From NCBI GenBank assembly GCA_903919315.1, contig CAIXHP010000014.1:296-64295 (forward strand): a DNA stretch of 64,000 bases, in the 5' to 3' direction. Below are positions 1 to 64,000 of this stretch, piece by piece. Numbering within the stretch: the first letter of the stretch is position 1; every line of letters starts with the position of its first letter. Under the pieces are notes generated by a model. That model ran no database searches. It had not been told where the DNA came from and worked only from the letters and a program-made list of their open reading frames with translations. This stretch comes from an uncultured Pseudomonadota bacterium (GTDB taxonomy: Bacteria; Pseudomonadota; Alphaproteobacteria; UBA9219). A program made the translations under genes and the position numbers.

Positions 1-1212
1 GGGTATCAGGCGCTGCGTGAAACCTCCACGGGTTCCAGCAACACAGCGGTCGGCTCTTTTGCGCTTCCTGTCAACACGAGTGGAACCGGCAACACGGCGG
101 TGGGACATAATGCTGGGGCTGTCCTGACGACCGGCAGTTCTAACACGGCGGTCGGAAGGTCGGCGCTCTGGTCCAACGTTACGGGCAACAGCAACACGGC
201 GTATGGATATTCGGCACTCTATTTTACAACGGGCCACACTAATACCGCGATTGGATCTGCTGCAGGACGGAGCATTGTGGCAGGTGGGGGCAATGTTGCC
301 ATCGGCTATTCCGCCCTTAATAATGCCACAAGCACAGCGTTTTCTGGCTCATACAATGTGGTGATCGGGACTTCGGTTGCCAGCACGACGCTGCCCACCG
401 GCAGCGGCTCCTGAAATATTCTGATCGGCACTAGCAGCGCGGTGGATACGCCTGCGGCGGGCACTAACGATTGGATGAACATCGGGAACACGATTTATGC
501 CGACATGGCGGGGATGCATGTGGGGATCGGGAGCGGGACGATCAATGCCGGCGCGGCGCTGGATTTGTCGTCGCAGACGAACTCGCTGCTGCTGCCCACG
601 GGGACGACCGGGCAGAGGCCGACGGCGACCAATGGGATGACGCGGTACAATTCGACCACCAATTTGCTTGAGTTTTATCAGAACGGCGCTTGGGTTAACT
701 ACACGACGGTGTCGGATGCTCGTTTGAAAACAGAGGTTCAGCCGGTGAAGGGCGCGCTGGCGATGGTGGACGAAATGAAGCCGGTTTACTTTAAATGGGA
801 TGCAAAGAATCCGCGCGCTGTCGGTCTGGGCGATGATCGCCGCCACGTCGGTTTCCTTGCGCAGGAATTGGAGACGGTGTTGCCGGAGGTCGTCAACACG
901 GGCGCGGATACCTATCGCAGCGTCGAATACGGCCAGATCGTCGCCGTGGCTGTGGGCGCGATCAAGGAGCTGAAGGCCGAGAACGACAACTTGCGGCAGC
1001 AGGTCGCGGCGTTGCAGGAGACGGCGGCGAAGGGGGCTTTGCGCCCCACGGAAGATTCAGCGGCACTGTCGATGCCTCAAACGGGCGGGGTCGTGCTGTG
1101 GGTCGCGGGGGGAGTCGGCGCGTTGCTGTTGTTCGGCATGGCGGGGCTTGGCACGGTTGTGCTGCGTCTGCGGCGCGATATGATGGCGATGAAGGACAAA
1201 CAGGCCGCCTAG
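1..1212 (+). pseudogene. 5'-partial fibre/adhesin-like repeat protein (YadA-head/Hep_Hag-like NTAxG repeats) with a C-terminal peptidase-S74 intramolecular chaperone domain and a hydrophobic tail. The frame is broken by one in-frame TGA at 412-414.
   Basis: Frame 1 is open from nt 1 (GYQALRETSTGSSNTAVGSFAL...). The repeat pattern continues straight across the stop (NVVIGTSVAS..GSGS*NILIGTSSAV). The stretch SDARLKTEV...HVGFLAQELETVLPEVV...IKELKAENDNLRQQ is typical of tail-fibre/endosialidase chaperone domains. A TM-like segment spans about 1081-1164. Confidence 0.6.
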
Positions 1213-1221
1213 AGGTTCGAC

Positions 1222-2916
1222 ATGATCCCTCCTCACCTTCCTTGGGCGAAGGCCTATCCCGCTTCGGTGGATTGGGGGGCGGAGCTTGTTGGGCGGCCTC
1301 TGTACGCGCTTTTGGACGACGCGGTGCGGGATTATCCCAAGCGGCCGTTTCTGGATTTTCTGGGGAAGATTTATACCTACCGCGAGGTCGGCAAGCTTGT
1401 GGCGCGGGCGGCGCGGGGGTTTCAGGATCTCGGTGTGGGCAAGGGCGACCGTGTGGGGCTGTTCCTTCCCAACTCGCCGTTTTACGTCATTGCGTATTTC
1501 GCGGCGCTGAAGATCGGCGCGACGGTCGTCAATTTTAATCCGCTCTACGCCGAGGATGAGGTCAAGCACCAGATCAACGATGCCGAGGTCAGCGTGATGG
1601 TCACGCTCGATATGCCGTTGCTGTATGACAAGCTGGTGAAGGTCTGCGGCGCGACCTGCCTCAAGCGCATCGTCGTGGGGCGCATGACGGATATTTTGCC
1701 GACGCTGTTGGCGCTGGTTTATCCGGCGGTGAAATTCCGCGACGTGGCATCGCTCGCGCCGGGGTCGGTTTTGTTCAGCGATTTGCTGGACAACGACGGC
1801 GACTATGCGCCTGCGCCGATTGATCCGTTCAACGATGTCGCCGTGTTGCAATACACCGGCGGCACGACGGGTCTGCCCAAGGGCGCGATGCTGACGCACG
1901 CCAATCTGGCGGTCAACGCGATGCAGTCGCGGTTGCTCGTGCCGCGCGTCGCGTTCGGGCAGGAGAGGATGCTGGGCGTGCTGCCCTTTTTCCATGTGTT
2001 CGCCATGACGGTGGTGATGAACGTCGCCATTCTGATGGGCGGGGTCATCATTCTGTTGCCGCGCTTTGATCTGTCGCAGGTCGTCAAGACCATTCACAAA
2101 AAGCGCCCGACGATCTTTCCCGCCGTGCCGACGATCTACACGGCGATCAATCATTACAAGGACTTGAAGGAATATGATTTGTCTTCTATCCGCTATTGCA
2201 TCTCAGGCGGCGCGCCTTTGCCGGTGGAGGTGAAGCGGGACTTTGAGGCTTTGACCGGCTGCGTGTTGGTCGAGGGCTATGGGCTTTCGGAGACTTCGCC
2301 GGTGGTGAGCTGCAATCCGGTTGACGGCGTGAACAAGGCGGGGTCGATTGGGCTGCCGGTGCCGGGGACGTATATCGACATCGTGTCGCTGGACGACAAC
2401 ACGACCCTTTTGCCGCCCGGCGAGCGCGGCGAGGTGTGTTTGCGTGGGCCGCAGGTGATGAAGGGCTATTGGAAACAGCCGCAGGAAACGGCGGGCGTGT
2501 TGCGGACGGTGGCGGCGGCCGAGGGGCCGTCCGTGCAGCTCCGCACTGGCGATGTCGGCTATATGGACGAAGACGGCTACACCTTCATCGTGGATCGCAT
2601 CAAGGACATGATCACGGCGGGCGGGTTCAAAGTCTATCCGCGTCATGTCGAGGAGGCGATTTATCTCCACCCCTCCGTCGAGGAATGCGTCGTTGTGGGC
2701 GTGCCGGACGAATACCGTGGCCAGACGGTCAAAGCCTTCATCAAATTACGAGCGGGGCAGGTTTTGACGCGTGAGGAGTTGGTCGCGTTCCTTCGCGACA
2801 AACTCTCGCCCATCGAAATGCCGAAACAGGTCGCGTTCCGCGACAACTTGCCCAAGACGGCGATTGGCAAGCTGTCACGCAAGATGTTACTGGAGGAGGA
2901 AGCGCGGAAGGCTTGA
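1222..2916 (+). CDS. fadD: long-chain acyl-CoA synthetase (AMP-dependent ligase)
   Basis: 564-aa ORF with the AMP-binding signature LQYTGGTTGLPKGAMLTH, plus GYGLSETSP and TGDVGYMDEDGYTFIVDRIKD motifs. Confidence 0.88.
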   Translation: MIPPHLPWAKAYPASVDWGAELVGRPLYALLDDAVRDYPKRPFLDFLGKIYTYREVGKLVARAARGFQDLGVGKGDRVGLFLPNSPFYVIAYFAALKIGATVVNFNPLYAEDEVKHQINDAEVSVMVTLDMPLLYDKLVKVCGATCLKRIVVGRMTDILPTLLALVYPAVKFRDVASLAPGSVLFSDLLDNDGDYAPAPIDPFNDVAVLQYTGGTTGLPKGAMLTHANLAVNAMQSRLLVPRVAFGQERMLGVLPFFHVFAMTVVMNVAILMGGVIILLPRFDLSQVVKTIHKKRPTIFPAVPTIYTAINHYKDLKEYDLSSIRYCISGGAPLPVEVKRDFEALTGCVLVEGYGLSETSPVVSCNPVDGVNKAGSIGLPVPGTYIDIVSLDDNTTLLPPGERGEVCLRGPQVMKGYWKQPQETAGVLRTVAAAEGPSVQLRTGDVGYMDEDGYTFIVDRIKDMITAGGFKVYPRHVEEAIYLHPSVEECVVVGVPDEYRGQTVKAFIKLRAGQVLTREELVAFLRDKLSPIEMPKQVAFRDNLPKTAIGKLSRKMLLEEEARKA

Positions 2917-2922
2917 GGTTTG

Positions 2923-3147
2923 TCAGTTCAAGCCGATGCAATATGAACATCCACGCTGTTCCAGCCGTGTTACTTGCGAAAGCGGCAGTCGTTCTCTTCT
3001 TATCGGAGCTTTCGGGCGGTCGGGGTCTCCGAACTCGACGAGGACCTGGGACCACATATTGCGGGTGACCAGACCTGTGCGATTGCCAAGTGTGGGGTGG
3101 TCTTTGCTTACAGCCACAATATCGCCGACTTCGAAGTAATCCGTCAT
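2923..3147 (-). CDS. small hypothetical protein (74 aa), last gene of the COG0523-WD40 transcription unit
   Basis: AAGGAAAG Shine-Dalgarno about 8 nt upstream of the ATG. It lies 30 nt downstream of the WD40 gene on the same strand. No recognisable motif. Confidence 0.45.
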   Translation of the reverse strand: MTDYFEVGDIVAVSKDHPTLGNRTGLVTRNMWSQVLVEFGDPDRPKAPIRRERLPLSQVTRLEQRGCSYCIGLN

Positions 3148-3176
3148 TCTGATAATCTTTCCTTGGTAAGAGCCGT

Positions 3177-4244
3177 TTACATGCCCCGTGCCGCCCGGCT
3201 TACGCTGGCGAGGGTGAAGAGGAGAAGGTTTCCGTTTTCCAGTCCGGCGAACAGGCAGTCGCCTGCGGCGTTCCAGACCAGACCGGTCACGGCGCAGCCT
3301 TGCGGTGCGAGGGGATATTGCAGCATGACTTCCATGCGTCCGTCAAGGGGGGCGAGGATGATCATGCCGTCGTCATAGCCCGCCGCTACCAGTTCGTCAC
3401 GCGGGTGCGGCGCGACGCGGGTGACGAGGTGGCCGTCGCTGCCGCCCAAGGTCATGGGCGCTTTGCCCCATGGCCCGCCGCCGAAGAAGGGCCAGCAGAT
3501 CACTTGTTCCGCGCCGCTGGTTGCCAGATATTTGCCGCGCGCGGTAAAGGCGAGGGAATGGATTTTGGCGGCGTAACCCTGCATCTGCATTTCCGCCATG
3601 TCGGACAGCCGCCAGCCGTGCAGCGCCGACTCCTGCATGCCGGTGACGACCATTTTGCCGTCGGGGCTCCACAGGACGGGCAGGTGCGAGCCTTTCCATT
3701 CCAGCCGTGACGGTGCGGAGTCCTTCGCGTTCATCCACCACAGGGACACGCCGTTGTAATGGCTGGCGGCCAGACGTTTGCCGTTGGGGCTGAAGGCGAG
3801 GCCGCCGATGCTGCTGGGGTGCGTCAGGGGCTGGCCGTGCGGTTGGCCTTCGGCGTTCAACACATGCGCCGTTTTGCCGATGCTGTAGGCGCGGAGGCCT
3901 TCGGGGGACGAGGCGACATGGTCGATCCATTGCTGTTTATGCTCGACGAGCAAGGTCGGCGCGTCGAGTTCGGGGTCGATGATAAAGGCTTTGCCATCGT
4001 CGCCGCCGGACAAAAAGGCGTGGTCGTCCGCGTCCGCTTGCAGCGACAGCGACACGCCGTCATGCAGCGGGAGCAGCTTGGGCGCGTCGGCTTCGTCGCT
4101 TGCGGGAAGGAGGCGCACCGAACCGTCGCCGAGCGTCGCCGCGATCCAGTTCCCGCGCCGGTTGCAGGCGATGGCGGTGACGGAAACGCGAAAATCCCAT
4201 TGGCGGGCGATGGCGGAGGCGGGGCGCATGCTTATGCCACGCAC
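3177..4244 (-). CDS. WD40/beta-propeller repeat protein
   Basis: Repeated GDGSVRLL / [12 protein letters not shown] / SPDGK...TG blocks typical of WD40-like propellers. An alternative start at 4229 would remove the overlap with the upstream gene. Confidence 0.72.
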
Positions 4245-5284
4245 GCCGCAAAGCCGTCGCGGAGGGCTTGCTCGTCCAGTTTGCGGCCGATGAAGACGAG
4301 GCGGCTTTGGCGTTTGGCGTCGGCGGGCCAGGGGGCGAGGTTGCTGCCGTCCATCATCATATGCACGCCTTGCAGCACAAAACGCTGGTCGCTGCCTTGC
4401 AGGTCGAGGATGCCTTTGTAGCGCAGCAAGTCGTTGCCCTTGGTGGCGCGGAGTTCGCCGATCCAGTCTTCGAATTTGGCGGGGTCGAGCGGTTTGTCGG
4501 CGCGGAGCGAGACGCTGGTTATGGTCGGATCGTGGCGTTCGTGTTTGGGTTCGTCATGATGGTGGTGGTGATGGCCGCATTGGCAGTGGCCGCCGCAGCC
4601 GTGGTTGTGATGATGTTCGTGTTCGTCTTCGTCTTCGTCGTGCAGAAACGTGGGCGTGTGCGCGAGGATGCGGTCGAGGTCGAAGCCGCCGAGGCCCAGA
4701 ATATGTTCCAACGGCGCGTTGCCGCGTTCGGCGCGGACGATGCGGGCAAAGCGGTTGATGGCGTGGATGTCGTTTTCCAGCTGCGCCAATTCCTCCGCGC
4801 TGACCAAATCGGTTTTGTTGAGGACGATGGTGTCGGCAAAGGCGATCTGTTCTTCGGCTTCGCGCGAGTCCCTGAGGCGCAGCGGCAGATGCTTGGCATC
4901 CACCACGGTGACAATGCTGTCCAGCTTGGCGCGGGCCGCGATGTCGGCATCGACGAAAAAGGTTTGCGCCACGGGGGCGGGGTCGGCGAGGCCGGTGGTT
5001 TCGATCAGAATGCCGTCAAATCCGGCGGCGCGTTTCAGCAAGCCCGCGATGACGCGGATCAAATCCCCGCGCACGGTGCAGCAGATGCAGCCGTTGTTCA
5101 TCTCAAAAATCTCTTCGTCGCTGCCGACCACCAACTGGTTGTCGATGCCGATTTCGCCGAACTCGTTGACGATCACGGCGTATTTCTTGCCGTGCGGTTC
5201 CGACAGAATGTGGTTGAGCAACGTGGTCTTGCCCGCGCCGAGATAGCCGGTGAGGACGGTGACGGGGATTTTGGCGTCGGTCAT
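4232..5284 (-). CDS. COG0523-family G3E GTPase (CobW/ZigA-like putative zinc metallochaperone) with a His-rich insert
   Basis: Walker [16 protein letters not shown], CxCC motif GCICCT, and the His-rich stretch [31 protein letters not shown]. Confidence 0.9.
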
Positions 5285-5403
5285 GGGGCTTTGCCATTCT
5301 GGGTTACGGGGTTGGGATGGCTATAACCTTCTTGCCGCAGCGTTTCAAGGCGTGTGCGGTGGGGCATTGAGGGTTTAGGTCTGATCCATCGATTCAAAAA
5401 ATG

Positions 5404-5500
5404 GGATGCCCGCCTTCGCGGGCATGACGGAATTTGTGTTTGAATTCAATCACTTGTCGTCATCCCCGCGAAGGCGGGGATCCCGTTCGGTTTCTTCTTT
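5404..5500. repeat. Family A modular hairpin repeat (two GC-hairpins plus conserved spacer)
   Basis: Contains ATGCCCGC-cttc-GCGGGCAT and ATCCCCGC-gaag-GCGGGGAT. It is the reverse-oriented near-copy of 37705-37814. Confidence 0.85.
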
Positions 5501-5618
5501 TATGACCGATTTCTGCGGCGCTGGTTCTTTCCTTCGCGGGAATGACATGGGCGGGAAAATTCGGTTCCTCAAGGGCGGGGCATACCCTAAGGTTCTCGCG
5601 CAGGGGGAGCGCATCGTT

Positions 5619-6194
5619 ATGTTGGATAAAGCGGACTATGGCTATTTGTCGATGGCGCTGGTTGCCGCCATAGCGGTGCCTTACTGGCGGTTGATGTTTT
5701 TGGGCAAGACGAAACCCCATGTTTTTTCGTGGATCATCTGGGGCTTGACCGAGGGCATCGGCGCGGCGGGGCGTTACGCCGAGGAAGCGGGGCCGGGCAT
5801 GTGGGGCGATGCTCTTGGCGCGGTTTTCTGCTTTTCCGTTGCCGTGTTGGGCATCTTTTGGGGCGAGAAGCGGATCACGCGGAGCGATGTTGTGTTTTTT
5901 GTGGGGGCCTTGGCGGCGATTCCCCTTTGGTATTTCACGGCGGATCCGTTGACGGCGATCATCCTCGTGGTGGGCATCGATGTGGTCGGGTATTATCCGA
6001 CGGCGCGGAAGTCCTTCCTTCGGCCGCAGGAGGAAGCGACGTATGCCTATGCTCTTTACATCGTTGTGGCTGGTTTAGCCTTGGCCGCCAGCGAGACCTA
6101 TTCTTTCGCGACGATGCTGGCACCGATCACGATGATTGTCGGCAATACCTTGCTGGTGGGTATGATCTGGTGGCGACGCGCCGTTACAAGATGA
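5619..6194 (+). CDS. hypothetical multi-pass membrane protein
   Basis: Hydrophobic segments run throughout. I moved the start to ATG 5619 (GGGGGAG upstream) because the longer ORF's N-terminus is encoded by the family A repeat. Confidence 0.55.
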
Positions 6195-7500
6195 ATTTCG
6201 ACAGATCGACGTTTTTGGCGAAGTCGTTGAGGCGGGCTTGGACGTAGGCGGCGTCGATGGCGACGGCGGTGCCGGGTTTGTCGCTGGCATCAAAGCTGAC
6301 TTCTTCAAGCAGGCGTTCCAGCAACGTGTGCAGGCGGCGCGCGCCGATGTTTTCCACGCTGGCGTTGACCTCGGCGGCGAGGCGGGCCAGCTCGTCGATG
6401 GATTCCGGCGTAAAGGTCAGCGTCACCTGTTCGGTCGCCAACAGCGCCGTGTATTGTTTGATGAGGCTGGCTTCGGGTTCCGTTAGGATGCGTTTGAAGT
6501 CCTCGCGGGACAGGGCTTGCAGCTCGACGCGGATCGGCAGACGGCCTTGCAGTTCCGGCAGCAGGTCGCTCGGCTTCGCCAGATGGAACGCGCCCGACGC
6601 GATGAACAGGATGTGGTCGGTATGCACCATGCCGTATTTGGTGGACACGGTCGTGCCTTCGATCAGCGGCAACAGGTCGCGTTGCACGCCTTCGCGGCTC
6701 ACGTCGCCGCCGCCGCGAAATTCGCTGCCGCGCGAGGCGATTTTGTCGATTTCGTCGATGAATACGATGCCGTTCTGCTCGGCGTTGAGGATCGCCTCGG
6801 TCACCAGCTTGTCTTGATCCAGCAATTTGTCGGATTCTTCGGCCATCAGGACTTCGTGCGCGTCCTTGACGGTCAGCTTGCGGGTTTTGGTGCGCTGGCC
6901 AAAGGCTTTGCCGAACACGTCGCCCAGATTGATCATGCCCATCTGCGCTCCCGGCATGCCCGGCACGTCAAAGGTGGGCAAGCCGCCCGCGCCGGAGTCC
7001 TGAACCTGAATCTCGATCTCGCGGTCGTTCAGCTCGCCGTTGTGCAGCATGTGGCGGAATTTGGCGCGTGTTTCCGGCGTGGCGCTTTCGCCGACCAGCG
7101 CGTCGAGCACGCGCTCTTCGGCGGCGTGCTGCGCCTTGGCCGTCACGTTCTTGCGGTTCTTCTCGCGCGTGAGTTTGAGGGAAATTTCGATCAGGTCGCG
7201 GATAATCTGCTCGACATCGCGGCCCACATAGCCGACTTCGGTGAATTTCGTCGCTTCGACTTTCAGGAACGGGGCTTCGGCCAGCTTCGCCAGACGGCGC
7301 GCGATTTCGGTTTTGCCCACGCCGGTCGGGCCGATCATCAGGATGTTTTTGGGCAGGACTTCGTCGCGCAGAGCCTCTGGCAACTGCTGCCGCCGCCAGC
7401 GGTTGCGCAGGGCGATGGCCACGGCGCGTTTGGCGTCGTTTTGGCCGACGATATAGCGGTCGAGTTCGGCGACGGTTTCGCGGGGGGACAGATGGGTCAT
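6184..7500 (-). CDS. hslU: ATP-dependent protease ATPase subunit HslU
   Basis: N-terminus [40 protein letters not shown], Walker [16 protein letters not shown], and [10 protein letters not shown]. Confidence 0.97.
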
Positions 7501-8066
7501 AGCTCGATCGCTTCCAAGGTCACGCTGGTGTTGGTGAAGACGCAGATTCCGGCGGCGATGCCCAGCGCCTTGCGGGCGATGGTTTCGGCGTCGAGGTCGG
7601 GCAGGTCGATGAGGGCGCGGGCGGCGGACAGCGCGTAGGGGCCGCCGGAGCCGATGCCGATGAGGCCGTCTTCCGGTTCCAACGCATCGCCGTTGCCGCT
7701 GAGGATCAGGCTGGTGTTCTTGTCCGCCACGGCCATCATGGCTTCGAGGCGGCGCAGGTAGCGATCGGTGCGCCAGTCTTTCGCCATTTCGACGCAGGCG
7801 CGCATCAGTTGGCCCGGATGCTTTTCCAGTTTGCCTTCCAACCGTTCGAACAGCGCGAAGGCATCGGCGGTGGCTCCGGCGAATCCGGCGATCACGTCGC
7901 TGCCGGACACGCCTGATTTGAGCCGCCTGACTTTACGCGCGTTGCCCTTGAGGATGGTGTTGCCCAGCGATACTTGCCCATCACCTGCGATGACGACGCG
8001 ATTGCCTTTGCGCACGGCGAGGATGGTCGTGCCGTGCCACACGGGGTTGATGGCGCTGTCGGTCAT
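7497..8066 (-). CDS. hslV: ATP-dependent protease peptidase subunit HslV
   Basis: Contains [26 protein letters not shown]. The start is set at [14 protein letters not shown], and the longer ORF looks like a 5' extension. It overlaps hslU by 4 nt. Confidence 0.92.
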
Positions 8067-8120
8067 GGTGTGTCCGGTCTCAAAGGGTTGGGGGCCAAAG
8101 TCGTTCGTCGTACTCATTCC

Positions 8121-8149
8121 AAATGGGGATGAATGCGGCTTTTGGCAAG
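8121..8149 (-). promoter_or_regulatory. candidate sigma32 (RpoH) promoter of hslVU
   Basis: The minus strand reads CTTGCCA-N14-CCCCATTT, against the heat-shock consensus CTTGAAA-N13-15-CCCCATNT. It lies about 55 nt upstream of the hslV start. Confidence 0.45.
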
Positions 8150-8205
8150 AGGCTTGTTTTTTGGTAGGATCGAGGAATCGCGTCCTTTGGCCCCCGGAGC
8201 ATCCC

Positions 8206-8565
8206 ATGGCTTATGATCCCGACAATGTTTTTGCCCGTATTCTGCGCGGTGAGATTCCCTGCAAAAAGATTTGCGAGGATACGGTCACGCTGGCTTTTCA
8301 CGACATCAACCCAAAGGCTCCGACGCATGCGTTGGTGATTCCTAAGGGGGCTTACGTCGATCACAATGATTTTGCGGCGCGGGCGACCGATGCCGAAATC
8401 GCAAGCCTTGAGCGGATGGTGGGCAAGGTGGCCGACATGCTGGGCGTGAGTGAGGGGGGCTATCGCCTAATCTCAAACTGCGGCGGCAACGCGCATCAGG
8501 ACGTGCCGCACTATCATGTGCACATCCTTGGTGGCCGCGCGTTGGGGCCGATGCTGGCGAAATAA
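8206..8565 (+). CDS. HIT-family (histidine triad) nucleotide hydrolase
   Basis: N-terminus [21 protein letters not shown] and histidine triad HYHVHILGG. Confidence 0.9.
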
Positions 8566-8592
8566 AAAAGGCGCACAGGGGTGCGCCTTTTT
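8566..8592. terminator. rho-independent terminator hairpin after the HIT gene
   Basis: AGGCGCAC-aggg-GTGCGCCT followed by TTTT, with an A-run on the 5' side (possibly bidirectional). Confidence 0.6.
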
Positions 8593-8613
8593 GGGGTGAG
8601 TGTTTGGCGTGGG

Positions 8614-8793
8614 TTACATGTGATGTTCTAGCTGTCTACCTTTCGGGCCTTCGCTGACCTGAACCTGAGCCGTTGGGGTGGTTATGTTGAGTTTGCCCGG
8701 GCGGTCATAAATGGTCTCCGGCATATCATAAAAAACAAGGTCTCCGGATTGAGCCACTGTCCTGCGAGCCACATTTCTTGCGCCATAGACCAT
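8614..8793 (-). CDS. small hypothetical protein (59 aa) in an AT-rich spacer
   Basis: ATG at 8793 preceded by GGAGG with a 5-nt spacer. No recognisable motif. Confidence 0.4.
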   Translation of the reverse strand: MVYGARNVARRTVAQSGDLVFYDMPETIYDRPGKLNITTPTAQVQVSEGPKGRQLEHHM

Positions 8794-8846
8794 TTTCGCC
8801 TCCACCCAAATATTCCTAACTACATGCCTATTAAAGCGCGAAAGAA

Positions 8847-8861
8847 TTAATTTGAGGTTAA
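8847..8861. promoter_or_regulatory. TTAA-N7-TTAA (CtrA-box-like) site
   Basis: TTAAtttgaggTTAA, about 55 nt upstream of the 8793 start codon. The match is only to the generic alphaproteobacterial CtrA consensus TTAA-N7-TTAAC. Confidence 0.25.
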
Positions 8862-8999
8862 TTACTAAGGGTTTGATAAAACTGAGTTTATAGTTTCTCA
8901 GTTCTGGTTAATGCGGGGTTGTCGGGGCTGTGGGGCGGGCAGCAAAAAGGCGCGCCATCTTCTTTGGAGCCGCACAACGCCATACAACGACTTCCACGG

Positions 9000-9170
9000 C
9001 TATTTGGGAGCCCGATTGTCGTTCCCTAACTTCTTTTTTGGGTCTACAGGGCGCAAACTGTGTGCACGGCCGTCTTCATGGATCATGATTACGTTGTCGA
9101 AATTAAACTCTTCCATTTTAATAGTTAAAAGAGTGCCCGTAAACTTTGGTGCTGTAAAATTTCTTGCCAT
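9000..9170 (-). CDS. small hypothetical protein (56 aa), below the ORF-track cutoff
   Basis: Hand-translated as MARNFTAPKFTGTLLTIKMEEFNFDNVIMIHEDGRAHSLRPVDPKKKLGNDNRAPK. GGGAG sits upstream of the ATG. The context is AT-rich. Confidence 0.3.
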   Translation of the reverse strand: MARNFTAPKFTGTLLTIKMEEFNFDNVIMIHEDGRAHSLRPVDPKKKLGNDNRAPK

Positions 9171-9432
9171 TCTATGCTCCCAACCCTTCGGAAAACGACT
9201 GCGCGAACCTTTTGGTTACGAAATGACTAACTTAAAAGTAATCCACGATCTCCCGAAATGCAATAAGGTTTTTGTAAAAATTAGTAGCGTAGATGGTTTT
9301 TTAACCAATTTTGACAAATTGTTGTTGTTTTTCTTGGCAAATTCTTAACCGGATGCGTTGGGCTGGCGCTGGGGCGCGGGGTGACGTACAAAGCGATTCG
9401 GTTGTTTCCCCCCTTTTGGAATGGTGTTCCCT

Positions 9433-10146
9433 ATGCGTCCTTCAGGCCGCGCGTTCGATCAGTTGCGCGCAATCTCTCTTCAGCCCCATGCGGCGAAATA
9501 CGCTGAAGGCTCGTGCCTCGTCAAATGCGGCGACACGCATGTGTTGTGCACGGCCAGCGTGGACGAAAAGGTGCCGCCGTTTCTGCGCAACACGGGGCTC
9601 GGTTGGGTCACCGCCGAATACGGGATGCTGCCGCGCGCGACGCACGACCGCACCGACCGCGAAGCCGCAAAGGGCAAGCAATCGGGGCGGACGCAGGAAA
9701 TCCAACGTCTCGTGGGCCGCGCGTTGCGCGCCGTGGTGGATCGCAAGGCGCTCGGCGAAATTCAGATCAAGATCGACTGCGATGTGCTGCAGGCCGACGG
9801 CGGCACACGCACGGCGGCGATCACGGGCGGTTATGTCGCGCTGGCTTTGGCGTGCCGCTATCTGGTCAAGATCGGCAAGATTCCGGCGCTGCCTTTGACC
9901 GACGCGGTGGCGGCGATTTCGTGCGGGATTTGCAACGGCGCGGCGGTGCTCGACCTCGACTATGCTGAAGATTCGAACGCGCAGGCCGACGCTAATTTTG
10001 TCCTGACGGGCAAGGGCGGCATCGTCGAAATTCAAGGCACCGCCGAACATGAACCCTTTGCCGAAGAGCAGTTCCATGAACTGCTGCGCCTCGCGCGTAA
10101 GGGCATCGGCGAACTGACGCGGATGCAGGCGGAGGCCATAGGGTAA
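9433..10146 (+). CDS. rph: ribonuclease PH
   Basis: [12 protein letters not shown] start, then [18 protein letters not shown] and [15 protein letters not shown]. Confidence 0.95.
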
Positions 10147-10149
10147 CAT

Positions 10150-10746
10150 ATGGAGCGCCCGTTTCCGCACGACAAATTGGTCATCGCCACGCACAACGCG
10201 GGCAAGCTGCGCGAGTTTGAGTCGTTGCTGCGGCCCTATGTGAGCGCGGTTGTGTCGGCGGGGCAGTTGGGGTTGGCCGAGCCGGAGGAAAACGGCGCGA
10301 CGTTTGCGGACAATGCGTTGATCAAGGCTTTGGCGGCTGCCAAGGCGAGTGGCTGCGTGGCTTTGGCGGACGACAGCGGGCTGTGCGTTGCGGCGTTGGA
10401 CGGCAGGCCGGGGCTTTATTCGGCGCGGTGGATGGGGCCGGAAAAAGATCCTCGTTTGGCGATGCGGCGCGTGAACGAGGAACTGGGCGATGCGGCGGAT
10501 CGTTCCGCGCATTTTGCCTGTGTGCTGGCGCTGGCGTGGCCGGACGGTTATGCGGAACTGACCGAAGGCCGCTGTGACGGCGTGATCGTTTGGCCTCCGC
10601 GCGGCGATCAGGGGCACGATTATGATCCCATCTTTCAACCACGCGGATCGACCATGACTTTTGCCGAGATGGATGCGGGAGCGAAGCATGCGCTCAGCCA
10701 GCGCGGCGCGGCGATGCGGGCGCTGGTGGCGAAATATTTTGGATAA
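10150..10746 (+). CDS. rdgB: dITP/XTP pyrophosphatase (RdgB/HAM1 family)
   Basis: Contains LVIATHNAGKLREF, ALADDSGLCVAALDGRPGLYSARW and FQPRGSTMTFAEM. rph-rdgB-hemW synteny. Confidence 0.92.
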   Translation: MERPFPHDKLVIATHNAGKLREFESLLRPYVSAVVSAGQLGLAEPEENGATFADNALIKALAAAKASGCVALADDSGLCVAALDGRPGLYSARWMGPEKDPRLAMRRVNEELGDAADRSAHFACVLALAWPDGYAELTEGRCDGVIVWPPRGDQGHDYDPIFQPRGSTMTFAEMDAGAKHALSQRGAAMRALVAKYFG

Positions 10747-10747
10747 A

Positions 10748-11896
10748 ATGACTCGTCTCGCCATCTACATCCATTGGCCTTTCTGCGTTTCGAAATGCCC
10801 GTACTGTGATTTCAACAGCCATGTCGCGGATGCGGTGGATCATGCGGCGTGGGCGGCGGCGTATCGGCGCGAGTTGGCGCATTATGCCGCGTTGCTGCCG
10901 GGGCGGCGCGTCACCTCGGTGTTTTTCGGCGGCGGCACGCCTTCGCTGATGGCACCGCAGACGGTCGAAGCCGTTTTGCAAACCATCGCCGCGTCGTGGA
11001 CGGTGGCGGAGGATGTCGAGATTACGCTGGAGGCCAATCCCACCTCGGCGGAGGCGGAAAAATTCGCGGCGTTTCGCGCGGCGGGAGTCAATCGTTTGTC
11101 GCTGGGCGTGCAGTCGTTGCGTGACGACGCGCTGAAATTTCTGGGACGCGCCCATGATGCGGCGCAGGCGCGGCGGGCGTTGGAATGGGCGGCGCGGCAT
11201 TTTCCGCGTTACAGCTTTGATCTTATCTACGCGCGGCGTGATCAGATGCCTGAGGCTTGGGCGGCTGAGTTGCGCGAGGCTTTGGCGTTCGGCGCGTCGC
11301 ATATGTCGCTGTATCAACTGACCATCGAGCCGAACACGGTTTTTCACACGCTGGCGCGGCGCGATGCGGTGTTGACGGCGCGGGACGACGATGCGGCGGC
11401 GATGTTCGAGGCGACGAACGCGGCGATGGCCGAGGCGGGGCTTCCCGCTTACGAGATTTCCAATTACGCCGCGCCGGGTGCGGCCAGCCGCCACAATCTG
11501 ACCTATTGGCGCTATGAGCCGTATATCGGCATCGGGCCGGGGGCGCATGGCCGACGGCGCACGGAGGACGGAATCTATGCCACCGAAAACCACCGCGCGC
11601 CCGAAGCGTGGCTGCGGCAGGTGGCGGAACGCGGGCATGGCCTGAAGGTTGATGAAGCGCTGGATACGCTCACGGCGCAGCGCGAGGCATTGATGATGGG
11701 GCTGCGCCTCGTCGCCGGAATCGACGGCGCGGCGTGGCGGGAAAAATTCGGCGGTTCCGTCACCCAGTTCCTGCCGTCCGCCAAGCTGGCGCGGTTGCGG
11801 GCCGAGGGCTTGCTGTCGGACACGGGCGACGGCCTCCGCGCCACGCCGTCCGGCCTGCAACGCCTCAACGCGGTGTTGGCGTATTTGCTGGGGTGA
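10748..11896 (+). CDS. hemW: radical SAM haem chaperone HemW (HemN-like, oxygen-independent coproporphyrinogen oxidase family)
   Basis: LAIYIHWPFCVSKCPYCDFNSH carries the CxxxCxxC radical-SAM motif. The start is set at MTRLAIY. Confidence 0.9.
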   Translation: MTRLAIYIHWPFCVSKCPYCDFNSHVADAVDHAAWAAAYRRELAHYAALLPGRRVTSVFFGGGTPSLMAPQTVEAVLQTIAASWTVAEDVEITLEANPTSAEAEKFAAFRAAGVNRLSLGVQSLRDDALKFLGRAHDAAQARRALEWAARHFPRYSFDLIYARRDQMPEAWAAELREALAFGASHMSLYQLTIEPNTVFHTLARRDAVLTARDDDAAAMFEATNAAMAEAGLPAYEISNYAAPGAASRHNLTYWRYEPYIGIGPGAHGRRRTEDGIYATENHRAPEAWLRQVAERGHGLKVDEALDTLTAQREALMMGLRLVAGIDGAAWREKFGGSVTQFLPSAKLARLRAEGLLSDTGDGLRATPSGLQRLNAVLAYLLG

Positions 11897-11944
11897 TACG
11901 GACGCGCGGGGTCATGGCTATAAAACAAGATTTCGGCCATTGGC

Positions 11945-13786
11945 TCACGGATCCAATCTTTCTTCCTCGTTCGCCGAGACAGCGGGGCTTTCGAGATCCG
12001 GCTCGCCCTGATCGTCGACGATAAAACCGCCCGACTGAATCTTGAAAAGATTCGCGTAGAGTCCGTTTCTCGCGAGCAGTTCGGCGTGAGTGCCTTGCTC
12101 AACAATCTTTCCGTGATCGAAGACGAGGATGCGGTCGGCATCGAGTATTGTCGAAAGACGGTGGGCCACCATGATGGATGTGCGCCCCTGAATGAGGGTG
12201 TGCAGGGCCAATTGGATGGATTTTTCGCTTACGGAATCGAGCGAACTTGTCGCTTCGTCGAGAATGAGTATGGGGCGATCCGCCAACAGGGCGCGCGCGA
12301 TGGCCACGCGCTGCCGTTCGCCGCCGGATAGCTTCACGCCGCGCTCGCCGACGAAGGTATCGTACCGTTCCGGCAGACTCTGAATAAAGGCATCGATATG
12401 GGCTCGTTCGGCGGCGCGGCGGATGTCTTCGAGGCTTGCCTGCGGCCGGGCGTAAGCGATGTTTTCGCTTATCGCGCGGTGAAACAGAATAGGTTCTTGG
12501 GGAACCAACGCTATGTTGCTGCGCAAAGACTCTTGCGTGTGTTCGGCGATGTTCTGGCCGTCGATGGAAATGCTGCCGTGCTGAACATCATAGGCGCGTT
12601 GCAGCAAGCGCAGAAACGTCGTCTTGCCGCTGCCCGAATGGCCGACGAGGGCAATGCGTTCACCGGCCTTGATCGATAAAGTGAAATCCTCAAAAATCGG
12701 CTTCGACTTGCCGGGATAAGAGAAGGTAACGTGATTGAAGTCTATGGCTCCGTGGGGAACGGAAAGCGCTTTGGCTTCGGGTTTGTCGGTGATTTCCGGC
12801 TTTTGCCGCAAAAGGCCGATCACGGCGTGCAGGTCATACGAGCTCGTCAAGAGGTCGCGGATTAGGTACGCAAGCTCGCGTAAATATGACTGGAGAATGG
12901 TATAGGCCATAACGAGATAGGCCATGTCTTCGACGGAGGCTTTTCCCTTCAGAAAGTACCATGTGCCGCCGCCGAGCAGCAGCGCGAGCATGCCCACCAA
13001 AAGCGCATTCTGCGTCGTCCCGATCATCGTGCCCGTGGAATAGGCCTTGTGATTTTTCTCACGCAACGATTCCAATTGGTCGGCAAAAGAACGAATCTCG
13101 TGCTTTTCCTGCGCATAGGCCTTTGTCGTGGCAATGCCGGAAATGCTGTCCGCCAATTGCGCGACGGTCGTGTCTTGGGCGTTGGCGTAAACAGACTGCA
13201 CCGGCCCCGCTAGGCGCAGAACCAGCACCACGCTTACCCCGACCAGAAACACGACGTACAGACCGAGGAGAACGGCCAAGAGTGGAAACCGTAACGCAAG
13301 AAAGACTATGCTCCCCACCAAGATAATGGCGGTTGGCATAATGCGGTGGAAAAGGTGGTCTTGAAAAGGCTCGATGCGTGTGCGGGCGCGGGTGATCTTT
13401 GAAATAATCCCGCCGGTAAAATTGTTCGAAAAGAACTGCTCGGACAAACGATGCACATGGACGAAGGCATCGTTCATGAGGTCTTTAAAAAGGCGCGTTT
13501 CGAACTTGTTGTAAACAATATAGGAGCCCCACCGTAGGACGAGTTGCAGCGTGTAGATGCCGATGAACGCGCCCAGATACAGCAAAACCGTCGCCGCGCC
13601 CTTTTGTTCGCGCACGGCGCCAAGGAAAGCCGAAAGGCTGGTTGGAATGATGGTTTCAACGAACGCCGCGACAGAGAACAACGCAATAAACAGCGCCAGC
13701 TTTTTCGGCTGCCTGCGCCAGTAACCGGCCACGAACCGGAAAACATCGAAAAAAGACAGGTGCATTTTTTGTTCCGCGTTCAGCAT
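11945..13786 (-). CDS. ABC exporter, fused permease/ATPase (MsbA/ABCB-like)
   Basis: N-terminal 6-TM region, Walker A GHSGSGKTT, signature LSGGERQRVAIARAL, and Walker B ILILDEATSSLD. Start uncertain (13849, 13786 or 13765). Confidence 0.9.
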   Translation of the reverse strand: MLNAEQKMHLSFFDVFRFVAGYWRRQPKKLALFIALFSVAAFVETIIPTSLSAFLGAVREQKGAATVLLYLGAFIGIYTLQLVLRWGSYIVYNKFETRLFKDLMNDAFVHVHRLSEQFFSNNFTGGIISKITRARTRIEPFQDHLFHRIMPTAIILVGSIVFLALRFPLLAVLLGLYVVFLVGVSVVLVLRLAGPVQSVYANAQDTTVAQLADSISGIATTKAYAQEKHEIRSFADQLESLREKNHKAYSTGTMIGTTQNALLVGMLALLLGGGTWYFLKGKASVEDMAYLVMAYTILQSYLRELAYLIRDLLTSSYDLHAVIGLLRQKPEITDKPEAKALSVPHGAIDFNHVTFSYPGKSKPIFEDFTLSIKAGERIALVGHSGSGKTTFLRLLQRAYDVQHGSISIDGQNIAEHTQESLRSNIALVPQEPILFHRAISENIAYARPQASLEDIRRAAERAHIDAFIQSLPERYDTFVGERGVKLSGGERQRVAIARALLADRPILILDEATSSLDSVSEKSIQLALHTLIQGRTSIMVAHRLSTILDADRILVFDHGKIVEQGTHAELLARNGLYANLFKIQSGGFIVDDQGEPDLESPAVSANEEERLDP

Positions 13787-13863
13787 AGGTCGCGCCTGAC
13801 AGACAGGCATCCTCCTCACGAAGTCCTGATGCGGAACATCATGCCACAAGAAAGTGTTTAGAG

Positions 13864-14019
13864 TCCCTCCCCCTCGTGGGGAGGGTTAGGGAGGGGGGAG
13901 AGCGACCGGGGTGTGGCGTGTGATATTTGGTAAGGATAATGGTTAGGGAACATCATTTTCGGCAACAGTGCCCTTGCGGAACGCCCCCCTCCCCAACCCT
14001 CCCCACGAGGGGGGAGGGA
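13864..14019. repeat. Family B MITE-like element (about 156 bp) with about 35-bp terminal inverted repeats
   Basis: Left end TCCCTCCCCCTCGTGGGGAGGGTTAGGGAGGGGGG. The right end is its reverse complement with 2-3 differences. The internal sequence matches 52190-52320 in inverse orientation. Confidence 0.75.
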
Positions 14020-14073
14020 ATCGCCCTGACGGCCCTTCTGGGCCACTTGCTCTGGCTTCAGCCGGTTGTCGTT

Positions 14074-14940
14074 CTAAGCCGCGGCCAACTGCGGGAAGAG
14101 GTGACGGCGGCGGGGTGTGGGGGCTGTGGGGGTAGGTTCCTCGATGCGCAGCGAGGCATAGCGGCTAAAGCGCGTGAAGCTGTCGGTGCGGGCTCCGGTT
14201 GTGATGGCTTGGGGGGCGGTCACGTGGTCGAAGCGGCCGCCTTCCATGCGGGCTTCGGTCAGGTCGGCTCCGGCGAAATTGGCGTGGCGGAAGTCGCCGC
14301 GCAAGATCGCTTCCTGCATTTCTGCGCCGCGGAAACAGGCTTCGCCTTGGGTCACTTTCGTGCCGGTCAGGTCGGCTTGGCGCATTCTGGCGTTCTCAAA
14401 GCTGGTGCCTTCGCCGATGTAGCCAAAGGCCATCCGGCACACGGCCAGACGCGCACCACGGAAATTGCCTTCCCAGTTCGCGCCGGGGGCGGCGGCGTGG
14501 TTCAGATCCGCGCCGCGCGCGTCGGCGCGGTAGAAATTGACGCTGCCCAGTTTCGCGTTCCTGAGGTTGGCGTTTTCAAGAATCGAATAGGCGAAGGTCG
14601 CACCGGTCAGGGTCGCGCCTTCCAGACAGATTTGGCGCAGGTTGAGGCGGCTGAAGTTCTGGCCGGAGAGGTTGGCGCCGGTAAAGTCGATTTGGCGCAA
14701 CGCCGCGCCACCCAGCGCGCGCAGGTTAAGGCCGCGCAGATCGGCGCCTTTCAGGCTCAGACCCCTAAAGTTGAAGTTTTCCGGGCGTTTTGCGCCGGAT
14801 TCGAAGGCGGCGATCAACTGGCGCGCCATCTCGCGTTTGTCGCTGGTGTGCAGGGTGATGCTGTCCACGCCGTTGCGGCTGGGGACGGTGGTGCACCGCA
14901 ACGAGGCGTAATGACGTGTTTTTCTGGCCGAAGCGATCAT
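14074..14940 (-). CDS. pentapeptide-repeat protein
   Basis: Long run of A(D/N)LxG-type pentapeptides (GADLRGLNLRALGGAALRQIDFTGANLSGQNFSRLNL...). Confidence 0.85.
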   Translation of the reverse strand: MIASARKTRHYASLRCTTVPSRNGVDSITLHTSDKREMARQLIAAFESGAKRPENFNFRGLSLKGADLRGLNLRALGGAALRQIDFTGANLSGQNFSRLNLRQICLEGATLTGATFAYSILENANLRNAKLGSVNFYRADARGADLNHAAAPGANWEGNFRGARLAVCRMAFGYIGEGTSFENARMRQADLTGTKVTQGEACFRGAEMQEAILRGDFRHANFAGADLTEARMEGGRFDHVTAPQAITTGARTDSFTRFSRYASLRIEEPTPTAPTPRRRHLFPQLAAA

Positions 14941-15116
14941 GGAAACTTCTCCCGTTCTCTGAAATCTAGATTAACGGGAGGAGGTTAACAAGGCCTCAAT
15001 ATAGCCACGCAACTAATTGAAATATAACGATAATAATCCAATGTGGGCTAAATTTTAGATGTTTTCTTCGCAAGTAATTCTGCAACTAAAATGGTGGCGC
15101 TGCCGCTTTGCGATCA

Positions 15117-15779
15117 CTAAGGCGCAGGGGCGTAGACTGGATGTCTTGCCATTGAGTTGCTCAAGGCCGGCGTTGGAGAATAGGGGTGCTGGGAGGGCTT
15201 GAACAAGGCTTGCACGACGGCATCGGCCACGGAAGCCACCACGGTGTGCCCACGCGCCTGTCCCAAGAACAGGACGGATTCTCCCTGTATTTTGCGCATG
15301 CTGTTGTCATGATTGGGCGCAACCCATATCACGGGGTCGTGGCCCGGGGATGCGGTATGGGAGGCGAAGTAAATTTCGGACGAATATTCTTGCGCTGCGG
15401 GCTTCAGACCACAATCTTTCAAAAGATTGTAAGCCGAGAAGGGCGTGTAAAGGCCTTTGTCTTTTTCTGTGGGGTCGCGCAGCGTGATGACGGCTGTGGC
15501 AAAGCGCAGCGTCAATTCGTCTTCGCTCACGCTTTTCAAGAGCTTGACGGCCGGAACAAAGGGTTTTGCACCATAGACGGGAGGTTTGTGTTCGTTGTAG
15601 GGGCCGATTTTGTCCGTCAGTCGGTATTCAATGAGGTGCTTTTCCCTATCACAGACAATGCTCGCCACGACCCAATCCGTTTCAATGATGGGCCTGCCGC
15701 CGGTGGTTGTCTGGGCGATGACTTGGCCGGGGCGCAAAAGACCTATTTTTATGGGCTCCAGCATATCGGTGAGCGGCAT
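15117..15779 (-). CDS. hypothetical protein (220 aa)
   Basis: The start is set at ATG 15779, preceded by AAGGAGA. No recognisable motif. Confidence 0.5.
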   Translation of the reverse strand: MPLTDMLEPIKIGLLRPGQVIAQTTTGGRPIIETDWVVASIVCDREKHLIEYRLTDKIGPYNEHKPPVYGAKPFVPAVKLLKSVSEDELTLRFATAVITLRDPTEKDKGLYTPFSAYNLLKDCGLKPAAQEYSSEIYFASHTASPGHDPVIWVAPNHDNSMRKIQGESVLFLGQARGHTVVASVADAVVQALFKPSQHPYSPTPALSNSMARHPVYAPAP

Positions 15780-15923
15780 GACAAGGTCTCCTTGGTTTTG
15801 GCGGTTGGCGCAAAAAGATTTAACGCACCGTAAGTAGGGGTATTGTAGCGCAACATCAGGTGGGATGCGCAACATTGATTTAGTTGCGCAAAAGGAAAGT
15901 TGGGCAGCCTCCGGGCAGGGGGG

Positions 15924-17288
15924 TTAGTTAACGCCGCTTCCAAATCCCGCGAACGATGACGGCGAGGGGTCCACGAGTTGGTTGCCGGCGGGGGTGATTT
16001 CGTTGATGGCGAGGCCGCGTTCGGTTGAGCCTTGGGGGGTCAGGCGGAAAATGCCGTCCAGTCCGGCGAAGCCGTTGGGGTTGCTGAGCGCCGCGCGGTC
16101 ATAGCGGCCCCCGCGTTGCGCCAGAATGGCGGCCAAAGCGGTGGCATCATAGGCCAGCGTGGCGAGGCGCGGCGGTTCCTGACCATAGGTCTTGCTGTAA
16201 TTGTCGATGAAGGGGGCTCGGGCTTCGGGTTCGGCGGCGGCGTACCATCCGCCCACCAGCAAGGGCGTTTTGCCCAAGCCCGGCTCGTCCCACAGGCCGG
16301 TGCCGAGCAGGCGGAGCCTGCCGTTTTCCAGCCCGGCGCTGGCCAGAGTCGCGGCGACGCTGCGCAATTCGTTGCCGCCCAGCGGCAGGAACAGCGCGTC
16401 GATCCGGTCGCGTTGGGCGGCGATGTCTTGCGCGTGCGCGACGTTGGCCGTCGCTACGATGGTTCCGCCGTTGCGGCGTACTGAGTCCTCGAACGCTTGC
16501 TTGACCAACGCGCCATAGGGCGTGGCGGGGATGATGGCGGCAAAGCGCCGCGCGTCGTGCCGCGCGGCATAGGCCACCACGCGGTCGACTTGCGGCGCGG
16601 GCGCAAAGCCCATGACGTAGGCTCCCGGCTCCGCCAGCGACACGTCCGTGGACAGCGCCAGCATGTTGATTGCGGAGGTTTGCACGACGGGTTTGACGGC
16701 GGCGACATCGCCCGCGAACAAGGGGCCGATCAGCAATTGCGCTCCGTCGGCGATGGCGCTGCGGGCGGCTTGCGCGGCGCTGTCGGCGCTCGCGCCGGTG
16801 TCGCGCGGCATCAGCTCGAACGACGCGCCCGCCATGTCAAACACCGCGAGCTGCGCCGCGTTGAGCATCGCTTGCCCCAGCGCCGCGTTTTTGCCGGATA
16901 AGGGCAGCAACAGCGCGACTTGGATCTTGCCGTTGCGGATCGCGTTGGGCGCGTAGGCTTGCGGCGGGGGCGCGGGGACGGGCCGGTTCAACGCATAGCT
17001 CGGCGGCAACGGTTGCCCCGCGCCGGGAAGCCATGGTTGGCTTTGCAGGCGCGACGTGGCCATGCCGGTGTTCGGGCGCGGCGCGGGTTTGGCCATGGGC
17101 TTGGGGGCGGGTTGCGATTCAGCCTGTGACGGCCACGCGTTCTGCATTACATTGTCCCACGCCGAGCAGCCGCCAAGCGCAAGTAGTATCAGGCCGAGCA
17201 TCGCGGGTTTCGCGCACCGCGCCGCCAACAGCCACGACGGGGACCATGAACGGGAAAAAGCAGAAATCATCGCCGGATTACTCCGCAT
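15924..17288 (-). CDS. LpoA/LppC-like lipoprotein (periplasmic-binding-protein fold, penicillin-binding-protein activator family)
   Basis: Lipobox LALGGC, a Pro-rich linker, then IQVALLLPLSGKNAALGQAMLNAAQLAV (type I PBP fold). It is divergent from rsmI, as lpoA is from rsmI in E. coli. Confidence 0.68.
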   Translation of the reverse strand: MRSNPAMISAFSRSWSPSWLLAARCAKPAMLGLILLALGGCSAWDNVMQNAWPSQAESQPAPKPMAKPAPRPNTGMATSRLQSQPWLPGAGQPLPPSYALNRPVPAPPPQAYAPNAIRNGKIQVALLLPLSGKNAALGQAMLNAAQLAVFDMAGASFELMPRDTGASADSAAQAARSAIADGAQLLIGPLFAGDVAAVKPVVQTSAINMLALSTDVSLAEPGAYVMGFAPAPQVDRVVAYAARHDARRFAAIIPATPYGALVKQAFEDSVRRNGGTIVATANVAHAQDIAAQRDRIDALFLPLGGNELRSVAATLASAGLENGRLRLLGTGLWDEPGLGKTPLLVGGWYAAAEPEARAPFIDNYSKTYGQEPPRLATLAYDATALAAILAQRGGRYDRAALSNPNGFAGLDGIFRLTPQGSTERGLAINEITPAGNQLVDPSPSSFAGFGSGVN

Positions 17289-17302
17289 GGGTTCGTTGTC
17301 TG

Positions 17303-18175
17303 GTGGAGGCTAGCGGGGAAGAGGCCGCAAGTAAACCGAGGAACCTTGCCCCCGGACTCTATGTCGTGGCGACGCCCATCGGCAACCGGGGGGACATATC
17401 GCTGCGGGCTTTGCACACGTTGGCGGAGGCGGATGTCGTGGCCTGCGAGGACACGCGGGTGACGGGGGCGCTGTTGCACGGCTATGGGCTGAAAAAGCCG
17501 CTGCTGTCCTATCACGACCACAACGCGGCGGAGCGTTTGCCGGAGCTGTTGGCGCGGCTGGGCGCGGGCGAGGCGGTGGCTTTGGTCAGCGATGCCGGAA
17601 CGCCGTTGATTTCCGATCCCGGCTATAAACTGGTGCAGGCTTGCCGTGCCGCCGGGCATGACGTGGTCGCGGTGCCGGGGGCCAGCGCATTGCTGACCGC
17701 TTTGGCGAGCTGCGGGTTGCCGACCGATCGTTTTCTGTTCGCGGGGTTTTTGCCGCCCAAGAAAACCGCGCGGCAAAAGGAATTGGCGGAACTGGCGGGC
17801 ATTCCGGCGACGCTGGTGTTTTACGAATCCGCGCCGCGCCTTGGCGCGACGTTGGCGGATATGGCGGCGGTATTGGGCGGCGGACGGCACGCCGCCGTGG
17901 CGCGGGAGCTTACCAAGCTGTTCGAAGACATGCGGACGGCCACGCTGGCGGAACTGGCGGGCCAGTATGCCGAGGAGGACACGCCCAAAGGCGAGATCGT
18001 CATCGTGGTGGGACCACCCGACGCGGCGGAGGCTGCTTTGCCCGACATAGACGCTCTGTTGGTTCAGGCCTTGGCGACGCAGACGCTGCGCGATGCCGTC
18101 GCGGCGGTGACGGCGGCGACCGGCGCGAAAAAGAGCGAGGTGTATCAGCGGGCGTTGGCGTTAACGCAGGGATGA
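17303..18175 (+). CDS. rsmI: 16S rRNA (cytidine1402-2'-O)-methyltransferase RsmI
   Basis: Contains LYVVATPIGNRGDISLRALHTLAEADVVACEDTR. Start ambiguous: GTG 17303 is chosen, and ATG 17246 would overlap the divergent gene. Confidence 0.86.
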   Translation: MEASGEEAASKPRNLAPGLYVVATPIGNRGDISLRALHTLAEADVVACEDTRVTGALLHGYGLKKPLLSYHDHNAAERLPELLARLGAGEAVALVSDAGTPLISDPGYKLVQACRAAGHDVVAVPGASALLTALASCGLPTDRFLFAGFLPPKKTARQKELAELAGIPATLVFYESAPRLGATLADMAAVLGGGRHAAVARELTKLFEDMRTATLAELAGQYAEEDTPKGEIVIVVGPPDAAEAALPDIDALLVQALATQTLRDAVAAVTAATGAKKSEVYQRALALTQG

Positions 18176-18184
18176 CGGTAGGGG

Positions 18185-18255
18185 ATTGAAGGCAAACACA
18201 AATCCCGTCATGCCCGCGCAGGCGGGCATCCCGTTTGGTTTCTTCTTTATGGTCA
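18185..18255. repeat. Family A hairpin repeat
   Basis: GTCATGCCCGCGCAGGCGGGCATCC followed by CGTTTGGTTTCTTCTTTATGGTCAT. Confidence 0.85.
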
Positions 18256-18311
18256 TTTTATGAGGCAACGGCTATAGGCCAAGATGGGTCGTTTGTTTTT
18301 GAGGGGGCGGT

Positions 18312-19127
18312 ATGTTGAAATTTTCTCTGTTTGAACCTGTGACGGCGATTTTGCGCGCGACGGCGGACGATATTACGGAACCGGCGCGGCGCGAGCTTGG
18401 GACGCTGGGGGTGGAAACCAAGCCCGATGGGTCTTTTGTGACAAAGGCGGATCGCGCCGCCGAGGCGCGTCTGACCGAGCAACTGACGGCGTTGTTGCCG
18501 GGGTCAAAGTTGTTGGGCGAGGAAACGGTGGGCAACTGGCGCACGTCGCCGTTGCTGACGGATCGCGGCGACGTTTGGATTGCGGATCCCATCGACGGCA
18601 CGTCCCAATTCATCCGGGGCGAAGATTACGGCATCATGCTGGCGCTGCGGCGGGAGCTGCGGATTCAGGCGGCGTGGATTTACTTCCCCGTGACGGGCGA
18701 TATGCTGTTCGCTTCGGTCGATGACGCGACGCATCACATCGTGTGGGCAGCGGACGGAACCGTTTCCATGCAGCGCGTGAGCATTCCGCACCGCGCAACC
18801 GGTGACATGACCTTGGGCTATCACCCGGCAGAACGCAAAGGCGAGTGGGACTTGCGCGGCGAAACGGGGTCGCTTTTCGCGGCGCGGCGCTGCATGACGT
18901 GCTTTGCCACCGAGGTGCGGCAAATGGTCTTGGCTGGAACCTATGTCATTGACACCACGTATTATTCTCCGTGGGACAGCGAACCGACGCGCCTGATCGC
19001 CGAGCGGGCGGGCGCGGCCACCGATTTTCACAACGTGCCGCTGAGCGAAGGGCCGTATCGGAGCGTGATAGCTCCCCACGCGACCGCGCGGGATGTTGTT
19101 TTGCCGGTTGTTAACGCGGCGCCTTGA
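18312..19127 (+). CDS. inositol monophosphatase-family phosphatase
   Basis: Contains GEETVG and the WIADPIDGTSQFIRG signature. Confidence 0.78.
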   Translation: MLKFSLFEPVTAILRATADDITEPARRELGTLGVETKPDGSFVTKADRAAEARLTEQLTALLPGSKLLGEETVGNWRTSPLLTDRGDVWIADPIDGTSQFIRGEDYGIMLALRRELRIQAAWIYFPVTGDMLFASVDDATHHIVWAADGTVSMQRVSIPHRATGDMTLGYHPAERKGEWDLRGETGSLFAARRCMTCFATEVRQMVLAGTYVIDTTYYSPWDSEPTRLIAERAGAATDFHNVPLSEGPYRSVIAPHATARDVVLPVVNAAP

Positions 19128-20811
19128 GCGTTTCGGTCGGGGCTTTTTTGTTGGAAGGCTGGCTGTCCACTTCGAGCCATGGGCGGCCGAGCGCGGGGCG
19201 GCCGAAATAGTAGCCTTGCATCATGTCGGCTTTTTCCTGACGCAGCCATTGCGCCACTTCTTCGGTCTCCACCCCTTCGGCCACGGTGCGGATGTTGAGG
19301 CCGCGCGCGAGGTTGATGAGCATGCGGACGAGGTGTTCCTGTTCTTCGTTGCCCACCAGATTCAGCAACAACTCGCGGTCGATCTTCATGATCGCCAAGG
19401 CGAGCGTGCGCAGATGGCTGATCGAGGTGGAGCCTGCGCCGAAATCGTCCAGCGCCGTCCGTCCGCCCAGCCGTTTCAGGGTTTCAACAAAACGCTGCGT
19501 TTCCTTAACGTCCACGAGCGCGGCGGTTTCGGTTATTTCGATGATCAACCGTCGCGCCAACGCGGGCCGTTGCGACAACAGTTCCTGCATATAGTCCGGC
19601 CAGCCGGTTCCGGCGGCGGTCAGTCCGGAGACGTTCACCGCCAACTGCAGCGTGGGGTGTTCCTCCATCTCGCGCAGCGCCATGTTGAGGATATAGCGGT
19701 CGAATTCGAGCGCGAGGCCCATCTGCTCGATCAGCGGGACGAACGCGGCCGCCGGAATGAGCTTGCCTTCATCGTCGAACATCCGCGCGAGGGCTTCATA
19801 GAACAACACTTGCCCGGTCTGGGTGTCGATTACCGGCTGGTAGGCGAGGCGCATCGTGCCTTGCTTTAAGGCCTGCTTGACGCGTTTGCCGAGTTCCAAC
19901 TCGGTGCGGTTTTGCTGGGCGCGTTCTTCGGATTCCTGATACTCGACATACTGGTTGCGGCCGTTGGCGCGCGCTTCGTGCAACGCGTGTTCGGCCCGGA
20001 TCATCAGACCGGCGGCCGTCAGCCCCGTGCCGGAGAGCAGCGCGCTGCCGATCGAGACGGTGATGTGGATGGCGGACGAGGGCGTCGTCAGCGGGTGATC
20101 GCGGAAATTTTCAAGGATGCGTTGGGCCAAGGGGGCCGTTTCGTCGGTCATGCCCGGCAGCAGGATGCCGAACATGTCGCCGCCGACACGCCCCAAAAGC
20201 GCCCGCGTCGGCAACAGGGCGGCGAGCCGTTCGACCATGCCGCACAGAACGGTGTCGGCGGATTGCGTGCCGAGGGCTTCGTTGAGGAAGGCCATCTTGT
20301 CGATGCTGACCACCAGATACGCGCCAAGCTGGCGCACGTCCTTCGCGTTTTCCAAAAGACGGTCGATTTGCGCCAGCAGATAGGCGCGGTTGGGCTTTCC
20401 GGTCAGGGGGTCGCGTTCCAACACGCCGTGCGACGAGGCCACGCCGCGCCGTCCTGCCGCGTCGATGACGCGGAGCAGGCCGCGTTGGCGTAGCGCGCCG
20501 TTTTCGCCGAATTCGGTGATGCCTTGTTCATGCACCCAGACGATGCGGTTGCCGGACAGGCGCAGACGGTATTCGCGGTTGAATTTGGCGGCGCTGTTGC
20601 CGAACACGAGGTATTGGTCGTCCGGCTGGATCAATGACGTGAGGGTTTTGGCGTTGTGGGGCGGAAGGTCGCGATCCGGCCCGAACAACAGCCTCCAGTC
20701 GCCAAACCATGCGATATGATCCGCCCGCAGGTCCCAGACATAGCCCACATGGCCCGTGGCGACGACGATGTCGGCCAGAGATGCCGATGAGTCCAAACGG
20801 GTCATGGCCAC
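19111..20811 (-). CDS. PAS / degenerate GGDEF (GGDMF) / EAL signalling protein, probable c-di-GMP phosphodiesterase
   Basis: RVGGDMFGILLPG replaces GGDEF. EAL domain motifs: FYEALARM, DDFGAGSTSISHL, EGVET, QGYYFGRP. Confidence 0.9.
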   Translation of the reverse strand: MAMTRLDSSASLADIVVATGHVGYVWDLRADHIAWFGDWRLLFGPDRDLPPHNAKTLTSLIQPDDQYLVFGNSAAKFNREYRLRLSGNRIVWVHEQGITEFGENGALRQRGLLRVIDAAGRRGVASSHGVLERDPLTGKPNRAYLLAQIDRLLENAKDVRQLGAYLVVSIDKMAFLNEALGTQSADTVLCGMVERLAALLPTRALLGRVGGDMFGILLPGMTDETAPLAQRILENFRDHPLTTPSSAIHITVSIGSALLSGTGLTAAGLMIRAEHALHEARANGRNQYVEYQESEERAQQNRTELELGKRVKQALKQGTMRLAYQPVIDTQTGQVLFYEALARMFDDEGKLIPAAAFVPLIEQMGLALEFDRYILNMALREMEEHPTLQLAVNVSGLTAAGTGWPDYMQELLSQRPALARRLIIEITETAALVDVKETQRFVETLKRLGGRTALDDFGAGSTSISHLRTLALAIMKIDRELLLNLVGNEEQEHLVRMLINLARGLNIRTVAEGVETEEVAQWLRQEKADMMQGYYFGRPALGRPWLEVDSQPSNKKAPTETLKAPR

Positions 20812-20961
20812 AGCCTCGCGGCGAGGGGCGTTGTTGATCGGAAAAAAAGCTTCATCAGGGTGCCAAAAAATCCGGGTTCTGTCGGCCAGAGACTTTGGCC
20901 TTCCGGAATTATGGAGGTTTAGCCTTAATTTTTCCTAAAAGCGCGGCAGCGGGCTTAAAGA

Positions 20962-21201
20962 TTAGGCGGCGTGGCGGTTGATGTGGGCGGCGGCGGTCGT
21001 GCGCACCAGCTTGTACGCCGCGAGGGCATCGCGGGCGCGTTGGCGCAAAATGGCGACATAGGCTCCGCGCGCAAGGCCCAGCTGGGTGCCGATAAAGGCG
21101 TTGTTGCGCCATTGGCGATACTCATGCACCGCGCTCACAGCCACGTTGTGCGCCAGCTCAACTTCTTGAAATTCATTGTATTTCTTAAGGTGTGTGCCCA
21201 T
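20962..21201 (-). CDS. small hypothetical protein (79 aa)
   Basis: GGAG about 8 nt upstream of the ATG. No recognisable motif. Confidence 0.45.
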   Translation of the reverse strand: MGTHLKKYNEFQEVELAHNVAVSAVHEYRQWRNNAFIGTQLGLARGAYVAILRQRARDALAAYKLVRTTAAAHINRHAA

Positions 21202-21344
21202 GTTCCGGCTCCGTAATTTAAAAAAATTATTTGGTCATTATCGGGTTCCAATCTAAGTGTTGCGGGTTAACAAGGCGTTAATTTTTCGTAGGAACTAGCC
21301 TTTTTGATGCAAGAAACACCACAAAAAAAGAGGGCTGATGGCTG

Positions 21345-21373
21345 TTGACCATTTTGGGTAATGGATGTAGGAT
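21345..21373 (+). promoter_or_regulatory. candidate sigma70-type promoter of the HTH operon
   Basis: TTGACC-N17-TAGGAT, 35-45 nt upstream of the first possible start codons. Confidence 0.35.
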
Positions 21374-21407
21374 CGAAACAATTCTGTTCATGTAACAATC
21401 CTTTCAT

Positions 21408-22070
21408 GTGCTGATTCAGATGTTGAACGACAAGCAAATTCGTGCGGCCCGCGCTCTGTTGGAGTGGACACAGGAAACTCTGGCGGAAGCGTCCGGCGTG
21501 GCGCGCGCCACGATCCGGAACATCGAGGGCGGCGCGTCTCTGCCCCGGCTTGAGACCATGCAGGCGTTGGAAGACGCGTTTGACGCTGCGGGTGTCGAAT
21601 TCCTCCCCGGCTCCGGCGTGCGCATACGCGACCGGACGGTGCAGACTTTTGAAGGCGAGACGGCCAACCAAAAACTGCTCGACGACATCTATTTGACGCT
21701 GCGGGATACCGGGGGCGAGGTGTTGATTGCGGGGCTTGATGAGACGCAGGCCACGAAGGATCTTGGCGATACCTTTCTTGCCTCGCATCTGGAACGACTG
21801 TCGAAGGCCAAGGTGCGCGAGAGGCTCTTGATCAAATCCGGCGACATGAATTTTGTCGGATCGCGCCACGCCTATCGTTGGGTGCCGGAAAAGTACTTCA
21901 GCCCTTATCCTTTGTATGTTTATGGCCCCAAGCTGGCGCTCGTGTCATGGGCGCCCATGGCGCGGTGCGTCATTATCAACGATGAAACTTTTGCCGAGAG
22001 CACACGGCGGTTGTTCAATTTCGTTTGGGACAGGTCTGAGATTCCACCGTTGCCGGAATCGGAGTCGTGA
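21408..22070 (+). CDS. XRE-family helix-turn-helix protein with an uncharacterised C-terminal domain
   Basis: KQIRAARALLEWTQETLAEASGVARATIRNIEGG is an HTH_3-like motif. Start uncertain (GTG 21408 or ATG 21420). Confidence 0.75.
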   Translation: MLIQMLNDKQIRAARALLEWTQETLAEASGVARATIRNIEGGASLPRLETMQALEDAFDAAGVEFLPGSGVRIRDRTVQTFEGETANQKLLDDIYLTLRDTGGEVLIAGLDETQATKDLGDTFLASHLERLSKAKVRERLLIKSGDMNFVGSRHAYRWVPEKYFSPYPLYVYGPKLALVSWAPMARCVIINDETFAESTRRLFNFVWDRSEIPPLPESES

Positions 22071-22071
22071 C

Positions 22072-23139
22072 GTGCTGAACTTCAACCGGATCGATCATAC
22101 GCCGATGCCGCCCTTCCGGGGCCAATCGGCAGAGTGTTATTGGGAGGATGCCTTTGAGTCCTGCCCGGATGTCGTGCGGATCACCGCCGATAATTTTTCC
22201 CTGTTGCGCGATTTGCTGGCCGGAGACGACGACGAAGATTCCTTTCTGACCTCGCCGGTGTATTACGCTTTTACCGGGCGGTTGGGGTTGTGGCTTTACC
22301 GGCGCAGGGGCGCTTTCCTGCCGGTATGTTGGCATCCCAATCTGCCGGGGGTGGTTTTGGTGTTTCCGCTGCGCGGCCGCCCGAACGCGACCATTCTGAA
22401 CGACTTGTTGCATGATATGCCGGAGCCGCCGCAGGGCGTGCGTTACTCCCGTATGCGCCCTGACGCTGACGCTGCCGCGTTGTTGAACCGAGTCGAAAAC
22501 ACGGCGCGGCGCGAGCTGACGCTAGAGCCAATGATTGAGCCCATTTTGGATTGGAGATTCCCCATTCAGATTCTGCAGACGGGGCGCGTTGCGGCGCTCT
22601 CTGGCGGAAAATACATGCATGTGCGCAATCGGATGCGGCAGCTCAAAGGTTGCGACGTAAAAATTAAGCCGTTCAGCGCGGCCGGGCATCGCCGCGCTCA
22701 GGCCGGTTTGCTGCATCGCTGGGCCAATCATAACGCGGCGAACCGCGACGAGTATGAATCTCTCAGCGCGCCCTATGAAAGCTTGTTCGCGTGGAGCTTG
22801 GAGAAAGATTCGGGGCTTTCCGGCCTGATGATCTTTGTGGACGATGCGTTGCAGGCGATCGGGTTGTGGGATGTCTCGAACGCGGAGCGGAAGACGGCTA
22901 ATCTGTTTGCCAATTTTTGCAATGTTGGGATCAACGGCTTGTCTGAAATGCTGATCGTGAAGTCCTGCGAGGCTTTGAGTGCGCAGGGCGTTGGGTATCT
23001 TAACCTCGGCGGGTCGGAGACGGCGAATTTGGATCGGTTTAAGGCCAAGTTCGATCCTGCGTTGAGCCTTGAGCGTTGTTCGTTGGATATTGCCATCCAT
23101 GACGAGGCGGCGAAACCGCTGGGCGTTGTTTCGGCGTGA
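22072..23139 (+). CDS. DUF2156-like protein (resembles the MprF C-terminal / aminoacyl-lipid-synthase-type GNAT-like domain)
   Basis: The GTG start lies 1 nt after the upstream stop, with GGAG upstream. GKYMHVRNRMRQLKG...NLFANFC...GYLNLGGSETANLDRFKAKFDP resembles the DUF2156 pattern. Recognised by eye only. Confidence 0.5.
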   Translation: MLNFNRIDHTPMPPFRGQSAECYWEDAFESCPDVVRITADNFSLLRDLLAGDDDEDSFLTSPVYYAFTGRLGLWLYRRRGAFLPVCWHPNLPGVVLVFPLRGRPNATILNDLLHDMPEPPQGVRYSRMRPDADAAALLNRVENTARRELTLEPMIEPILDWRFPIQILQTGRVAALSGGKYMHVRNRMRQLKGCDVKIKPFSAAGHRRAQAGLLHRWANHNAANRDEYESLSAPYESLFAWSLEKDSGLSGLMIFVDDALQAIGLWDVSNAERKTANLFANFCNVGINGLSEMLIVKSCEALSAQGVGYLNLGGSETANLDRFKAKFDPALSLERCSLDIAIHDEAAKPLGVVSA

Positions 23140-23158
23140 TGGAAAGTCCCGGGGCTTC

Positions 23159-23590
23159 ATGTTCAAGCTGAATGAGAAAATCGCGATTCATGTCGGCAAG
23201 GTTGAGGTCGTCGGAACGTTGATCGGGATTGATGATTATGTGCTGGAGGGGTTTTCCGGCGCAAAGACGCGTTGGCCCAGCTATACGCTCGTGTCCGAGC
23301 AAAAAGGTCTTTTCAGCCGTTACTGGTTCGTGAAGTGGGCGAGGGGGCCGTGGATATTGTGGACGAAGGCCGTGAGCGGCCTTCCCCCCAAGGGCGCGAA
23401 AATCATTTTGGAAAAAAGCGGGATTGCCAGCATCGCCTTCGCCGGAGATTCCGGCGCTTCGACACCGCATGCCGCGCTGACCCAGTATGCCGTGGGGCGC
23501 AGCCGGTATTTTTGTTTGGAGCGTTTCGCGCAATCACGCGCGATGTATTTCGACGGCATCGCGATCGCTCCGCCGAAACGTATGCGTTAA
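23159..23590 (+). CDS. DUF4178-like protein
   Basis: VGTLIGIDDYVLEGFSGAKTRWPSYTLVSEQKGLFSRYWFVKW resembles the W-x-x-Y-x-L core of DUF4178. By eye only. Confidence 0.42.
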   Translation: MFKLNEKIAIHVGKVEVVGTLIGIDDYVLEGFSGAKTRWPSYTLVSEQKGLFSRYWFVKWARGPWILWTKAVSGLPPKGAKIILEKSGIASIAFAGDSGASTPHAALTQYAVGRSRYFCLERFAQSRAMYFDGIAIAPPKRMR

Positions 23591-24618
23591 GGCTTCGTTT
23601 TTGCCCGCAGGGCCAGATCGTGCAGGGTGCGGCGGAGGGAGTCGCGGGCGGCGAGGGCTTGGGGGTTGTTGGCTTCGTCGCTTTCAAAGGTGAAGACGGT
23701 GTAGAGGCCGTTGGCGGTCAGGTAGAACAACGCCGCGACGGCTACGGTTGGGGTGGAGTCCTTCTTGCGTTGTGCGCAGACGGCTTCGGCGGTGCGCAGT
23801 TTGAGGTCGGGGGCATCTTCCTCGCGGCCCAGTTCGGCGGTGAAGCTCCCCGCGCATTTCTTTCTTAGTCCTTGCAGGTGAAGGCCGATCAGGTCGGTTA
23901 GGCTTTTGTCTTTGGGCGCTTCGCGCTCGCGCACACCGCCCAGCAGAGCGCCGGTTTGCCAGACATAGTCGGCGGGGCGTTCGGCGGGCGGGATGGGGCT
24001 GAGATCCAGCGGCGTGACGTCGGTCATTCCGGCTGTCGCCAGCAGCGCTTGCAGGGCTTTGGGCAGGGCGCTTTCCGCCTTGGCGGCGGTGTCTTTCACG
24101 TTGTTCGCAAGGCAGGCGCGGAGGGCGGTGAAGGCGGAGGCCATGGCGGGCGCGGCGAAGGTCACGGTGGTGCCGTTCGCGCCGACCTCGACCGCGCGGC
24201 TGTTTCCCAACTCTTGACCGAAGGCCTGATCGTTGCCGAGCCGGAGCTGCAGCGCGTTGCCGTTCAGCGCCGTCGCGCGGACTTTATGCGGCGTGGTTGT
24301 TGGGGGCAGCGTCAAGGTCAGGTCGTAATGGCTGCCCAGCATAAATCCGCCGCGCGGGATGGTGAGGTTGAGGTCGATGTCGTCCTTGGGCGACAGGGCC
24401 ACGCGCAATTGACGGCCGTCTTCATAGGCGAGGTCGGTTTGGCAGCGGCCAAAAGAGCCGTCCGTCTCGAACACGGGCTGCGCCGTCGGCGCAGCTTGGG
24501 CGGCGAAGGCGGACAGAACGCCGAAAAGGGGCAAAAGGTAAAGGCGCATCAGGGGCATCGGGCGACGGGTTTTCGGGCTGGTGGATGCCATTTCGTCCGG
24601 TTTGCGGCGGCGGCGCAA
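23587..24618 (-). CDS. secreted hypothetical protein
   Basis: Signal peptide [24 protein letters not shown]. The true start is probably internal to the listed ORF. Confidence 0.55.
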
Positions 24619-24689
24619 GCGAAAACTTCCGGCGAGGCGCGCATAAAACCCTCTGTTTTTTCCGTTTTAAACCCGCTAAACCAACCCCC

Positions 24690-25793
24690 ATGGCTAAATC
24701 ATTCACCACCAGCGCCATTGCCGAGGCGCTTGACGCGCAGTTGATCGGCGACGGCACGATCCTCATCGAACGCGTCGCGCATCCGGCGGATGTGATGGGC
24801 GAGCATGTTCTTGCGCTGGCGACGGACAAAAATTTGTTGCCCTTGCTCACGGCCAACGGCGCGCGCGTTGCGGTCATCGGGCATGAGGCGGAGCCGGATC
24901 CGGGTTCGCTGGACGCTTGCATCGTCGTGCGGCGGCCGCGCCTCGCGCTGGCGAAGTTGACGGCGCTGTTCGCCGAGACGGTCGCGGTTCAGCCGGGCGT
25001 GCATCCGTCCGCCGTGATCGAGCCGGGGGCGCAGTTGGGCGAAAACGTCGCCATCGGGCCGCAGGTTTATGTCGGCGCGGGCGCGGTGATCGGCGCGAAC
25101 TCGACGCTGCATCCGCAAGTGTATGTTGGGCCGGAGGCCGTGATCGGCGAGGGAGCGTTGATCCATTCCGGCGCGCGGATCGGGGCGCGGGTGCGGATCG
25201 GCGCGCGCAGCATTATCCATTTCAACGCCAGCATCGGGGCGGACGGTTTCAGTTTTGTCACGCCGCAGTTGGGCAGCGTCGAGGCGGCCAAGGCCACCGG
25301 CGCGGTGGGGGCGACCAATTCGGAACTGGTGCGGATCGCTTCGCTGGGGACGGTTGTTCTGGGCGACGACGTGGAAATCGGGGCCAACACCTCGATTGAT
25401 CGCGGCACCATCGCCGCGACCAGCATCGGCGACGGCACCAAGATCGACAATCAGGTGCAGGTTGGCCACAACGTCGTGATCGGCACGAACTGCCTGATCT
25501 GTGGCCGCGTCGGCATCGCGGGCAGCGCCACCATCGGCAACCGCGTCGTGCTGGGCGGGGCGACGGGCGTGGCGGATCATGTCAAGATCGGCGACGACGC
25601 TATCGCCATGGGCATGAGCGGCATTGCCGGTAACATTGCGCCCAAAAGTCTGGTCGCGGGCGTTCCCGCCAAGCCGAGGAGCTTGGTCATCGAACAGCAT
25701 TTCAATATCAACCGCATAAAGAACTTGATAAAGAAGGTCGAAACGTTAACGGCGCGGCTGGATGCCCTTGAGCGTTCGGCCAAAAACGACTAG
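24690..25793 (+). CDS. lpxD: UDP-3-O-acylglucosamine N-acyltransferase (LpxD family)
   Basis: LpxD-type N-terminal domain ([13 protein letters not shown]...VAHPADV), a long left-handed beta-helix of hexapeptide repeats, and a C-terminal helix. Confidence 0.82.
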
Positions 25794-25833
25794 CTATAAG
25801 TGACCGAATAAATTCATCCGAAAAGGCCAAGAC

Positions 25834-26085
25834 ATGTCCCAGCTTGATGAAATTCTCGATATCGTGGCGCAGAAAGCCATGGTGGATCGCGACAAGTTGT
25901 CGCCGGACGCAAAGCTGAGCGACCTCAACATCAGTTCGCTCGATATGGTGGAGGTGATCTTCGCGCTTGAAGATAAGCTCGGCATCGAAATGCCGTTCAA
26001 CGCCAACACCAGCGCGCAGGAATTCCAAACCCTCGGCGACGTGATCGCGACCGTGCAAAAACAGCTGGCCGCCAAGAATGGCTAA
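25834..26085 (+). CDS. acyl carrier protein
   Basis: 83 aa, with LSDLNISSLDMVEVIFALEDKLGI carrying the phosphopantetheine Ser in the DSL-like motif. Confidence 0.85.
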   Translation: MSQLDEILDIVAQKAMVDRDKLSPDAKLSDLNISSLDMVEVIFALEDKLGIEMPFNANTSAQEFQTLGDVIATVQKQLAAKNG

Positions 26086-26101
26086 CGGCGGGCTGGCGGG
26101 G

Positions 26102-26573
26102 GCAACCCCCCACCCAGCCTCCCCCTCAAGGGGGGAGGAGTTAGAGCGGTGCGTGCCGCATGCGGCGGCGCACAAAGTTTCGTCCGAAGATTATGCCCGG
26201 GCCAAGCGGCTGCGGCGGGAGATGTCGCTTCCGGAAAAGTTGTTGTGGCACAAGTTGCGTTCTTTGCCGAAGGATGTGGGGTTGGCTTTTCGTCGTCAAC
26301 AACCGATCCATCCCTATGTCGTCGATTTCGCGTGTTTGCGGCTTAGGATGGTGATCGAGGTCGATGGGTGGTCGCATGACCAGAGGCTGGAGCGGGATCG
26401 CCAGCGCGATCTTTATCTGGCTCGTCTCGGTTATGTGACTTTACGTTTTACCAATGACGACGTTACGGGCAATCTTGACGGTGTCGTGGAAACGATCGTC
26501 AGGGAAGCCCTTGCTCGCCGCTAGGGCAAGCCGAACTCCTCCCCCCTTGAGGGGGAGGTTGGGTGGGGGCTGC
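26102..26573. mobile_element. DUF559 endonuclease cassette bounded by about 40-bp family B inverted repeats
   Basis: 26102-26142 GCAACCCCCCACCCAGCCTCCCCCTCAAGGGGGGAGGAGTT matches the reverse complement of 26534-26573 (about 38/41 by hand alignment). It is inserted 16 nt after the ACP stop codon. Confidence 0.5.
26153..26524 (+). CDS. DUF559 (Vsr/restriction-endonuclease-like fold) domain protein
   Basis: ARAKRLRREMSLPEKLLWHKLR...YVVDFACLRLRMVIEVDGWSHD...RDLYLARLGYVTLRFTNDDV matches the DUF559 pattern. Start uncertain: GTG 26153 is chosen, and the ORF is open from inside the left repeat. Confidence 0.8.
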   Translation: MPHAAAHKVSSEDYARAKRLRREMSLPEKLLWHKLRSLPKDVGLAFRRQQPIHPYVVDFACLRLRMVIEVDGWSHDQRLERDRQRDLYLARLGYVTLRFTNDDVTGNLDGVVETIVREALARR

Positions 26574-26599
26574 TTTTTGCAGAGGATTGGGGATTTAAG

Positions 26600-27826
26600 A
26601 TGAACAGCTCCCGTCGCATTGTGGTTACCGGTATGGGCGTCGTCAGCTCGATTGGGCAGGACGTGGCCATGTTCCGGCAGAATTTGTTCGCGGGGAAAAA
26701 CGGCGTGGAGAGCGCTTCGTTTTTCTATCGCGGCGGCGAGGTGAAGTTTCCGGCGGCTCCCGTCAAAGAGTTCGACGCGGCGCGTTTCATTGACCCCAAG
26801 AAAATCTCGATGCTGGATCGCTTTTCGCAATTCGCGGTCGCGGCGGCGCGGCAGGCGTTTGACGATTCTGGTCTGAGCCTGATGCCTGAGACGGCGGCGC
26901 GGACGGCGGTTATCACCGGCACGGGCGTCGGCGGGCAAAACACGCTGGAGGAGTCCTATATGAAGCTGCTGGACAACACCAGCAGTCCGCGCGTGCATCC
27001 CTTTACCATTCCGCGCCTGATGGCGAATGCGGGGTCGAGCCAGATCAGCATGGACCTGGGCATCACCGGCCCGGGCTTTACGGTTGCCAGCGCGTGCGCT
27101 TCGGCGGTGCATGCGATGGGCGTGACGCTGCATATGCTGCGCTCAGGCTTGATCGACGCGGCGGTGACGGGCGGTTCGGAATCCTGTTTGACGTTCGGCA
27201 CGCTCAAGGGGTGGGAGGCTTTGCGCGTCATGGCTCCCGATGTGCCGCGCCCGTTTTCGGCCAACCGCGCGGGCATGGTGTTGGGTGAAGGCGCGGCGAT
27301 GTTCGTGCTGGAAACGCTGGAGGCAGCGCGGGCGCGGGGCGCGACGATCTACGCCGAATTCGCCGGGTTCGGCATGAGTTCGGATGCCAAGGACATTACC
27401 TCGCCGGATGTCGGCGGCGCGTCGCGGGCGATTGTGAATGCGCTGAAGGATGCGGGGCTTAACCCTGACGATGTTGATTATATCAACGCGCACGGTACCG
27501 GCACGCGCATCAACGATCTGACGGAAACGGCGGCGATCAAGGTGGCCTTGGGCGACCGCGCGAAACGGATTCCGGTGTCTTCCAGCAAATCCATGTTCGG
27601 CCATGCGTTGGGCGCGGCGGGGGCGTTGGAGATGCTGGCGACGATTTTGGCGGTGCGCGAGGGCGTTGCGCCGCCGACGATGAACTACCTCGGCCCCGAT
27701 CCTGAATGCGACCTCGACTATGTGCCGAACGCAGCGCGGCCGCATCCCATCCGCGCGGCGCTGAACAATTCCTTCGCCTTTGGCGGACTGAACGCCGTGC
27801 TGGCGGTTCGGAAGGCGGAGGGTTAG
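26600..27826 (+). CDS. beta-ketoacyl-ACP synthase (KAS I/II family, Cys-His-His)
   Basis: RRIVVTGMGVVSSIG, active-site ASACASAVHAMG, NAHGTGTRINDLTE and KSMFGHALGAAG. Confidence 0.92.
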   Translation: MNSSRRIVVTGMGVVSSIGQDVAMFRQNLFAGKNGVESASFFYRGGEVKFPAAPVKEFDAARFIDPKKISMLDRFSQFAVAAARQAFDDSGLSLMPETAARTAVITGTGVGGQNTLEESYMKLLDNTSSPRVHPFTIPRLMANAGSSQISMDLGITGPGFTVASACASAVHAMGVTLHMLRSGLIDAAVTGGSESCLTFGTLKGWEALRVMAPDVPRPFSANRAGMVLGEGAAMFVLETLEAARARGATIYAEFAGFGMSSDAKDITSPDVGGASRAIVNALKDAGLNPDDVDYINAHGTGTRINDLTETAAIKVALGDRAKRIPVSSSKSMFGHALGAAGALEMLATILAVREGVAPPTMNYLGPDPECDLDYVPNAARPHPIRAALNNSFAFGGLNAVLAVRKAEG

Positions 27827-28329
27827 GTCGGGCCTCTGGTCGTTCGCGAGGGGCTTGTTTTTGACTTGGGTTTTTTCGGCGCGGTCTGTTCCGTCATCGC
27901 TTCCAGCCGTTTACGGGCCATCTTGCGGAGTTGGGCATCTTCGTGCCGGTTATCTGCTGCGGATTGCAGCGTTGGGACGGGGTTGCTCAGGGTTTCGACG
28001 TAGGCCATCCATTTGGTTGTGAAGAATTTCTTGGCGGGGGAACTGAGCGAACAGCCTTCAACGCCTTCGTGCGCGTAGTTGATGCGCTGCGCCGTTTTGT
28101 GTGCGGGGTCTTCGACGAAAGCGATCCACGTTTCCTGAAGCATTTTCACGAGTCCCCGATCGTTCAGCCCGTCGCACAGGGCGTTCTGTGTCGCTCGAAT
28201 TTTTTCCTCCAGCGAAGGGAGGGCGGCGACATGGTCGTTCCAGTTGTCCGTTGCCTGTCGCTTCGCTTCGGCATCTTCGCTGTGGAGGGCGTTCAGGAGG
28301 CTCAATTCTTCTATGGGCCTTTGTTCCAT
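27823..28329 (-). CDS. hypothetical protein (168 aa)
   Basis: ORF with a Lys/Pro-rich C-terminus and no recognisable motif. Confidence 0.45.
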   Translation of the reverse strand: MEQRPIEELSLLNALHSEDAEAKRQATDNWNDHVAALPSLEEKIRATQNALCDGLNDRGLVKMLQETWIAFVEDPAHKTAQRINYAHEGVEGCSLSSPAKKFFTTKWMAYVETLSNPVPTLQSAADNRHEDAQLRKMARKRLEAMTEQTAPKKPKSKTSPSRTTRGPT

Positions 28330-28478
28330 AATCTAAAATCCTATCCGTTTGAAAACGGGGGATGATAGCGCGAATGGGTAAAGAAATGGTAGCGCTTTTC
28401 GTGACGTTCGGAGCCTTGATCGCGCGTTTTCTGAGGTTTTTTCTTGCTCTCGGTCGAAGAGCCTGTCCAAATAGAGCC

Positions 28479-28850
28479 ATGAAATGGGTTCTGTTCATCC
28501 TGTTGTTTGCGGCTTTTTCGGGAAGCCTTTTGTCGGGGACGGATGCGTGGGCATCTGGCGATCCGTGCCTCCAACATCGGGGGCATGCTGCGGATCGGGG
28601 GGAGCGTTTCGATTCCGCCCATGATCCATCGCGACACCGTGAGGTTGAGACGGTTCGAGCCGAACGACAGCCCGAAAAACAAGGCTGTCATTACGATCAG
28701 CATGCTTGTTGCGCCTCCGCTTGCCTGACGGTTCATGGCTATTCGCTGTTCTTGCCGGAGCGTTCCGTGCAGGCGTTCCGCGAGGCGGAGTCCCTGTTTT
28801 TGCGCGTTCGCGCGGATGTCTTCCGCCCTCCGTGTTCCTCCCTCACTTGA
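28479..28850 (+). CDS. secreted His/Cys-rich hypothetical protein
   Basis: Signal peptide MKWVLFILLFAAFSGSLLSGTDAWA, then GDPCLQHRGHAADRGERFDSAHDPSRH...CHYDQHACCASAC. Confidence 0.35.
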   Translation: MKWVLFILLFAAFSGSLLSGTDAWASGDPCLQHRGHAADRGERFDSAHDPSRHREVETVRAERQPEKQGCHYDQHACCASACLTVHGYSLFLPERSVQAFREAESLFLRVRADVFRPPCSSLT

Positions 28851-28895
28851 GAAAACAGATTGCCTACATTCAACGTTTTTTTGGGAGGAACCCCT

Positions 28896-29405
28896 ATGTC
28901 GATGACTCACTATATGGAACTGCTGGCGACGAACCAGCCGTGGAATCTGCTCTTGTTTATGGCCGTGCCGGTCATTTTGGCCGAGACGATTGCCATCCTT
29001 GAGCTTTATCTGCTGTTCACGCGCCGGATGGAGGGAAGGGCGCGGCTGGTTAGCCGCATCGCGGGGATCGTGGCCGGAATCTATTTCGCGGGGATTATCG
29101 CGTATTTGATTCCGCATGCGGTTCTGCCCATCACGCAGGCCGGGGAATGGAGGACACCGGTCGATGTCCTTGCCGTCGGGGCTTACCTGTTGAGCGGAAT
29201 TCCGCTTGTCTTGATCGCGCTTCAGGACATGAAGCTTCTCGATCGCAGGCGGCCTGAGGCCAGTCGCATGGCGCGGCATGCGGTGTTTGTCGGGGCTTTT
29301 CTTGTTCTGGCCCACGTCGCCATGATCGCGGGCATGCTCGACCCTCAGGTCTTTGGTTATGCCCCGCCGTCGATGGACGGGATGGCGGACATGCCTATGC
29401 ATTAA
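28896..29405 (+). CDS. hypothetical 4-TM membrane protein with a Met/His-rich C-terminal tail
   Basis: GGAGG 7 nt upstream of ATG 28896, four hydrophobic helices, and the tail PPSMDGMADMPMH. Confidence 0.6.
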   Translation: MSMTHYMELLATNQPWNLLLFMAVPVILAETIAILELYLLFTRRMEGRARLVSRIAGIVAGIYFAGIIAYLIPHAVLPITQAGEWRTPVDVLAVGAYLLSGIPLVLIALQDMKLLDRRRPEASRMARHAVFVGAFLVLAHVAMIAGMLDPQVFGYAPPSMDGMADMPMH

Positions 29406-29576
29406 GATAAGGCGGAGGAGGGGGCTTTGCTGCTCCCTCCCCGTTCTTGGCCAAAGCCCATAAGCACAAAAAGGAAATAATATTGCGCGAATCGGCGTTT
29501 TTCTTTTCGAACCCGTTTGATAGGTTCTCGCCGACCGTCTTGGTCTGGTGTGACAACAAATTATGGGGAGAGATTT

Positions 29577-29906
29577 ATGGTTGATAAAAGGGATAGAAGA
29601 AAACATCGTCAGAAAATTAGAGCCGGTGGCAAGGGCGTTTCGACCTCGACCGATCCGGTTACTCGGGCGCGGGCGGAACTGGTGGCGGCGGCAAAAGCTG
29701 CCGGTGTTCAGGTGACCATAAAGTCGTTACTTGGCCGTTATCGGGCTACAGTCAAGGTTCCTGGCGAAAAGAACGCGCGGGATTTCTTGTTTGATCCGTC
29801 GGATCGCATGAGCGTTGTTAACACAAGCCGTTCTATACGCGTATTGACGCGGGATGATGTTTCTCCCCCGAAAGGACAGCGGACTGGAGCTCCCACTCCC
29901 CACTAA
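29577..29906 (+). CDS. hypothetical basic protein (109 aa)
   Basis: GGGGAGAG upstream of ATG 29577. No recognisable motif. Confidence 0.4.
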   Translation: MVDKRDRRKHRQKIRAGGKGVSTSTDPVTRARAELVAAAKAAGVQVTIKSLLGRYRATVKVPGEKNARDFLFDPSDRMSVVNTSRSIRVLTRDDVSPPKGQRTGAPTPH

Positions 29907-29917
29907 CCCAACGAACC

Positions 29918-32488
29918 CTACCCCCGCAGCATCGCGCCGGTTGCTTTGGTGACGGCGGCGGTGATGCGGGTGGTCAGGGCTTCGAGTTCGGCATCGGTCA
30001 GCGTGTGGTCGGCGGGTTGCAGCGTGACGCTGAGCGCCACCGACTTTTTGTTCACGCCGACGCGTTCCCCTTCGTAAACATCGAACACCGTCACGTCGCG
30101 GATCAGGTTCTTGTCCGCGCTGCGCACCGCCTTGATCAGTTTGTCGGCGGTGATCGCGGCATCGACCACAAAGGCGAAATCGCGCGCCACTGTTTGCAAC
30201 GCGTCCAGTTTCAGCAGAGGCTTGGCCGTGCCGTTGCCGCGCGGTTGCGGGATGGCGGCCAGAAACAGCTCGCACCCGACCATCGGCCCTTCGGCATCGC
30301 AGGCGGCGAGCAGCGACGGGTGCAGTTCGCCGAAATAGCCCAGAACCGTCGCGCCGAGGCGCAGACTGCCGGAGCGGCCGGGGTGGTACCATGCGGGCGC
30401 GTCCGCCGCGACTTGCAGCGATCCCGCCGGAGCGCCTGCGGCGGCCAGCGTCGCCAGCGCGTCGGCCTTGGCATCAAACGCATCGACCGCGCGGCGCGGC
30501 GCGGCCCAATGACGCGGCGAGCTTCCGGCGCGGAGCGCGGCGGCGACGCAGTCTTGTCCGTCCGGCATGGCGTTGCGGTAGGCGGGGCCGACTTCGAACA
30601 GGCCGACATCGGCAAAGCCGCGATCCGCGTTGCGCTTGGCCGCCAGAACCAGATTGCCGAGGACGCTGGGGCGCATCACGTCGAGATCGGTGCTGATCGG
30701 ATTCACGAGCCGGAGCGACGGATCGTTTTGGCCGAATTCCGCCGCGACGTTCGACGGCATGAACGACCATGTCACGGCTTCCAGCAAGCCTTGAGCCGCC
30801 AGCGCGCGCCGCGCCGCGCTCGTGCGTTGATCCAGTTTGTCGAGCGCCGCCGTCGTCACCGCCGTCGGGCGCGGCAGCGAGGTGGCGGGAATATGGTCAA
30901 AGCCCTTGATGCGGATGACTTCTTCGGCAATGTCCGCCGCGCCTTCGACATCGTGCCGCCATGTGGGCGGGGTGATGGCGTACGCGCCGTTTTGGTTTTT
31001 GAGCGTGAAGCCGAGCGCCGTCAAAATCCGCACTTGCTCTGCCTCCGGCACATCGACGCCGATCAGCATTTTGCATTTTGCGGGAGCGTAGCTGATGGTG
31101 CGGGTGGCGGTGGGGACGGCTCCGGCGACGGTGACGTCGCTGACCGCCGTGGTTGGTGTGGCGCAAAAATCCAGAACCAGTTGCGTCGCCATCTCAAGGC
31201 CGGGGAGGACGAAGGCCGGATCGACGCCGCGCTCAAAGCGGTAACGCGCGTCGGACGCGATTTGCAGGGCGCGGCCTGTCTTGGCCGTGCGCACAGGGTC
31301 AAAGGCGGCGGATTCGATGAAGACCGACGTTGTGTTCGCGTCGCAGCCGCTGGACGCGCCGCCCATGATGCCCGCGAGGCTCAACACGCCGGTGTCGTCG
31401 CCGATGGCGGTCATGCCGGGGGCGAGGGCGCAGTCTTTGCCGTTCAGCGCCGCGAAACTTTCGCCGCCCTTGGCAAGGCGCACCCAAAGCTGGCCCTTGA
31501 TCTTGTCGGCGTCGAACACATGCAGGGGCCGCGCCTGATCGAAGGTGAGATAGTTGGTGATGTCGACCAAGGCGGAGATGGGGCGCAAACCTATGGCGCG
31601 GAGTTGGCTTTGCAGCCATTCCGGGCTTGGCCCGTTCTTGATATTGCGGATCACGCGGCCCGTGAAGAGCGGGCAGGGCGTAACACTCTCCCCAACCCTC
31701 CCCTCAAGGGCGAGGGCGTTCCGTGAGCGCTCCACGAATCCCTCCCCCCTTGAGGGGGAGGTTAGGTGGGGGGTGGGTTCCGTAAGCGCGGACGTTTCAG
31801 GTCGAGCGTCCAGAGACCCCCCACCCAACCCTCCCCCCAGAGGGGGAGGGCTTTCATTTGCGAAGTCCAGCGTGACGGTGATGGGGCTGGGGAAGCTGCC
31901 TTTGACCGGGGCGATGACCAACGGCTTGAGCGTGCCTAATCCTGCCGCCGCGAGGTCGCGGGCGATGCCGCGCACGCCTGCGCAATCGGCGCGGTTGGGG
32001 GTCAGGTTGATTTCGATGACGGGGTCGTTCAGTCCGGCGAAGGCCGCGAATTTCTCGCCTAGGGGCGCGTCGGCGGGCAGTTCGATGATGCCGGAATGTT
32101 CGTCGCCGAGCTTGAGTTCGTCCGCCGCGCACATCATGCCTTGGGATTCCACGCCGCGAATTTTGCTGAGTTTCAGGGCTTCGCCGGTGGCGGGGATGAT
32201 GTCGCCGGGGCGGGCCAAGACGGTCTTTAATCCGGGTCGCGCGTTCGGCGCGCCGCACACGACTTGGATTTTCTCGTGGCCGGTGTCGACGGTGCAGACT
32301 TGCAGCCGGTCGGCTTGCGGATGTTTTTCCGCCGCGACAATCTGCGCGATGGCGAAGGGCGCGAGCGCCGCGCCGCGATCTTCCACGCCTTCGACCTCAA
32401 GCCCGATGGCGGTGAGTTTTTCGCACAGCGCTTCCAGCGAGGCGGTGGTGTCGAGGTGCTGTTTCAGCCAACTCAGGGTAAACTTCAT
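29918..32488 (-). CDS. pheT: phenylalanine-tRNA ligase beta subunit carrying an in-frame insertion of about 59 codons derived from repeats
   Basis: MKFTLSWLKQHL start, tRNA-binding, B3/4, B5 and FDX-ACB-like regions. See the repeat feature at 31688-31850. Confidence 0.95.
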   Translation of the reverse strand: MKFTLSWLKQHLDTTASLEALCEKLTAIGLEVEGVEDRGAALAPFAIAQIVAAEKHPQADRLQVCTVDTGHEKIQVVCGAPNARPGLKTVLARPGDIIPATGEALKLSKIRGVESQGMMCAADELKLGDEHSGIIELPADAPLGEKFAAFAGLNDPVIEINLTPNRADCAGVRGIARDLAAAGLGTLKPLVIAPVKGSFPSPITVTLDFANESPPPLGGGLGGGSLDARPETSALTEPTPHLTSPSRGEGFVERSRNALALEGRVGESVTPCPLFTGRVIRNIKNGPSPEWLQSQLRAIGLRPISALVDITNYLTFDQARPLHVFDADKIKGQLWVRLAKGGESFAALNGKDCALAPGMTAIGDDTGVLSLAGIMGGASSGCDANTTSVFIESAAFDPVRTAKTGRALQIASDARYRFERGVDPAFVLPGLEMATQLVLDFCATPTTAVSDVTVAGAVPTATRTISYAPAKCKMLIGVDVPEAEQVRILTALGFTLKNQNGAYAITPPTWRHDVEGAADIAEEVIRIKGFDHIPATSLPRPTAVTTAALDKLDQRTSAARRALAAQGLLEAVTWSFMPSNVAAEFGQNDPSLRLVNPISTDLDVMRPSVLGNLVLAAKRNADRGFADVGLFEVGPAYRNAMPDGQDCVAAALRAGSSPRHWAAPRRAVDAFDAKADALATLAAAGAPAGSLQVAADAPAWYHPGRSGSLRLGATVLGYFGELHPSLLAACDAEGPMVGCELFLAAIPQPRGNGTAKPLLKLDALQTVARDFAFVVDAAITADKLIKAVRSADKNLIRDVTVFDVYEGERVGVNKKSVALSVTLQPADHTLTDAELEALTTRITAAVTKATGAMLRG
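31688..31850. repeat. Three family B hairpin modules inside the pheT coding sequence
   Basis: CTCCCCAACCCTCCCCTCAAGGGCGAGGG, CCCTCCCCCCTTGAGGGGGAGGTTAGGTGGGGGG, ACCCCCCACCCAACCCTCCCCCCAGAGGGGGAGGG. On the minus strand they translate as ESPPPLGGGLGGG...TSPSRGEGF...LALEGRVGES. Confidence 0.8.
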
Positions 32489-32513
32489 AATCCGGCTCCA
32501 AGGCAAATAAGTG

Positions 32514-33602
32514 TTACGGCGCGACTCCGGTCAGCGCCAAGTTCGGGATGTCCAACGGCGCGAAGCCGTAGTGTTTCAGCCAGCGCACATCGGCTTCGAA
32601 GAAGGTGCGCAGATCGGGGATGCCGTATTTCAGCATCGCCATGCGCTCGATCCCCATGCCAAAGGCGAAGCCTTGGTATTGTTCCGGATCGATGCCGCAA
32701 TTGCGCAGCACGTTGGGATGCACCATGCCGCAGCCGCCGATTTCCAGCCAATCGCCGAAATTGCCGAGCTTCAGCTCGCCGCCTTTGCGCGAGCAGCCGA
32801 TGTCGACCTCCGCGCCCGGTTCGACGAACGGGAAATAGCTGGGACGGAAACGCAGCGGCAGGTCGGGCGTGTTGAAAAACGCGCGGAGAAAGTCGAGGAG
32901 ACAACCTTTCAGGTGGCCCATGTGCGTGACTTCGTCGATCACCAAGCCTTCGACCTGATGGAACATCGGCGAATGCGTCATGTCGGAATCGCAGCGAAAC
33001 GTGCGGCCCGGAATGATGACGCGGATCGGCGGCTTCTGCGTTTGCATCGTCCGCACCTGCACCGGCGAGGTGTGCGTGCGCAGAACCATCGGCTTGCCGT
33101 CCACGGGAGGCATGAAGAAAGTGTCCTGCATTTGCCGTGCCGGATGGTCGGGCGGAAAGTTCAGCGCTTCGAAATTGTGCCAGTCGGATTCGATGTCCGG
33201 CCCTTTGGCCACGGTGAATCCCATGCTGGCGAAGATGGCGACAATTTCATCGACGGTCTGCGAGGTGGGGTGGACGCGGCCTTCGGCTTGCGGGCGCGGG
33301 GCGAGCGTCACGTCGAGGCGTTCGCGTTCCAACCGTTGCCGCAACGCGACGGCGGCGAGTTCTTTTTGCCGCGCGTCGATGCTTTGCGCCACTTCGTCCT
33401 TGATGAGGTTGAGCGCCGCGCCGCGTTCCTTGCGCGCGTCGGGGGCCAGAGCGCCGAGCGTTTTCATTTGCTCGGTGAGGCGGCCCTTTTTGCCCAGCGC
33501 GTTGACGCGCACTTCATCAAGCGCGGCGATGTCCGTGGCCGCCGCGACGGTGGCGAGGAGTTCGCTTTTCAAGAGGGAGAGGTCGTTGTCGTTGTCGGCC
33601 AT
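32514..33602 (-). CDS. pheS: phenylalanine-tRNA ligase alpha subunit
   Basis: Contains [29 protein letters not shown] and [18 protein letters not shown]. Confidence 0.97.
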
Positions 33603-33626
33603 GGGGATTCTCGGTTGTTCTGATCA

Positions 33627-33679
33627 TCAACGTCATTCCGGAAAATTTTCTGAAAAAAAATTTTCCGGAATGACGTTGA
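33627..33679. repeat. Perfect 23-bp inverted repeat (hairpin) in the rplT-pheS spacer
   Basis: TCAACGTCATTCCGGAAAATTTT-ctgaaaa-AAAATTTTCCGGAATGACGTTGA. Confidence 0.9.
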
Positions 33680-33786
33680 GGCTCCTGTTTAACGCGTTAG
33701 CTGCGGGAATAAGTCATCCCATTTTGGATTGGTTTCTTCAATCAATCTTATCTTCCATGCCGCAAGGAGTCCGATTTTCACGAGGG

Positions 33787-33901
33787 GTCATCGCCGCGAA
33801 GGCGGCGATCCATCTCCTGTGCGGGCCGTTGGCGCGGTTTTCTGAAACGGGAGCGCAAAGGGAGACTTGGGGTGATGGATTCCCGCCTACGCGGGAATGA
33901 C
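33787..33901. repeat. Family A element (about 115 bp, hairpin at each end)
   Basis: GTCATCGCCGCGAAGGCGGCGATCCATCTCCTGT ... GGTGATGGATTCCCGCCTACGCGGGAATGAC. Same architecture as 51555-51667. Confidence 0.85.
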
Positions 33902-34037
33902 CGGATTAAGGGCGCTCTGCGTCACAAGCATTCCGAGAGAGGCGTGCCGACGGGGCCTTGGTTCATTCGTCAGCCGTAGTCCGGAAAGAACCTTCGGACA
34001 CAAAACGTCCGAAGGTTCTTCCGAAACAACGTCGTTC

Positions 34038-34403
34038 TTAAGCTACCGTCTTCAGCGTGGCCTGCACTTGATCGACCAGAGCCTTAAAGGCTGCGGGTTC
34101 GGTTGCGGCGAGGTCGGAGAGCTGTTTGCGGTCCAGCTCAATGCCTGCGCGCTTGAGGCCATTGATGAAGCGGCCATAGGTCAGGCCTTGTTCGCGAACC
34201 GCCGCGTTGATGCGGATGATCCACAAGGCGCGCATGTCGCGCTTTTTCGCCTTGCGATCGCGGTAGGCGTAACGCAGAGCTTTTTCAACTTTTTCAATCG
34301 CAACCCGAAAGCAGGTTGAGGCCCGACCGCGATAACCGCTCGCCAGTTTGACCATTTCTTTGTGCCGGGCGCTGCCCGTAACGCCACGTTTGACGCGTGC
34401 CAT
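34038..34403 (-). CDS. rplT: 50S ribosomal protein L20
   Basis: [27 protein letters not shown]...[23 protein letters not shown]. Confidence 0.97.
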
Positions 34404-34415
34404 GTGATGTCCCCC

Positions 34416-34613
34416 TTACTTGCGTAGGAAATGTGTGCGGATATTCTCGCCGTCGGCCTTGAACAAGATCAGGCCTTGACGAGCTTCGCGCTTCATTTTC
34501 TGGGAACGCTTGCGCATGCCGTGGCGTTTGCCGGCGGCCCCCGCCTTGACCTTGCCGGAGCCGGTCACGCGGAAACGCTTTTTGGACCCGCTATGGGTCT
34601 TCATTTTAGACAT
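34416..34613 (-). CDS. rpmI: 50S ribosomal protein L35
   Basis: [37 protein letters not shown]. Confidence 0.95.
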
Positions 34614-34774
34614 TTTCCATCCTTGGTTCGAAGTTGATCAATGCAATCCTCGCGGATTGACGCGGACGGGCATGTCTAAGGCTCCGTCGCGCTGTGGCGG
34701 CCTTTGTAGAGGGTCGGGTCCGAAAAGGCAAGGGTGGGTTTGGGGGCTTTGGCGCAGATAATTGTTAACAAACC

Positions 34775-34804
34775 CTTGAAATGCTCCCCCGATGAGCCTA
34801 GATG
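34775..34804 (+). promoter_or_regulatory. candidate sigma32-type promoter of groESL
   Basis: CTTGAAA-N15-CCTAGATG immediately upstream of the CIRCE element. Confidence 0.4.
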
Positions 34805-34805
34805 T

Positions 34806-34832
34806 CTGGCACTCGCTGCCTTTGAGTGCCAA
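34806..34832 (+). promoter_or_regulatory. CIRCE element (HrcA operator)
   Basis: CTGGCACTC-N9-GAGTGCCAA against the consensus TTAGCACTC-N9-GAGTGCTAA, about 75 nt upstream of groES. Confidence 0.78.
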
Positions 34833-34904
34833 ACGGCGCTGGGCGGCGGGTCTGGATTGTTTAACAAGCGGAACGATAGTCCGCCAACAAAAGGAGCAAG
34901 ACCG

Positions 34905-35216
34905 ATGAAATTCCGTCCTTTGCATGATCGCGTGGTCGTGCGTCGCATCGAAAGCGACACCAAGACCCCCGGCGGCATCATCATCCCCGACACCGCCAAG
35001 GAAAAGCCGCAAGAAGGCGAAGTCGTCGCCGTCGGCCCCGGCGCACGTGACGAAGCGGGCAATGTCGTGGCGATGGATGTCAAGGCGGGCGACCGCGTCC
35101 TGTTCGGCAAGTGGTCGGGCACGGAAGTGAAGATCGACGGCGAAGACCTCCTCATCATGAAGGAATCCGACATTCTGGGCGTGATCGAAGGCGCGGCGAA
35201 GGCGGGCAAGAAGTAA
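34905..35216 (+). CDS. groES: co-chaperonin GroES
   Basis: [46 protein letters not shown]. Confidence 0.97.
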
Positions 35217-36917
<1,701 letters not shown>

Positions 36918-36972
36918 GTCCGTGGCCGACCGGGCGTTCCGTTGGAGCGTCCGGTCGCGCCTTTCAGCCAAG

Positions 36973-37007
36973 AAAAAAGGCTGCGGTGAAAACCGCAGCC
37001 TTTTTTT
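36973..37007 (+). terminator. rho-independent terminator of groESL
   Basis: GGCTGCGGT-gaaa-ACCGCAGCC followed by TTTTTTT. Confidence 0.85.
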
Positions 37008-37043
37008 GTTGGGGGCCACTGCCTTTCGGCTTTGGCCTAGGGA

Positions 37044-37421
37044 TTAGTCTCGGTAGACGTAGGGGAGGGCAATTCTTGCCAAGGCTGCCTCTCTTTTTTT
37101 CGGCTTTTGGGGGAGATAAGCAGTAGGTTCTCCCGCCAATATGCGGAGATTTCTTATGGCCTCGCCGACAGCCATGTTCGTGTTCTTGTTCGGGTCAAGC
37201 ACAAGCGTTCGCAGGTATCCGTCGAGTTTGTAATTGAGAACGGGCAAGCCATGTTCGTGCCGTTCGACGACAATATCGGATGTGCGATCACCTAAAGACT
37301 CCAGATAACGTATGGCTGCGCCCTCAAGCTTTCCTCGTGCTGGCACGGTCACTTCTTGTTGCGCTGCCGCTGACTTGGGGGTGCTCTTTGGTTTTCTATA
37401 TCTGGGTTCATTCATGGTCAT
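37044..37421 (-). CDS. hypothetical protein (125 aa)
   Basis: AAGGA upstream of the ATG. The stretch is visibly less GC-rich. No recognisable motif. Confidence 0.45.
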   Translation of the reverse strand: MTMNEPRYRKPKSTPKSAAAQQEVTVPARGKLEGAAIRYLESLGDRTSDIVVERHEHGLPVLNYKLDGYLRTLVLDPNKNTNMAVGEAIRNLRILAGEPTAYLPQKPKKREAALARIALPYVYRD

Positions 37422-37637
37422 AAGATCATTCCTTGCTACAATTATGGTTTCCTGCGTCGTTCACTGGTGTGAAGGCCGTGAAAAAGAACGGTTATTCACC
37501 CTTATTGGCAACTAACTTGCTGTTTGAAGATAACAGAGAAGTTTGAAACTAAAAACAGCATAAGGACGAAATTTTATGTCCTTTTCCGGATTGCGGGTTT
37601 TGTGGGGCGCAGCTGTTTTGCCGTTCTCACCTCGAGT

Positions 37638-37814
37638 GTCATCGCCGCGAAGGCGGCGATCTATCACCGGTTTGTTGCTTTGGGGCGTTCATAGCCGTTG
37701 CCCTAAAAATGATCGTGAAGAAGAAACCAAACGGGATCCCCGCTTTCGCGGGGATGACGATAAGGAATTGAATTGAAACACAAATCCTGTCATGCCCGCG
37801 AAGGCGGGCATCCC
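37638..37814. repeat. Family A composite repeat (three hairpin modules)
   Basis: GTCATCGCCGCGAAGGCGGCGATC, GGGATCCCCGCTTTCGCGGGGATGAC, GTCATGCCCGCGAAGGCGGGCATCC, with the conserved spacer GAATTGAATTGAAACACAAATCC. Confidence 0.85.
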
Positions 37815-37849
37815 ATTTTTGGCATATTGAGTGGGAGAATAGGGTGGAA

Positions 37850-39001
37850 CTAAACGATGCGGCCTTGGTCGACGGTGAAGTGTTGGGCGTGGGGGAGGAG
37901 GGGGTGGAATTGGGCGGCGTCGGTGCCGGTGAGCCACGCTTGAACGCCCAGCGCACGGAGTTCTTCGAACAGGGCGGCGCGGCGGGCGCTGTCGAGATGC
38001 GCGGCGATGTCGTCGAGTAGGAACAACGGCTTCATGTTCCGCGCCTCGGCCAGAATGCGGACATAGGCCAGCATGATGGCGATCAGCAGCGCCTTTTGCT
38101 CGCCGGTCGAGCATAAGTCCGCCGGACATTGTTTGGCGCGGTGCGTCACCAGCAGGTCGCTGCGGTGCGGGCCGATGGCGCAGGTGCCGTTCTGCGCGTC
38201 GTCGCCGCGCGTGCGGGCCAGCGCGGCGCGGAGGCGGTCTTCGACCAGCAAGGCGGCCTGCGTTTCCAAGAATTCTTCCGCCATCCCGCGCAGGGCGAGG
38301 TCGGCTTTCGGGAATACGCCTTCGGTGGCCGCGATGGCGCTTTGCAATTGGCGCAGCATGTGCCGTCGCGCGGCGGCCACCGCCACGCCGGTTTGCGCCA
38401 TTTCGTCTTCCAGCGCCGCGAGCCACATGGTATCGGCGATCCCTTCGCGCAGAAGACGGAGCCGTTCACGCAGCGCCTTTTCATAGCGCTGCACACGGCC
38501 CGCATGCGCCGGGTCAAAGCTGTACACCAGCCGGTCGAGCAATTTGCGCCGCGCCGACGGGCCTTCGGCCAGAACGCGATCCATGTCGGGCGTGATCCAC
38601 GCCATCGCCACATGGTCGCCGAGCGTCTGTTGGCTTTTGGCGTTGCGCCCGTCGATATGGATGACGCGGCGGTCGCCTTCGGCTGCTTCGGGGTCGCGGC
38701 CGGTGCCGATGCGCAGGGGGCCGTGAGGCGTGTCCAGCTCAACCGCCACGGCCCAATGGCCTTCGCGCGCGTGATGTTGCATCTCGGCCAGCGGCGCACG
38801 GCGCAGGCCGCGCCCCGGCACCAACAGGCTGATGGCTTCGAGGAGATTGGTTTTGCCGCTGCCGTTCGCGCCCGTCAGCACGACGGACGGGCCGTTCAGC
38901 TCAAGGCGCACATCACGGTAATTGCGGAAATGGCTGAGCGACAGACGCGCGATGCGCGTGCCGTCGTGGGCCTCCGTGGGAAAAACCGTTTGAGCGTACA
39001 T
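37850..39001 (-). CDS. recF: DNA replication and repair protein RecF
   Basis: LSLSHFRNYRDVRLELNGPSVVLTGANGSGKTNLLEAISLL, SGEQKALLIAIMLA and LFLLDDIAAHLD. The start is set at M27 of the ORF. Confidence 0.9.
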   Translation of the reverse strand: MYAQTVFPTEAHDGTRIARLSLSHFRNYRDVRLELNGPSVVLTGANGSGKTNLLEAISLLVPGRGLRRAPLAEMQHHAREGHWAVAVELDTPHGPLRIGTGRDPEAAEGDRRVIHIDGRNAKSQQTLGDHVAMAWITPDMDRVLAEGPSARRKLLDRLVYSFDPAHAGRVQRYEKALRERLRLLREGIADTMWLAALEDEMAQTGVAVAAARRHMLRQLQSAIAATEGVFPKADLALRGMAEEFLETQAALLVEDRLRAALARTRGDDAQNGTCAIGPHRSDLLVTHRAKQCPADLCSTGEQKALLIAIMLAYVRILAEARNMKPLFLLDDIAAHLDSARRAALFEELRALGVQAWLTGTDAAQFHPLLPHAQHFTVDQGRIV

Positions 39002-39228
39002 GAAACTCCGGAAGGCGCGGGTCGGGATCGTGCGGCCAGCATAGTCTTCCCGGAGCGTCGCGTAAAAGCTTGAAACCATTCAGCGGCTGGCGCGGGATGT
39101 CGCGGCGGCTGTATGGTGCAACACTATGATCTTTATCGCATTTTTGTTGCTGCGGTGGGGTTTTGCGCTTGTGGACGTTGCGACGGGTATTCTGGTATTA
39201 CTGGAGGGCGGCATATTGAGGAGTTCAG

Positions 39229-39651
39229 ATGTTTGAAGCATTTCGTGACACAGGACGGAAGATGACGGGGAAGGCGGGTCGGCTGTTGACTCTTTTTGCT
39301 TTGGCGGCTCAGGGTTGTTCCTCGACTCCGCCGGTTTGTTCCGGCCCCTATTATCATCCCGGCGAGACAGGGTGTGTTCAGGCAGCGCAGCAGCCGTATG
39401 GCGGTTCCGGAGGCTATGGCGGATATCAGGGGCGGGGCGGTTTTTCCAGCCCGTTGCGTGATCCTGTGTATCCGGCTCCGCCTCAGGGGTGCGTGGTGGG
39501 GGTTCCCGGCATCGGTTTTTGCGTTCTGAGCGTCGAGTATGACATGCAGCCGCGCAATCTGCTGCAGGATGTCCAGATCCGGGGCGACTACAACGGATAC
39601 TCTTCAAAGGGTTTTGGCGCGTATGGGCGTGTGAATTGGGGGCCACGATGA
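39229..39651 (+). CDS. Gly/Tyr-rich putative lipoprotein
   Basis: AGGAG upstream, lipobox LAAQGC, and GGSGGYGGYQGRGG. Confidence 0.5.
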   Translation: MFEAFRDTGRKMTGKAGRLLTLFALAAQGCSSTPPVCSGPYYHPGETGCVQAAQQPYGGSGGYGGYQGRGGFSSPLRDPVYPAPPQGCVVGVPGIGFCVLSVEYDMQPRNLLQDVQIRGDYNGYSSKGFGAYGRVNWGPR

Positions 39652-40100
39652 GTTTGAGTCTTAACTTTAAGAGAGCCGGTAAACGTCTTGGGCGGCGTGT
39701 TGTTTTCTTCGTCCTTCCCGTTGCGCTGTGTGGGCTGGCTCTTTCGGGCTGCGGCGGGAATTTTGCGGAGCAAGTCGCGCAGGGCGTGCGCGAGGGAATT
39801 GATCAGGGTATGCGTGAGGGCTTGAACCGTCCTATGCATTTTTCTCCCGGCACGGAGGCCTACACACGGCAATGCGTGAGGACGGGGAAGCACAAGTTTT
39901 ACTGCGGTGTTGGATCGGACGCATCGCAAGATTGCCGCAGAACGCCCTTTGGCTACGAATGCCAGCCACGGAATTTGGGTAATACAAATCAGGCTCCGGG
40001 CTGGTACGGGCCTCAGCCCTATTCCTATGGGCCGCAGGTTCCTTACGGCTATCCCGGACAGTATCCTCAAAGGGCGTATCCGCAGCCGCAGGCTTGGTGA
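39636..40100 (+). CDS. Pro/Tyr-rich putative lipoprotein
   Basis: Lipobox LALSGC, with the C-terminus QPRNLGNTNQAPGWYGPQPYSYGPQVPYGYPGQYPQ. It overlaps the upstream gene by 16 nt. Confidence 0.55.
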   Translation: MGATMSLSLNFKRAGKRLGRRVVFFVLPVALCGLALSGCGGNFAEQVAQGVREGIDQGMREGLNRPMHFSPGTEAYTRQCVRTGKHKFYCGVGSDASQDCRRTPFGYECQPRNLGNTNQAPGWYGPQPYSYGPQVPYGYPGQYPQRAYPQPQAW

Positions 40101-40122
40101 GCGGCGCAGGACTGCGCTTGTT

Positions 40123-40671
40123 TTAGCGGGCGGGCGCGGACGTTTTCAGGAATTCGATTTCTTCCGGCGTTGACTCGCGGCCCAGCAGCGCGTTTCGGTG
40201 GGGGAAGCGGCCAAAGCGCAGGATCGTGCGCAGCCGCCATTCGGCGGTGTCGAGCCATACCGCTTCCTTGGTGCGTTCGCGGACAAAGAACACGGCCAGT
40301 CGTTGGTCGCCGTCCAATTCGGAATGCTCGAACGGCAGATAGAAAAACAATTTGAATTGGCGGTCGATGCGGTCGTCGAAGTGCCGGATGATGGCCGCGC
40401 GCGCGAGTTCCAGCGCCATATCGTCGGTGGCGTAGGCTTGCGGCGTGCCGCGAAACATGCGGCGCGGGAAGGTGTCGAGCAGGAGCAAAAGCGTCAGGAC
40501 GCCTTCGGGCGTTTCTTCCCATTTCTTGAATTCGCCGCGCGCCGCTTTTGCGTGCATGTCGAGAAAACGCGTGCGCACGGCCTCGTCCAGCGCCGGATCG
40601 GGTGCGAACCAGCGATCAGGGCCGACTTCGAGAAACCAGAAATTGAGAATGTCCTCGGTGTCCACAGTCAT
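40123..40671 (-). CDS. DUF924-family protein
   Basis: ILNFWF...RWFAPDPALD...LLLLDTFPRRMFRGTPQAYATD...RFGRFPHRNALLGRESTPEE. Confidence 0.85.
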   Translation of the reverse strand: MTVDTEDILNFWFLEVGPDRWFAPDPALDEAVRTRFLDMHAKAARGEFKKWEETPEGVLTLLLLLDTFPRRMFRGTPQAYATDDMALELARAAIIRHFDDRIDRQFKLFFYLPFEHSELDGDQRLAVFFVRERTKEAVWLDTAEWRLRTILRFGRFPHRNALLGRESTPEEIEFLKTSAPAR

Positions 40672-40727
40672 GGGGCCGAGCGTAACGGCGGAGTGTTACC
40701 GAAGTCTTACCGCGCCGCTCTTTGGGT

Positions 40728-41321
40728 CTATTTCGTTGGCCAAGTGCGGATATTGCCCAAATCCACATGGACGTGGTTGTCGCTGGGGTAAAAGGATACG
40801 CCGCCGCGCTGCATGGTTTTGGCGATTTCGGCGATGGCGCTGCCGTTCACGCCGGGGACGCGGAAATCCACCGCCCACCCATGTATGTGGAGGCTTTCCT
40901 TGGCCACTTGGCCGTTGGTCTGCCGCAGGCCTGCGTTGGTGTCTTGGGTGCGGTAGCCGGACAGAATCTCGAACGTCACCGTGGGCGGCAGGGCGAGGCG
41001 CGAACGAATGTCGACCAGAAAGTCGATCAGTTCCGGGTCGATGGTGCCGACAACGTCGGCGTGGCGGTCGCGGAACAGGCGGTTGATGGCCGCCATGGCC
41101 GCCGGGTCATAGCCGTTGTCATGGTAGTAGGTGAGATTCAACCGCTCGCCGCTGCGCGGATGGGCCACGACGATGCTGCGCTCGGCCACGGCATCGGGGC
41201 GCGTTTTGATGCCGCCGTATTGTTTGACCAGTTTGCCCGACGGGCCCGCGCGACCGCAGCCGACGAGGAGCGTGACCAGAAGCAGGAGGACGACCGAGCG
41301 TTTTGTCATGCCGTCCGCCAC
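40728..41321 (-). CDS. DUF882 / peptidase M15A (YcbK-like) lipoprotein
   Basis: Lipobox LLVGC, then ILSGYRTQDTN...ESLHIHGWAVDFRVPGV...GGVSFYPSDNHVHVD. Confidence 0.85.
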   Translation of the reverse strand: MADGMTKRSVVLLLLVTLLVGCGRAGPSGKLVKQYGGIKTRPDAVAERSIVVAHPRSGERLNLTYYHDNGYDPAAMAAINRLFRDRHADVVGTIDPELIDFLVDIRSRLALPPTVTFEILSGYRTQDTNAGLRQTNGQVAKESLHIHGWAVDFRVPGVNGSAIAEIAKTMQRGGVSFYPSDNHVHVDLGNIRTWPTK

Positions 41322-41947
41322 GCCGGATTGATGCCATAGCGTCCGTCGTCCGTCACGAACAAGTCGCGTCCGTCCGGCACCGCGCGGCGCAGCCGGTAGA
41401 GGTGGGTTTCCAGCGTGTGCGTGTCGATGGAGCCGTCATAGCCCCACACGGCGGCGAGAATCTCGTCGCGCGCGACGGGCTGTTCCGCGCGGCAGAGATA
41501 TTCGAGCAAACTGGATTCCTTGTCCGTCAGTTGCGCGACTTCGCCGCCGTCGCGATCCGTCACCAGCCGCGTGCGCGGCGCGAAGCGATAGGGGCCGAGC
41601 GCAAAGCTTACGTTCGTCGCTTGTTGTTGTGCCTGAAGGTAAAACTGGACGCGTGCCAGCAGATAGCCGAGGCGCACCGGTTTGGGGAAGCCTTCTGTGA
41701 CGGCTTCGGCCTGAAGGCGGCCTTCGGCTGTGCCGAGGACGAGCCGCAACGCTTCGCCCGCCTCCGTCAGGCCGTCGCCCAGCGCTTCTTCGTCGAACAC
41801 CACCACGGACGGCGTTCCTGTGCCCCAAGCCGCGCGGGCTTCGTCGAGCGTCGCAAAGGCCGTCGCCTCTATGCCCGCAAGGCGCGTTTGTTCGACCACC
41901 GCGCGCCGCGCAACGGGATCGGGGATGATAAGGTGGAGCGAAGCCAT
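41306..41947 (-). CDS. OmpR-type winged-helix regulator with an atypical receiver domain
   Basis: C-terminal LTDKESSLLEYLCRAEQPVARDEILAAVWGYDGSIDTHTLETHLYRLRR. The receiver has IIPDP in place of the DD acidic pair but keeps VVVFD and a KP motif. Confidence 0.78.
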   Translation of the reverse strand: MASLHLIIPDPVARRAVVEQTRLAGIEATAFATLDEARAAWGTGTPSVVVFDEEALGDGLTEAGEALRLVLGTAEGRLQAEAVTEGFPKPVRLGYLLARVQFYLQAQQQATNVSFALGPYRFAPRTRLVTDRDGGEVAQLTDKESSLLEYLCRAEQPVARDEILAAVWGYDGSIDTHTLETHLYRLRRAVPDGRDLFVTDDGRYGINPAWRTA

Positions 41948-42151
41948 CGCGCCGTTGTCCGTCATGAGGTCAGGCCTTGGAGGGTAGCAGGGCTGTGATC
42001 GCGAAGGCTAAGGCAGCATTCCTTTCATGACAATGGAAATGCGTTGGGGCGGCAATTGTTGCCGGAGGCGGTGCGTGGGGCGGAGGTAAGGCTTTGATCG
42101 GCAACGATTGATGCGGTGGCATGGGGCTTGCAAGTACAGGGCGGGGGCTGC

Positions 42152-43165
42152 ATGAGTCATTTTGTCAATCCGTTGTTGCTGGGCCGACCGATGGTCACAG
42201 CGGGGTTCGATCCGTCGGGGGGCGCGGCGGGCGCGGCGCGGAATTTTGCGGCCAACGCTCCGGCGAAGGACGCGGGTTTTGCTCAAGAGCTGGCCGCGAC
42301 GCAGAAACAGGCCGCAGCGCCAGCGGCTGCGCCCAAGCCGTCGGCCCCGGCGCGGACGGACACAACCGCTGCGCTCATCGACCCGGCCACGGACGACGAG
42401 TCGTTCGGCGTGACCGATGTTCTCGATATTCTAAATCCGCTGCAGCACATTCCGCTTCTCGGCATGCTTTACCGCGAGGTGACGGGCGACACGATCAAGC
42501 CGGTGTCGCAGGTCGTGGGCGATATTGGCTATGGTTTGGTGATCGGGGGCGTGGCGGTCAGCGTCGTCAGCGCGATTGCCAGCGCCGCTTTTGAGCAACA
42601 GACCGGCGAGTCGCCTTTGACGCAAGTTGCCGACGCTCTGTTCGGCGGTGACGAGGAGGCTGAGCCATCGAATGCCGGCACGACGATGTTGGCGCAGGCG
42701 ACTCCGCAGGCCGCTCCGGCTCCGGCTTCCGCTCCGGCCGCCACAGCGTCGCCGCCGGTCGCGACGGTCGCGGCGGCCAAGCAGCCTTACGGCGGCGTGA
42801 TGGCTCCGGCGGCGCAGCAGGGGGCTTTGGCTTCGTCATCGTCGATGACGCGGATCGGCAATACCGTTTATGCGGGGCCGCTGCTGCACAGCGCGGCGCG
42901 TGTGGCGGCGACTCGGCCTGCGGCGACTCCGGTTCCGGCCAATGCTTCGTTGGCCAGCGCGGCGGCATCGCTGCCTTTGCCGGGGGCTTCGTCCGGGGAC
43001 AGCGCGACGCTCGGCCAGATGATGCATGATTCCGCGCGCACATCGCAAAAGGGCGAGCCTCTGCCGCCCGATCTGGTGCATGACATGATGCTGATGGCGC
43101 TCGACAAATACAAAACCGCCGAGGGCATGGCTCCCAGCGCGATGAAGACCAACGGGACGAATTAG
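42152..43165 (+). CDS. Ala/Pro-rich hypothetical protein with one central hydrophobic segment
   Basis: Long ORF containing DVLDILNPLQHIPLLGMLYREVTGD and GYGLVIGGVAVSVVSAIASAAF. Confidence 0.55.
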   Translation: MSHFVNPLLLGRPMVTAGFDPSGGAAGAARNFAANAPAKDAGFAQELAATQKQAAAPAAAPKPSAPARTDTTAALIDPATDDESFGVTDVLDILNPLQHIPLLGMLYREVTGDTIKPVSQVVGDIGYGLVIGGVAVSVVSAIASAAFEQQTGESPLTQVADALFGGDEEAEPSNAGTTMLAQATPQAAPAPASAPAATASPPVATVAAAKQPYGGVMAPAAQQGALASSSSMTRIGNTVYAGPLLHSAARVAATRPAATPVPANASLASAAASLPLPGASSGDSATLGQMMHDSARTSQKGEPLPPDLVHDMMLMALDKYKTAEGMAPSAMKTNGTN

Positions 43166-43228
43166 GGCGCGGGCTTCTTTGGTCGGGGTGGTTGGGCGCT
43201 CCCTCACGGACAGCACTGGTAACGATAA

Positions 43229-43561
43229 GCTGATCACTTATCCTACTCTAGGCGTTTTTTCAGGAGCAACCCTGCTGAACGGTATGATCGAGCAGCTCAT
43301 ATTAACGCTAGTTTTGTTCGAGATTTGCTCATTGAAGCATACGCTTATACGAACTATCAAAACGCTTATGAGGGCAAGCCCAATAACTGTGGGGATTTAG
43401 TGCATGACTCTTTTAAAGCGAGTAGCGCAAACATTCCGGGAAAGTCTTTGTCAAGGTACATTCCAACTAGGCCGAACAATCAGTATGCGGGCGTGCTAGA
43501 TTTGTCTGGGATGTCAATCCCATCACAGCGTGGTCGCTTCCCTCATACGCCGATTCCTTGA
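43229..43561 (+). pseudogene. start-less ORF with an N-x-C motif (possible remnant of a papain/NlpC-like enzyme or toxin domain)
   Basis: Open frame with no ATG or GTG before TTG 43325. It contains YEGKPNNCGDLVHDSFKASSANIPG, and a neighbouring frame is also open upstream. AT-rich islet. Confidence 0.25.
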
Positions 43562-43609
43562 AAATCGGATCTGTGCAATAAGGAAATCTATTAAAGAGAG
43601 GCGGATATC

Positions 43610-44083
43610 ATGAGAAGGATCGGCATCGACGCTCTTGTTCTAATCCTGCAGACGCTTCCTTGCGTTTTGTGGTTTGTGCCGTTGCCTCATCCCCTTGGTG
43701 GCTACTTAGGGATAAATGGGGGCGCTGTAGACATCGTGTTTTCTGGCGCTGTGGCGATTATGGGAGCATACCTTCTTGTGCGTTTTGTTCAACCTCCGCG
43801 TAAATGGTCTTACACTTTTGATGCGTTGTCTGTTTCCATTTTGGTTGTTCTAGCAACCGATTTTATCACCCTGCAATACAGTCGTAATGACAACTACGAC
43901 ACCATTGTTCCTCTGAGCCTCGTTTTAAGTTTGCCTATTGTTTTGGCGATGAATATATCTGCTCTAGCTCTTGTAATCGCAATTACGCGGATCAAACGAC
44001 GCAGCATTGTTGGTGAACATGCGGAGGTATTCCTCCCGCCAGTTCCAAACAGTCACCGTGGCGCACGCGACCCGAAGCCGTAA
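43610..44083 (+). CDS. hypothetical 4-TM membrane protein
   Basis: GAGAGG upstream of the ATG, four hydrophobic helices, AT-rich codon usage compared with the flanks. Confidence 0.55.
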   Translation: MRRIGIDALVLILQTLPCVLWFVPLPHPLGGYLGINGGAVDIVFSGAVAIMGAYLLVRFVQPPRKWSYTFDALSVSILVVLATDFITLQYSRNDNYDTIVPLSLVLSLPIVLAMNISALALVIAITRIKRRSIVGEHAEVFLPPVPNSHRGARDPKP

Positions 44084-44107
44084 CTGAAGTGGGGGCGGTT
44101 TGACAAG

Positions 44108-44725
44108 TTGCCTCGCGCCTCGCATTCTTGGCCGATGGTTCAGGGAGCTTCGGCGCGGCGTTCGCGAAAGACGATCAGGATTCCAACGCCCGACAATCTG
44201 GTGAATGTGGCGCTGTATTACCTCAGCCGTTTTGCGGCTTCCGAGGCCAGCTTGCGGCGCGCGCTGGAAAATCGCGTGCGGCGGGCGGCGCTGGCGCATC
44301 CTGACTTTGCCGCCGACGAGGCGGCGCGGGGGGCGTTGCAGCAGGTCATTGCGGGCATCGTCGCCAAGCACAAAGCTTCGGGCGTTCTGAACGATGCCGC
44401 TTTTGCCGAGATGAAAGTTCGCAGCTTGCGCCGCGCCGGACGCAGCGCGCGGCGCATCACGCAACAGTTGCAGCACAAGGGCGTTGCCGCCGCCACCATC
44501 GCCACCGCTTTGTTGCCGGAGGACGACGGCGATGCCGAAGGCGACGAGCTTCAGGCCGCGCGGGCCTTTGCCCGCCGTCGCGGGCTTGGCCCCTATCGCA
44601 AGAAGGCGGCGGATGCCGATCAACTTCGCAAGGATATCGCTTCGTTCGCGCGCGCCGGATTTTCCTATGACATTTCACGCCAGATTCTGGGGGCGAGCGC
44701 GTTGGAGCTGGACGATCAGGACTGA
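44108..44725 (+). CDS. recX: recombination regulator RecX
   Basis: NVALYYLSRFAASEASLRRAL...GVLNDAAFAEMKVRSLRRAGRSARRITQQLQHKGV shows RecX three-helix repeats. Start uncertain (TTG 44108 or ATG 44135). Confidence 0.82.
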   Translation: MPRASHSWPMVQGASARRSRKTIRIPTPDNLVNVALYYLSRFAASEASLRRALENRVRRAALAHPDFAADEAARGALQQVIAGIVAKHKASGVLNDAAFAEMKVRSLRRAGRSARRITQQLQHKGVAAATIATALLPEDDGDAEGDELQAARAFARRRGLGPYRKKAADADQLRKDIASFARAGFSYDISRQILGASALELDDQD

Positions 44726-45387
44726 GGGCGTTCGCCGAAAAGCGCCGTGCCGATGCGGACTTCGGTCGCGCCGCAGGCGATGGCGGCCTCGTAATCCGCG
44801 CTCATGCCCATGCTGACATGCGCGAGGGTGTGGCGGTCGGCGAGGGTTTTGAGCGCACGGAAATGCGGCGCGGGGTCTTCGCCGTGCGGCGGGATGCACA
44901 TGAGGCCGCAGGGGGACAGGCCGTGTTCGTCGCGGCATTGGCGCAGAAAATCATCCAAGGCTTCCGGCATTACGCCCGCTTTTTGCGGTTCGCGGCCCAG
45001 ATTGACCTCGATATACAGGCGCGGGCTTTGTCCGGTTTTGCGGATCGCTTTCGCCAAGGCCGCTGCCAGCGCGGGGCGATCCAGCGTTTGGATGACATCG
45101 AACAATTCCACGGCGGCTTCGGCCTTGTTGGTCTGCAACGGGCCGATCAGATGCAGCTCTAGCCCCGGATGAGCGCGGCGCAGGGCGGGGAATTTGGCGG
45201 CCGCTTCCTGCACCCGGTTTTCGCCGAAACGGGTTTGTCCTGCCTGCAATGCCTCTGTGATAGCTTCGACGGGGTGAAATTTGCTGACCGCGACCAGCCG
45301 TACGCCGCCGGGGTCGCGTCCAGCCTTGAAGGCGGCGGTGGCGATTTTTTCCCTTATAAAGCTTAGATTTTCTTCGATAACGGTCAT
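44716..45387 (-). CDS. yggS: YggS-family pyridoxal-phosphate homeostasis protein
   Basis: [15 protein letters not shown] (PLP Lys), [10 protein letters not shown] and [22 protein letters not shown]. Confidence 0.92.
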
Positions 45388-45508
45388 GCGAAGTCGTTTC
45401 CTTGCGCGAAAAAGCGGTAGCAGCGGGGCTGTTGTTTGTGATTTGACAATCGGCCCCTTTGGCAAGCACATTAGCGCTTATTCGGTTCCAACTCTATTGG
45501 TGCAAGAT

Positions 45509-46963
45509 ATGTCCATCGTTCAAGGTACGACCGGCCCATGGGAAATGGTGATCGGGCTTGAGGTTCACGCGCAGGTTACGTCCGAGGCCAAGCTGTTTTC
45601 CGGCGCTTCCGCCGCGTTCGGCGGCGCGCCAAACGCGCATGTCAGCCTTGTGGATGCCGCGTTTCCCGGCATGTTGCCCGTCATCAACGGCACCTGCGTG
45701 GAACAAGCCGTGCGCACCGGCTTGGGGCTTAAGGCGCAGATCAACCTCACGTCCGTGTTTGATCGCAAGAATTATTTTTACGCCGATTTGCCGTCGGGCT
45801 ATCAGATCAGCCAGTATCTGCAACCCATCGTGGGCAAGGGTGAAATTCTGCTTGATCTCGCCGACGGTTCGACCCGCACGGTCGGCATCACGCGGCTGCA
45901 TCTGGAGCAGGACGCGGGCAAGAGCATGCACGACCAAAGTCCGACCGAAACCTATGTCGATTTGAACCGCTCCGGCGTCGCGCTGATGGAAATCGTGTCG
46001 GAGCCTGATATGCGTTCGGGCGAAGAGGCGGCCGCGTATCTGAAAAAGCTGCGCGCCATTTTGCGCTATCTCGGCACCTGCGACGGCAATATGGAGGAAG
46101 GCTCCATGCGCGCCGATGTCAATTTGTCGATGCGCCGCGTCGGCGATCCCAAGCTCGGCACGCGTTGCGAGATCAAGAATGTGAACTCCATCCGCTTTGT
46201 GATGCAGGCCATCGAATACGAGGCGCAGCGGCAGGTGGAGATTTTGGAATCCGGCGGCACCGTTCATCAGGAAACGCGGTTGTGGGACACCGGCAAGGGT
46301 GTCACGCGCTCTATGCGCTCGAAGGAAGAGGCGCATGATTACCGCTATTTTCCCGATCCCGATCTGTTGCCGCTCAAGCTCGATCCCGCGATGGTCGAGA
46401 AAATCAAGGCCACGTTGCCGGAGTTGCCGGACGAAAAGCGGGCGCGGTTTATCCGCGATTTCGGGCTTAAGGCGTATGACGCTTCGGTGCTGGTGGCGGA
46501 ACGCGCTTCGGCGGATTTTTATGAGAAAGTGGCCAAGGGCCGCGACGGCAAACTGGCCGCCAACTGGGTGACGGGGGAGTTGTTCGGCGCTCTGAACCGC
46601 CTCGGCAAAGGTATCGAGAGCAGCCCGGTGAGCGCCGAGGCTTTGGGCAGCCTCATCGACCTCATCGCCGACGCGACGATTTCCAACCGCATCGCCAAGG
46701 ACGTGTTCGAGGCGATGATCGAAACCGGCAAGCCTGCGTCCGCCATCGTCGAGGAAAAAGGCTTGCGCCAAGTCACCGACACCGGCGCGATCGAGGCCGC
46801 CATCGACCAGATTCTGGCCGCCAACGCCGACAAAGTCGCGGAATACCGCAGCGGCAAGGACAAACTGTTCGGCTTCTTTGTCGGGCAGGTCATGAAGGCG
46901 ACCGGCGGCAAAGCCAACCCCGCGATGCTGAATGATTTGCTGGGGAAAAAGCTGAAGGGGTGA
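45509..46963 (+). CDS. gatB: Asp/Glu-tRNA amidotransferase subunit B
   Basis: [38 protein letters not shown] and the C-terminal GatB/YqeY tail [25 protein letters not shown]. Confidence 0.97.
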
Positions 46964-46964
46964 G

Positions 46965-47050
46965 GGCGGGGATGACGGTAGATGGTTGAATTCACACGAA
47001 AATTACGTCATGCCCGCGAAGGCGGGCATCCCGTTTGGTTCCTTCTTTAT
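46965..47050. repeat. Family A hairpin repeat
   Basis: GGGGATGAC...GTCATGCCCGCGAAGGCGGGCATCCCGTTTGGTTCCTTCTTTATGATC, directly after the gatB stop. Confidence 0.85.
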
Positions 47051-47058
47051 GATCCTTT

Positions 47059-48105
47059 TTAGCGGGCAACGTTTTTATTCCCGGCATCGCCCTTGCGGAG
47101 CGCCCCCCTCCCTGACCCTCCGCGCGAGGGGGAGGGGATTGCTGTGTCGGCTCTTTTGGGCCAACTTTCCAACAATGTCGCCATATCTTTCGGCATCGGA
47201 GTCGTGAAGCGCATGGCTTTGCCGGTGCGGGGGTGGATGAAGGTGAGTTCGGCGGCGTGGAGGGCTTGCCGCGAAAAGCCCGCGACCTTGCCGCCCCGCC
47301 CATAGGTCGGATCGCCGACCAAGGGATGCCCGATATGCGCCATATGCACGCGGATCTGGTGCGTCCGCCCTGTGGCCAGCTTGCATTCGATCAGGCTCGC
47401 CGTGGTCGCGCCCGCGCCCAACCGCTCCACGAGTTTGTAATGCGTCAAAGCCGCCTTGCCGCCGTGGCGCACCACCGCCATTTTCTTGCGGTCGCGGGGA
47501 TGGCGGCCAATCGCGCCTTCGACCGACCCGGCGACGAGATTGAGCGCGCCCCAGACCAAGGCCTGATAAACGCGGCTCAGGCTCCTGTCGGCGAACTGGC
47601 GCGACAAGGCTTGATGCGCGGCATCGTGTTTGGCCACCACCATGAGGCCGCTGGTGTCCTTGTCGAGGCGATGGACGATGCCGGGCCGCGCCACGCCGCC
47701 GATGCCGCTCAGGCTGTCGCCGCAATGCGCCAACAGGGCGTTGACGAGCGTGCGATCCCGATTTCCGGCGGCGGGATGCACCACCAGCCCCGCAGGCTTA
47801 TCGACGACCAGCAGATCGGCATCTTCATAAACGATCCGCAGCGGCATGGCCTGAGCCTCGGGCAAAGCGGGTTCCGGCGGCAGAAGCGTGACGGTGTAAA
47901 CTTCGCCCGCATGAACCTTGTCGCTGGCATCCAGCGCGGCGTTTCCTGCGCGCGCCACCAGCCCCGCCTTGATCAACCGCTGCACCCCCGCCCGCGAAGG
48001 CGGAGTCTGCGAAGGCGCGGCCACAACCCAAGCCTCCACCAACGCCCGATCAAGCCGCGAAGCTTCCAGCCCTGCCGTTATAAAAATAGTAAGAGTCTCC
48101 GTCAT
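47059..48105 (-). CDS. rluD: 23S rRNA pseudouridine synthase (RluD/RluA family) with a repeat-encoded C-terminal extension
   Basis: S4-like N-terminus, HRLDKDTSGLMVVAK and GRTHQIRVHMAHIGHPLVGD. The last 30 or so aa (..AIPSPSRGGSGRGALRKGDAGNKNVAR) are encoded by a family B unit. Confidence 0.88.
   Translation of the reverse strand: MTETLTIFITAGLEASRLDRALVEAWVVAAPSQTPPSRAGVQRLIKAGLVARAGNAALDASDKVHAGEVYTVTLLPPEPALPEAQAMPLRIVYEDADLLVVDKPAGLVVHPAAGNRDRTLVNALLAHCGDSLSGIGGVARPGIVHRLDKDTSGLMVVAKHDAAHQALSRQFADRSLSRVYQALVWGALNLVAGSVEGAIGRHPRDRKKMAVVRHGGKAALTHYKLVERLGAGATTASLIECKLATGRTHQIRVHMAHIGHPLVGDPTYGRGGKVAGFSRQALHAAELTFIHPRTGKAMRFTTPMPKDMATLLESWPKRADTAIPSPSRGGSGRGALRKGDAGNKNVAR
47083..47142. repeat. 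Family B solo end, inside the 3' end of rluD
   Basis: GCCCTTGCGGAGCGCCCCCCTCCCTGACCCTCCGCGCGAGGGGGAGGGGATTGC, near-identical to the right end of 13864-14019. Confidence 0.8.
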
Positions 48106-48166
48106 AACCTTGATCTATAATCCCCTAACCGTTAAGATAGCCAATCTTTTCCAACAGGAGCCCCCC

Positions 48167-48541
48167 ATGCGCCGCACCGCCCTCATCCTTTTAGCTGCCA
48201 CGTTGTTTGCGGGGAGTGTTCAGGCATCGGACTATGAACCCATTTTTGGAAGAGCGACCTGCGGCGCGGCATTCTCCTGCATGGCCGGCATGAAAAACGG
48301 ATTGGACATCAACAAAGTCATTGCCACGGCCAATTCGTGCGTGTCCCAAAACTTTGGCTTTGTCAGCAGCAGCAGTCTTTTCTTGGATGAAATGGGATTA
48401 AATGGCTCAAATTGTCTAACCGCCAAGCCCCCCGTTGCAAAGAGTGAGCGCGGCCGGACAATGACCCCGCGCTGCTGCATCGTGCCCGCAAAAGTTAGCG
48501 GCACATGTCAGGTCTCATGCGAACTTTACGGCATTAGGTAA
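48167..48541 (+). CDS. secreted Cys-rich small protein (124 aa, 10 Cys)
   Basis: AGGAG upstream and signal peptide MRRTALILLAATLFAGSVQA. No recognisable family. Confidence 0.55.
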   Translation: MRRTALILLAATLFAGSVQASDYEPIFGRATCGAAFSCMAGMKNGLDINKVIATANSCVSQNFGFVSSSSLFLDEMGLNGSNCLTAKPPVAKSERGRTMTPRCCIVPAKVSGTCQVSCELYGIR

Positions 48542-48582
48542 GTTCCCCCGCGCATACACCGTTACCCGCAATAATAATTAAA

Positions 48583-48617
48583 GCCGCCCCCCACAATGGA
48601 GGAGCGGCTGATTTTTC
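48583..48617. terminator. hairpin between convergent genes (weak, possibly bidirectional terminator)
   Basis: AGCCGC(CC)...(GG)AGCGGCT followed by GATTTTT. The complement is followed by TTTAATT. Confidence 0.4.
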
Positions 48618-48624
48618 GCGACCG

Positions 48625-50058
48625 TTACTGGTGTGCGCGTTTCTGAAGACGTTTAATGTCCCGCGCCTGCTCGTTCAGTTGCTCGCGCAACTTATCGTTC
48701 GCTGCTTTTAACTCGTTGACCGCCCCAATCAGTGGCCCTATGAACCCCATATAATCAACGCCTTTGTAGCCTTCTCCAATTCCATGAACCAACTCAGGAT
48801 AAACTTTTTCAACATCCTGCGCTATGACCCCCATTTTTTTCTCATTGTTCTGGTTCAAGGCAAAACTGACAGCATTGATCTTTGAGAGATCTTCCAACGG
48901 ATGTTCTATGGGTTTGATGTCATGCTTCAACCGAATGTCCGAAGGATCGTATATGAACGTCTCTGCCCACAAAATGTTGGCGTAGAGAAGCCCAGAAATG
49001 GTCTGGTTACCATTGACCTGTACTGCATAAGGGCAAGGGTCCGCGGGGACGTTTTTCTTGCACGGGATTACGGCTGGCGGATAGACAGGGCCATTGATGA
49101 CCACGGCCGAAGAAGCATCCGCAGGAACCATATTCATGACGAGCTGCTTCAACCCCATTATCGCTCCCGATGAGGAAGAACCACCAGATGCGTCCCCGAA
49201 TATCGTCCCCCCCTGCAGATTAAGCGGGCTCGCCTTCATGTTAAAGCTATGGGTGCCATCCATGTGGGTGTCAGCTTGCAGCGTGTTAAAGTTTGGTGTC
49301 GGCGGTGCTCCTACGTTTCCTGCTGTGATCAGACTGGTGTCCCGCGCCAGCCACGGATCGGCTGGGGTGGCACCTAGACCAACCACGGTGCGCGAAGCAA
49401 CCGCGCTAAAAACGGCGGTGGGAAAACCATACCCGCCGCTGAGCGCTGCAGCCGTAGGGCTCACGTTCCATGATCCGTAGGCACCGCAAGCTAAGCCCAA
49501 GCCACCGCAGACATCCACCGCGTAAACAAACCCGCCGTCCCCACCAATCATGCTGGCGATGCGTCCCCCCGACGAATCAGGAATCACGGTGGAGCCTGCC
49601 GCCGCCGAATTGGTGCGAATCATAAACGAGTAGTTTTGCTGTGGCATGGTACCGGCGGTCAGAATCTGTATTGCAAAAGGTTGTCCATAAGAATTGACAG
49701 TAGCCGATGTGAATCCCGGAGGAAGAAAGTCGCAGAATCCATGCGGGGCCGTACCCGCAGGCGGCAGTCCGGCGCATCCCGGACCGGTCGGCAAGGGGAG
49801 CGTATAATTGGCGCTGGGGCCGATGGTACCGCTGAGAAGGCCAACTCCCTCGCCGCTGGCCAAATACCCCCGCACCGCAGCGATCAGTTGCTTGTGTTGA
49901 TCCGCAGCGTTCTGATCGCGCAACTGGGTGTTGGCTCCGGCGATGAGTCGCCACAGTCCGGCGAACAACAGCGACGACACGGCCAAAACAATCGCCAACT
50001 CGACCAAGGTGAAACCACGGCCCGCGCGGCGGCGCATACCCAATTTCTGCAACATCAT
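48625..50058 (-). CDS. chimeric protein: type IV prepilin-type N-terminus, about 330-aa Gly-rich body, and C-terminal peptidase-S74 intramolecular chaperone domain
   Basis: GGGAGA SD. MRRRAGRG|FTLVELAIVLAVSSLLFAGLW has Gly-1, Phe+1 and Glu+5. The last 105 aa (SDIRLKHDIKPIEHPLEDL...MGVIAQDVEKVYPELV...VNELKAANDKLREQL) are paralogous to 712-1020. Confidence 0.75.
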   Translation of the reverse strand: MMLQKLGMRRRAGRGFTLVELAIVLAVSSLLFAGLWRLIAGANTQLRDQNAADQHKQLIAAVRGYLASGEGVGLLSGTIGPSANYTLPLPTGPGCAGLPPAGTAPHGFCDFLPPGFTSATVNSYGQPFAIQILTAGTMPQQNYSFMIRTNSAAAGSTVIPDSSGGRIASMIGGDGGFVYAVDVCGGLGLACGAYGSWNVSPTAAALSGGYGFPTAVFSAVASRTVVGLGATPADPWLARDTSLITAGNVGAPPTPNFNTLQADTHMDGTHSFNMKASPLNLQGGTIFGDASGGSSSSGAIMGLKQLVMNMVPADASSAVVINGPVYPPAVIPCKKNVPADPCPYAVQVNGNQTISGLLYANILWAETFIYDPSDIRLKHDIKPIEHPLEDLSKINAVSFALNQNNEKKMGVIAQDVEKVYPELVHGIGEGYKGVDYMGFIGPLIGAVNELKAANDKLREQLNEQARDIKRLQKRAHQ

Positions 50059-50114
50059 TGTCTTGTCTCCCTGTCCAAAAAAAACTTATTCCGTCCAGCA
50101 AACGCCGCAGCCTA

Positions 50115-50723
50115 TCACGGCGCGCCTATGATTCCCAAAGACCCTGTCGCGACAGGCATCGGCACCGGCACAGCCATTCCCGTATGGGTCACCAAAACTT
50201 TGAACGTCCCCTGCATCTGAACCGTGCCAAACAGCGCCGGTGGCAGCTCTGTGTTCCGGAGCTGCCGGTCAAGCTCGCTCAACGTATAGCCGACGGGCGG
50301 CACGAGCACCGGTGCCGAAGCGTTTCCGCCGGGGGGCGGCGGCACATAGGTCAAAACATAACGCGCTCCGCCCGATGTATAGTAAACTGAGTTCCACGCA
50401 TACGCCGTGTCGTTATATCCCGCAGGAAGGGGGTCGGGAACAGTGCTGTGGCTCAAGGGGCTGGGGCAAGGGTTTATGCCGTAAACCACACGAGGAGAAG
50501 GAGTCAACAAGCAAGGCCCGGCTATTGCAAACCCATGCGCCAACGTTTTTCCCGAACTGTGCCAAGTGATCATGATCTCGGCGATGGATTTTTGGTTGGC
50601 GAAGATGCGGGCGACCTGCAGCAGGTGTACTTCGGTGTACAACCCGATGATCGACAACAGCAGGAAGATGAACGCGAACAAATACATGCAAAAAACCAAC
50701 CCTCGTGGCTGCGCCCCGAACAC
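50115..50723 (-). CDS. hypothetical protein with a single N-terminal hydrophobic helix and a Pro-rich body
   Basis: LVFCMYLFAFIFLLLSIIGLY, then a Pro-rich extracytoplasmic-looking region. Start uncertain (GTG 50723 or ATG 50687). Confidence 0.5.
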   Translation of the reverse strand: MFGAQPRGLVFCMYLFAFIFLLLSIIGLYTEVHLLQVARIFANQKSIAEIMITWHSSGKTLAHGFAIAGPCLLTPSPRVVYGINPCPSPLSHSTVPDPLPAGYNDTAYAWNSVYYTSGGARYVLTYVPPPPGGNASAPVLVPPVGYTLSELDRQLRNTELPPALFGTVQMQGTFKVLVTHTGMAVPVPMPVATGSLGIIGAP

Positions 50724-50789
50724 CGCGCGCTGATACTAGCTTACCCGCCGATAATTAACAAATCCCGATTTACGCGTCAAAGACGACAA

Positions 50790-50835
50790 AGCCCCCGGCA
50801 TCTGGCCCACCAAAGCAGGCCCGATGCCGGGGGCT
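50790..50835 (-). terminator. 13-bp-stem hairpin downstream of the 184-aa gene (possible terminator or attenuator)
   Basis: AGCCCCCGGCATC...GATGCCGGGGGCT. On the minus strand it is followed by TTTGTCGTCTTT. Confidence 0.35.
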
Positions 50836-50872
50836 GTCCGAACCGCAGCCTTTTAAGGCTTTGTTAACCGCG

Positions 50873-51397
50873 TCAAAAAGCACAAAGCGCGTAGTGTTGC
50901 GCAATCCGGTGCACGAGCCCATCCACCAACGCCTCGCGGCGCGTCGGCAGTCCGAATTTGCCGTGCGCAATCCCGTCATAGAACGCGCCCTCCACTTTCT
51001 CATACAACCGGTTAACCGGCACACCGTTCTTAGGCGCGACCACCATCGTCAATTGGCGACGTTCGCGATTCACGAAGCCGGAAAAGGTCACATCCCCAAG
51101 TCCTGCCGGAAGTTGCGCCTTCAAGCGGTGTTGCGCCATCTGGGCGACCATCTTTTCCTGTTCCTTGGTCAGACCCTTTCCCACAGGAAGACCAAGAAAC
51201 ATCTGTGCTTCCTCCATCTGAACCGTGATAAGCACGGCGTTCGCTCTGGCGGAAGGCACCTGATGGTAACCGGGGGCAGAATCAATCACCGAGACCCATG
51301 CGTTCTTTTCAAGCCGTGCTCTGGCGACAGCGCCAAAATAAGTGGAACGGGCGAACACTCGGGCCGCCTTACGCATTTCCGTTAAGGGCATCATCAT
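50873..51397 (-). CDS. hypothetical soluble protein (about 174 aa)
   Basis: AGAGGA just upstream of an ATGATGATG start. No recognisable motif. Confidence 0.5.
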   Translation of the reverse strand: MMMPLTEMRKAARVFARSTYFGAVARARLEKNAWVSVIDSAPGYHQVPSARANAVLITVQMEEAQMFLGLPVGKGLTKEQEKMVAQMAQHRLKAQLPAGLGDVTFSGFVNRERRQLTMVVAPKNGVPVNRLYEKVEGAFYDGIAHGKFGLPTRREALVDGLVHRIAQHYALCAF

Positions 51398-51554
51398 AAT
51401 CCTCTGTTTTTTAAATCCCGGCCTCAATTGGGCGTGGGACGCATTCTAGCACCGCGCCCCCACGCCAAAAAGGGCTTTCAATGCTTTCATATCCCCGCTC
51501 TTTGTGTCTGCCCAGAAACTTGTCGTTTGTTCACAATGAGTTATGAAAGGAACG

Positions 51555-51667
51555 GTCATCCCCGCGAAGGCGGGGATCCATCTCCTGTAGAATGAAAAGC
51601 GGCGATCTGGAAAAATTGCGCTCAAGCCCGTCACCGGGTGATGGTTCCCCGCCTTCGCGGGGATGAC
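51555..51667. repeat. Family A element (about 113 bp, hairpin at each end)
   Basis: GTCATCCCCGCGAAGGCGGGGATCCATCTCCTGT ... GGTGATGGTTCCCCGCCTTCGCGGGGATGAC. Confidence 0.85.
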
Positions 51668-51824
51668 CTTATTTTAGCGATTGTTTTTGCTTTTTAAGTT
51701 TCCGGACGGACACTTAACCACCCCGAACCAAGGCCTCAATTCTTCCAAAGGTTTGACAGAGGCGCGGTTTCATGGCAGAGGACTGCGCCTTGATTAAGAA
51801 GCTCAATTCAGGAGGATACACACA

Positions 51825-52151
51825 GTGGCCAAAGCGGAATGGGGTCTAAAGCGCATTTGCCCGCACTGCGGCACGCGCTATTACGACATGAAGAAAAAGC
51901 CGCCGGTGTGCCCGAGCTGCGGGGCCACCTTTGATCCTGAAACGTTGATGAAATCGCGGCGCGGCCGCGTGACGGCTGAGGAAAAAGCCCGCAAAGCCGC
52001 CGCGGCGACCGAGGTGATCGAAGATCTTCCCATCGTCGAGGGCGACGATGCCGAAGACGCGGTCATCGAAGATGCCGACGAACTCGGCGAAGACTCGGTG
52101 GATGTCGAAGAAGTCGTCGAAGTCGAAGAGGCTGAGGACGACGCTCGGTAA
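51825..52151 (+). CDS. zinc-ribbon protein with an acidic tail (TIGR02300 / FYDLN_acid-type)
   Basis: AGGAGG upstream of GTG. KRICPHCGTRYYDMKKKPPVCPSCGATFDPE, then a D/E-rich C-terminus. Confidence 0.82.
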   Translation: MAKAEWGLKRICPHCGTRYYDMKKKPPVCPSCGATFDPETLMKSRRGRVTAEEKARKAAAATEVIEDLPIVEGDDAEDAVIEDADELGEDSVDVEEVVEVEEAEDDAR

Positions 52152-52189
52152 ACAACCACCGCTCAAGACGGATCGGGTCGGCCCAACCA

Positions 52190-52320
52190 AAGGGGAGGGG
52201 GCGTTCCGCAAGGGCAATGTTGGAGAAAATGAAATTCCCTGACCGTTATCCTTTTCCAACAGACTACACCGCGCCCGGTCGTTCTCCCCCCTCCCTGACC
52301 CTCCCCACGAGGGGGAGGGA
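52190..52320. repeat. Family B MITE-like element, inverse orientation, one end truncated
   Basis: The reverse complement aligns with 13864-14019 (TCCCTCCCCCTCGTGGGGAGGGTCAGGGAGGGGGGAGAACGACCGGG...GGATAACGGTCAGGGAA...TTGCCCTTGCGGAACGCCCCCTCCCC). Confidence 0.75.
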
Positions 52321-52364
52321 ATTCTATCGCGCACCATCCCGTTCGTTTCGCAAAGGGTGAACTG

Positions 52365-52943
52365 ATGGCGAATCCTCCGTTTTGCGACTCCGGCGCGGAT
52401 TGCTGCTGCCAAAAGCGCGAAGAGGACGCCACGCGCCGCGACTTCATCGTCTTGGCCGCCGAAGCCATGGCGGGCGTGGGCGCGGTCGGCGCGGCGTGGC
52501 CGCTCATCGATTCGATGAATCCCGCCGTCGCGACGGCAAAGGCTCTGGCGACCGAAGACATCGACCTCGCCGCCATCAAGGAAGGTCAGACACTCACCGT
52601 GATGTGGCAGGGCAAGCCCGTCTTCATCCGCCACCGCACCGCCGAAGAAATCGCGGCGGCCCGCGCCGTGCCGCTCGATCAACTCAAAGATCCGCAAAGC
52701 GACGAAGACCGCGTCGCCCAATCCGCCTTCGACGGCCACGCGCTGCCGCAATGGCTGGTGCTGATCGGCAAATGCACGCACCTCGGCTGCATCCCGCGCA
52801 GCCGCAAGGCCGAGGGCTGGCTCTGCTCGTGCCACGGCGCGCACTACGATACTTCAGGCCGCATCCGCCAAGGCCCCGCCCCCCGTAACCTCGAAATCCC
52901 TCCCTATCGGTTCACCGCCCTTACCAAGCTCAGGATCGGATAA
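52365..52943 (+). CDS. petA: ubiquinol-cytochrome c reductase Rieske iron-sulfur subunit
   Basis: TRRDF twin-arginine-like leader, 2Fe-2S boxes CTHLGC and CSCHGAHYD, and GPAPRNLEIPPY. Confidence 0.9.
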   Translation: MANPPFCDSGADCCCQKREEDATRRDFIVLAAEAMAGVGAVGAAWPLIDSMNPAVATAKALATEDIDLAAIKEGQTLTVMWQGKPVFIRHRTAEEIAAARAVPLDQLKDPQSDEDRVAQSAFDGHALPQWLVLIGKCTHLGCIPRSRKAEGWLCSCHGAHYDTSGRIRQGPAPRNLEIPPYRFTALTKLRIG

Positions 52944-54200
52944 ATGCCCGCCGCCCCGCGCGTTCCCTTCAAGAATCCGGTCGTCGAATGGGTTGACGTG
53001 AGGTTGCCGCTGTTCAGTCTGTGGCGCGATCGCTATGCGATGATGCCGGTGCCGCGCAATCTCAACGGGTGGTGGGTGTCCGGCGCTCTGGCGTTGTTCA
53101 CGCTCGCGGTGATGATCGTCAGCGGCGTTTTTCTGGCAATGCACTACACGCCGACGACCGCGCAAGCCTTCGCCTCGGTCGAGCGCACCATGCGCGAAGT
53201 CAATTGGGGTTGGCTGCTCCGCGCGGTTCATATGAACGGCGCGTCGCTGTTTTTCGCCATCGTCTATGCGCACATTCTCCGCAGCGTCTATTACGGCTCA
53301 TACAAGCGCCCGCGTGAATTGCTGTGGCTGCTGGGTGTCGTGCTGTTCCTGCTGATGATGGCGACGGCCTTCATGGGCAGCGTGTTGCCGTGGAGCCAGA
53401 CAGGCTATTGGAGCGCCACCGTCGTCGCCAACCTGTTCAGGGCCATCCCGTTCGTTGGCGAGCCGCTCGTGACATGGCTGATCGGCGGCCCGGAGGTGGG
53501 CGAGGCGACGCTGCGCCGTTTCTTCGCGCTCCATTACCTGCTGCCGTTCGCGATGATCGGTGTGGCGTTTTTGCATGTCGCGGCCCAACACGTCGCGGGC
53601 GCGAACAATCCGCTGGGCATCGACCCCAAAAGCCCGCAGGACACCGTGCCGTTTCATCCCCGTTATACGAGCCGCGACCTGTTCGGGCTGGCCGTGTTCG
53701 TCTTGGTCTTTGCCGCCATCGTGTTCTTTGCGCCCGCCGCCTTTGTCGCGCCCGCCAGCGACATCCCCGCCGACCCGATGACCACGCCGGACGTCATCGT
53801 GCCCGCGTGGTATTTCCTGCCCTTTTTCGCCATGTTGCGCTCTGTCGGCGATCTGGTCGTGCCCTTTACCGCCATCGTGCTGATCCCCGCCCAGCTGGGC
53901 GGCGTGCTGGCGCTGTTCGGCGCGTTGCTGACGTTGCTGCTGCTGCCGTGGCTGGATCGTTCGCCCGTGCGCTCGGCGGTGTTTCGCCCCCTTTACAAAA
54001 AGCTGTTCTGGTTGCTGGTGCTGGACCTCGCGCTGCTGGGCTATGTCGGCGCGCAAGAGCCGGAGGGGCTGTGCCGCCTGCTCGGCCGACTGGCGACCGC
54101 CTATTACTTCCTCCATTTCCTGATCTTTCTCCCCCTGTTGCCCCGCATCGAAAAACCCCAGCCTTTGCCGAGCAGCATCGCGGAGGCGGTGAGGGAATGA
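52944..54200 (+). CDS. petB: cytochrome b (divergent: PAWY instead of PEWY)
   Basis: WLLRAVHMNGASLFFAIVYAHILRSVYYGSY, RFFALHYLLPF...FLHV, and His at ORF positions 96/110/197/211. IVPAWYFLPFFAMLR. Confidence 0.92.
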   Translation: MPAAPRVPFKNPVVEWVDVRLPLFSLWRDRYAMMPVPRNLNGWWVSGALALFTLAVMIVSGVFLAMHYTPTTAQAFASVERTMREVNWGWLLRAVHMNGASLFFAIVYAHILRSVYYGSYKRPRELLWLLGVVLFLLMMATAFMGSVLPWSQTGYWSATVVANLFRAIPFVGEPLVTWLIGGPEVGEATLRRFFALHYLLPFAMIGVAFLHVAAQHVAGANNPLGIDPKSPQDTVPFHPRYTSRDLFGLAVFVLVFAAIVFFAPAAFVAPASDIPADPMTTPDVIVPAWYFLPFFAMLRSVGDLVVPFTAIVLIPAQLGGVLALFGALLTLLLLPWLDRSPVRSAVFRPLYKKLFWLLVLDLALLGYVGAQEPEGLCRLLGRLATAYYFLHFLIFLPLLPRIEKPQPLPSSIAEAVRE

Positions 54201-54448
54201 AACGCACCGCCGCCCTGCTATTGCTCGCCCTCGCGCTAGCGCCCATCCCCGCCGGAGCCAGTGCGCCAAGCCCCACAACTGCCGTCCACGAAGCCGAAGC
54301 GGCGCAAGCCCCGCTGTCTCTCCTCTGGGATGCCGAACCACTACAGGCGACGCGTTTGCGCACCGGCGCGGGCGTTCTGGCCTTCCTCGCCGTCTTTGCC
54401 GTCCTCCTGTACATCCTGCAACGTCGCGCATGGGCGAAACGGTCTTAA
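54197..54448 (+). CDS. 83-aa 'headless' cytochrome c1 remnant (signal peptide plus c1-type C-terminal anchor, no CxxCH)
   Basis: ATGA overlap with the petB stop. MKRTAALLLLALALAPIPAGASA..., then WDAEPLQATRLRTGAGVLAFLAVFAVLLYILQRRAW resembles the conserved C-terminal W-x-AEP...R..G-TM end of c1. Confidence 0.6.
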   Translation: MKRTAALLLLALALAPIPAGASAPSPTTAVHEAEAAQAPLSLLWDAEPLQATRLRTGAGVLAFLAVFAVLLYILQRRAWAKRS

Positions 54449-54518
54449 CCAAGGAACGGGGAAACGGGGCTGGACTCGCGCCAACAGAGCTGCTAAACAG
54501 CGCGTCTTCATACGGTGT

Positions 54519-54594
<76 letters not shown>

Positions 54595-54689
54595 CCGTTG
54601 TGAACGTATGGCGGACAAGGCCTTGCCTGTCCTGCCCTTAACGCAAATGATGCGTTTTTACTTTCCCCGCCTTATCCTATAATGCCCGC

Positions 54690-55484
54690 ATGTTAACTTT
54701 AGTTGATTTACATAGCGCTCTCGTTGTCGCGCCCATTTCGATGGCCAAGATTGACGGTATGCAGTCGGCGCGGGAAACCATGCGGATCTTCACAGACCTG
54801 CTGCTTCCCCGCGCCCCGGAAGACGAAGCCAGCACGGATGTCGTCGCCGTCACGACCGAGGGGCTTTATATGTGCAACGCAGGCGAGTCGGCTCATGCGT
54901 TGCGTGAACGACTTTGGAAAATGGGCGACTGTTTTCGTCGGCAGTTTCACAATGAGCTTGCTCAAGCGCACAAGAAGGATCCCCGCATCATCCCTCAGGC
55001 CTATGAAATCGAGACTTTCGATGCCTTGCGCGCGCGAGCCTCGGGAGATTTTCGTCAACTCTTTGGCCTGCTGAAAGGCGAGGTGACAACCAATCCGCGC
55101 TACCGGGAAAAAATCAGCGCCGACCTCGACCGCCTGAACCAGCCGATGACCGAGGACAAAACCGCCTTTCTCAATGAAGAGTTTGTCTGGGGTTGGCTGG
55201 TCTACAAAGGCCGCCTGCGCTTGCGCGAAAACGGCGCGCTGCGCAGACACAGAGAGGGGCAAACCATCGTGTGCTATCCGGGCGACCTGATGGCTTCGCA
55301 AATCGAAGCCTACCGCCTGCTGACCCACGCCACGGGCGCTCTGCCGATGGGGCGCAGCCTCTACGTCAACACCGTTCGTCACCAAGACGAAGATGTCGCG
55401 GCGACCGTCGCGGGGCTGGAGAGGCGAGAACCTCTTGGGAAGAAAATCCCACGCGTCAAACTATCGGCCTTTGCGCCGACGTAG
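54690..55484 (+). CDS. hypothetical protein (264 aa)
   Basis: Long ORF with no recognisable motif and a weak SD. Start uncertain (54690 or 54741). Confidence 0.42.
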   Translation: MLTLVDLHSALVVAPISMAKIDGMQSARETMRIFTDLLLPRAPEDEASTDVVAVTTEGLYMCNAGESAHALRERLWKMGDCFRRQFHNELAQAHKKDPRIIPQAYEIETFDALRARASGDFRQLFGLLKGEVTTNPRYREKISADLDRLNQPMTEDKTAFLNEEFVWGWLVYKGRLRLRENGALRRHREGQTIVCYPGDLMASQIEAYRLLTHATGALPMGRSLYVNTVRHQDEDVAATVAGLERREPLGKKIPRVKLSAFAPT

Positions 55485-55487
55485 ACA

Positions 55488-55580
55488 TCACCCCTTCAGC
55501 TTTTTTCCCGGCACATCATTCAGCATCGCGGGGTGGGTTGCTTTTATGACCTGCCTCACAAAGAACCCGAACAGCTTGTC
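55488..55580 (-). pseudogene. relic copy of the last 31 codons of gatB
   Basis: The minus strand reads GACAAGCTGTTCGGGTTCTTTGTGAGGCAGGTCATAAAAGCAACC-CACCCCGCGATGCTGAATGATGTGCCGGGAAAAAAGCTGAAGGGGTGA. By hand alignment it is 82/93 identical to 46859-46963, with one 12-nt gap, and both frame and stop are preserved. Confidence 0.8.
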
Positions 55581-55598
55581 AGCGATTATCGGCTGGCT

Positions 55599-56939
55599 TC
55601 AGGCGGCTTCGGCGGCGATGGTTTGGATGATGTTTTCCACCAGTTTGCGGATCAGTTGGGCATCGTCGCCTTCGGCCATGACGCGGATGAGGGGCTCGGT
55701 GCCGGATTTGCGGATGAGGAGGCGGCCTGCGCCGTTCAACTGGCGCTCGGCGGCGGCGATGGCGGATTGCACGGCGGGGCGGGTCAGGATTTCGCCGGGC
55801 GCTTTCGCGTTGAGCAGGATTTGCGGCAGCGGCTCGAACAGGCGGCAGACTTGGCTGGCGGGCGCGTGGCGTTCGCGGATCACGGCGAGGATTTGCAGCG
55901 CGGCGATCAGGCCGTCGCCGGTGGTGCCATAGTCGCTTAACACGATATGGCCGGATTGTTCGCCGCCGACGTTGCAGCCCTGCGCGCGCATCGCTTCGAC
56001 GACATAGCGGTCGCCGACGGGCGTGCGGGTCAGGCCGATGTTGCGGCTGTTCAGAAAACGCTCAAAGCCCAGATTGGACATGACGGTGGTGACGACGGCG
56101 TTGCCTTTCAGCTTGCCGTTGCGGCTCCATGCTTCGGCGATCAGGGCGATAAGCTGGTCGCCGTCGATCATCTGGCCCTTTTCGTCGGCCATGATCAGCC
56201 GGTCGGCATCGCCGTCGAGGGCGATGCCAACGTCCGCTTGATGCAGCAGCACCGTTTCCTGCATCAGGCGCGGGTGCGTCGCGCCGCAGTCGAGGTTGAT
56301 GTTGCAGCCGTCGGGCTGCACCGCGACGGGGATGACTTCGGCTCCCAGTTCCCACAGGATGGCCGGGGCGGCTTTGTAGGCCGCGCCGTTGGCGCAATCG
56401 ACGACGATTTTGAGGCCGTCGAGGCGCAGGCCGCTTGGCGAGGTGCCTTTGACGCATTCGACATAACGGCCGATTGCGTCGTCGAGGCGGCTGGCGCGGC
56501 CAAGCTCGGCGGAGGGGGGGAGGTCGGTGATGCCGTTTTCCATCCGCGCTTCGATCTGCGCTTCGATGTCGTCGGAGAGCTTGTAGCCGTCCGGTCCGAA
56601 CAGCTTGATGCCGTTGTCTTCATAGGGGTTGTGCGAGGCCGAGATCATCACGCCCATGTCGGCGCGGAGGCTTTTGGTCAGCATGGCGACGGCGGGGGTG
56701 GGCAGGGGGCCGAGCAGGATCACGTCCATGCCCTGCGCGATAAAGCCCGCCGTCAAAGCGGGTTCCAGCAGATAGCCCGACAGACGCGTGTCCTTGCCGA
56801 TCACCACGCGGTGGCGGTGGTCGCCGCGCCGGAACAGGCTGGCGGCGGCCATCGCGACGTTGAGGGCTGTCGCCGCCGTCATCGGTTCTTGATTGGCGCG
56901 GCCACGGATGCCGTCGGTGCCGAAAAGCTTGCGGGTCAT
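55599..56939 (-). CDS. glmM: phosphoglucosamine mutase
   Basis: [16 protein letters not shown], active-site [13 protein letters not shown], and GDGDADR. Confidence 0.97.
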
Positions 56940-56996
56940 AGGACTATTCCTGCCGGTTGCGTTGCGGGGGGAGGATAGTCGTTTGCGCGGCTGGGC

Positions 56997-57479
56997 TCAA
57001 CGCGGTTTTATTGTGGGAGCGACATAGCCTGATCCCCTTTCGAAGGGTCGATAGGTTGTCGTCGAGGCGTATATAATCTTGTTTGGGGGGTATGCGTACC
57101 CATGGCGCTTTGTGACCTCGTTGATTACGGCGTTCATTTCCGGAAAGTCGCTGTCGATCAAGGGGCGGCAGTATTCTTGCTGTCGGACAAAGGGGACAAG
57201 GAGCAAGGTTGTTGCGATAATCTTTTTTTGGCACACGAGTCCCGCTTCGGGTTGGAACGCCTCTGTAACGGTCTCTCCCTTTGAAGCGGCGATGTAGCTC
57301 TGCGAGCTATAGACGCTCCTGACGGCATAGGTGGGAGTATTGTATTTTTTTGTGGGAAAAGAATAGGTAGGCTCACTGTCGATATATGTGGGAAAAATGG
57401 CGGTCAGTGTGTTGGCCCCGAGTATGAACGTGCCTGTGGCAACCAGTGGAGCGACAACGAAAGTGGTGGCAAGGTTCAT
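56997..57479 (-). CDS. hypothetical protein with a hydrophobic N-terminus (160 aa)
   Basis: GGAGA upstream of the ATG. The stretch is visibly AT-richer. No recognisable motif. Confidence 0.5.
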   Translation of the reverse strand: MNLATTFVVAPLVATGTFILGANTLTAIFPTYIDSEPTYSFPTKKYNTPTYAVRSVYSSQSYIAASKGETVTEAFQPEAGLVCQKKIIATTLLLVPFVRQQEYCRPLIDSDFPEMNAVINEVTKRHGYAYPPNKIIYASTTTYRPFERGSGYVAPTIKPR

Positions 57480-57570
57480 GTATTTCTCCGGTAAAATGCA
57501 GGACTATATTTCCTGTCTTACCGAAAAGTTGATGTAATTACAACGCGCTTTTGCTGATGGCGGGGTTTGG

Positions 57571-59517
<1,947 letters not shown>

Positions 59518-59664
59518 AGCGCGCAGCCTTTCACATAAGCCGATGACGGTGATCCGGCTGGGCCGCTATCATCGGGGGAACATGTTGAAGATATAGTAAA
59601 GCTTGTTGGGATTGCAATTGCTCGTCCATCGCGGCGGCGCGAAATAGTCACACGGGCGGACGGG

Positions 59665-61017
59665 TTATTCCTTGTCTTTCTCATCGCGCGGCGCAAGCGG
59701 CTGACTCCAGAAGGGGGGCAGGGGCGTTGTCCATGACTCTGCGTTTTCCTTGCTTGCGTTGCCCGCGTCCGTCAGGGCGGGAATCCCGATCAGCGTCGCG
59801 CCGCGCCACAGACCCGGAAGCGTGCTTCGTGCGCGGCCTTGAGGAACCTGCTTGCGCAACTTTGGGGCCAAGCGGTCGAGGGTTGCATGCTCCTGCGGGC
59901 CGAGCGCCCGGACTTCGAGATTATGCGCCGCTGAATGGGGCGACAGTGTGACGCGCCAGCGCCCATCCCAAACCACGGTTCCGCCCGGCGCGAGGGGCTG
60001 GCGGTCGGTGACGCTGGCGGGCTCTCGAAGGAGGGTGATGTGGGCTGCGTCGCGGCTGACAATGACCCCATAAAGGGTGTGGGCTTTCATCGCGTTGCCG
60101 CTTTGCAGCGCCGCGACAAGCGGCAGGAGCGCGGCGCGTTCCGGTGGGTAGTCGTCCTTGTGCAGATAGGCAAGACAGGCGCTTAACGCTTTGATGGCAA
60201 TGGCTTTTGGCGCTTCGTCGAAGGCGGCGGTCTGGAGCAGGATGCGGCCCCCCCTGTCCGGTTTTACGGCGGTGCGCAGCAGGGTTTCGGTGGCGTGATC
60301 GAGCGCGTCTTTCGCCTCCTGCGCCCGTTCGCCGAGGTCGATCAGGCGGTCGATGGTCAGGCCTTCGGCGGCCAAAAGGGGAAGAACTTGCCGTAACCGT
60401 CCACGGGCGTATTTCGTCGCGCTGTTTGAAGGGTCGGTGACATAGGGGATGTTGGCCGCTTCGCAGGTGGCGATCAACCGCGCCTTGGGGATGGCGAGGA
60501 GGGGGCGCAGCAGGCTCACGCCGTTCCGGGTCGTTGTCGCGGCCATGCCCGCCAGACCGTCGATACCGCTGCCTTTGGCGAGGCGCATCAGGACGGTTTC
60601 CGCTTGATCCTCGCGCTGGTGCGCCAGCAGGAGCGTCGCGATGCCGTGGCGGCGGCAGGCGTTCAGCAGCAGGTCGTAACGTGCCTGTCGGGCGGTTGCG
60701 TGGATGCGTGTGGTGACGGGCGGGTGATTCCAGCGCAGGATTTCCGCCGGAATGCCCAGCGCGGCGAGCCGTTGCCGCACCGTTTTGGCCTCGTCGCCGG
60801 ATTCGGGGCGCAGTTGGTGGTCGACGATAAAGGCAATGATGCCCTTTGTTTCATTGTGGTTGTCGGCGCGGGTTTTTGCCCATCTTTGCGCGCACCACGC
60901 CAGCGCCATGCTGTCGGGGCCGCCGGATACCGCGATGGCGATAGGCTGCGGCACGGCGGGCATCAGCGCGGCGAATTCTTCTGGCGCGAGCGGCGCGGCG
61001 CTGGGGTGTGGCTTCAT
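59665..61017 (-). CDS. tilS: tRNA(Ile)-lysidine synthase
   Basis: PP-loop IAIAVSGGPDSMALAW. tilS-ftsH synteny. The start is set at MKPHPSAAPL. Confidence 0.9.
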   Translation of the reverse strand: MKPHPSAAPLAPEEFAALMPAVPQPIAIAVSGGPDSMALAWCAQRWAKTRADNHNETKGIIAFIVDHQLRPESGDEAKTVRQRLAALGIPAEILRWNHPPVTTRIHATARQARYDLLLNACRRHGIATLLLAHQREDQAETVLMRLAKGSGIDGLAGMAATTTRNGVSLLRPLLAIPKARLIATCEAANIPYVTDPSNSATKYARGRLRQVLPLLAAEGLTIDRLIDLGERAQEAKDALDHATETLLRTAVKPDRGGRILLQTAAFDEAPKAIAIKALSACLAYLHKDDYPPERAALLPLVAALQSGNAMKAHTLYGVIVSRDAAHITLLREPASVTDRQPLAPGGTVVWDGRWRVTLSPHSAAHNLEVRALGPQEHATLDRLAPKLRKQVPQGRARSTLPGLWRGATLIGIPALTDAGNASKENAESWTTPLPPFWSQPLAPRDEKDKE

Positions 61018-61132
61018 GTTGCTCTTCGTTCCGTTTCGCCGTAAATTGTGACGCGCTTTTTCACAAAGCGCAAATCTTGTTCCCGCAACGGCGGGCTTTC
61101 CCGGCGGGAGGCTCAAACCGAAAGTTTCGCTC

Positions 61133-61915
61133 ATGAGCTTTGACGACGATACGATCAACAGCGGCCATCCATCAAGCCTCGGTCTTGTCGCGGCGGCGTG
61201 CGTTTTGGCGCTGGGGCTGGGCGCGGGCGGCTATTTCTTTGGGACGGCGCTGGATCGCGGCTTTGAGCGTTTGCACAAGCCGCACACCGTCTCGGTCAAG
61301 GGGTTGGCGGAACGGGCGGTGAAGGCCGATCTCGCGTTGTGGCCGTTGCGCTTTGTGGCGACGGGCAGCGATCTCGCGGCGGTGCAGATGAAGATCGATG
61401 CGGATATGAAGGCCGTGACGGCTTTTCTGAAGGAGCAAGGCTTGTCGCCGGAGGAGGTCATCGTCGGGCGCACCGATGTGGTGGACAAGCTCGCCAACGA
61501 ATACGGCGAGGAGAAGAACAACGATAACCGTTTTATCCTTTACGCCAATGTGATGATCCGCTCCGCCAACGTCGACGCCGTGCAGACGATCAGTCGCCGG
61601 ATCAGCGAGTTGGTGAAATCGGGCGTTGTGTTCACGGCGGCGGGCGCGGGGCGCGCTTCGTTGTCGCCGTACTTTCTGTTCACAAAGCTGAATGACGTTA
61701 AGCTGGACATGCTGGCCGAAGCCACGCGCAACGCGCGCGCGGCGGCCGAGCAATTCGCGCATGACGCTAGCGTGCCGCTTGGAACGCTGGTTGAGGCCAA
61801 TCAGGGGGTTTTCAGCATTCTTCCCGGCGATCCTATCCCCGACGCGAGCGAGGATACGCAGGTCAACAAGACTGTGCGCGTCGTGTCCACGGTGCAATAC
61901 GCGGTGGGCGGGTAA
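61133..61915 (+). CDS. SIMPL (DUF541)-like periplasmic/membrane-anchored protein
   Basis: N-terminal TM helix (LGLVAAACVLALGLGAGGYFF), then VSVKGLAERAVKADLALWPL...AFLKEQGLSPEEV, typical of SIMPL proteins. By eye only. Confidence 0.68.
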   Translation: MSFDDDTINSGHPSSLGLVAAACVLALGLGAGGYFFGTALDRGFERLHKPHTVSVKGLAERAVKADLALWPLRFVATGSDLAAVQMKIDADMKAVTAFLKEQGLSPEEVIVGRTDVVDKLANEYGEEKNNDNRFILYANVMIRSANVDAVQTISRRISELVKSGVVFTAAGAGRASLSPYFLFTKLNDVKLDMLAEATRNARAAAEQFAHDASVPLGTLVEANQGVFSILPGDPIPDASEDTQVNKTVRVVSTVQYAVGG

Positions 61916-61927
61916 ACTTCGACGCGG

Positions 61928-62683
61928 CTACAACACGCCCAGCATGCTGGCCACCAACGGATGGCGGACGATGTCGTGGTCGGTCAGGCGCACCACGCCG
62001 ATGCCCGGAACCGGTTCGAGCCTACGCGTGATTTCCGACAGCCCGGACATGCCCTGCAGCAAATCGCTTTGATCCGGGTCGCCGGTTAGCACCATCGTCG
62101 AGTGCCAGCCGAGGCGCGTCAGCAGCATTTTGATCTGGTTGTAGGTGCAGTTCTGCGCTTCGTCGATCACCACAAAGGCGTTGTTGAGCGTGCGACCCCG
62201 CATATAGCCGATGGGCGCGATTTCAATCGCGCCGTCGGCCAGCATTTGTTTCAGCCGTTTGCTGCCCAACCGGTCGTTGAGCGCGTCGTACAGCGGCCGC
62301 AGGAACGGCGCCATCTTTTCGTGCATGTCGCCGGGCAGAAAGCCGATGGTTTCGCCCGCTTCGATCGCCGGACGCGACAGCACGATGCGATCCACGCGCC
62401 CCGCTTCCAAGGCTTCGACCGCCGCGCTGATGGCCAGATAGGTTTTGCCGGTTCCGGCGGGGCCGACGGCGATCACGAGGCTGTGCTTGGCCATGGTTTC
62501 GAGAAGCGCGGCCTGATTGGCGTTCTGCGGCTTGACCTTGCGGACGTAGCTTTGGTCGCGCCGTTCAAAGGATGGTTGATTGAGGGGATCCCATGGCGAG
62601 CCGGTCGAGTAGAGCGGCTCGATATTGTGGGCCTTGTCCGATTTGTGGTCGGACGATTCAAAGCGTGTGTGCCGTTTGCCCAT
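61928..62683 (-). CDS. phoH: PhoH-family ATPase
   Basis: QAALLETMAKHSLVIAVGPAGTGKTYLAISAAVEAL, GFLPGDMHEKMAPFLRPLYDAL, FVVIDEAQN and GDPDQSDL. Confidence 0.88.
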   Translation of the reverse strand: MGKRHTRFESSDHKSDKAHNIEPLYSTGSPWDPLNQPSFERRDQSYVRKVKPQNANQAALLETMAKHSLVIAVGPAGTGKTYLAISAAVEALEAGRVDRIVLSRPAIEAGETIGFLPGDMHEKMAPFLRPLYDALNDRLGSKRLKQMLADGAIEIAPIGYMRGRTLNNAFVVIDEAQNCTYNQIKMLLTRLGWHSTMVLTGDPDQSDLLQGMSGLSEITRRLEPVPGIGVVRLTDHDIVRHPLVASMLGVL

Positions 62684-62913
62684 TATGACCTCGCTTCGCG
62701 CCGGAACGCCGGACGCGCGTAAGCGCAGCCCCACCACGGGGCTGCGTCAAAGTGACGGTAACATGAGAAAAAGGCGAAAGAAGATTCAACGCCGCGAGCG
62801 GGGGTGGTGGGGGAGAGTGTCGACAGCCTAGGAATGGCCTAACCTCGCTTTCCCGTTCGGCCCCGGCCTGAGCCGGGGCGGGGCGCTTGGCCCCCTTGAA
62901 CCTCAGGTCAATT

Positions 62914-63906
62914 TTAGAACCGTGGGGTTAACAAAGCACTAACAAACCGTGCCGCTCGTTCCATGGCTTGTCGTTCCAGCCTGAAGGGGAGCAGGGCCGG
63001 ACCGCCCGTTCCGTTGCGGCGGGATATGCTGTCACGAAAGGTTATCTCGCGCATGCCGTCCTGCAAGCGGGAGCCGAGGCGGTTATCGGGATCCACCGTG
63101 CGATGAATAAGATCGAGAAGGCCGGGGCGTCGAAGGAGGGGCCAACCGTTCCGGAAGAATGGCTGGTTGGAGGTGATGATGACCAGCGACCTCTTTTCTT
63201 CGGGCTTGGTCATGTTGTTCTCGTGGAAGGTTGCCATTGCGCTCGCGAGGGCAAACAACTCCTTTTGGGTCAGGCCTTGTTGGTTGTTTTCGTCGGCGAC
63301 GACTGTATCCAAACGCATTCTGTCGAAGCCAAGATCGTCTACGATAAGGAGGTGGCCGTCTTTGTTCGGCATGTCTTTAAGAATCGCTGTGAATTCAGCA
63401 ATCGTCGGCCGCACGAGAACGACATCTCTCGCGTCCGGGGTGAGTGCGATTTGAACGGTCGCCGTGTGTTCGGTCGGGCATACGAACGAGTTTCCGCGAA
63501 AAAAGACGGATTCCCAACCCGCGTTGTAGGCGTGGACTCTATCGGTATTTTTCGGCAGCCAACGTAGATACCTGTCGAGGGAGCCGGGCGGGAAATGCGT
63601 GTCCTGACCGGGCATGTCCGGGGGGGTGCCCGTGGCCATGCATTTAAACGTAACGACGGATTTCCCCATAGCTACGGGATCGCTGGTGTCGAGGGGCCAA
63701 CAGATCTCGGTCTGACCGAGGTTGCTGGCGAGAATGGCTCTGTGCAACGCGAAGGCGAGATGTGATTTGCCAACCCCCGGCCCTCCCGTCAGGGCGATGA
63801 ATGAGCTGATGCGTGCCGAGCCACACCATGTCGTGGCGCCGATGTTGAGGTTTTCTGTTTGTCTGTAGCTTGGCGCTGTTAGGGCTTGGGTCAGCGGGTC
63901 GCTCAT
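62914..63906 (-). CDS. DnaC/IstB-like AAA+ ATPase with a large insert between Walker A and B (N-terminus possibly beyond the window)
   Basis: Walker A TGGPGVGKSHLAFAL, Walker B HLLIVDDLG, sensor-like VIITSNQP, and C-terminal SRLQDGMREITFRDSISRR. The same frame stays open upstream of ATG 63906 to nt 64000. Confidence 0.5.
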   Translation of the reverse strand: MSDPLTQALTAPSYRQTENLNIGATTWCGSARISSFIALTGGPGVGKSHLAFALHRAILASNLGQTEICWPLDTSDPVAMGKSVVTFKCMATGTPPDMPGQDTHFPPGSLDRYLRWLPKNTDRVHAYNAGWESVFFRGNSFVCPTEHTATVQIALTPDARDVVLVRPTIAEFTAILKDMPNKDGHLLIVDDLGFDRMRLDTVVADENNQQGLTQKELFALASAMATFHENNMTKPEEKRSLVIITSNQPFFRNGWPLLRRPGLLDLIHRTVDPDNRLGSRLQDGMREITFRDSISRRNGTGGPALLPFRLERQAMERAARFVSALLTPRF

Positions 63907-64000
63907 TTCGCGAACTCTTTGGTAGGCGAGGACGGCGTTTAGGTTGCCATCGTCAGAAACCCTAACGGGAATCCGGTCTGTATTATTTCCAAAGCCCCAG

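Follow-up and report, generated by a model that had tools for sequence, protein, structure and literature searches.

The pheT gene of this alphaproteobacterial genome, which encodes the beta subunit of phenylalanyl-tRNA synthetase (PheRS), carries, in frame, a composite copy of a dispersed hairpin repeat, family B, an insertion most probably tolerated as selfish or neutral DNA, a reading to which we assign a probability of about 85%. The gene lies in the window, the whole stretch of 64,000 nucleotides that was analysed (Table 1), and the genome has no second pheT (one full-length match). Its open frame covers 29918-32506 on the reverse strand, up to a TTG at 32506 (862 aa), and the ATG at 32488, the start used by gene callers, gives a product of 856 aa. 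The first-pass annotation had described a 177-nt, stop-free, in-frame block at 31679-31855, and translation confirmed it: the reverse complement of this segment contains no stop codons and reads ESPPPLGGGLGGGSLDARPETSALTEPTPHLTSPSRGEGFVERSRNALALEGRVGESVT, a low-complexity peptide rich in Pro, Gly, and Ser that is flanked by VTLDFAN on one side and PCPLFTGRVIRNI on the other. The same annotation had counted about 59 extra codons, a figure that had to be lowered, since the LDF-to-CP spacing is 62 residues in this PheT vs 6-7 in orthologues, which corresponds to a net gain of about 55-56 codons. The stretch common to the pheT insert and a copy in kdtA measures 167 nt, and the exact junctions are therefore uncertain by a few bases. 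The junction peptides predicted for the insert-bearing PheT are LDFANESPPPLGGGLGGGSLDAR and VGESVTPCPLFTGR.

Table 1. Coordinates of pheT, of the parts of its insert, and of the other family B features in the window.
Feature	Position	Strand	Details
pheT, phenylalanyl-tRNA synthetase beta subunit	29918..32488	-	Pfam tRNA_bind, B3_4, B5, tRNA_synthFbeta, FDX-ACB
In-frame pheT block	31679..31855	-	177 nt = 59 codons as delimited by the first-pass annotation
Family B module 1, first on coding strand	31815..31854	-	AAAGCCCTCCCCCTCTGGGGGGAGGG hairpin + TTGGGTGGGGGGTC G-box; nhmmer E 4e-10
Short-type dimer spacer	31775..31814	-	Found elsewhere only in kdtA copies
Family B module 2	31737..31774	-	C-box + hairpin on coding strand, inverted vs module 1; nhmmer E 4e-11
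Second spacer + decayed module 3 (GCCCTCGCCCTTGAGGGGAGGGTTGGGGAGAG)	31688..31736	-	Module 3 at ~31688-31719, seen in alignment with kdtA copy
Intergenic dimer, B2 sub-type	13862..14020	.	TCGT loop, GTTAGGGAGGGG box
DUF559 (Vsr-like PD-(D/E)XK) cassette	26105..26569	+	Between ACP and KAS genes; alignment of three cassettes
rluD C-terminal tail	47059..47130	-	Read through decayed family B module (...IPSPSRGGSGRG...)

The family B module is a 40-nt unit composed of a CCCTCCCCC/GGGGGAGGG hairpin and a G-rich box. All three hairpin modules formerly proposed for the pheT insert are present, but only two of them are strong when scored by nhmmer against a profile of modules from the whole genome, the third being decayed. 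Modules 1 and 2 together constitute a 38-nt inverted repeat with arms 82% complementary, and the trimer layout is also found in the third kdtA unit; positions 2-168 of the insert match C49:27291-27457 with 89% identity (blastn). The 22-nt hairpin core did not occur in any of 100 shuffles of the window. A search of Rfam returned no family at the gathering score, only sub-threshold, miRNA-like hairpin noise. The two best pheT modules are as well preserved as the intergenic copies, which is compatible with a recent event as well as with maintenance.

Comparison with related PheT sequences supports the block being an insertion of the repeat and not a native domain. In tblastn searches with PheT, each of the 38 related genomes that gave a pheT match lacked the insert; there the matches broke at residues 217/276, and 3-4 codons of DNA separated the two parts. 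The alignment of orthologues that had been suggested for delimiting the insert gave the same picture: 107 of the 121 database homologues have 6-7 residues at this site, and 115 of the 121 lack any extra segment there, the nearest insert-free homologue being 76% identical. No equivalent segment was found in orthologues without the repeat family, either in the 38 related genomes or among the 121 homologues. A native domain lost in the other lineages was rejected on these counts (38/38 relatives, 115/121 homologues), as well as on the scattered distribution of the carriers on the tree.

Regarding the position within the protein, the insert maps between residues ~207 and 210 of the solved P. aeruginosa PheT and to 208/209 of E. 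coli PheT, and the B3_4 Pfam match begins at profile position 2 directly after it. The AlphaFold2 model of the 856-aa protein matches bacterial PheRS beta chains (E 7.5e-72) and has a mean pLDDT of 85, with values above 90 in the flanking strands and of 26-46 over the insert (residues 211-267). The insert is thus predicted to form a disordered loop that borders the B3/4 editing domain and is flanked by confidently modelled strands, and once translated it would most likely form a floppy surface loop.

When the pheT insert was used as a blastn query, 55 loci were identified in the genome, and nhmmer detected about 86 family B modules, nearly all of them intergenic. Twenty-seven family B dimers of 118-127 nt each could be aligned end to end. 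These matches identify the insert as a member of a dispersed G/C-rich repeat family. At most about 5 of the 31 family B module loci fall inside genes, vs roughly 88% expected at random if the assumed coding density is taken as the expectation. All genic dimers belong to short-spacer sub-types of which no intergenic copy exists, a distribution that simple random insertion followed by selection would not predict; it might indicate that genic copies were copied from one another or that a targeting mechanism acted. Frame statistics for the dimer by itself are uninformative owing to its fuzzy boundaries and to 2-3 of the six frames usually being open. Long ORFs across other copies (C5:43258, C8:55407, C32:22802, C3:32443, and others) were not counted as genes, as they look like Arg-rich antisense artefacts of a genome with 59% G+C.

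Four genes besides pheT carry family B in frame, namely kdtA (three tandem copies), prmC, ileS, and valS; none of the four inserts is present in relatives (for ileS and valS the comparison covered 8 relatives and partial queries). In this genome, all five genic insertions (pheT included) have a length divisible by three, contain no stop codon, and are missing from relatives; if the frame were irrelevant, all five would be in frame with a chance of (1/3)^5, or about 0.004. The first-pass annotation had also attributed the C-terminus of rluD to the same family, and its tail does cross a decayed module.

PheT has gained in-frame repeats independently in at least eight lineages, in this linker and in one loop of the B5 domain. 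Among the 121 PheT sequences, six independent insertions were located at the linker and four at the B5 loop, and the eight insert carriers require eight changes on the tree. The inserts derive from two unrelated repeat families, and those that other lineages have at the linker are unrelated in sequence and read in different frames, the six at the linker comprising three of family B and three of an unrelated CGTC-REP type. All ten PheT inserts in relatives are open and in frame. Judging from these sequences, the recurrent sites probably reflect a filter that lets insertions persist in permissive loops.

In the scenario that we favour, a family B composite (a dimer plus a third module, ~167 nt; a REP/MITE-like hairpin repeat) would have entered the short linker that lies in PheT between the N-terminal B1/B2 part and the B3/4 editing domain. 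By chance, the inserted copy kept the frame and had no stop codon, so that the only pheT of the cell would still yield a protein of full length, with the repeat translated into a disordered surface loop of roughly 56 residues, tolerated as selfish or neutral DNA rather than serving as a new functional domain. Selection would purge the copies landing elsewhere in genes, and such purging would leave the family almost wholly intergenic, with a few genic copies at domain boundaries and in loops.

Another explanation, which we regard as unlikely, is that insertion was targeted, with an element or nuclease recognising an AAAGCC(C)TSCCC-like sequence of the native linker. At this site, relatives without an insert have …AAGAAAGCCTGTCCG… or …ACAAAGCCCTGCCC…, which is similar to the element end AAAGCCCTCCCC, and the resemblance of the uninserted target (…AAAGCCTGCCCG…) in several relatives to this end makes some sequence-driven targeting possible. 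The three independent family B insertions in one linker and the separate sub-family formed by the genic copies are also consistent with targeting. However, the other half of the linker inserts belong to the unrelated CGTC-REP type, the insertion codon varies among lineages, and no target-site duplication was visible, as no common direct repeat was found beside the 27 aligned dimers.

We consider it improbable that the loop added at the B1/B3 junction was exapted for a function, for example in modulating editing, in tRNA binding, in complex assembly, or in a moonlighting interaction, and is kept by selection. The fixation of the insert in both known variants of the species, the use of the same linker in six lineages, the fact that aminoacyl-tRNA synthetases are three of the five genic hosts, and the good preservation of the two main hairpins would fit such a role. 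On the other hand, the inserts at the same site elsewhere are unrelated in sequence, coming from two repeat families in different frames, and the peptide itself is of low complexity and predicted to be disordered. Furthermore, the sole amino-acid polymorphism of the protein falls within the insert, and most close relatives have no insert at all.

Translational bypassing is known from T4 gene 60 and from the mitochondrial 'byp' hairpins, and the insert could in principle be missing from the mature protein through bypassing, RNA processing, or protein splicing, which we hold to be very improbable. The insert RNA is predicted to fold into very stable nested hairpins (-115.8 kcal/mol, z = -3.8), and the block has Glu-Ser codons (GAAAGC / GAGAGT) at either end, as such skipping might lead one to expect; the right-hand GAGAG, however, is part of the module's own G-box and thus does not represent a duplicated landing site. 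Being open and in frame would be no requirement for a skipped element, yet this is the case for the pheT block, the other four genic copies, and all ten PheT inserts of relatives. Neither Pfam nor Rfam showed an intein or intron signature, no Pfam family falls on PheT residues 218-275, where the sequence is the repeat itself, and intein, intron, and bypass were rejected for this lack of motifs and for the open frame of every genic copy. Finally, that a repeat copy was wrongly threaded into pheT during assembly or binning is hardly credible, since, even though the genome is a 70-contig MAG in which family B repeats lie at the ends of several contigs (C3 end, C4 start, C66 start, C68 end), at least six contigs from different assemblies (several of 50-200 kb) encode the identical 856-aa product, a second allele (855/856 identical, the single change lying inside the insert) also carries it, both junctions are unique sequence with the frame kept across 177 nt, and repeats normally break contigs rather than insert themselves.

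Concerning a possible mobiliser, the window contains a DUF559 gene (match at 26195-26506; PF04480, 112 bits) for which a link with family B had previously been noted, and this gene is indeed bracketed by family B modules, at 26105-26142 and 26534-26569, which form the terminal inverted repeats of the cassette. The same holds for all three DUF559 genes of the genome and, when its relatives are counted in, for 15 of 21, and family B termini were also identified on the DUF559 gene of a Deinococcus plasmid. In this genome the modules of the family B dimer stand in the opposite order to those of the DUF559 cassette. To our knowledge, DUF559 is not known as a transposase, and a literature search on DUF559 with repeats or mobile elements retrieved nothing relevant. 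A RAYT as the mobiliser of family B was rejected, as no modules were found on the contigs of the two Y1_Tnp genes (C23:103579-103935; C15:209-571). Tentatively, and with more doubt than confidence, family B modules may be non-autonomous partners of small DUF559 nuclease cassettes, forming a second repeat-enzyme pair besides REP-RAYT that ranges from Alphaproteobacteria to Deinococcota; an open-frame sub-family with a length divisible by three would then spread preferentially between coding sites and seed new peptide loops where PheRS and other essential enzymes have recurrent hot spots.

When compared to known systems, the pheT insert is a genuine case of an insertion like those of the Rickettsia palindromic elements (RPEs), a kind already known from Rickettsia and other bacteria, and the parallel drawn in the first-pass annotation gains from the four additional housekeeping genes with family B in frame. 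RPE-1 to RPE-10 have been described in frame in genes (Ogata et al. 2000 Science 290:347; Ogata et al. 2002 Genome Res 12:808; as summarised in PMC10969869). Like the RPEs and the Wolbachia palindromic elements, family B consists of dispersed palindromic repeats of about 100-150 nt; as with RPEs, they reside in frame in unrelated housekeeping genes of an alphaproteobacterial host, adding a peptide to a protein that apparently still functions, and the genic copies are restricted to some sub-families. In contrast to RPEs, family B is G/C-rich and built from 40-nt hairpin-plus-box modules, a composition and modular build from which homology to the RPE consensus is judged very unlikely. It resides in a freshwater bacterium of free-living or predatory type, with a genome of 2.4 Mb, rather than in an obligate intracellular host, only about 5 of its 31 loci lie in genes vs nearly half for some RPE families, and it is tied to DUF559 genes. 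We know of no enzyme partner for the RPEs.

REPs inside ORFs have been reported for many species (Di Nocera, De Gregorio & Rocco 2013, PMC3733652). Family B resembles the GTAG- and CGTC-tagged REPs and REPINs of that study in being composed of short G/C-rich, mostly intergenic hairpins, often in inverted pairs, with the inverted dimer as a common unit; REPs likewise border a gene whose product is a putative mobilising enzyme, have some copies wholly within ORFs of known proteins, and, in the CGTC type, occupy the same PheT linker in relatives. Unlike REPs, family B has a consensus (AAAGCCCTCCCCCCTTGAGGGGGAGGGTTGGGTGGGGGGTC) without a GTAG or CGTC tag and flanks genes for DUF559 PD-(D/E)XK nucleases instead of the genome's two Y1-transposase genes. 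In-frame ORF fusions have also been attributed to bacterial MITEs, namely ERIC, BOX, and Anabaena MITEs (Delihas 2007, as cited in PMC10969869), which share with family B a presumably non-autonomous nature, terminal inverted repeats, and the ability to be read as part of host ORFs. Family B differs from them in the missing target-site duplication at its dimers, in sharing its termini with the gene of a small nuclease that is not a known transposase, and in the opposite module order of dimer and DUF559 cassette.

Such insertions recur here, however, at the same two PheT loops in several related lineages. This repeated, independent reuse by two unrelated repeat families is a natural guide to the places where PheRS can accommodate 15-60 extra residues, which is useful for protein engineering. 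Genome annotation would benefit as well, since inserts of this kind inflate the lengths of proteins and give rise to spurious "GEG/PLPS" peptides. From the consistent bracketing of DUF559 genes by family B modules, a hypothesis that can be tested arises on what this large domain family of unknown function does. The reading-through of selfish hairpins in essential genes is not peculiar to the obligate intracellular Rickettsiales, as the same would take place in a free-living or predatory-type freshwater family of the Alphaproteobacteria.

The source genome, with a listed completeness of 100%, has one full-length pheT (tblastn), whose ORF product contains the Pfam domains tRNA_bind (52-152), B3_4 (278-448), B5, a catalytic-like module, and FDX-ACB. 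The start codon chosen by gene callers is the ATG at 32488, which yields an 856-aa protein. Between VTLDFAN and PCPLFTGRVIRNI, the stop-free 177-nt block reported by the first-pass annotation was recovered with the same peptide. The block contains an inverted repeat of 38 nt (82% complementary) and additional hairpins, folds as RNA at -115.8 kcal/mol (z = -3.8), and includes a 22-nt hairpin core occurring three times in the window versus none in 100 shuffles.

PheT was searched by tblastn against 40 related genomes (same family and order); pheT was detected in 38, and in every one of these the match was split (query residues ~6-217 and 276-862) into pieces lying 3-4 codons apart in the DNA. 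In an alignment of 30 orthologues, no residues are aligned with the insert. Across 121 PheTs (the best 120 database homologues and one relative), the LDF-to-CPxF spacing is 6-7 residues in 107 and 62 in the source genome; the net gain is therefore ~55-56 codons rather than the ~59 first estimated. Since the closest insert-free homologue is 76% identical, the insertion date is bounded only loosely. The insert is real sequence: the exact 856-aa protein is found on at least six contigs, which come from several ENA/NCBI assemblies and in some cases measure 50-200 kb, and the two junctions are unique sequence. A second full-length variant in the 90% cluster is identical at 855/856 positions, with the sole difference, E262V, falling within the insert.

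An AlphaFold2 model based on a 41-sequence alignment (856-aa numbering; mean pLDDT 85) assigned pLDDT values of 26-46 to residues 211-267, corresponding to the insert, and above 90 to the flanking strands 205-208 and 274-281. In a Foldseek search the model matched beta chains of bacterial PheRS (E 7.5e-72). By sequence, the insert is situated between ~207 and 210 in the PheT of P. aeruginosa (4p71) and at 208/209 in that of E. coli (3pco).

The block matched 55 loci in the source genome (blastn), and an Rfam search returned no family matching the insert repeat. The usual unit of this repeat, family B, is a dimer of 118-127 nt (27 copies aligned) composed of two inverted 40-nt modules, AAAGCCCTCCCCCC-TTGA-GGGGGAGGG then TTGGGTGGGGGGTC. 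A module profile search identified 86 copies, 79 of them strong, in 31 loci, a copy number that is a lower bound because several contigs have family B at one of their ends (C3:32619-32741, C4:1-40, C66:226-345, C68:58466-58668) and the repeats thus break the assembly. The pheT block consists of a dimer, a spacer, and a decayed third module, and the kdtA insert ends in the same trimer (89% identity). The decayed module resembles a second sub-type (TCGT loop, GTTAGGGAGGGG box), which is intergenic at 13862-14020 and 52300-52318 of the window. Replicons of Sinorhizobium, Rhizobium, Azospirillum, and Deinococcus carry similar modules. On Sinorhizobium fredii plasmid NZ_CP035038 (locus L142, 1500-1600), dimers built from this module type are cassette-like in order (C-box+hairpin ... 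hairpin+G-box), opposite to those of the source genome (hairpin+G-box ... C-box+hairpin).

Family B loci within genes numbered at most ~5 of 31, and the probability of so few is ~1e-19, assuming 88% coding density. All five genic insertions (pheT, kdtA, prmC, ileS, valS) are stop-free multiples of three. The latter four are likewise in conserved genes; host gene identity was confirmed by Pfam, and each insert is absent from relatives. The kdtA units, which recur every 156 nt exactly (52 codons), lie within the glycosyltransferase domain at the C-terminus. Short spacers were present in 6/6 genic dimers, and one spacer type was common to the pheT and kdtA copies and absent from all intergenic copies. 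The last ~25 residues of rluD (…IPSPSRGGSGRGALRKGDAGNKNVAR) read through a decayed module, so that family B supplies its C-terminal tail, as previously suggested, together with the stop.

Location of pheT, genic family B elements, and DUF559 cassettes (C, contig of the source genome)
Feature	Location	Strand	Description
pheT ORF	window 29918..32506	minus	encodes PheT
pheT block	window 31679-31855	minus	in-frame repeat insert
rluD end	window 47059-47130	minus	decayed module
kdtA (Kdo transferase)	C49:27286-27769		3 tandem in-frame dimer units, ~165 aa
prmC	C22:12254-12535		in-frame insert, two dimers
ileS	C51, around 2460-2580		in-frame insert, ~40 aa
valS	C69, around 25160-25230		in-frame insert, ~24 aa
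DUF559 cassette	window 26105-26569		flanked by modules (hairpin plus C/G-box) in inverted orientation
DUF559 cassette	C22:6149-6684		flanked by modules (hairpin plus C/G-box) in inverted orientation
DUF559 cassette	C51:20053-20562		flanked by modules (hairpin plus C/G-box) in inverted orientation
DUF559 cassette	L143, NZ_CP026518 1501-1985		inverted modules at both sides

Inserts of +15 to +56 residues in the B1/B3 linker were present in 6/121 PheTs, being of family B type in the source genome and the homologues P0009 and P0076, and of CGTC-REP type, a repeat unrelated to family B, in P0077, P0090, and the related genome G016. One B5 loop was filled (+34 to +48 residues) in four (P0025, P0076, P0087, G016), and both sites were occupied in P0076 and G016 (L029, G016:C79 pheT). 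On a maximum-likelihood tree built without insert columns, the eight carriers require eight changes, at least seven being forced by well-supported branches. In-frame repeats at the linker and B5 loop arose independently in related genera, and the use of the same two loops by two unrelated repeat families suggests that the filter common to both is structural tolerance. In several relatives the native DNA of the linker is similar to the family B element end, so there may also be some targeting to the linker, for family B only. P0087 carries a third insert (19 aa, after ...IPATS), and the pheT genes of relatives G014 (L019) and G005 (L025) encode ~13 extra residues after ...LKxxxx, upstream of the linker by ~20 residues.

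In the source genome, 3/3 DUF559 (PF04480) genes lie between inverted family B modules. Terminal inverted repeats of 20-68 nt and of the same hairpin-plus-box type, with genome-specific sequence, were observed at 15 of the 21 DUF559 loci examined in this genome and its relatives. Among 41 genomes, 12 had both modules and DUF559, 4 modules only, 4 DUF559 only, and 21 neither (Fisher p = 2.6e-4, uncorrected for phylogeny). On a Deinococcus plasmid (L143, NZ_CP026518), a module match precedes an annotated DUF559 gene by 14 nt, and its partner lies downstream of the gene. In one relative (L130, G009:C46:34289-34597), a DUF559 cassette occupies the pheS-pheT region, immediately upstream of pheT. 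The source genome has two Y1 transposase genes, neither with family B modules in its vicinity, and a literature search for DUF559 linked to repeats found no such paper. Together, the DUF559 gene and its flanking modules look like a mobile cassette whose putative ends are the repeat family, and DUF559 is, by association only, a possible partner enzyme of family B.

Rickettsia palindromic elements (RPEs) are characterized by palindromic repeats that lie in frame within housekeeping genes (Ogata et al. 2000, 2002, as cited in PMC10969869), and REPs wholly within ORFs are listed in many species (PMC3733652). The pheT insert behaves like both. By sequence, family B very probably does not belong to the RPEs, and it has neither the GTAG/CGTC tag nor the flanking RAYT (Y1 transposase partner) of classical REPs. 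The observation of the insert is confirmed, and its original interpretation as an RPE-like, in-frame insertion is supported by the split match in all 38 relatives, the 55 matched loci, and the in-frame genic copies. We consider it about 85% probable that a REP/MITE-like insertion at a permissive PheT domain boundary gave rise to a tolerated, presumably translated, and predicted disordered loop. Two features exceed what is usually reported: the repeated use of two PheT loops as insertion hot spots and the association with DUF559.

Follow-up and report, generated by a model that had tools for sequence, protein, structure and literature searches.

We found that the window, a 64,000-nucleotide stretch of DNA from an uncultured alphaproteobacterium, carries a gene whose product, here termed the fiber pilin, is very probably a PilV-type pilin fused to a phage-type S74 domain. 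The overall best explanation, which we hold at a probability of roughly 0.6, is that it is a minor pilin of modular build, belonging to a type IVb system that resembles the IncI/R64 thin pilus, and that in it a phage-type stalk and S74 domain replace the variable end. An earlier, sequence-only reading had proposed a pilus-tip trimeric fiber with phage-type folding, and this stands as the best reading, since the gene ends a type IVb pilus operon in six relatives and its N-terminal 260 residues are homologous to PilV. By analogy with phage fibers, the protein probably trimerizes and cleaves itself through its S74 domain, and we lean, with slightly better than even odds, toward a role as tip adhesin. 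The gene and the parts of its product are:

48625..50058, minus strand: fiber-pilin gene (477 aa), comprising a PilV-type minor prepilin, a tail-fiber-like stalk and a C-terminal S74 intramolecular chaperone domain
50014..50058, minus strand: leader peptide MMLQKLGMRRRAGRG (aa 1–15), with a predicted prepilin-peptidase cut after Gly15 and a mature N terminus at Phe16
49372..50013, minus strand: pilin module (aa 16–229), an alpha1 helix and a globular alpha/beta head, assigned by PilV constant-region homology and the model
49246..49371, minus strand: flexible linker (aa 230–271) from pilin head to fiber module, with pLDDT <50 and low conservation
48943..49245, minus strand: hypervariable tail-fiber-like stalk/tip (aa 272–372), assigned by variability, model and PHROG matches; predicted distal receptor-binding end after cleavage
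48628..48942, minus strand: S74 intramolecular chaperone auto-processing domain (aa 373–477), assigned by Pfam, PDB profiles and Foldseek; predicted 105-aa released fragment

The open reading frame is real, as the sequence-only reading had it, and the AlphaFold2 monomer model ordered its parts, from N to C terminus, as alpha1 helix with globular head, disordered linker, extended stalk and S74 fold. More than 120 full-length relatives were found in uncultured alphaproteobacterial MAGs, where NCBI labels them "tail fiber domain-containing protein"; conservation was assessed in an alignment of 66 relatives with 36–58% identity. The fiber pilin is a widespread but unstudied variant that occurs in uncultured alphaproteobacteria.

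The sequence around the predicted cut, ...RRAGRG↓FTLVELAIVLAVSSLLFAGLW (arrow, cut), shows the class III signal-peptide pattern of a short hydrophilic leader closed by Gly, then ~21 hydrophobic residues with Glu at +5, and the proposed prepilin leader with Gly−1, Phe+1 and Glu+5 was borne out by scores above cut-off for both N_methyl (Pfam; 25.7 bits vs. 21.2, aa 11–35) and TIGR02532 (21.6 vs. 16.3) in the window protein. N_methyl was matched by 65 of the 66 relatives and the motif G↓FTL(V/I)E was present in 64; T17, L18 and E20 were invariant, and G15 and F16 were at least 90% conserved. In the model, the alpha1 helix occupied residues 18–67 and the alpha/beta head residues 84–226, with pLDDT mostly >90, and the PDB profile matches included pilin alpha1 helices.

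PilV (Shufflon_N, PF04917) serves both as a minor pilin and as the tip adhesin in the conjugative type IVb thin pili of IncI1/IncI2 plasmids (R64, TP114) and PAPI-1. Residues 7–263 of the fiber pilin aligned to annotated PilV over 241 columns (hhalign with the family profile, 99.3%, E = 4e-20), with a pairwise match at E = 1e-17 and a tblastn match to a Bosea plasmid pilV at E = 7e-9, and the pilin module contained the IPDxxGGRIxxxxGxxGGF and PWLAR motifs of the PilV constant region. PF04917 itself was matched by six of the 66 relatives (best 3e-8); the window protein fell below the curated threshold, with no match at E ≤ 1. Besides homology over the N-terminal ~260 residues, the two share a conserved head followed by a C-terminal region that varies and presumably determines the target, and the C terminus of PilV is known to set recipient specificity (PMC9045228; PMC12282955). 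They differ in what this region is, a tail-fiber-type stalk plus S74 here as opposed to Shufflon_N only in the Bosea PilV examined, and in location: PilV is found on enterobacterial plasmids, whereas the fiber gene of uncultured alphaproteobacteria is chromosomal and lies beside rluD and rpoH-like genes. No shufflon was detected near the fiber gene, either as alternative or silent C-terminal cassettes or as sfx-like repeats, and no recombinase gene was noted among its neighbors.

Within the stalk, residues 272–345 showed the lowest conservation of the whole protein, with a top-residue frequency of 0.30, and the most indels, with 24.5 inserted residues per sequence, which fits the expectation for a specificity determinant. 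In the model, the stalk was an extended chain without secondary structure (pLDDT 60–89), and it is from this segment of a monomer model that we infer a trimeric stalk. PHROG tail-fiber families matched aa ~281–475 (best E = 6e-27), with matches starting at aa 281–317, and a Thermus phage match spanned residues 273–476; in some phage families the similarity extends past the predicted cut, by ~50–100 residues on its N-terminal side.

The proposed C-terminal chaperone domain was likewise confirmed, with a Peptidase_S74 score of 54 bits (Pfam cut-off 22, aa 373–425) and matches in all 66 relatives, and the pilin–S74 fusion is both real and conserved. The domain opens with SDIRLK and closes with a long helix (436–476). 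S373, D374 and K378 were invariant, R376 was at least 90% conserved across the 66 relatives, and the SDxRxK motif was present in 65 of 66 sequences; by analogy with other S74 domains, Ser373 would be the nucleophile and Lys378 the base. PDB profiles matched 6f45 (5e-15), 8jov (2e-13), the MyRF ICA domain 7dc3 (6e-7) and 3gud (5e-5), and Foldseek superposed the S74 model on 7dc3 with E = 8e-5, TM 0.65 and an rmsd of 1.8 Å; 218 viral structures of fiber proteins also matched the S74 part at E ≤ 1e-3. The fold and the SDxRxK motif are shared with phage tail fibers, tailspikes and neck appendages (K1F endosialidase, the long tail fiber distal subunit 6f45, the neck appendage 3gud) and with eukaryotic MyRF, and, as in phage fibers, S74 lies at the extreme C terminus behind a fiber-like stalk. 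The difference lies at the N terminus, where a type IV pilin module takes the place of a virion-attachment domain as the anchor, and in the gene being cellular.

A rival reading takes the gene for a prophage or tailocin tail-fiber gene with a chance hydrophobic start. The C-terminal ~120 residues matched 798 phage records, and both the PHROG matches and the NCBI name of the relatives point the same way. However, phage records covered at most 43% of the protein, the IMG/VR viral contigs yielded no relative, and the N-terminal 260 residues are homologous to PilV. Phage structural genes were absent from all 15 neighborhoods, whose genes were housekeeping, pilus or Dot/Icm genes, in line with the earlier remark that the window holds no phage structural gene, and the REP-like repeats close to the locus recur throughout the genome and do not represent att sites. 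We regard this explanation as effectively refuted.

The combination of pilin and S74 (IPR012902–IPR030392) was listed by Raynaud et al. in 2021 and, with 29 proteins in Dataset S1, ranks sixth by frequency among their modular pilin types (PMC8179133). That list gives the architecture only, without a link to PilV, type IVb operons, trimerization or the ORF2 and Cys-rich partners described below. The architecture was therefore not wholly undescribed, as had been supposed, but the family was indeed uncharacterized: it was catalogued in 2021 and has never been characterized. In the same work S74 was read as a predicted peptidase (PMC8179133), and the domain might accordingly be a trans-acting enzyme shown on the pilus, a new enzymatic function for the filament; it is filed among the peptidases in MEROPS and Pfam and has kept its Ser/Lys dyad. 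Yet the solved homologs that it matched carry "intramolecular chaperone" or "ICA domain" in their titles and sit at C-terminal fiber ends, exactly as S74 here follows its fiber-like stalk. In the cases studied, moreover, S74 is a single-turnover, cis-acting chaperone that is set free upon cleavage, and a self-cleaved domain would be detached from the pilin. We consider a displayed peptidase very improbable. A related fusion is UCP91044.1, in which PilV is joined to a phage tail collar domain (PF07484; Milman et al. 2023, PMC9881135). Both place a phage tail receptor-binding-type domain behind a PilV constant region, but that protein carries Collar and not S74, is a target of programmed inversion and is known from a single locus, whereas the fiber pilin forms a large family.

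The adjacent features are:

50115..50687, minus strand: ORF2 (190 aa), a bitopic membrane protein, conserved upstream partner of the fiber gene
50751..50780, minus strand: promoter-like site TTGACG-18-AATTAT, 5′ of ORF2, from a consensus scan only, such sites being no commoner than shuffle expectation
48167..48541, plus strand: convergent partner (124 aa), secreted, with a signal peptide and eight invariant Cys, conserved downstream of the fiber gene
48582..48609, minus strand: GC-rich 11-pair hairpin separating the stop codons of the two convergent genes, a probable bidirectional terminator

The sequence-only reading had described a three-gene orphan cluster made up of the fiber gene, an upstream 202-aa protein and a further protein of ~174 aa. 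This grouping did not hold. The first of the two upstream genes is ORF2. Since every aligned homolog begins with MYL, its start is most likely the ATG at 50687, for a length of 190 aa. Usable upstream DNA was available at 17 loci, and at 14 of these ORF2 lay directly 5′ of the fiber gene; across the gap of 56 nt the two are probably cotranscribed. Its 49 relatives are all annotated as hypothetical, none with a Pfam domain; the model (pLDDT 86.5, pTM 0.80) showed an N-terminal helix of ~50 residues and a beta-sheet domain, with no significant PDB fold match, and the protein is without a class III leader. The second upstream gene, ORF3 (173 aa), is an orphan as claimed, matching only itself among 1.84 billion representative proteins, but it is set apart from the ORF2 and fiber genes by its own terminator-like hairpin: it is an unrelated ORFan and no member of the cluster.

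The convergent Cys-rich secreted protein, by contrast with ORF3, did accompany the fiber gene, with homologs within ~2 kb 3′ of it at 10 loci (tblastn); at L041 and L042 similar-sized, unaligned genes occupied this position. It has eight cysteines in 124 aa, the 10 reported before being found only in an over-long ORF, and no Pfam, NCBIfam or PHROG family was assigned to it. The gene is mostly convergent and not inside the operon. Together, the conserved module is ORF2, the fiber pilin and the convergent 8-Cys secreted protein.

Fifteen loci, the window included, had enough flank for a count of genomic contexts. In six (L003, L036, L037, L038, L041 and L043), and in relatives only, the fiber gene was, like pilV in a pilN-O-P-Q-R-S...V-type operon, the final gene of a complete PilN-O-P-Q-R-S type IVb operon, in the order secretin (Secretin_N_2), PAP_PilO, a ~300-aa protein (PilP family in L003), T2SSE, T2SSF, PilS/bundlin pilin and fiber gene. 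This operon lay directly upstream, at the same rluD-linked position, and a sigma-factor gene then followed in four. At one further locus, L005, the gene adjoined DotM/IcmP, IcmJ/DotN, TraQ-IncI1-like and TrbI genes, and thus IncI/Dot-Icm type IVB genes, another trait shared with PilV systems. Among the carriers, some have IncI/Dot-Icm type IVB systems and some are labeled Micavibrio-like predators. At the remaining eight loci, from diverse MAGs, the gene stood alone.

The window belongs to this last group: 5′ of the fiber gene lie ORF2, the ORFan, an FYDLN_acid gene and petAB. Secretin, ATPase and platform genes were not found in the window (tblastn), as the earlier reading had stated, nor in the called-gene Pfam tables for the rest of the 76-kb contig, and genes for a major pilin or a prepilin peptidase are likewise missing from both. 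If active, the system would have to use pilus machinery encoded at another place in the genome. The lower GC content seen by eye was also confirmed, at 0.560 for the cluster against a window mean of 0.608 (within the lowest 0.8% of same-size windows), with GC3 of 0.61–0.70 compared to 0.70–0.84 in the genes on either side. The window copy could therefore be a stranded remnant, its operon lost or rearranged and its ORF2, fiber and Cys-rich genes drifting in no pilus; the operon held by six relatives at the same rluD-linked site, the missing machinery and the low GC3 would all agree with this. The three genes are nevertheless intact, the window protein keeps every invariant residue of the family, a good Shine-Dalgarno sequence (GGGAGA) lies 8 nt 5′ of the fiber-pilin ATG, and ORF2 has its promoter-like site. 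The same intact module is kept at all eight stand-alone loci, which argues that it works with machinery encoded elsewhere, and we judge a remnant to be unlikely.

About equally unlikely, in our estimate, is that the class III signal serves only membrane anchoring or pseudopilus-type export, making the protein an envelope-anchored trimeric fiber or part of a T2SS-like exporter of the Cys-rich protein. The leader, G↓FTLVE, is closer to type IVa pilins and T2SS pseudopilins than to classic type IVb prepilins, leader and alpha1N gave weak GspH and ComGD matches, adjacent pilus genes are missing at many loci, and small proteins such as TcpF and CofJ are exported by type IVb systems (PMC9565799, PMC6048534). 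On the other hand, the machinery that adjoins the gene in relatives matches that of the R64 thin pilus (Secretin_N_2, PAP_PilO, PilP, PilS/bundlin) and not a Gsp set, the head domain is PilV-homologous, and the Cys-rich gene usually lies outside the operon.

The sequence-only reading had also seen two different assembly logics in a pilin fused to a trimerization domain. They are compatible, because tip minor pilins of type IVb systems are known homotrimers: CofB of ETEC CFA/III caps its pilus as a homotrimer and binds secreted CofJ (PMC6048534), and TcpB of V. cholerae TCP is a homotrimeric tip minor pilin whose system secretes TcpF (PMC9565799). Both initiate assembly and cap the pilus, and both, like the fiber pilin, consist of a pilin module, a flexible linker and a C-terminal part, in their case beta-rich domains that homotrimerize at the tip. 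The 8-Cys protein recalls CofJ and TcpF as a small secreted protein encoded alongside the pilin. CofB and TcpB appeared neither in the PDB profile search (E ≤ 1) nor in the Foldseek list, so the analogy is architectural only; they also trimerize without a cleavable chaperone, whereas the fiber pilin is predicted to trimerize through S74 and then discard it. Speculatively, and with the odds against it, ORF2 may serve the trimer as a membrane anchor or adaptor and the Cys-rich protein may be tip-bound or pilus-exported like CofJ and TcpF.

For the type IVb minor pilin that we favor, we propose the following course. The prepilin would enter the inner membrane, where prepilin peptidase would remove the 15-residue leader after Gly15, as the motifs suggest. 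Three membrane-anchored protomers would then come together through their periplasmic S74 domains, as in endosialidases, phage tail fibers and MyRF, and by the same analogy these domains would template residues ~272–372 into an intertwined trimeric stalk before S74 excises itself at Ser373 through the Ser373/Lys378 dyad, freeing the 105-aa fragment. The homotrimer with its three pilin heads might then form the initiation and tip complex below which PilS-type major pilins polymerize, compare CofB and TcpB, and the hypervariable stalk end would be displayed as a target-cell-binding tip, the role of the shufflon-switched C termini in IncI PilV.

Both domain models thus passed, no prophage was found and the family proved to be uncharacterized, leaving the earlier proposal unrefuted and, as an interpretation, partly supported. 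Beyond it, we tentatively suggest, as a possibility that we hold less probable than its negation, that a phage-derived cell-targeting device sits on the pilus, that S74 trimerization and cleavage are a periplasmic checkpoint licensing type IVb pilus initiation, and that the hypervariable trimeric tip selects target cells. If so, a PilV-type pilin would have captured both the receptor-binding tip of a tail fiber and the S74 module that folds it, and the 8-Cys protein might cap this tip in the way that CofJ caps CofB. Such a use of an intramolecular chaperone domain in pilus biogenesis would be a first and would give direct evidence for conjugative PilV adhesins acting as trimers, and uncultured alphaproteobacteria would use the device to contact targets for conjugation, effector delivery or predation.

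The sequence-only reading of this locus had proposed that a prepilin leader and a phage-type S74 chaperone domain are fused in a single protein, and profile searches against Pfam and NCBIfam bore this out, with both modules above curated thresholds. The genes concerned are as follows.

48167-48541, plus strand: Cys-rich gene, convergent
48625-50058, minus strand: fibre pilin gene, present as described, product of 477 aa
50115-50687, minus strand: ORF2, upstream partner
50873-51394, minus strand: ORF3, 173 aa

The fibre pilin matched N_methyl at aa 11-35 (25.7 bits vs. a cut-off of 21.2), TIGR02532 (21.6 vs. 16.3) and Peptidase_S74 at aa 373-425 (54 bits vs. 22), and aa ~281-475 gave matches to PHROG tail-fibre families (best E = 6e-27). 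Among solved structures, the fibre-family profile recovered intramolecular-chaperone domains, i.e., the phage long tail fibre distal subunit 6f45 (5e-15), the putative tail fiber protein 8jov (2e-13), the MyRF ICA domain 7dc3 (6e-7) and the neck appendage protein 3gud (5e-5), and its N-terminus matched pilin alpha1 helices. An AlphaFold2 model (mean pLDDT 82.6) was obtained, and conservation was assessed as mean top-residue frequency.

Segments of the fibre pilin in the AlphaFold2 model
Residues 18-67: alpha1 helix, 50 residues
Residues 84-226: globular head, confident
Residues 230-271: disordered linker
Residues 272-370: extended segment without secondary structure, pLDDT 60-89
Residues 373-476: S74 fold with long terminal helix

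Conservation of the fibre pilin (mean top-residue frequency)
Residues 15-40: alpha1N, 0.85, the most conserved segment
Residues 81-229: head, 0.54
Residues 272-345: 0.30, the most variable segment, with 24.5 inserted residues per sequence
Residues 373-435: S74 core, 0.61

The modelled S74 part superposed on the MyRF ICA domain with a TM score of 0.65 and an rmsd of 1.8 Å, and 218 predicted viral fibre proteins also superposed with it. In an alignment of 66 fibre pilins, T17, L18, E20, S373, D374 and K378 were invariant, and G15, F16 and R376 were conserved in at least 90%; S74 was matched by 66/66 of these relatives and N_methyl by 65/66. Since both domains and the key residues are kept across the 66 relatives, the fusion is old, with both halves under selection. 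The pilin-S74 fusion is clean, conserved and mechanistically suggestive.

The phage matches to the fibre pilin are confined to its C-terminal 25-43%, which argues against a prophage or tailocin origin, as do the lack of phage genes across 15 neighbourhoods and of any relative in IMG/VR; that the fibre gene is a prophage fibre is therefore extremely improbable. The architecture itself has been catalogued, as IPR012902-IPR030392, the sixth most frequent modular pilin type with 29 proteins, where it was read only as "peptidase activity" (Raynaud et al. 2021; PMC8179133). We consider a true trans-acting peptidase highly unlikely; the profile matches in solved structures are to intramolecular chaperones. 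Full-text literature searches found no paper combining S74 or an intramolecular chaperone with a pilin, nor did we find one linking the family to PilV, type IVb operons, trimerisation, ORF2 or the Cys-rich partner, and a single fusion of PilV to a phage tail collar has been reported (PMC9881135). The claim of an undescribed system thus stands only in part: the architecture was catalogued in 2021 (29 proteins), but no characterisation was found. Already known are the parts of the fusion, the idea that a type IVb tip pilin can be trimeric, and the catalogued architecture.

Nor is the fibre gene an orphan, as had been supposed: homology searches retrieved >120 full-length relatives with 36-58% identity, nearly all with both domains. 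They appear in their sources as "tail fiber domain-containing protein" or as [quoted passage not shown] so that each current label captures just half of the protein. Among species-representative genomes, all carriers were uncultured MAGs, labeled Alphaproteobacteria, Rhodospirillaceae, proteobacterium or Bdellovibrionales; the last label may be explained by the placement of Micavibrio, an alphaproteobacterial predator, under Bdellovibrionales in the NCBI taxonomy. One MAG contig (L020) holds two fibre-pilin sequences ~5 kb apart, a C-terminal piece at 396-803 and a near-full copy at 5818-7086, so that some genomes carry an additional allele or a fragment.

The genomic setting of the relatives was read as a full operon from six long contigs (L003, L036, L037, L038, L041 and L043). 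In all six, genes for a secretin (Secretin_N_2), PAP_PilO, a protein of ~300 aa (PilP family in L003), the T2SSE ATPase and the T2SSF platform precede two or three pilins of the PilS/bundlin type, a protein of ~195 aa and a homologue of ORF2; the fibre pilin is the last gene, followed by a small convergent Cys-rich gene. A rluD-like gene lies beyond the latter in five of the six, with a sigma-factor gene next in four. In gene order this equals the IncI/R64 thin-pilus operon, the fibre gene taking the pilV position. The protein between the PilS-type pilins and ORF2 is conserved (~190-200 aa), bears a hydrophobic helix at its N-terminus and matches no Pfam family; it lies at 8421-9002 in L003, has equivalents in L036, L037, L038, L041, L043, L007 and L014, and is absent from the window.

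The N-terminal half pointed to the same kinship. Pairwise alignment with an annotated PilV from a Bosea plasmid extended to residue 266 (E = 1e-17), and the fibre-family profile matched this protein over 241 columns with 99.3% probability (E = 4e-20). The Bosea gene lies a few genes from the end of a TcpQ-secretin-PilO2-ATPase-platform operon; its product carries Shufflon_N and lacks S74, whereas the fibre pilin family carries S74. Six relatives matched Shufflon_N directly, and a Pfam search with the window fibre pilin gave no match to it. Shufflon-like switching at the fibre gene was ruled out, there being neither inverted cassettes nor silent C-terminal copies.

A different setting was observed in L005, where the ORF2-fibre-Cys-rich module follows TrbI/DotG, TraQ-IncI1-like, IcmJ/DotN and DotM/IcmP genes, and in eight loci whose upstream sequence extends for at least 10 kb (the window, L042, L010, L011, L014, L015, L017 and L018), where the module stands alone amid housekeeping genes, without machinery. 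The window gene is one member of the pilin-S74 variant, in this stand-alone configuration. Set beside these loci, a non-pilus anchored fibre or a pseudopilus-type export component is conceivable but unlikely; the six operons place the fibre pilin with pilus genes. Overall, the earlier interpretation as a pilus fibre is partly supported, and the observation itself is confirmed.

That the window lacks pilus machinery was borne out by tblastn with L003 and L005 proteins, which found no pilus or type IVB machinery, and the remainder of the contig, including its ends, holds no such genes. We give a low probability to the window copy being a stranded remnant in this genome; the module also stands alone elsewhere. 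The rluD linkage is retained in the window (RluD 67% identical). Upstream of ORF2 lie an ORFan, a FYDLN_acid gene and petAB. The GC dip seen by eye was upheld (0.560 for the cluster vs. 0.608 for the window, lowest 0.8% of same-size windows), and GC3 is below that of neighbouring genes. Palindromes at ~47.0 and ~51.6 kb were rejected as genomic island borders, since they belong to a dispersed REP-type family; this family (core CCCGCGAAGGCGGG) has 11 matches in the window vs. 0.14 expected, with copies at 5409-5478, 37739-37808, 47000-47031, 51554-51668 and elsewhere, often as inverted pairs ~50 nt apart. Another repeat, CCCCCCTCCCTGACCCTCC...GAGGGGGAGGG, has two copies, 47103-47140 and 52286-52323, and a further, inverted one lies at 52191-52219. 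In the stretch 54197-54594 (plus strand), downstream of petA and petB, the cytochrome c1 gene seems to encode just 83 aa with a weak Cytochrom_C1 match; directly after it comes the sole tRNA found, tRNA-Lys(CTT) at 54519-54594, and next an unannotated ~250-aa ORF. Truncation or splitting of petC could explain this, as could an insertion at the tRNA.

The three-gene cluster first proposed included ORF3, but the conserved module consists instead of ORF2, the fibre gene and the Cys-rich gene. ORF3 matched only itself among 1.84 billion representative proteins, gave no match in Pfam, NCBIfam or PHROG, and was rejected as a component, having no homologue at any related locus and being separated from ORF2 by a promoter-like site and by a hairpin whose tail is T-rich. 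This strict ORFan sits where relatives have the pilus operon. ORF2 homologues lie directly upstream of the fibre gene in 14 of the 17 loci with usable upstream DNA. The 202-aa ORF described earlier exists, with its N-terminal helix, but probably starts at 50687 and has 190 aa, because all aligned homologues begin MYL. A word-seeded search with ORF2 alone found one relative, while an alignment of the loci sequences as seed found 49, all annotated hypothetical and without Pfam domains. Its model (pLDDT 86.5, pTM 0.80) combines a ~50-residue N-terminal helix with a beta-sheet; despite this, a leaderless pilin is unsupported, as Foldseek found no significant PDB neighbour (best E = 0.67). The "10-Cys secreted mini-protein" proved convergent and equipped with a signal peptide, but has 124 aa and eight invariant cysteines in the alignment. 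Its gene recurs downstream in at least 10 loci, usually convergent; in L010 (11810-12088) and L014 (11719-12039) it shares the fibre gene's strand, and in L043 the downstream convergent gene (11474-12178) encodes 234 aa, not ~125 aa.

A second cellular S74 protein was observed at the window's edge. A giant fibre-like ORF (1-1212, plus strand, continuing in L040 1-5415; >1,538 aa, running off the contig end) has GxxNTAxGxxAL-type repeats, no Pfam match and housekeeping neighbours. It is broken by an in-frame TGA at 412-414, which could be a pseudogene lesion, a sequencing error or read-through. Following it, a 256-aa ORF matches PTL_trimer and Peptidase_S74 (61 bits), its S74 domain, coiled coil and C-terminal TM helix giving a MyRF-like topology.

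In studied phage proteins, the S74 domain seeds the assembly of the stalk before it into a trimer, and afterwards cuts itself off at the SDxRxK Ser. By analogy, self-removal at Ser373 would yield a mature pilin spanning residues 16-372, its distal end formed by the hypervariable stalk. The sequence-only reading had seen pilin and trimer logics as conflicting; this conflict falls away, minor pilins at type IVb tips being known to form homotrimers (PMC6048534, PMC9565799). At the pilus tip, CofB assembles into a trimeric initiator complex that anchors secreted CofJ (PMC6048534), TcpB and TcpF behave similarly (PMC9565799), and the C-terminus of PilV in IncI plasmids determines recipient specificity through LPS binding (PMC9045228, PMC12282955). 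Since CofB and TcpB are trimers and the PilV C-terminus confers specificity, we propose that the fibre pilin may be a trimeric PilV-type tip adhesin whose specificity module would be a phage-type fibre folded by S74. A PDB profile search and Foldseek gave no homology to CofB or TcpB. Beside the observed motifs, homologies and contexts, cleavage, trimerisation, tip location and target binding are what we infer.

Should this mechanism be right, tip trimers would be the working form of PilV-type adhesins in conjugative-type type IVb pili, as they are for CofB and TcpB, and bacteria would have borrowed a phage tail-fibre folding module, beyond the receptor-binding domain alone, for a pilus tip. 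This would be a clear case of modules being exchanged between the proteins by which phages recognise their hosts and the organelles that serve recognition between bacterial cells. It would also correct the sole published reading of the pilin-S74 architecture, as a peptidase activity on pili. So far the family is confined to alphaproteobacteria that are uncultured, a number of them carrying Dot/Icm-like systems, and it may therefore be a marker of a lifestyle based on cell contact in these lineages.

Follow-up and report, generated by a model that had tools for sequence, protein, structure and literature searches.

The window (the whole stretch of 64,000 nt analysed here, from an uncultured freshwater alphaproteobacterium) contains three forward-strand genes that together form one coupled operon. 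The first, petA (52365-52943), encodes a Rieske iron-sulfur subunit of 192 aa, identified by TIGR01416, Pfam, and PDB matches; the second, petB (52944-54200), encodes a full-length cytochrome b of 418 aa, identified by Pfam and PDB matches and with its haem ligands kept; the third, which we call petC' (54197-54448), encodes only 83 aa, a haem-less cytochrome c1 remnant according to Pfam, phmmer, and alignment to c1. The gene order is identical to that of proteobacterial petABC. petC' is translationally coupled to petB through an ATGA overlap (54197-54200), has a strong Shine-Dalgarno (SD) sequence (GGAGG and GAGGGA) directly upstream of its start, and ends 70 nt before the start of a tRNA-Lys(CTT) gene (54519-54594, forward strand), a synteny marker also found at the locus of the closest relative. 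An earlier note on this DNA had placed the operon at 52365-54448 and had described the ATGA overlap, the absence of CxxCH from the 83-aa ORF, the tRNA 70 nt downstream, both 2Fe-2S boxes of petA and the four haem-ligand His residues of petB, and our re-reading of the sequence bore out all of these positions and motifs.

The window is metagenome-derived and high-GC DNA is rich in spurious ORFs, so that the 83-aa frame might be a chance ORF, or an artefact of assembly or binning, rather than a real gene product. However, the gene calls of at least six independent assemblies include the same 83-aa gene; the DNA on file for four of these is 100% identical to the window in three cases and differs by one mismatch in 9.3 kb in the other, and the deletion junction is identical in the MEGAHIT, Logan, and other assemblies, which come from different samples. 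Added to the strong SD sequence and the ATGA coupling, to a Pfam score above the gathering threshold, and to an ungapped alignment with the c1 of the closest relative (hereafter, the sister), this makes an artefact extremely improbable, and it refutes the earlier suggestion that the haem domain was lost in assembly. The deletion of the c1 head is fixed in the population sampled so far.

In the protein alignment, petC' consists of a signal peptide followed by the C-terminal ~57 residues of cytochrome c1, without CxxCH. The predicted Sec-type signal peptide (aa 1-21, 54197-54259), read by eye, comprises MKR, a hydrophobic core, and AGA before the predicted cleavage site, and can be aligned with its counterpart in full-length c1 proteins. 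Alignment further shows that aa 27-41 (TTAVHEAEAAQAPLS, 54275-54319) are what is left of the final helix in the c1 head domain; the juxtamembrane segment LLWDAEP..R..TG, the transmembrane (TM) anchor (at about aa 57-74), and a basic tail come next (54320-54445). This anatomy, from signal peptide to linker to the c1 C-terminal W-x-AEP...R..G and TM anchor, had been proposed from the ORF itself and is upheld by the alignment with full-length c1. The whole haem-binding c1 head, including CxxCH and the Met-ligand region, was removed by a deletion that spans about 174 codons and leaves the frame intact; against different c1 sequences, the alignment gap ranges from roughly 170 to 195 residues. The Pfam model Cytochrom_C1 (PF02167) gives petC' 26.1 bits, above its gathering cut-off of 22.8, in a match that covers only model positions 178-218 of 219; positions 1-177 are absent, the haem-binding fold is missing, and the product is devoid of any Cys or His motif. 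The c1 with CxxCH and a Met sixth ligand that is characteristic of bc1 complexes is, in petC', lacking. The C-terminal likeness to c1 that the earlier note had perceived is supported by this Pfam score, by phmmer matches to the C-terminal ends of bacterial c1 chains of known structure (E about 2e-4), and by tblastn, in which the c1 of relatives, used as query, matched the remnant in the window at E = 2e-8; judged by these sequence comparisons, it exceeds chance.

The portions that survive from c1 differ in their conservation. The anchor retains all eight of its residues that show at least 90% conservation across 83 full-length c1 sequences and is identical to the sister c1 at 19 of 42 positions, whereas the head-helix remnant, with the same spacing to WxAEP as in the sister c1, has drifted in sequence (4/15 identical), the five conserved head residues within petC' being all lost or changed. 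In this alignment, which has no gaps, dN against the sister c1 amounts to 0.57 for the anchor and 0.92 for the head-helix remnant. Although the contrast is based on 13 columns, the conservation of the anchor next to a drifted head-helix remnant points to selection on the anchor after the deletion.

The closest relative of the window cytochrome b (P0002, 65% identity) is encoded in two loci, L006 and L007, that contain petB, a c1 gene of 257 aa with CxxCH, and tRNA-Lys(CTT), with a pre-tRNA spacer that can be aligned with that of the window. Given this shared petB-petC-tRNA-Lys synteny, the window locus is a derived ortholog, namely an orthologous petABC (cytochrome bc1) operon and not an old paralogue, which leaves the paralogous Rieske/cytochrome b module of the earlier note unsupported as worded. 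Comparison with orthologous loci, a check that the same note had suggested, found full-length c1 in the sister and in all 79 other informative alphaproteobacterial loci, either as a separate gene or fused to cytochrome b. Such cytochrome b-c1 fusions, seen in seven of the surveyed loci, are of the fbcH type (e.g., Bradyrhizobium) and represent another alphaproteobacterial rearrangement of petB and petC, which, unlike that of the window, keeps the full haem domain. When glmM, ftsH, and FYDLN synteny was compared across 85 loci, only L076 shared glmM downstream, and the contig of P0129, which is among the closest GroEL relatives, was too short and not syntenic with the window. An upstream ORF of L006 considered as a Rieske fragment turned out to be the end of a solute-binding protein gene; the petA of L093 is located one more gene upstream.

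The protein database, including JGI data, contained no cytochrome b between 65% and 100% identity to petB, and the headless c1 is confined to one species-level lineage, nearly all of whose assemblies are identical. A word-indexed protein search with the 83-aa petC' found no other headless c1. An exhaustive HMMER search with petC' against 1.84 billion representatives yielded four matches, namely a low-complexity protein of 1631 aa, a full-length c1, and two C-terminal c1 fragments devoid of signal peptide (P0123 and P0124), and in none of the four does a signal peptide combine with the anchor.

The haem domain could in principle come from a separate gene elsewhere, as a soluble or self-anchored protein that docks on the anchor and WxAEP stub, in which case a normal bc1 would operate with a c1 in two pieces. 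The retained juxtamembrane docking segment and signal peptide would suit such a split, and Rieske/cytochrome b complexes with a c-type subunit encoded away from the operon exist (PMC10172866). Nevertheless, tblastn searches of the 64-kb window for a c1 haem domain returned only the known C-terminal match, no open frame of at least 50 aa in the window contains C..CH, and the recorded families of the genes called on the ~76-kb contig outside the window include none of the c1-haem-domain type. In addition, the head-helix remnant, which would adjoin the head, has drifted, and a split c1 leaves unexplained the changes in the Qo catalytic residues and in the Rieske tuning Ser that are described below. 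We consequently hold it to be improbable. A weak tblastn match (E = 0.31) inside an ORF at 54690-55484 was judged to be due to chance. More generally, the screened ORFs and called genes of the 64-kb window contained no respiratory domain.

The Rieske subunit scores 203.9 bits with TIGR01416 (Rieske_proteo; cut-off 97.4), is also matched by the Pfam models UCR_Fe-S_N and Rieske, and matches PDB bc1 Rieske chains at E = 6e-48; b6f models score it far below their cut-offs, its best matches being alphaproteobacterial bc1 subunits. At its N-terminus, an unusual Cys-rich extension (CDSGADCCC) comes before a twin-arginine signal (T-RRDF). Box I (CTHLGC, 52773-52790) is unchanged, with its Cys and His ligands. 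Box II (CSCHGA followed by HY, 52824-52841) also keeps its ligands, with Pro replaced by Ser and the cluster-tuning Ser replaced by Ala. The occurrence of CSCHGA instead of CPCHGS, to which the earlier note had drawn attention, is indeed unusual, as 74 of 74 relatives have Ser at the last position and 72 have Pro, and these are the only two of 38 columns at which petA departs from the ≥95% consensus of those relatives. The residues after CxCH are thus A-Y and not the S-Y of high-potential bc1 Rieske proteins, a signature that has been classed as 'Mid-', at about 200 mV (PMC4122944). By this sequence signature, the box II changes give petA a predicted mid/low potential.

petB encodes an unsplit cytochrome b of eight helices (Pfam Cytochrome_B, 3e-65; Cytochrom_B_C, 3e-35; PDB bacterial cytochrome b, E = 3e-122), whose four haem ligands His96, His110, His197, and His211 are kept, in invariant columns. 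Numbering residues through the alignment with PDB bacterial cytochrome b, in which Y146 and Y295 correspond to Rhodobacter Y147 and Y302, the cd-helix part of the Qo site (53379-53441) displays the private changes Y146S, G151S, M153T, S154G, G157S, I161V, T162A, and S166R, and the ef-loop part (53757-53828) displays N272S, N277D, E288A, and Y295F. The PWSQTGYW (53388-53411) and PAWY (53802-53813) motifs, reported previously as replacing PWGQMSFW and PEWY, are both present and both unusual compared with 27 aligned relatives, in which the columns of G151, M153, S154, and E288, as well as those of Y146 and Y295, are invariant. The Qo residues typical of bc1 (PEWY together with Tyr147 and Tyr302) are therefore missing from petB. 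Overall, the window cytochrome b differs at 22 of 157 otherwise invariant columns, versus 0-3 in each of the 27 relatives, and roughly half of the 22 belong to the Qo site. Conservative exchanges (I to V, K to R, Y to F, D to E, M to L) account for many of its private changes.

The role of the Glu/Tyr proton-relay residues in quinol oxidation is still debated. In Rhodobacter, a 'dramatic effect' of the Y147S change on activity and a 3-50-fold slowing in Y302 mutants have been described (PMC7908018), so that, by the standard mechanism, replacements of this type should make for a poor Qo site. According to PMC4122944, Alphaproteobacteria have PEWY as their Qo motif, and PAWY occurs naturally at this site in Leptospirillum and Desulfosporosinus. 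The window petB thereby resembles those of Leptospirillum ferrooxidans and Desulfosporosinus acidiphilus, which are acidophiles of other phyla with cytochrome b clades that mostly carry a fused cytochrome c domain.

Cytochrome b has evolved 4-5 times faster on the window branch than on that of its sister, with 65-97 window-unique versus 14-25 sister-unique changes in relative-rate tests (p ≤ 4e-6), and the Rieske protein ~2.5 times faster than its sister (25 versus 10, p about 0.01). A GroEL control showed no acceleration (1 change in 294, the best relatives being 92-95% identical), which rejects a lineage-wide long branch as the cause of the cytochrome b divergence; the acceleration is specific to the bc1 genes. 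The ORFs of petA, petB, and petC' are all intact, with no stop or frameshift across 2.1 kb, their coupling and ribosome-binding sites have been retained, and omega is about 0.2 overall (dN 0.27, dS 1.3-1.45; NG86 and LWL85 estimates, with dS near saturation) and, by our own estimate, roughly 0.3 on the window branch if dS is split evenly. Were the ~70 excess replacements in petB neutral, the gene would have stayed stop-free by chance with a probability of 0.025-0.14, indels left uncounted, so that stop codons provide an only moderately strong test for continued constraint.

Acceleration in a complex without its haem c1 brings up decay, one of the readings offered previously and still a serious rival. 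The operon would be a relic in early decay of a bc1 that is no longer needed, for example, because of anaerobic life or a quinol oxidase; the deletion of the c1 head would have killed the complex, leaving petA, petB, and the remnant to drift, with stops or frameshifts yet to come. This is a genuine possibility, although we tend not to favour it. The complex has lost the single exit for electrons that is known in bc1-type complexes, the Qo catalytic residues have been swapped for ones that cripple model enzymes, and both the number of changes at invariant cytochrome b sites and a 4-5 fold faster branch at once-invariant sites are also expected from relaxed selection. Moreover, neither the 1.84 billion cluster representatives nor the 79 surveyed loci showed the trait outside one lineage, and stop-free survival is possible at 3-14%. 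On the other hand, omega is well below 1, both overall and as estimated on the branch, and three genes remain without stop or frameshift despite ~70 excess replacements in petB alone. Likewise, the Rieske protein has changed at just two conserved columns, every haem and cluster ligand is kept, many private cytochrome b changes are conservative, and the anchor is fully conserved at its 8 positions next to a drifted head helix.

Because of this anchor-specific conservation, the intact ORFs, and an omega below 1, we favour the reading of the earlier note in which the anchor is a structural subunit and electrons go to a different acceptor, even though no acceptor was found in the 64-kb window. We give about even chances to its core, that assembly of the complex persists under altered selection, c1 having been pared down to a structural anchor. 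Precedents speak for it as well, namely the c1-less operon of green sulfur bacteria, the natural PAWY motifs, and the 'Mid-' class of the A-Y Rieske signature. The canonical route from quinol to the FeS cluster, haem c1, and soluble cytochrome c could not operate. The three genes would be kept by selection and a cytochrome b/Rieske/c1-anchor complex would still be assembled, the mature anchor peptide of 62 residues being purely structural and occupying the position of the c1 helix against cytochrome b and the Rieske helix. Its most likely mode of action would be that of a putative c1-less Rieske/cytochrome b quinol oxidoreductase, in which the lowered-potential and now exposed Rieske cluster may be re-oxidised by a carrier encoded elsewhere, comparable to cytochrome c-556 in green sulfur bacteria, and the Q sites may have been adapted to another quinol or to another mode of reaction. 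The more specific proposal of a working complex that descends directly from alphaproteobacterial bc1, has dispensed with haem c1, uses the 62-residue c1 peptide as a structural TM subunit, passes electrons from a lowered-potential Rieske centre to a non-c1 acceptor, and has rebuilt its Qo site without the PEWY Glu, Tyr147, and Tyr302 is plausible, if somewhat short of even odds in our judgement.

Among known systems, the proteobacterial and mitochondrial bc1 complexes (e.g., Rhodobacter capsulatus 1ZRT and R. sphaeroides 2QJP; petABC = fbcFBC) share with the window the gene order, a TIGR01416-type Rieske protein with TAT signal, an unsplit four-His cytochrome b, and a homologous c1 C-terminal segment and anchor. 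The window differs from them by the absence of the haem c1 domain, the remodelled cd helix, the replacement of the Tyr147 and Tyr302 equivalents, PAWY in place of PEWY, and A-Y in place of S-Y in the Rieske protein. Chlorobaculum tepidum petCB encodes a Rieske/cytochrome b complex without a c1 gene in the operon and with its acceptor encoded elsewhere; in green sulfur bacteria, this separately encoded acceptor is a c-type cytochrome, cytochrome c-556 (PMC10172866), and their Rieske centre is low-potential (PMC4122944). Like these Chlorobi-type c1-less complexes, the window operon encodes no haem-c subunit. Unlike the window, however, the Chlorobi type belongs to another lineage, has a b6f-type Rieske protein, keeps PEWY, and is devoid of a c1-derived anchor peptide; it also has an acceptor, whereas none was found within the ~76 kb reached of the window genome. 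In phylogenetic terms, the window proteins fall outside the Chlorobi/Acidobacteria cytochrome b clade with b6f-like Rieske.

Cytochrome bc1 (complex III) is among the most conserved energy-converting enzymes, and the mitochondrial enzyme derives from the alphaproteobacterial lineage. If the window operon does encode a functional c1-less complex, it would amount to a natural experiment on which components complex III can do without: the c1 TM helix would have a structural role separable from the redox role of the subunit, a Rieske cluster of bc1 descent could be served by another acceptor, and quinol oxidation would be possible without the Glu/Tyr proton-relay residues. If the operon is decaying instead, it would capture, at a cleanly dated moment, the sequence of steps by which a respiratory complex is taken apart, with the c1 head going first, then the Qo site, and the cofactor ligands and membrane helices last. 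Either way, it provides a concrete anchor-only construct that is testable in Rhodobacter.

The genes petA (52365-52943, +, 192 aa), petB (52944-54200, +, 418 aa) and the 83-aa ORF that we call petC' (54197-54448, +) run in one direction and are tightly packed: petB starts at the base right after the petA stop codon, and petC', preceded by GGAGG and GAGGGA, overlaps petB by ATGA. A tRNA-Lys(CTT) gene (54519-54594, +) begins 70 nt past the petC' stop. The petA product is a Rieske protein of the proteobacterial bc1 type (TIGR01416, 204 bits, cut-off 97) with a TAT-signal domain (PF10399), and petB encodes a full-length cytochrome b matching the solved Rhodobacter and Paracoccus chains (E = 3e-122). 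All motifs quoted for this operon in the earlier note were found in place, confirming the observation. Ahead of its twin-arginine motif, the Rieske protein carries an N-terminal extension of ~20 residues with four cysteines (CDSGADCCC; 52365-52430, +) that has no equivalent in the aligned Rhodobacter chain.

The petC' product scores 26.1 bits against Pfam Cytochrom_C1 (gathering threshold 22.8), covering only positions 178-218 of the 219 in the model, and aligns with the C-terminal ends of bacterial c1 chains of solved structure (E ~2e-4). Alignment with the full-length c1 of its nearest relatives (257-279 aa) bore out its initial description as a signal peptide (aa 1-21: MKR, a hydrophobic core, and AGA ahead of the cleavage site) joined by a short linker to the final ~57 residues of c1, with neither CxxCH nor the Met-ligand region. 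At least six independent assemblies carry the gene of exactly this cytochrome b with the 83-aa gene after it (GCA_903945155.1, ERZ1426519, ERZ1426810, ERZ18637247, ERZ27313254, and SRR8496330 from Logan). Among four loci with fetched DNA, three match the window at 100% identity across 2.9-4.4 kb and one (L001) differs by a single SNP within a 9.3-kb overlap, a near-identity that leaves no polymorphism for analysis. The suggestion that the haem domain was lost in assembly is thereby excluded, and there is next to no chance that any artefact explains the headless gene. A c1 split in two, with its head encoded elsewhere, is quite improbable, since no c1 haem domain was found in the window or in the remainder of the ~76-kb contig; C..CH is absent from every open frame of at least 50 aa in all six frames of the 64-kb window. 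When 1.84 billion cluster representatives were searched exhaustively with HMMER, no second protein made only of a signal peptide and the anchor came up. In two short metagenomic proteins (P0123, 126 aa, and P0124, 154 aa), the C-terminal region of c1 follows a non-c1 N-terminus; both lack a signal peptide and CxxCH, and their genes may be truncated or chimeric.

In the window and the contig parts beyond it, the ORFs and called genes that were screened have housekeeping functions (including hslUV, rph, groESL, pheST, gatB, tilS, ftsH, glmM, and rpoN) or unassigned domains only. Judging from the naming of the MAGs, the organism probably lives in oxygen-stratified lakes. Two ORFs contain Peptidase_S74, the intramolecular chaperone domain of endosialidase and tail-spike proteins: one of 477 aa (48625-50058, -), in which it is unusually paired with an N-terminal prepilin-type methylation motif, and one of 256 aa (442-1212, +), which also matches PTL_trimer and comes after a 1538-aa gene on the contig (L092 1-4617). 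A WD40 beta-propeller gene (3177-4244, -) and a CobW-family GTPase gene (4232-5284, -) adjoin and overlap. Directly downstream of the tRNA-Lys lies a 264-aa ORF (54690-55484, +; its called length is 247 or 264 aa, depending on the assembly), for which Pfam, NCBIfam and tblastn gave no relatives in any of the fetched loci. The corresponding position of the sister locus holds unrelated sequence, and the ORF may represent a short insertion next to the tRNA.

The closest relative of the window cytochrome b, P0002, is just 65% identical. Its locus, recovered in two independent assemblies (L006 and L007), contains petB, a full c1 (257 aa) and tRNA-Lys(CTT), and its pre-tRNA spacer can be aligned with that of the window. 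This shared order and spacer indicate that the window operon is a derived ortholog of the canonical one, contradicting an ancient paralogue as the source of the module with another acceptor that had been proposed. The petC' product aligns with the sister c1 without gaps from T27 to the C-terminus, and the simplest history of the gene is an in-frame deletion of ~174 codons. Of 80 alphaproteobacterial genome loci surveyed, 79 were informative, and in all 79 c1 spans haem domain to anchor, either as its own gene (249-313 aa) or fused to cytochrome b. In L093, from the same sister group, a solute-binding-protein gene (SBP_bac_3) separates petB from the upstream petA (L093 1-1436), an unusual break in a pet operon; the L006 and L007 contigs start shortly upstream of petB, where only the end of this gene is visible (L006 1-231). 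Other surveyed loci include an apparent frameshifted cytochrome b-c1 fusion (L088 ~5179-6030; a 158-aa extension with CxxCH, then a 142-aa ORF with WxxEP) and a fusion on a 1.46-Mb chromosome (L076) followed directly by glmM on the opposite strand, the sole surveyed locus with the glmM synteny of the window. The cytochrome b relative P0003 (505 aa) has doubled N-terminal domain matches.

The window cytochrome b departs at 22 of 157 columns invariant in 27 relatives, each of which departs at 0-3. In Tajima relative-rate tests against the sister, it has 65-97 unique replacements versus 14-25 with every outgroup (p <= 4e-6), and the Rieske protein is accelerated ~2.5-fold (25 versus 10, p ~0.01). 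GroEL, whose gene lies on this contig too, shows no acceleration: its sequence departs from just 1 of 294 invariant columns, it has relatives sharing 92-95% identity, and its mean identity to the comparison set exceeds the average within that set. The lineage is therefore not fast-evolving in general, which rules out this explanation for the divergence of cytochrome b.

About half of the private cytochrome b changes fall within two segments of the quinol-oxidation (Qo) site. They affect invariant columns of the cd helix (Y146S, G151S, M153T, S154G, I161V, T162A, and S166R), one column there at least 90% conserved (G157S), and the ef loop (N272S, N277D, E288A, which turns PEWY into PAWY, and Y295F). 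Further changes (E30R, F40L, Y42G, F46S, Y240R, and K244R) lie in N-terminal and helix-E regions that we take to be near the Qi site; Qi His216 and Asp245 are unchanged, as are the four haem ligands. In the alignment with the solved chains, Y146 is equivalent to Rhodobacter Y147, which is described as present in all bc1 complexes and dramatically affects activity when changed to Ser, and Y295 to Y302, whose mutants are 3-50 times slower (PMC7908018). PAWY is also the natural motif of Leptospirillum ferrooxidans and Desulfosporosinus acidiphilus (PMC4122944). The Rieske protein departs from the at least 95% consensus of 74 relatives only at P155S and S159A, both in box II, giving an 'A-Y' signature, a type classed as 'Mid-' (~200 mV), compared with >260 mV for S-Y (PMC4122944).

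These changes could mark a relic in early decay, a possible though less probable reading: the sole known electron exit is gone, Qo catalytic residues are replaced, constraint at once-invariant sites is clearly relaxed, and the trait occurs in one lineage only. Against pure decay, petB has an omega of ~0.2 relative to the sister (dN = 0.27, dS = 1.3-1.45), or roughly 0.3 on the window branch versus ~0.07 on the sister branch if, by our own estimate, dS is split evenly. When the ~70 excess replacements were simulated as neutral, petB stayed free of stop codons in just 2.5-14% of cases, counting petB substitutions and ignoring indels and the other two genes. The conserved Rieske columns are nearly untouched, every cofactor ligand is kept, and private changes are often conservative. 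The strongest argument comes from petC' itself: all eight residues at least 90% conserved among 83 full-length c1 sequences are retained from L42 on (L, W, E, P, R, G, F, and W), whereas upstream, in the last head helix and YxDG turn, five of five are altered or deleted; the anchor shares 19/42 residues with the sister c1, the head-helix remnant 4/15. The head stub thus appears to have drifted after losing function while the anchor did not, which suggests, from few columns, selection on the anchor since the deletion. The only known role of this anchor is within the bc1 complex.

What we observe is an orthologous locus that has lost the c1 head in frame, a gene-specific speeding-up of evolution that centres on Qo, and a shifted Rieske tuning residue, with ORFs and ligands intact. 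We consider the chances about even that a complex of cytochrome b, Rieske protein and c1 anchor is still assembled, in which the mature 62-residue peptide would act as a structural transmembrane subunit and the exposed, lower-potential Rieske cluster would pass its electrons to a carrier whose gene lies elsewhere; the Q sites may have adapted to another quinol. Rhodobacter cytochrome b and c1 associate in a stable core subcomplex, and cytochrome b is unstable without c1, which would explain the retained helix. Green sulfur bacteria likewise have a pet operon without a c1 gene, with cytochrome c-556 as acceptor in its stead (PMC10172866). The window operon is a genuine natural variant of the alphaproteobacterial bc1 operon, the only one of its kind so far, and the question that its headless c1 raises is open to direct testing.
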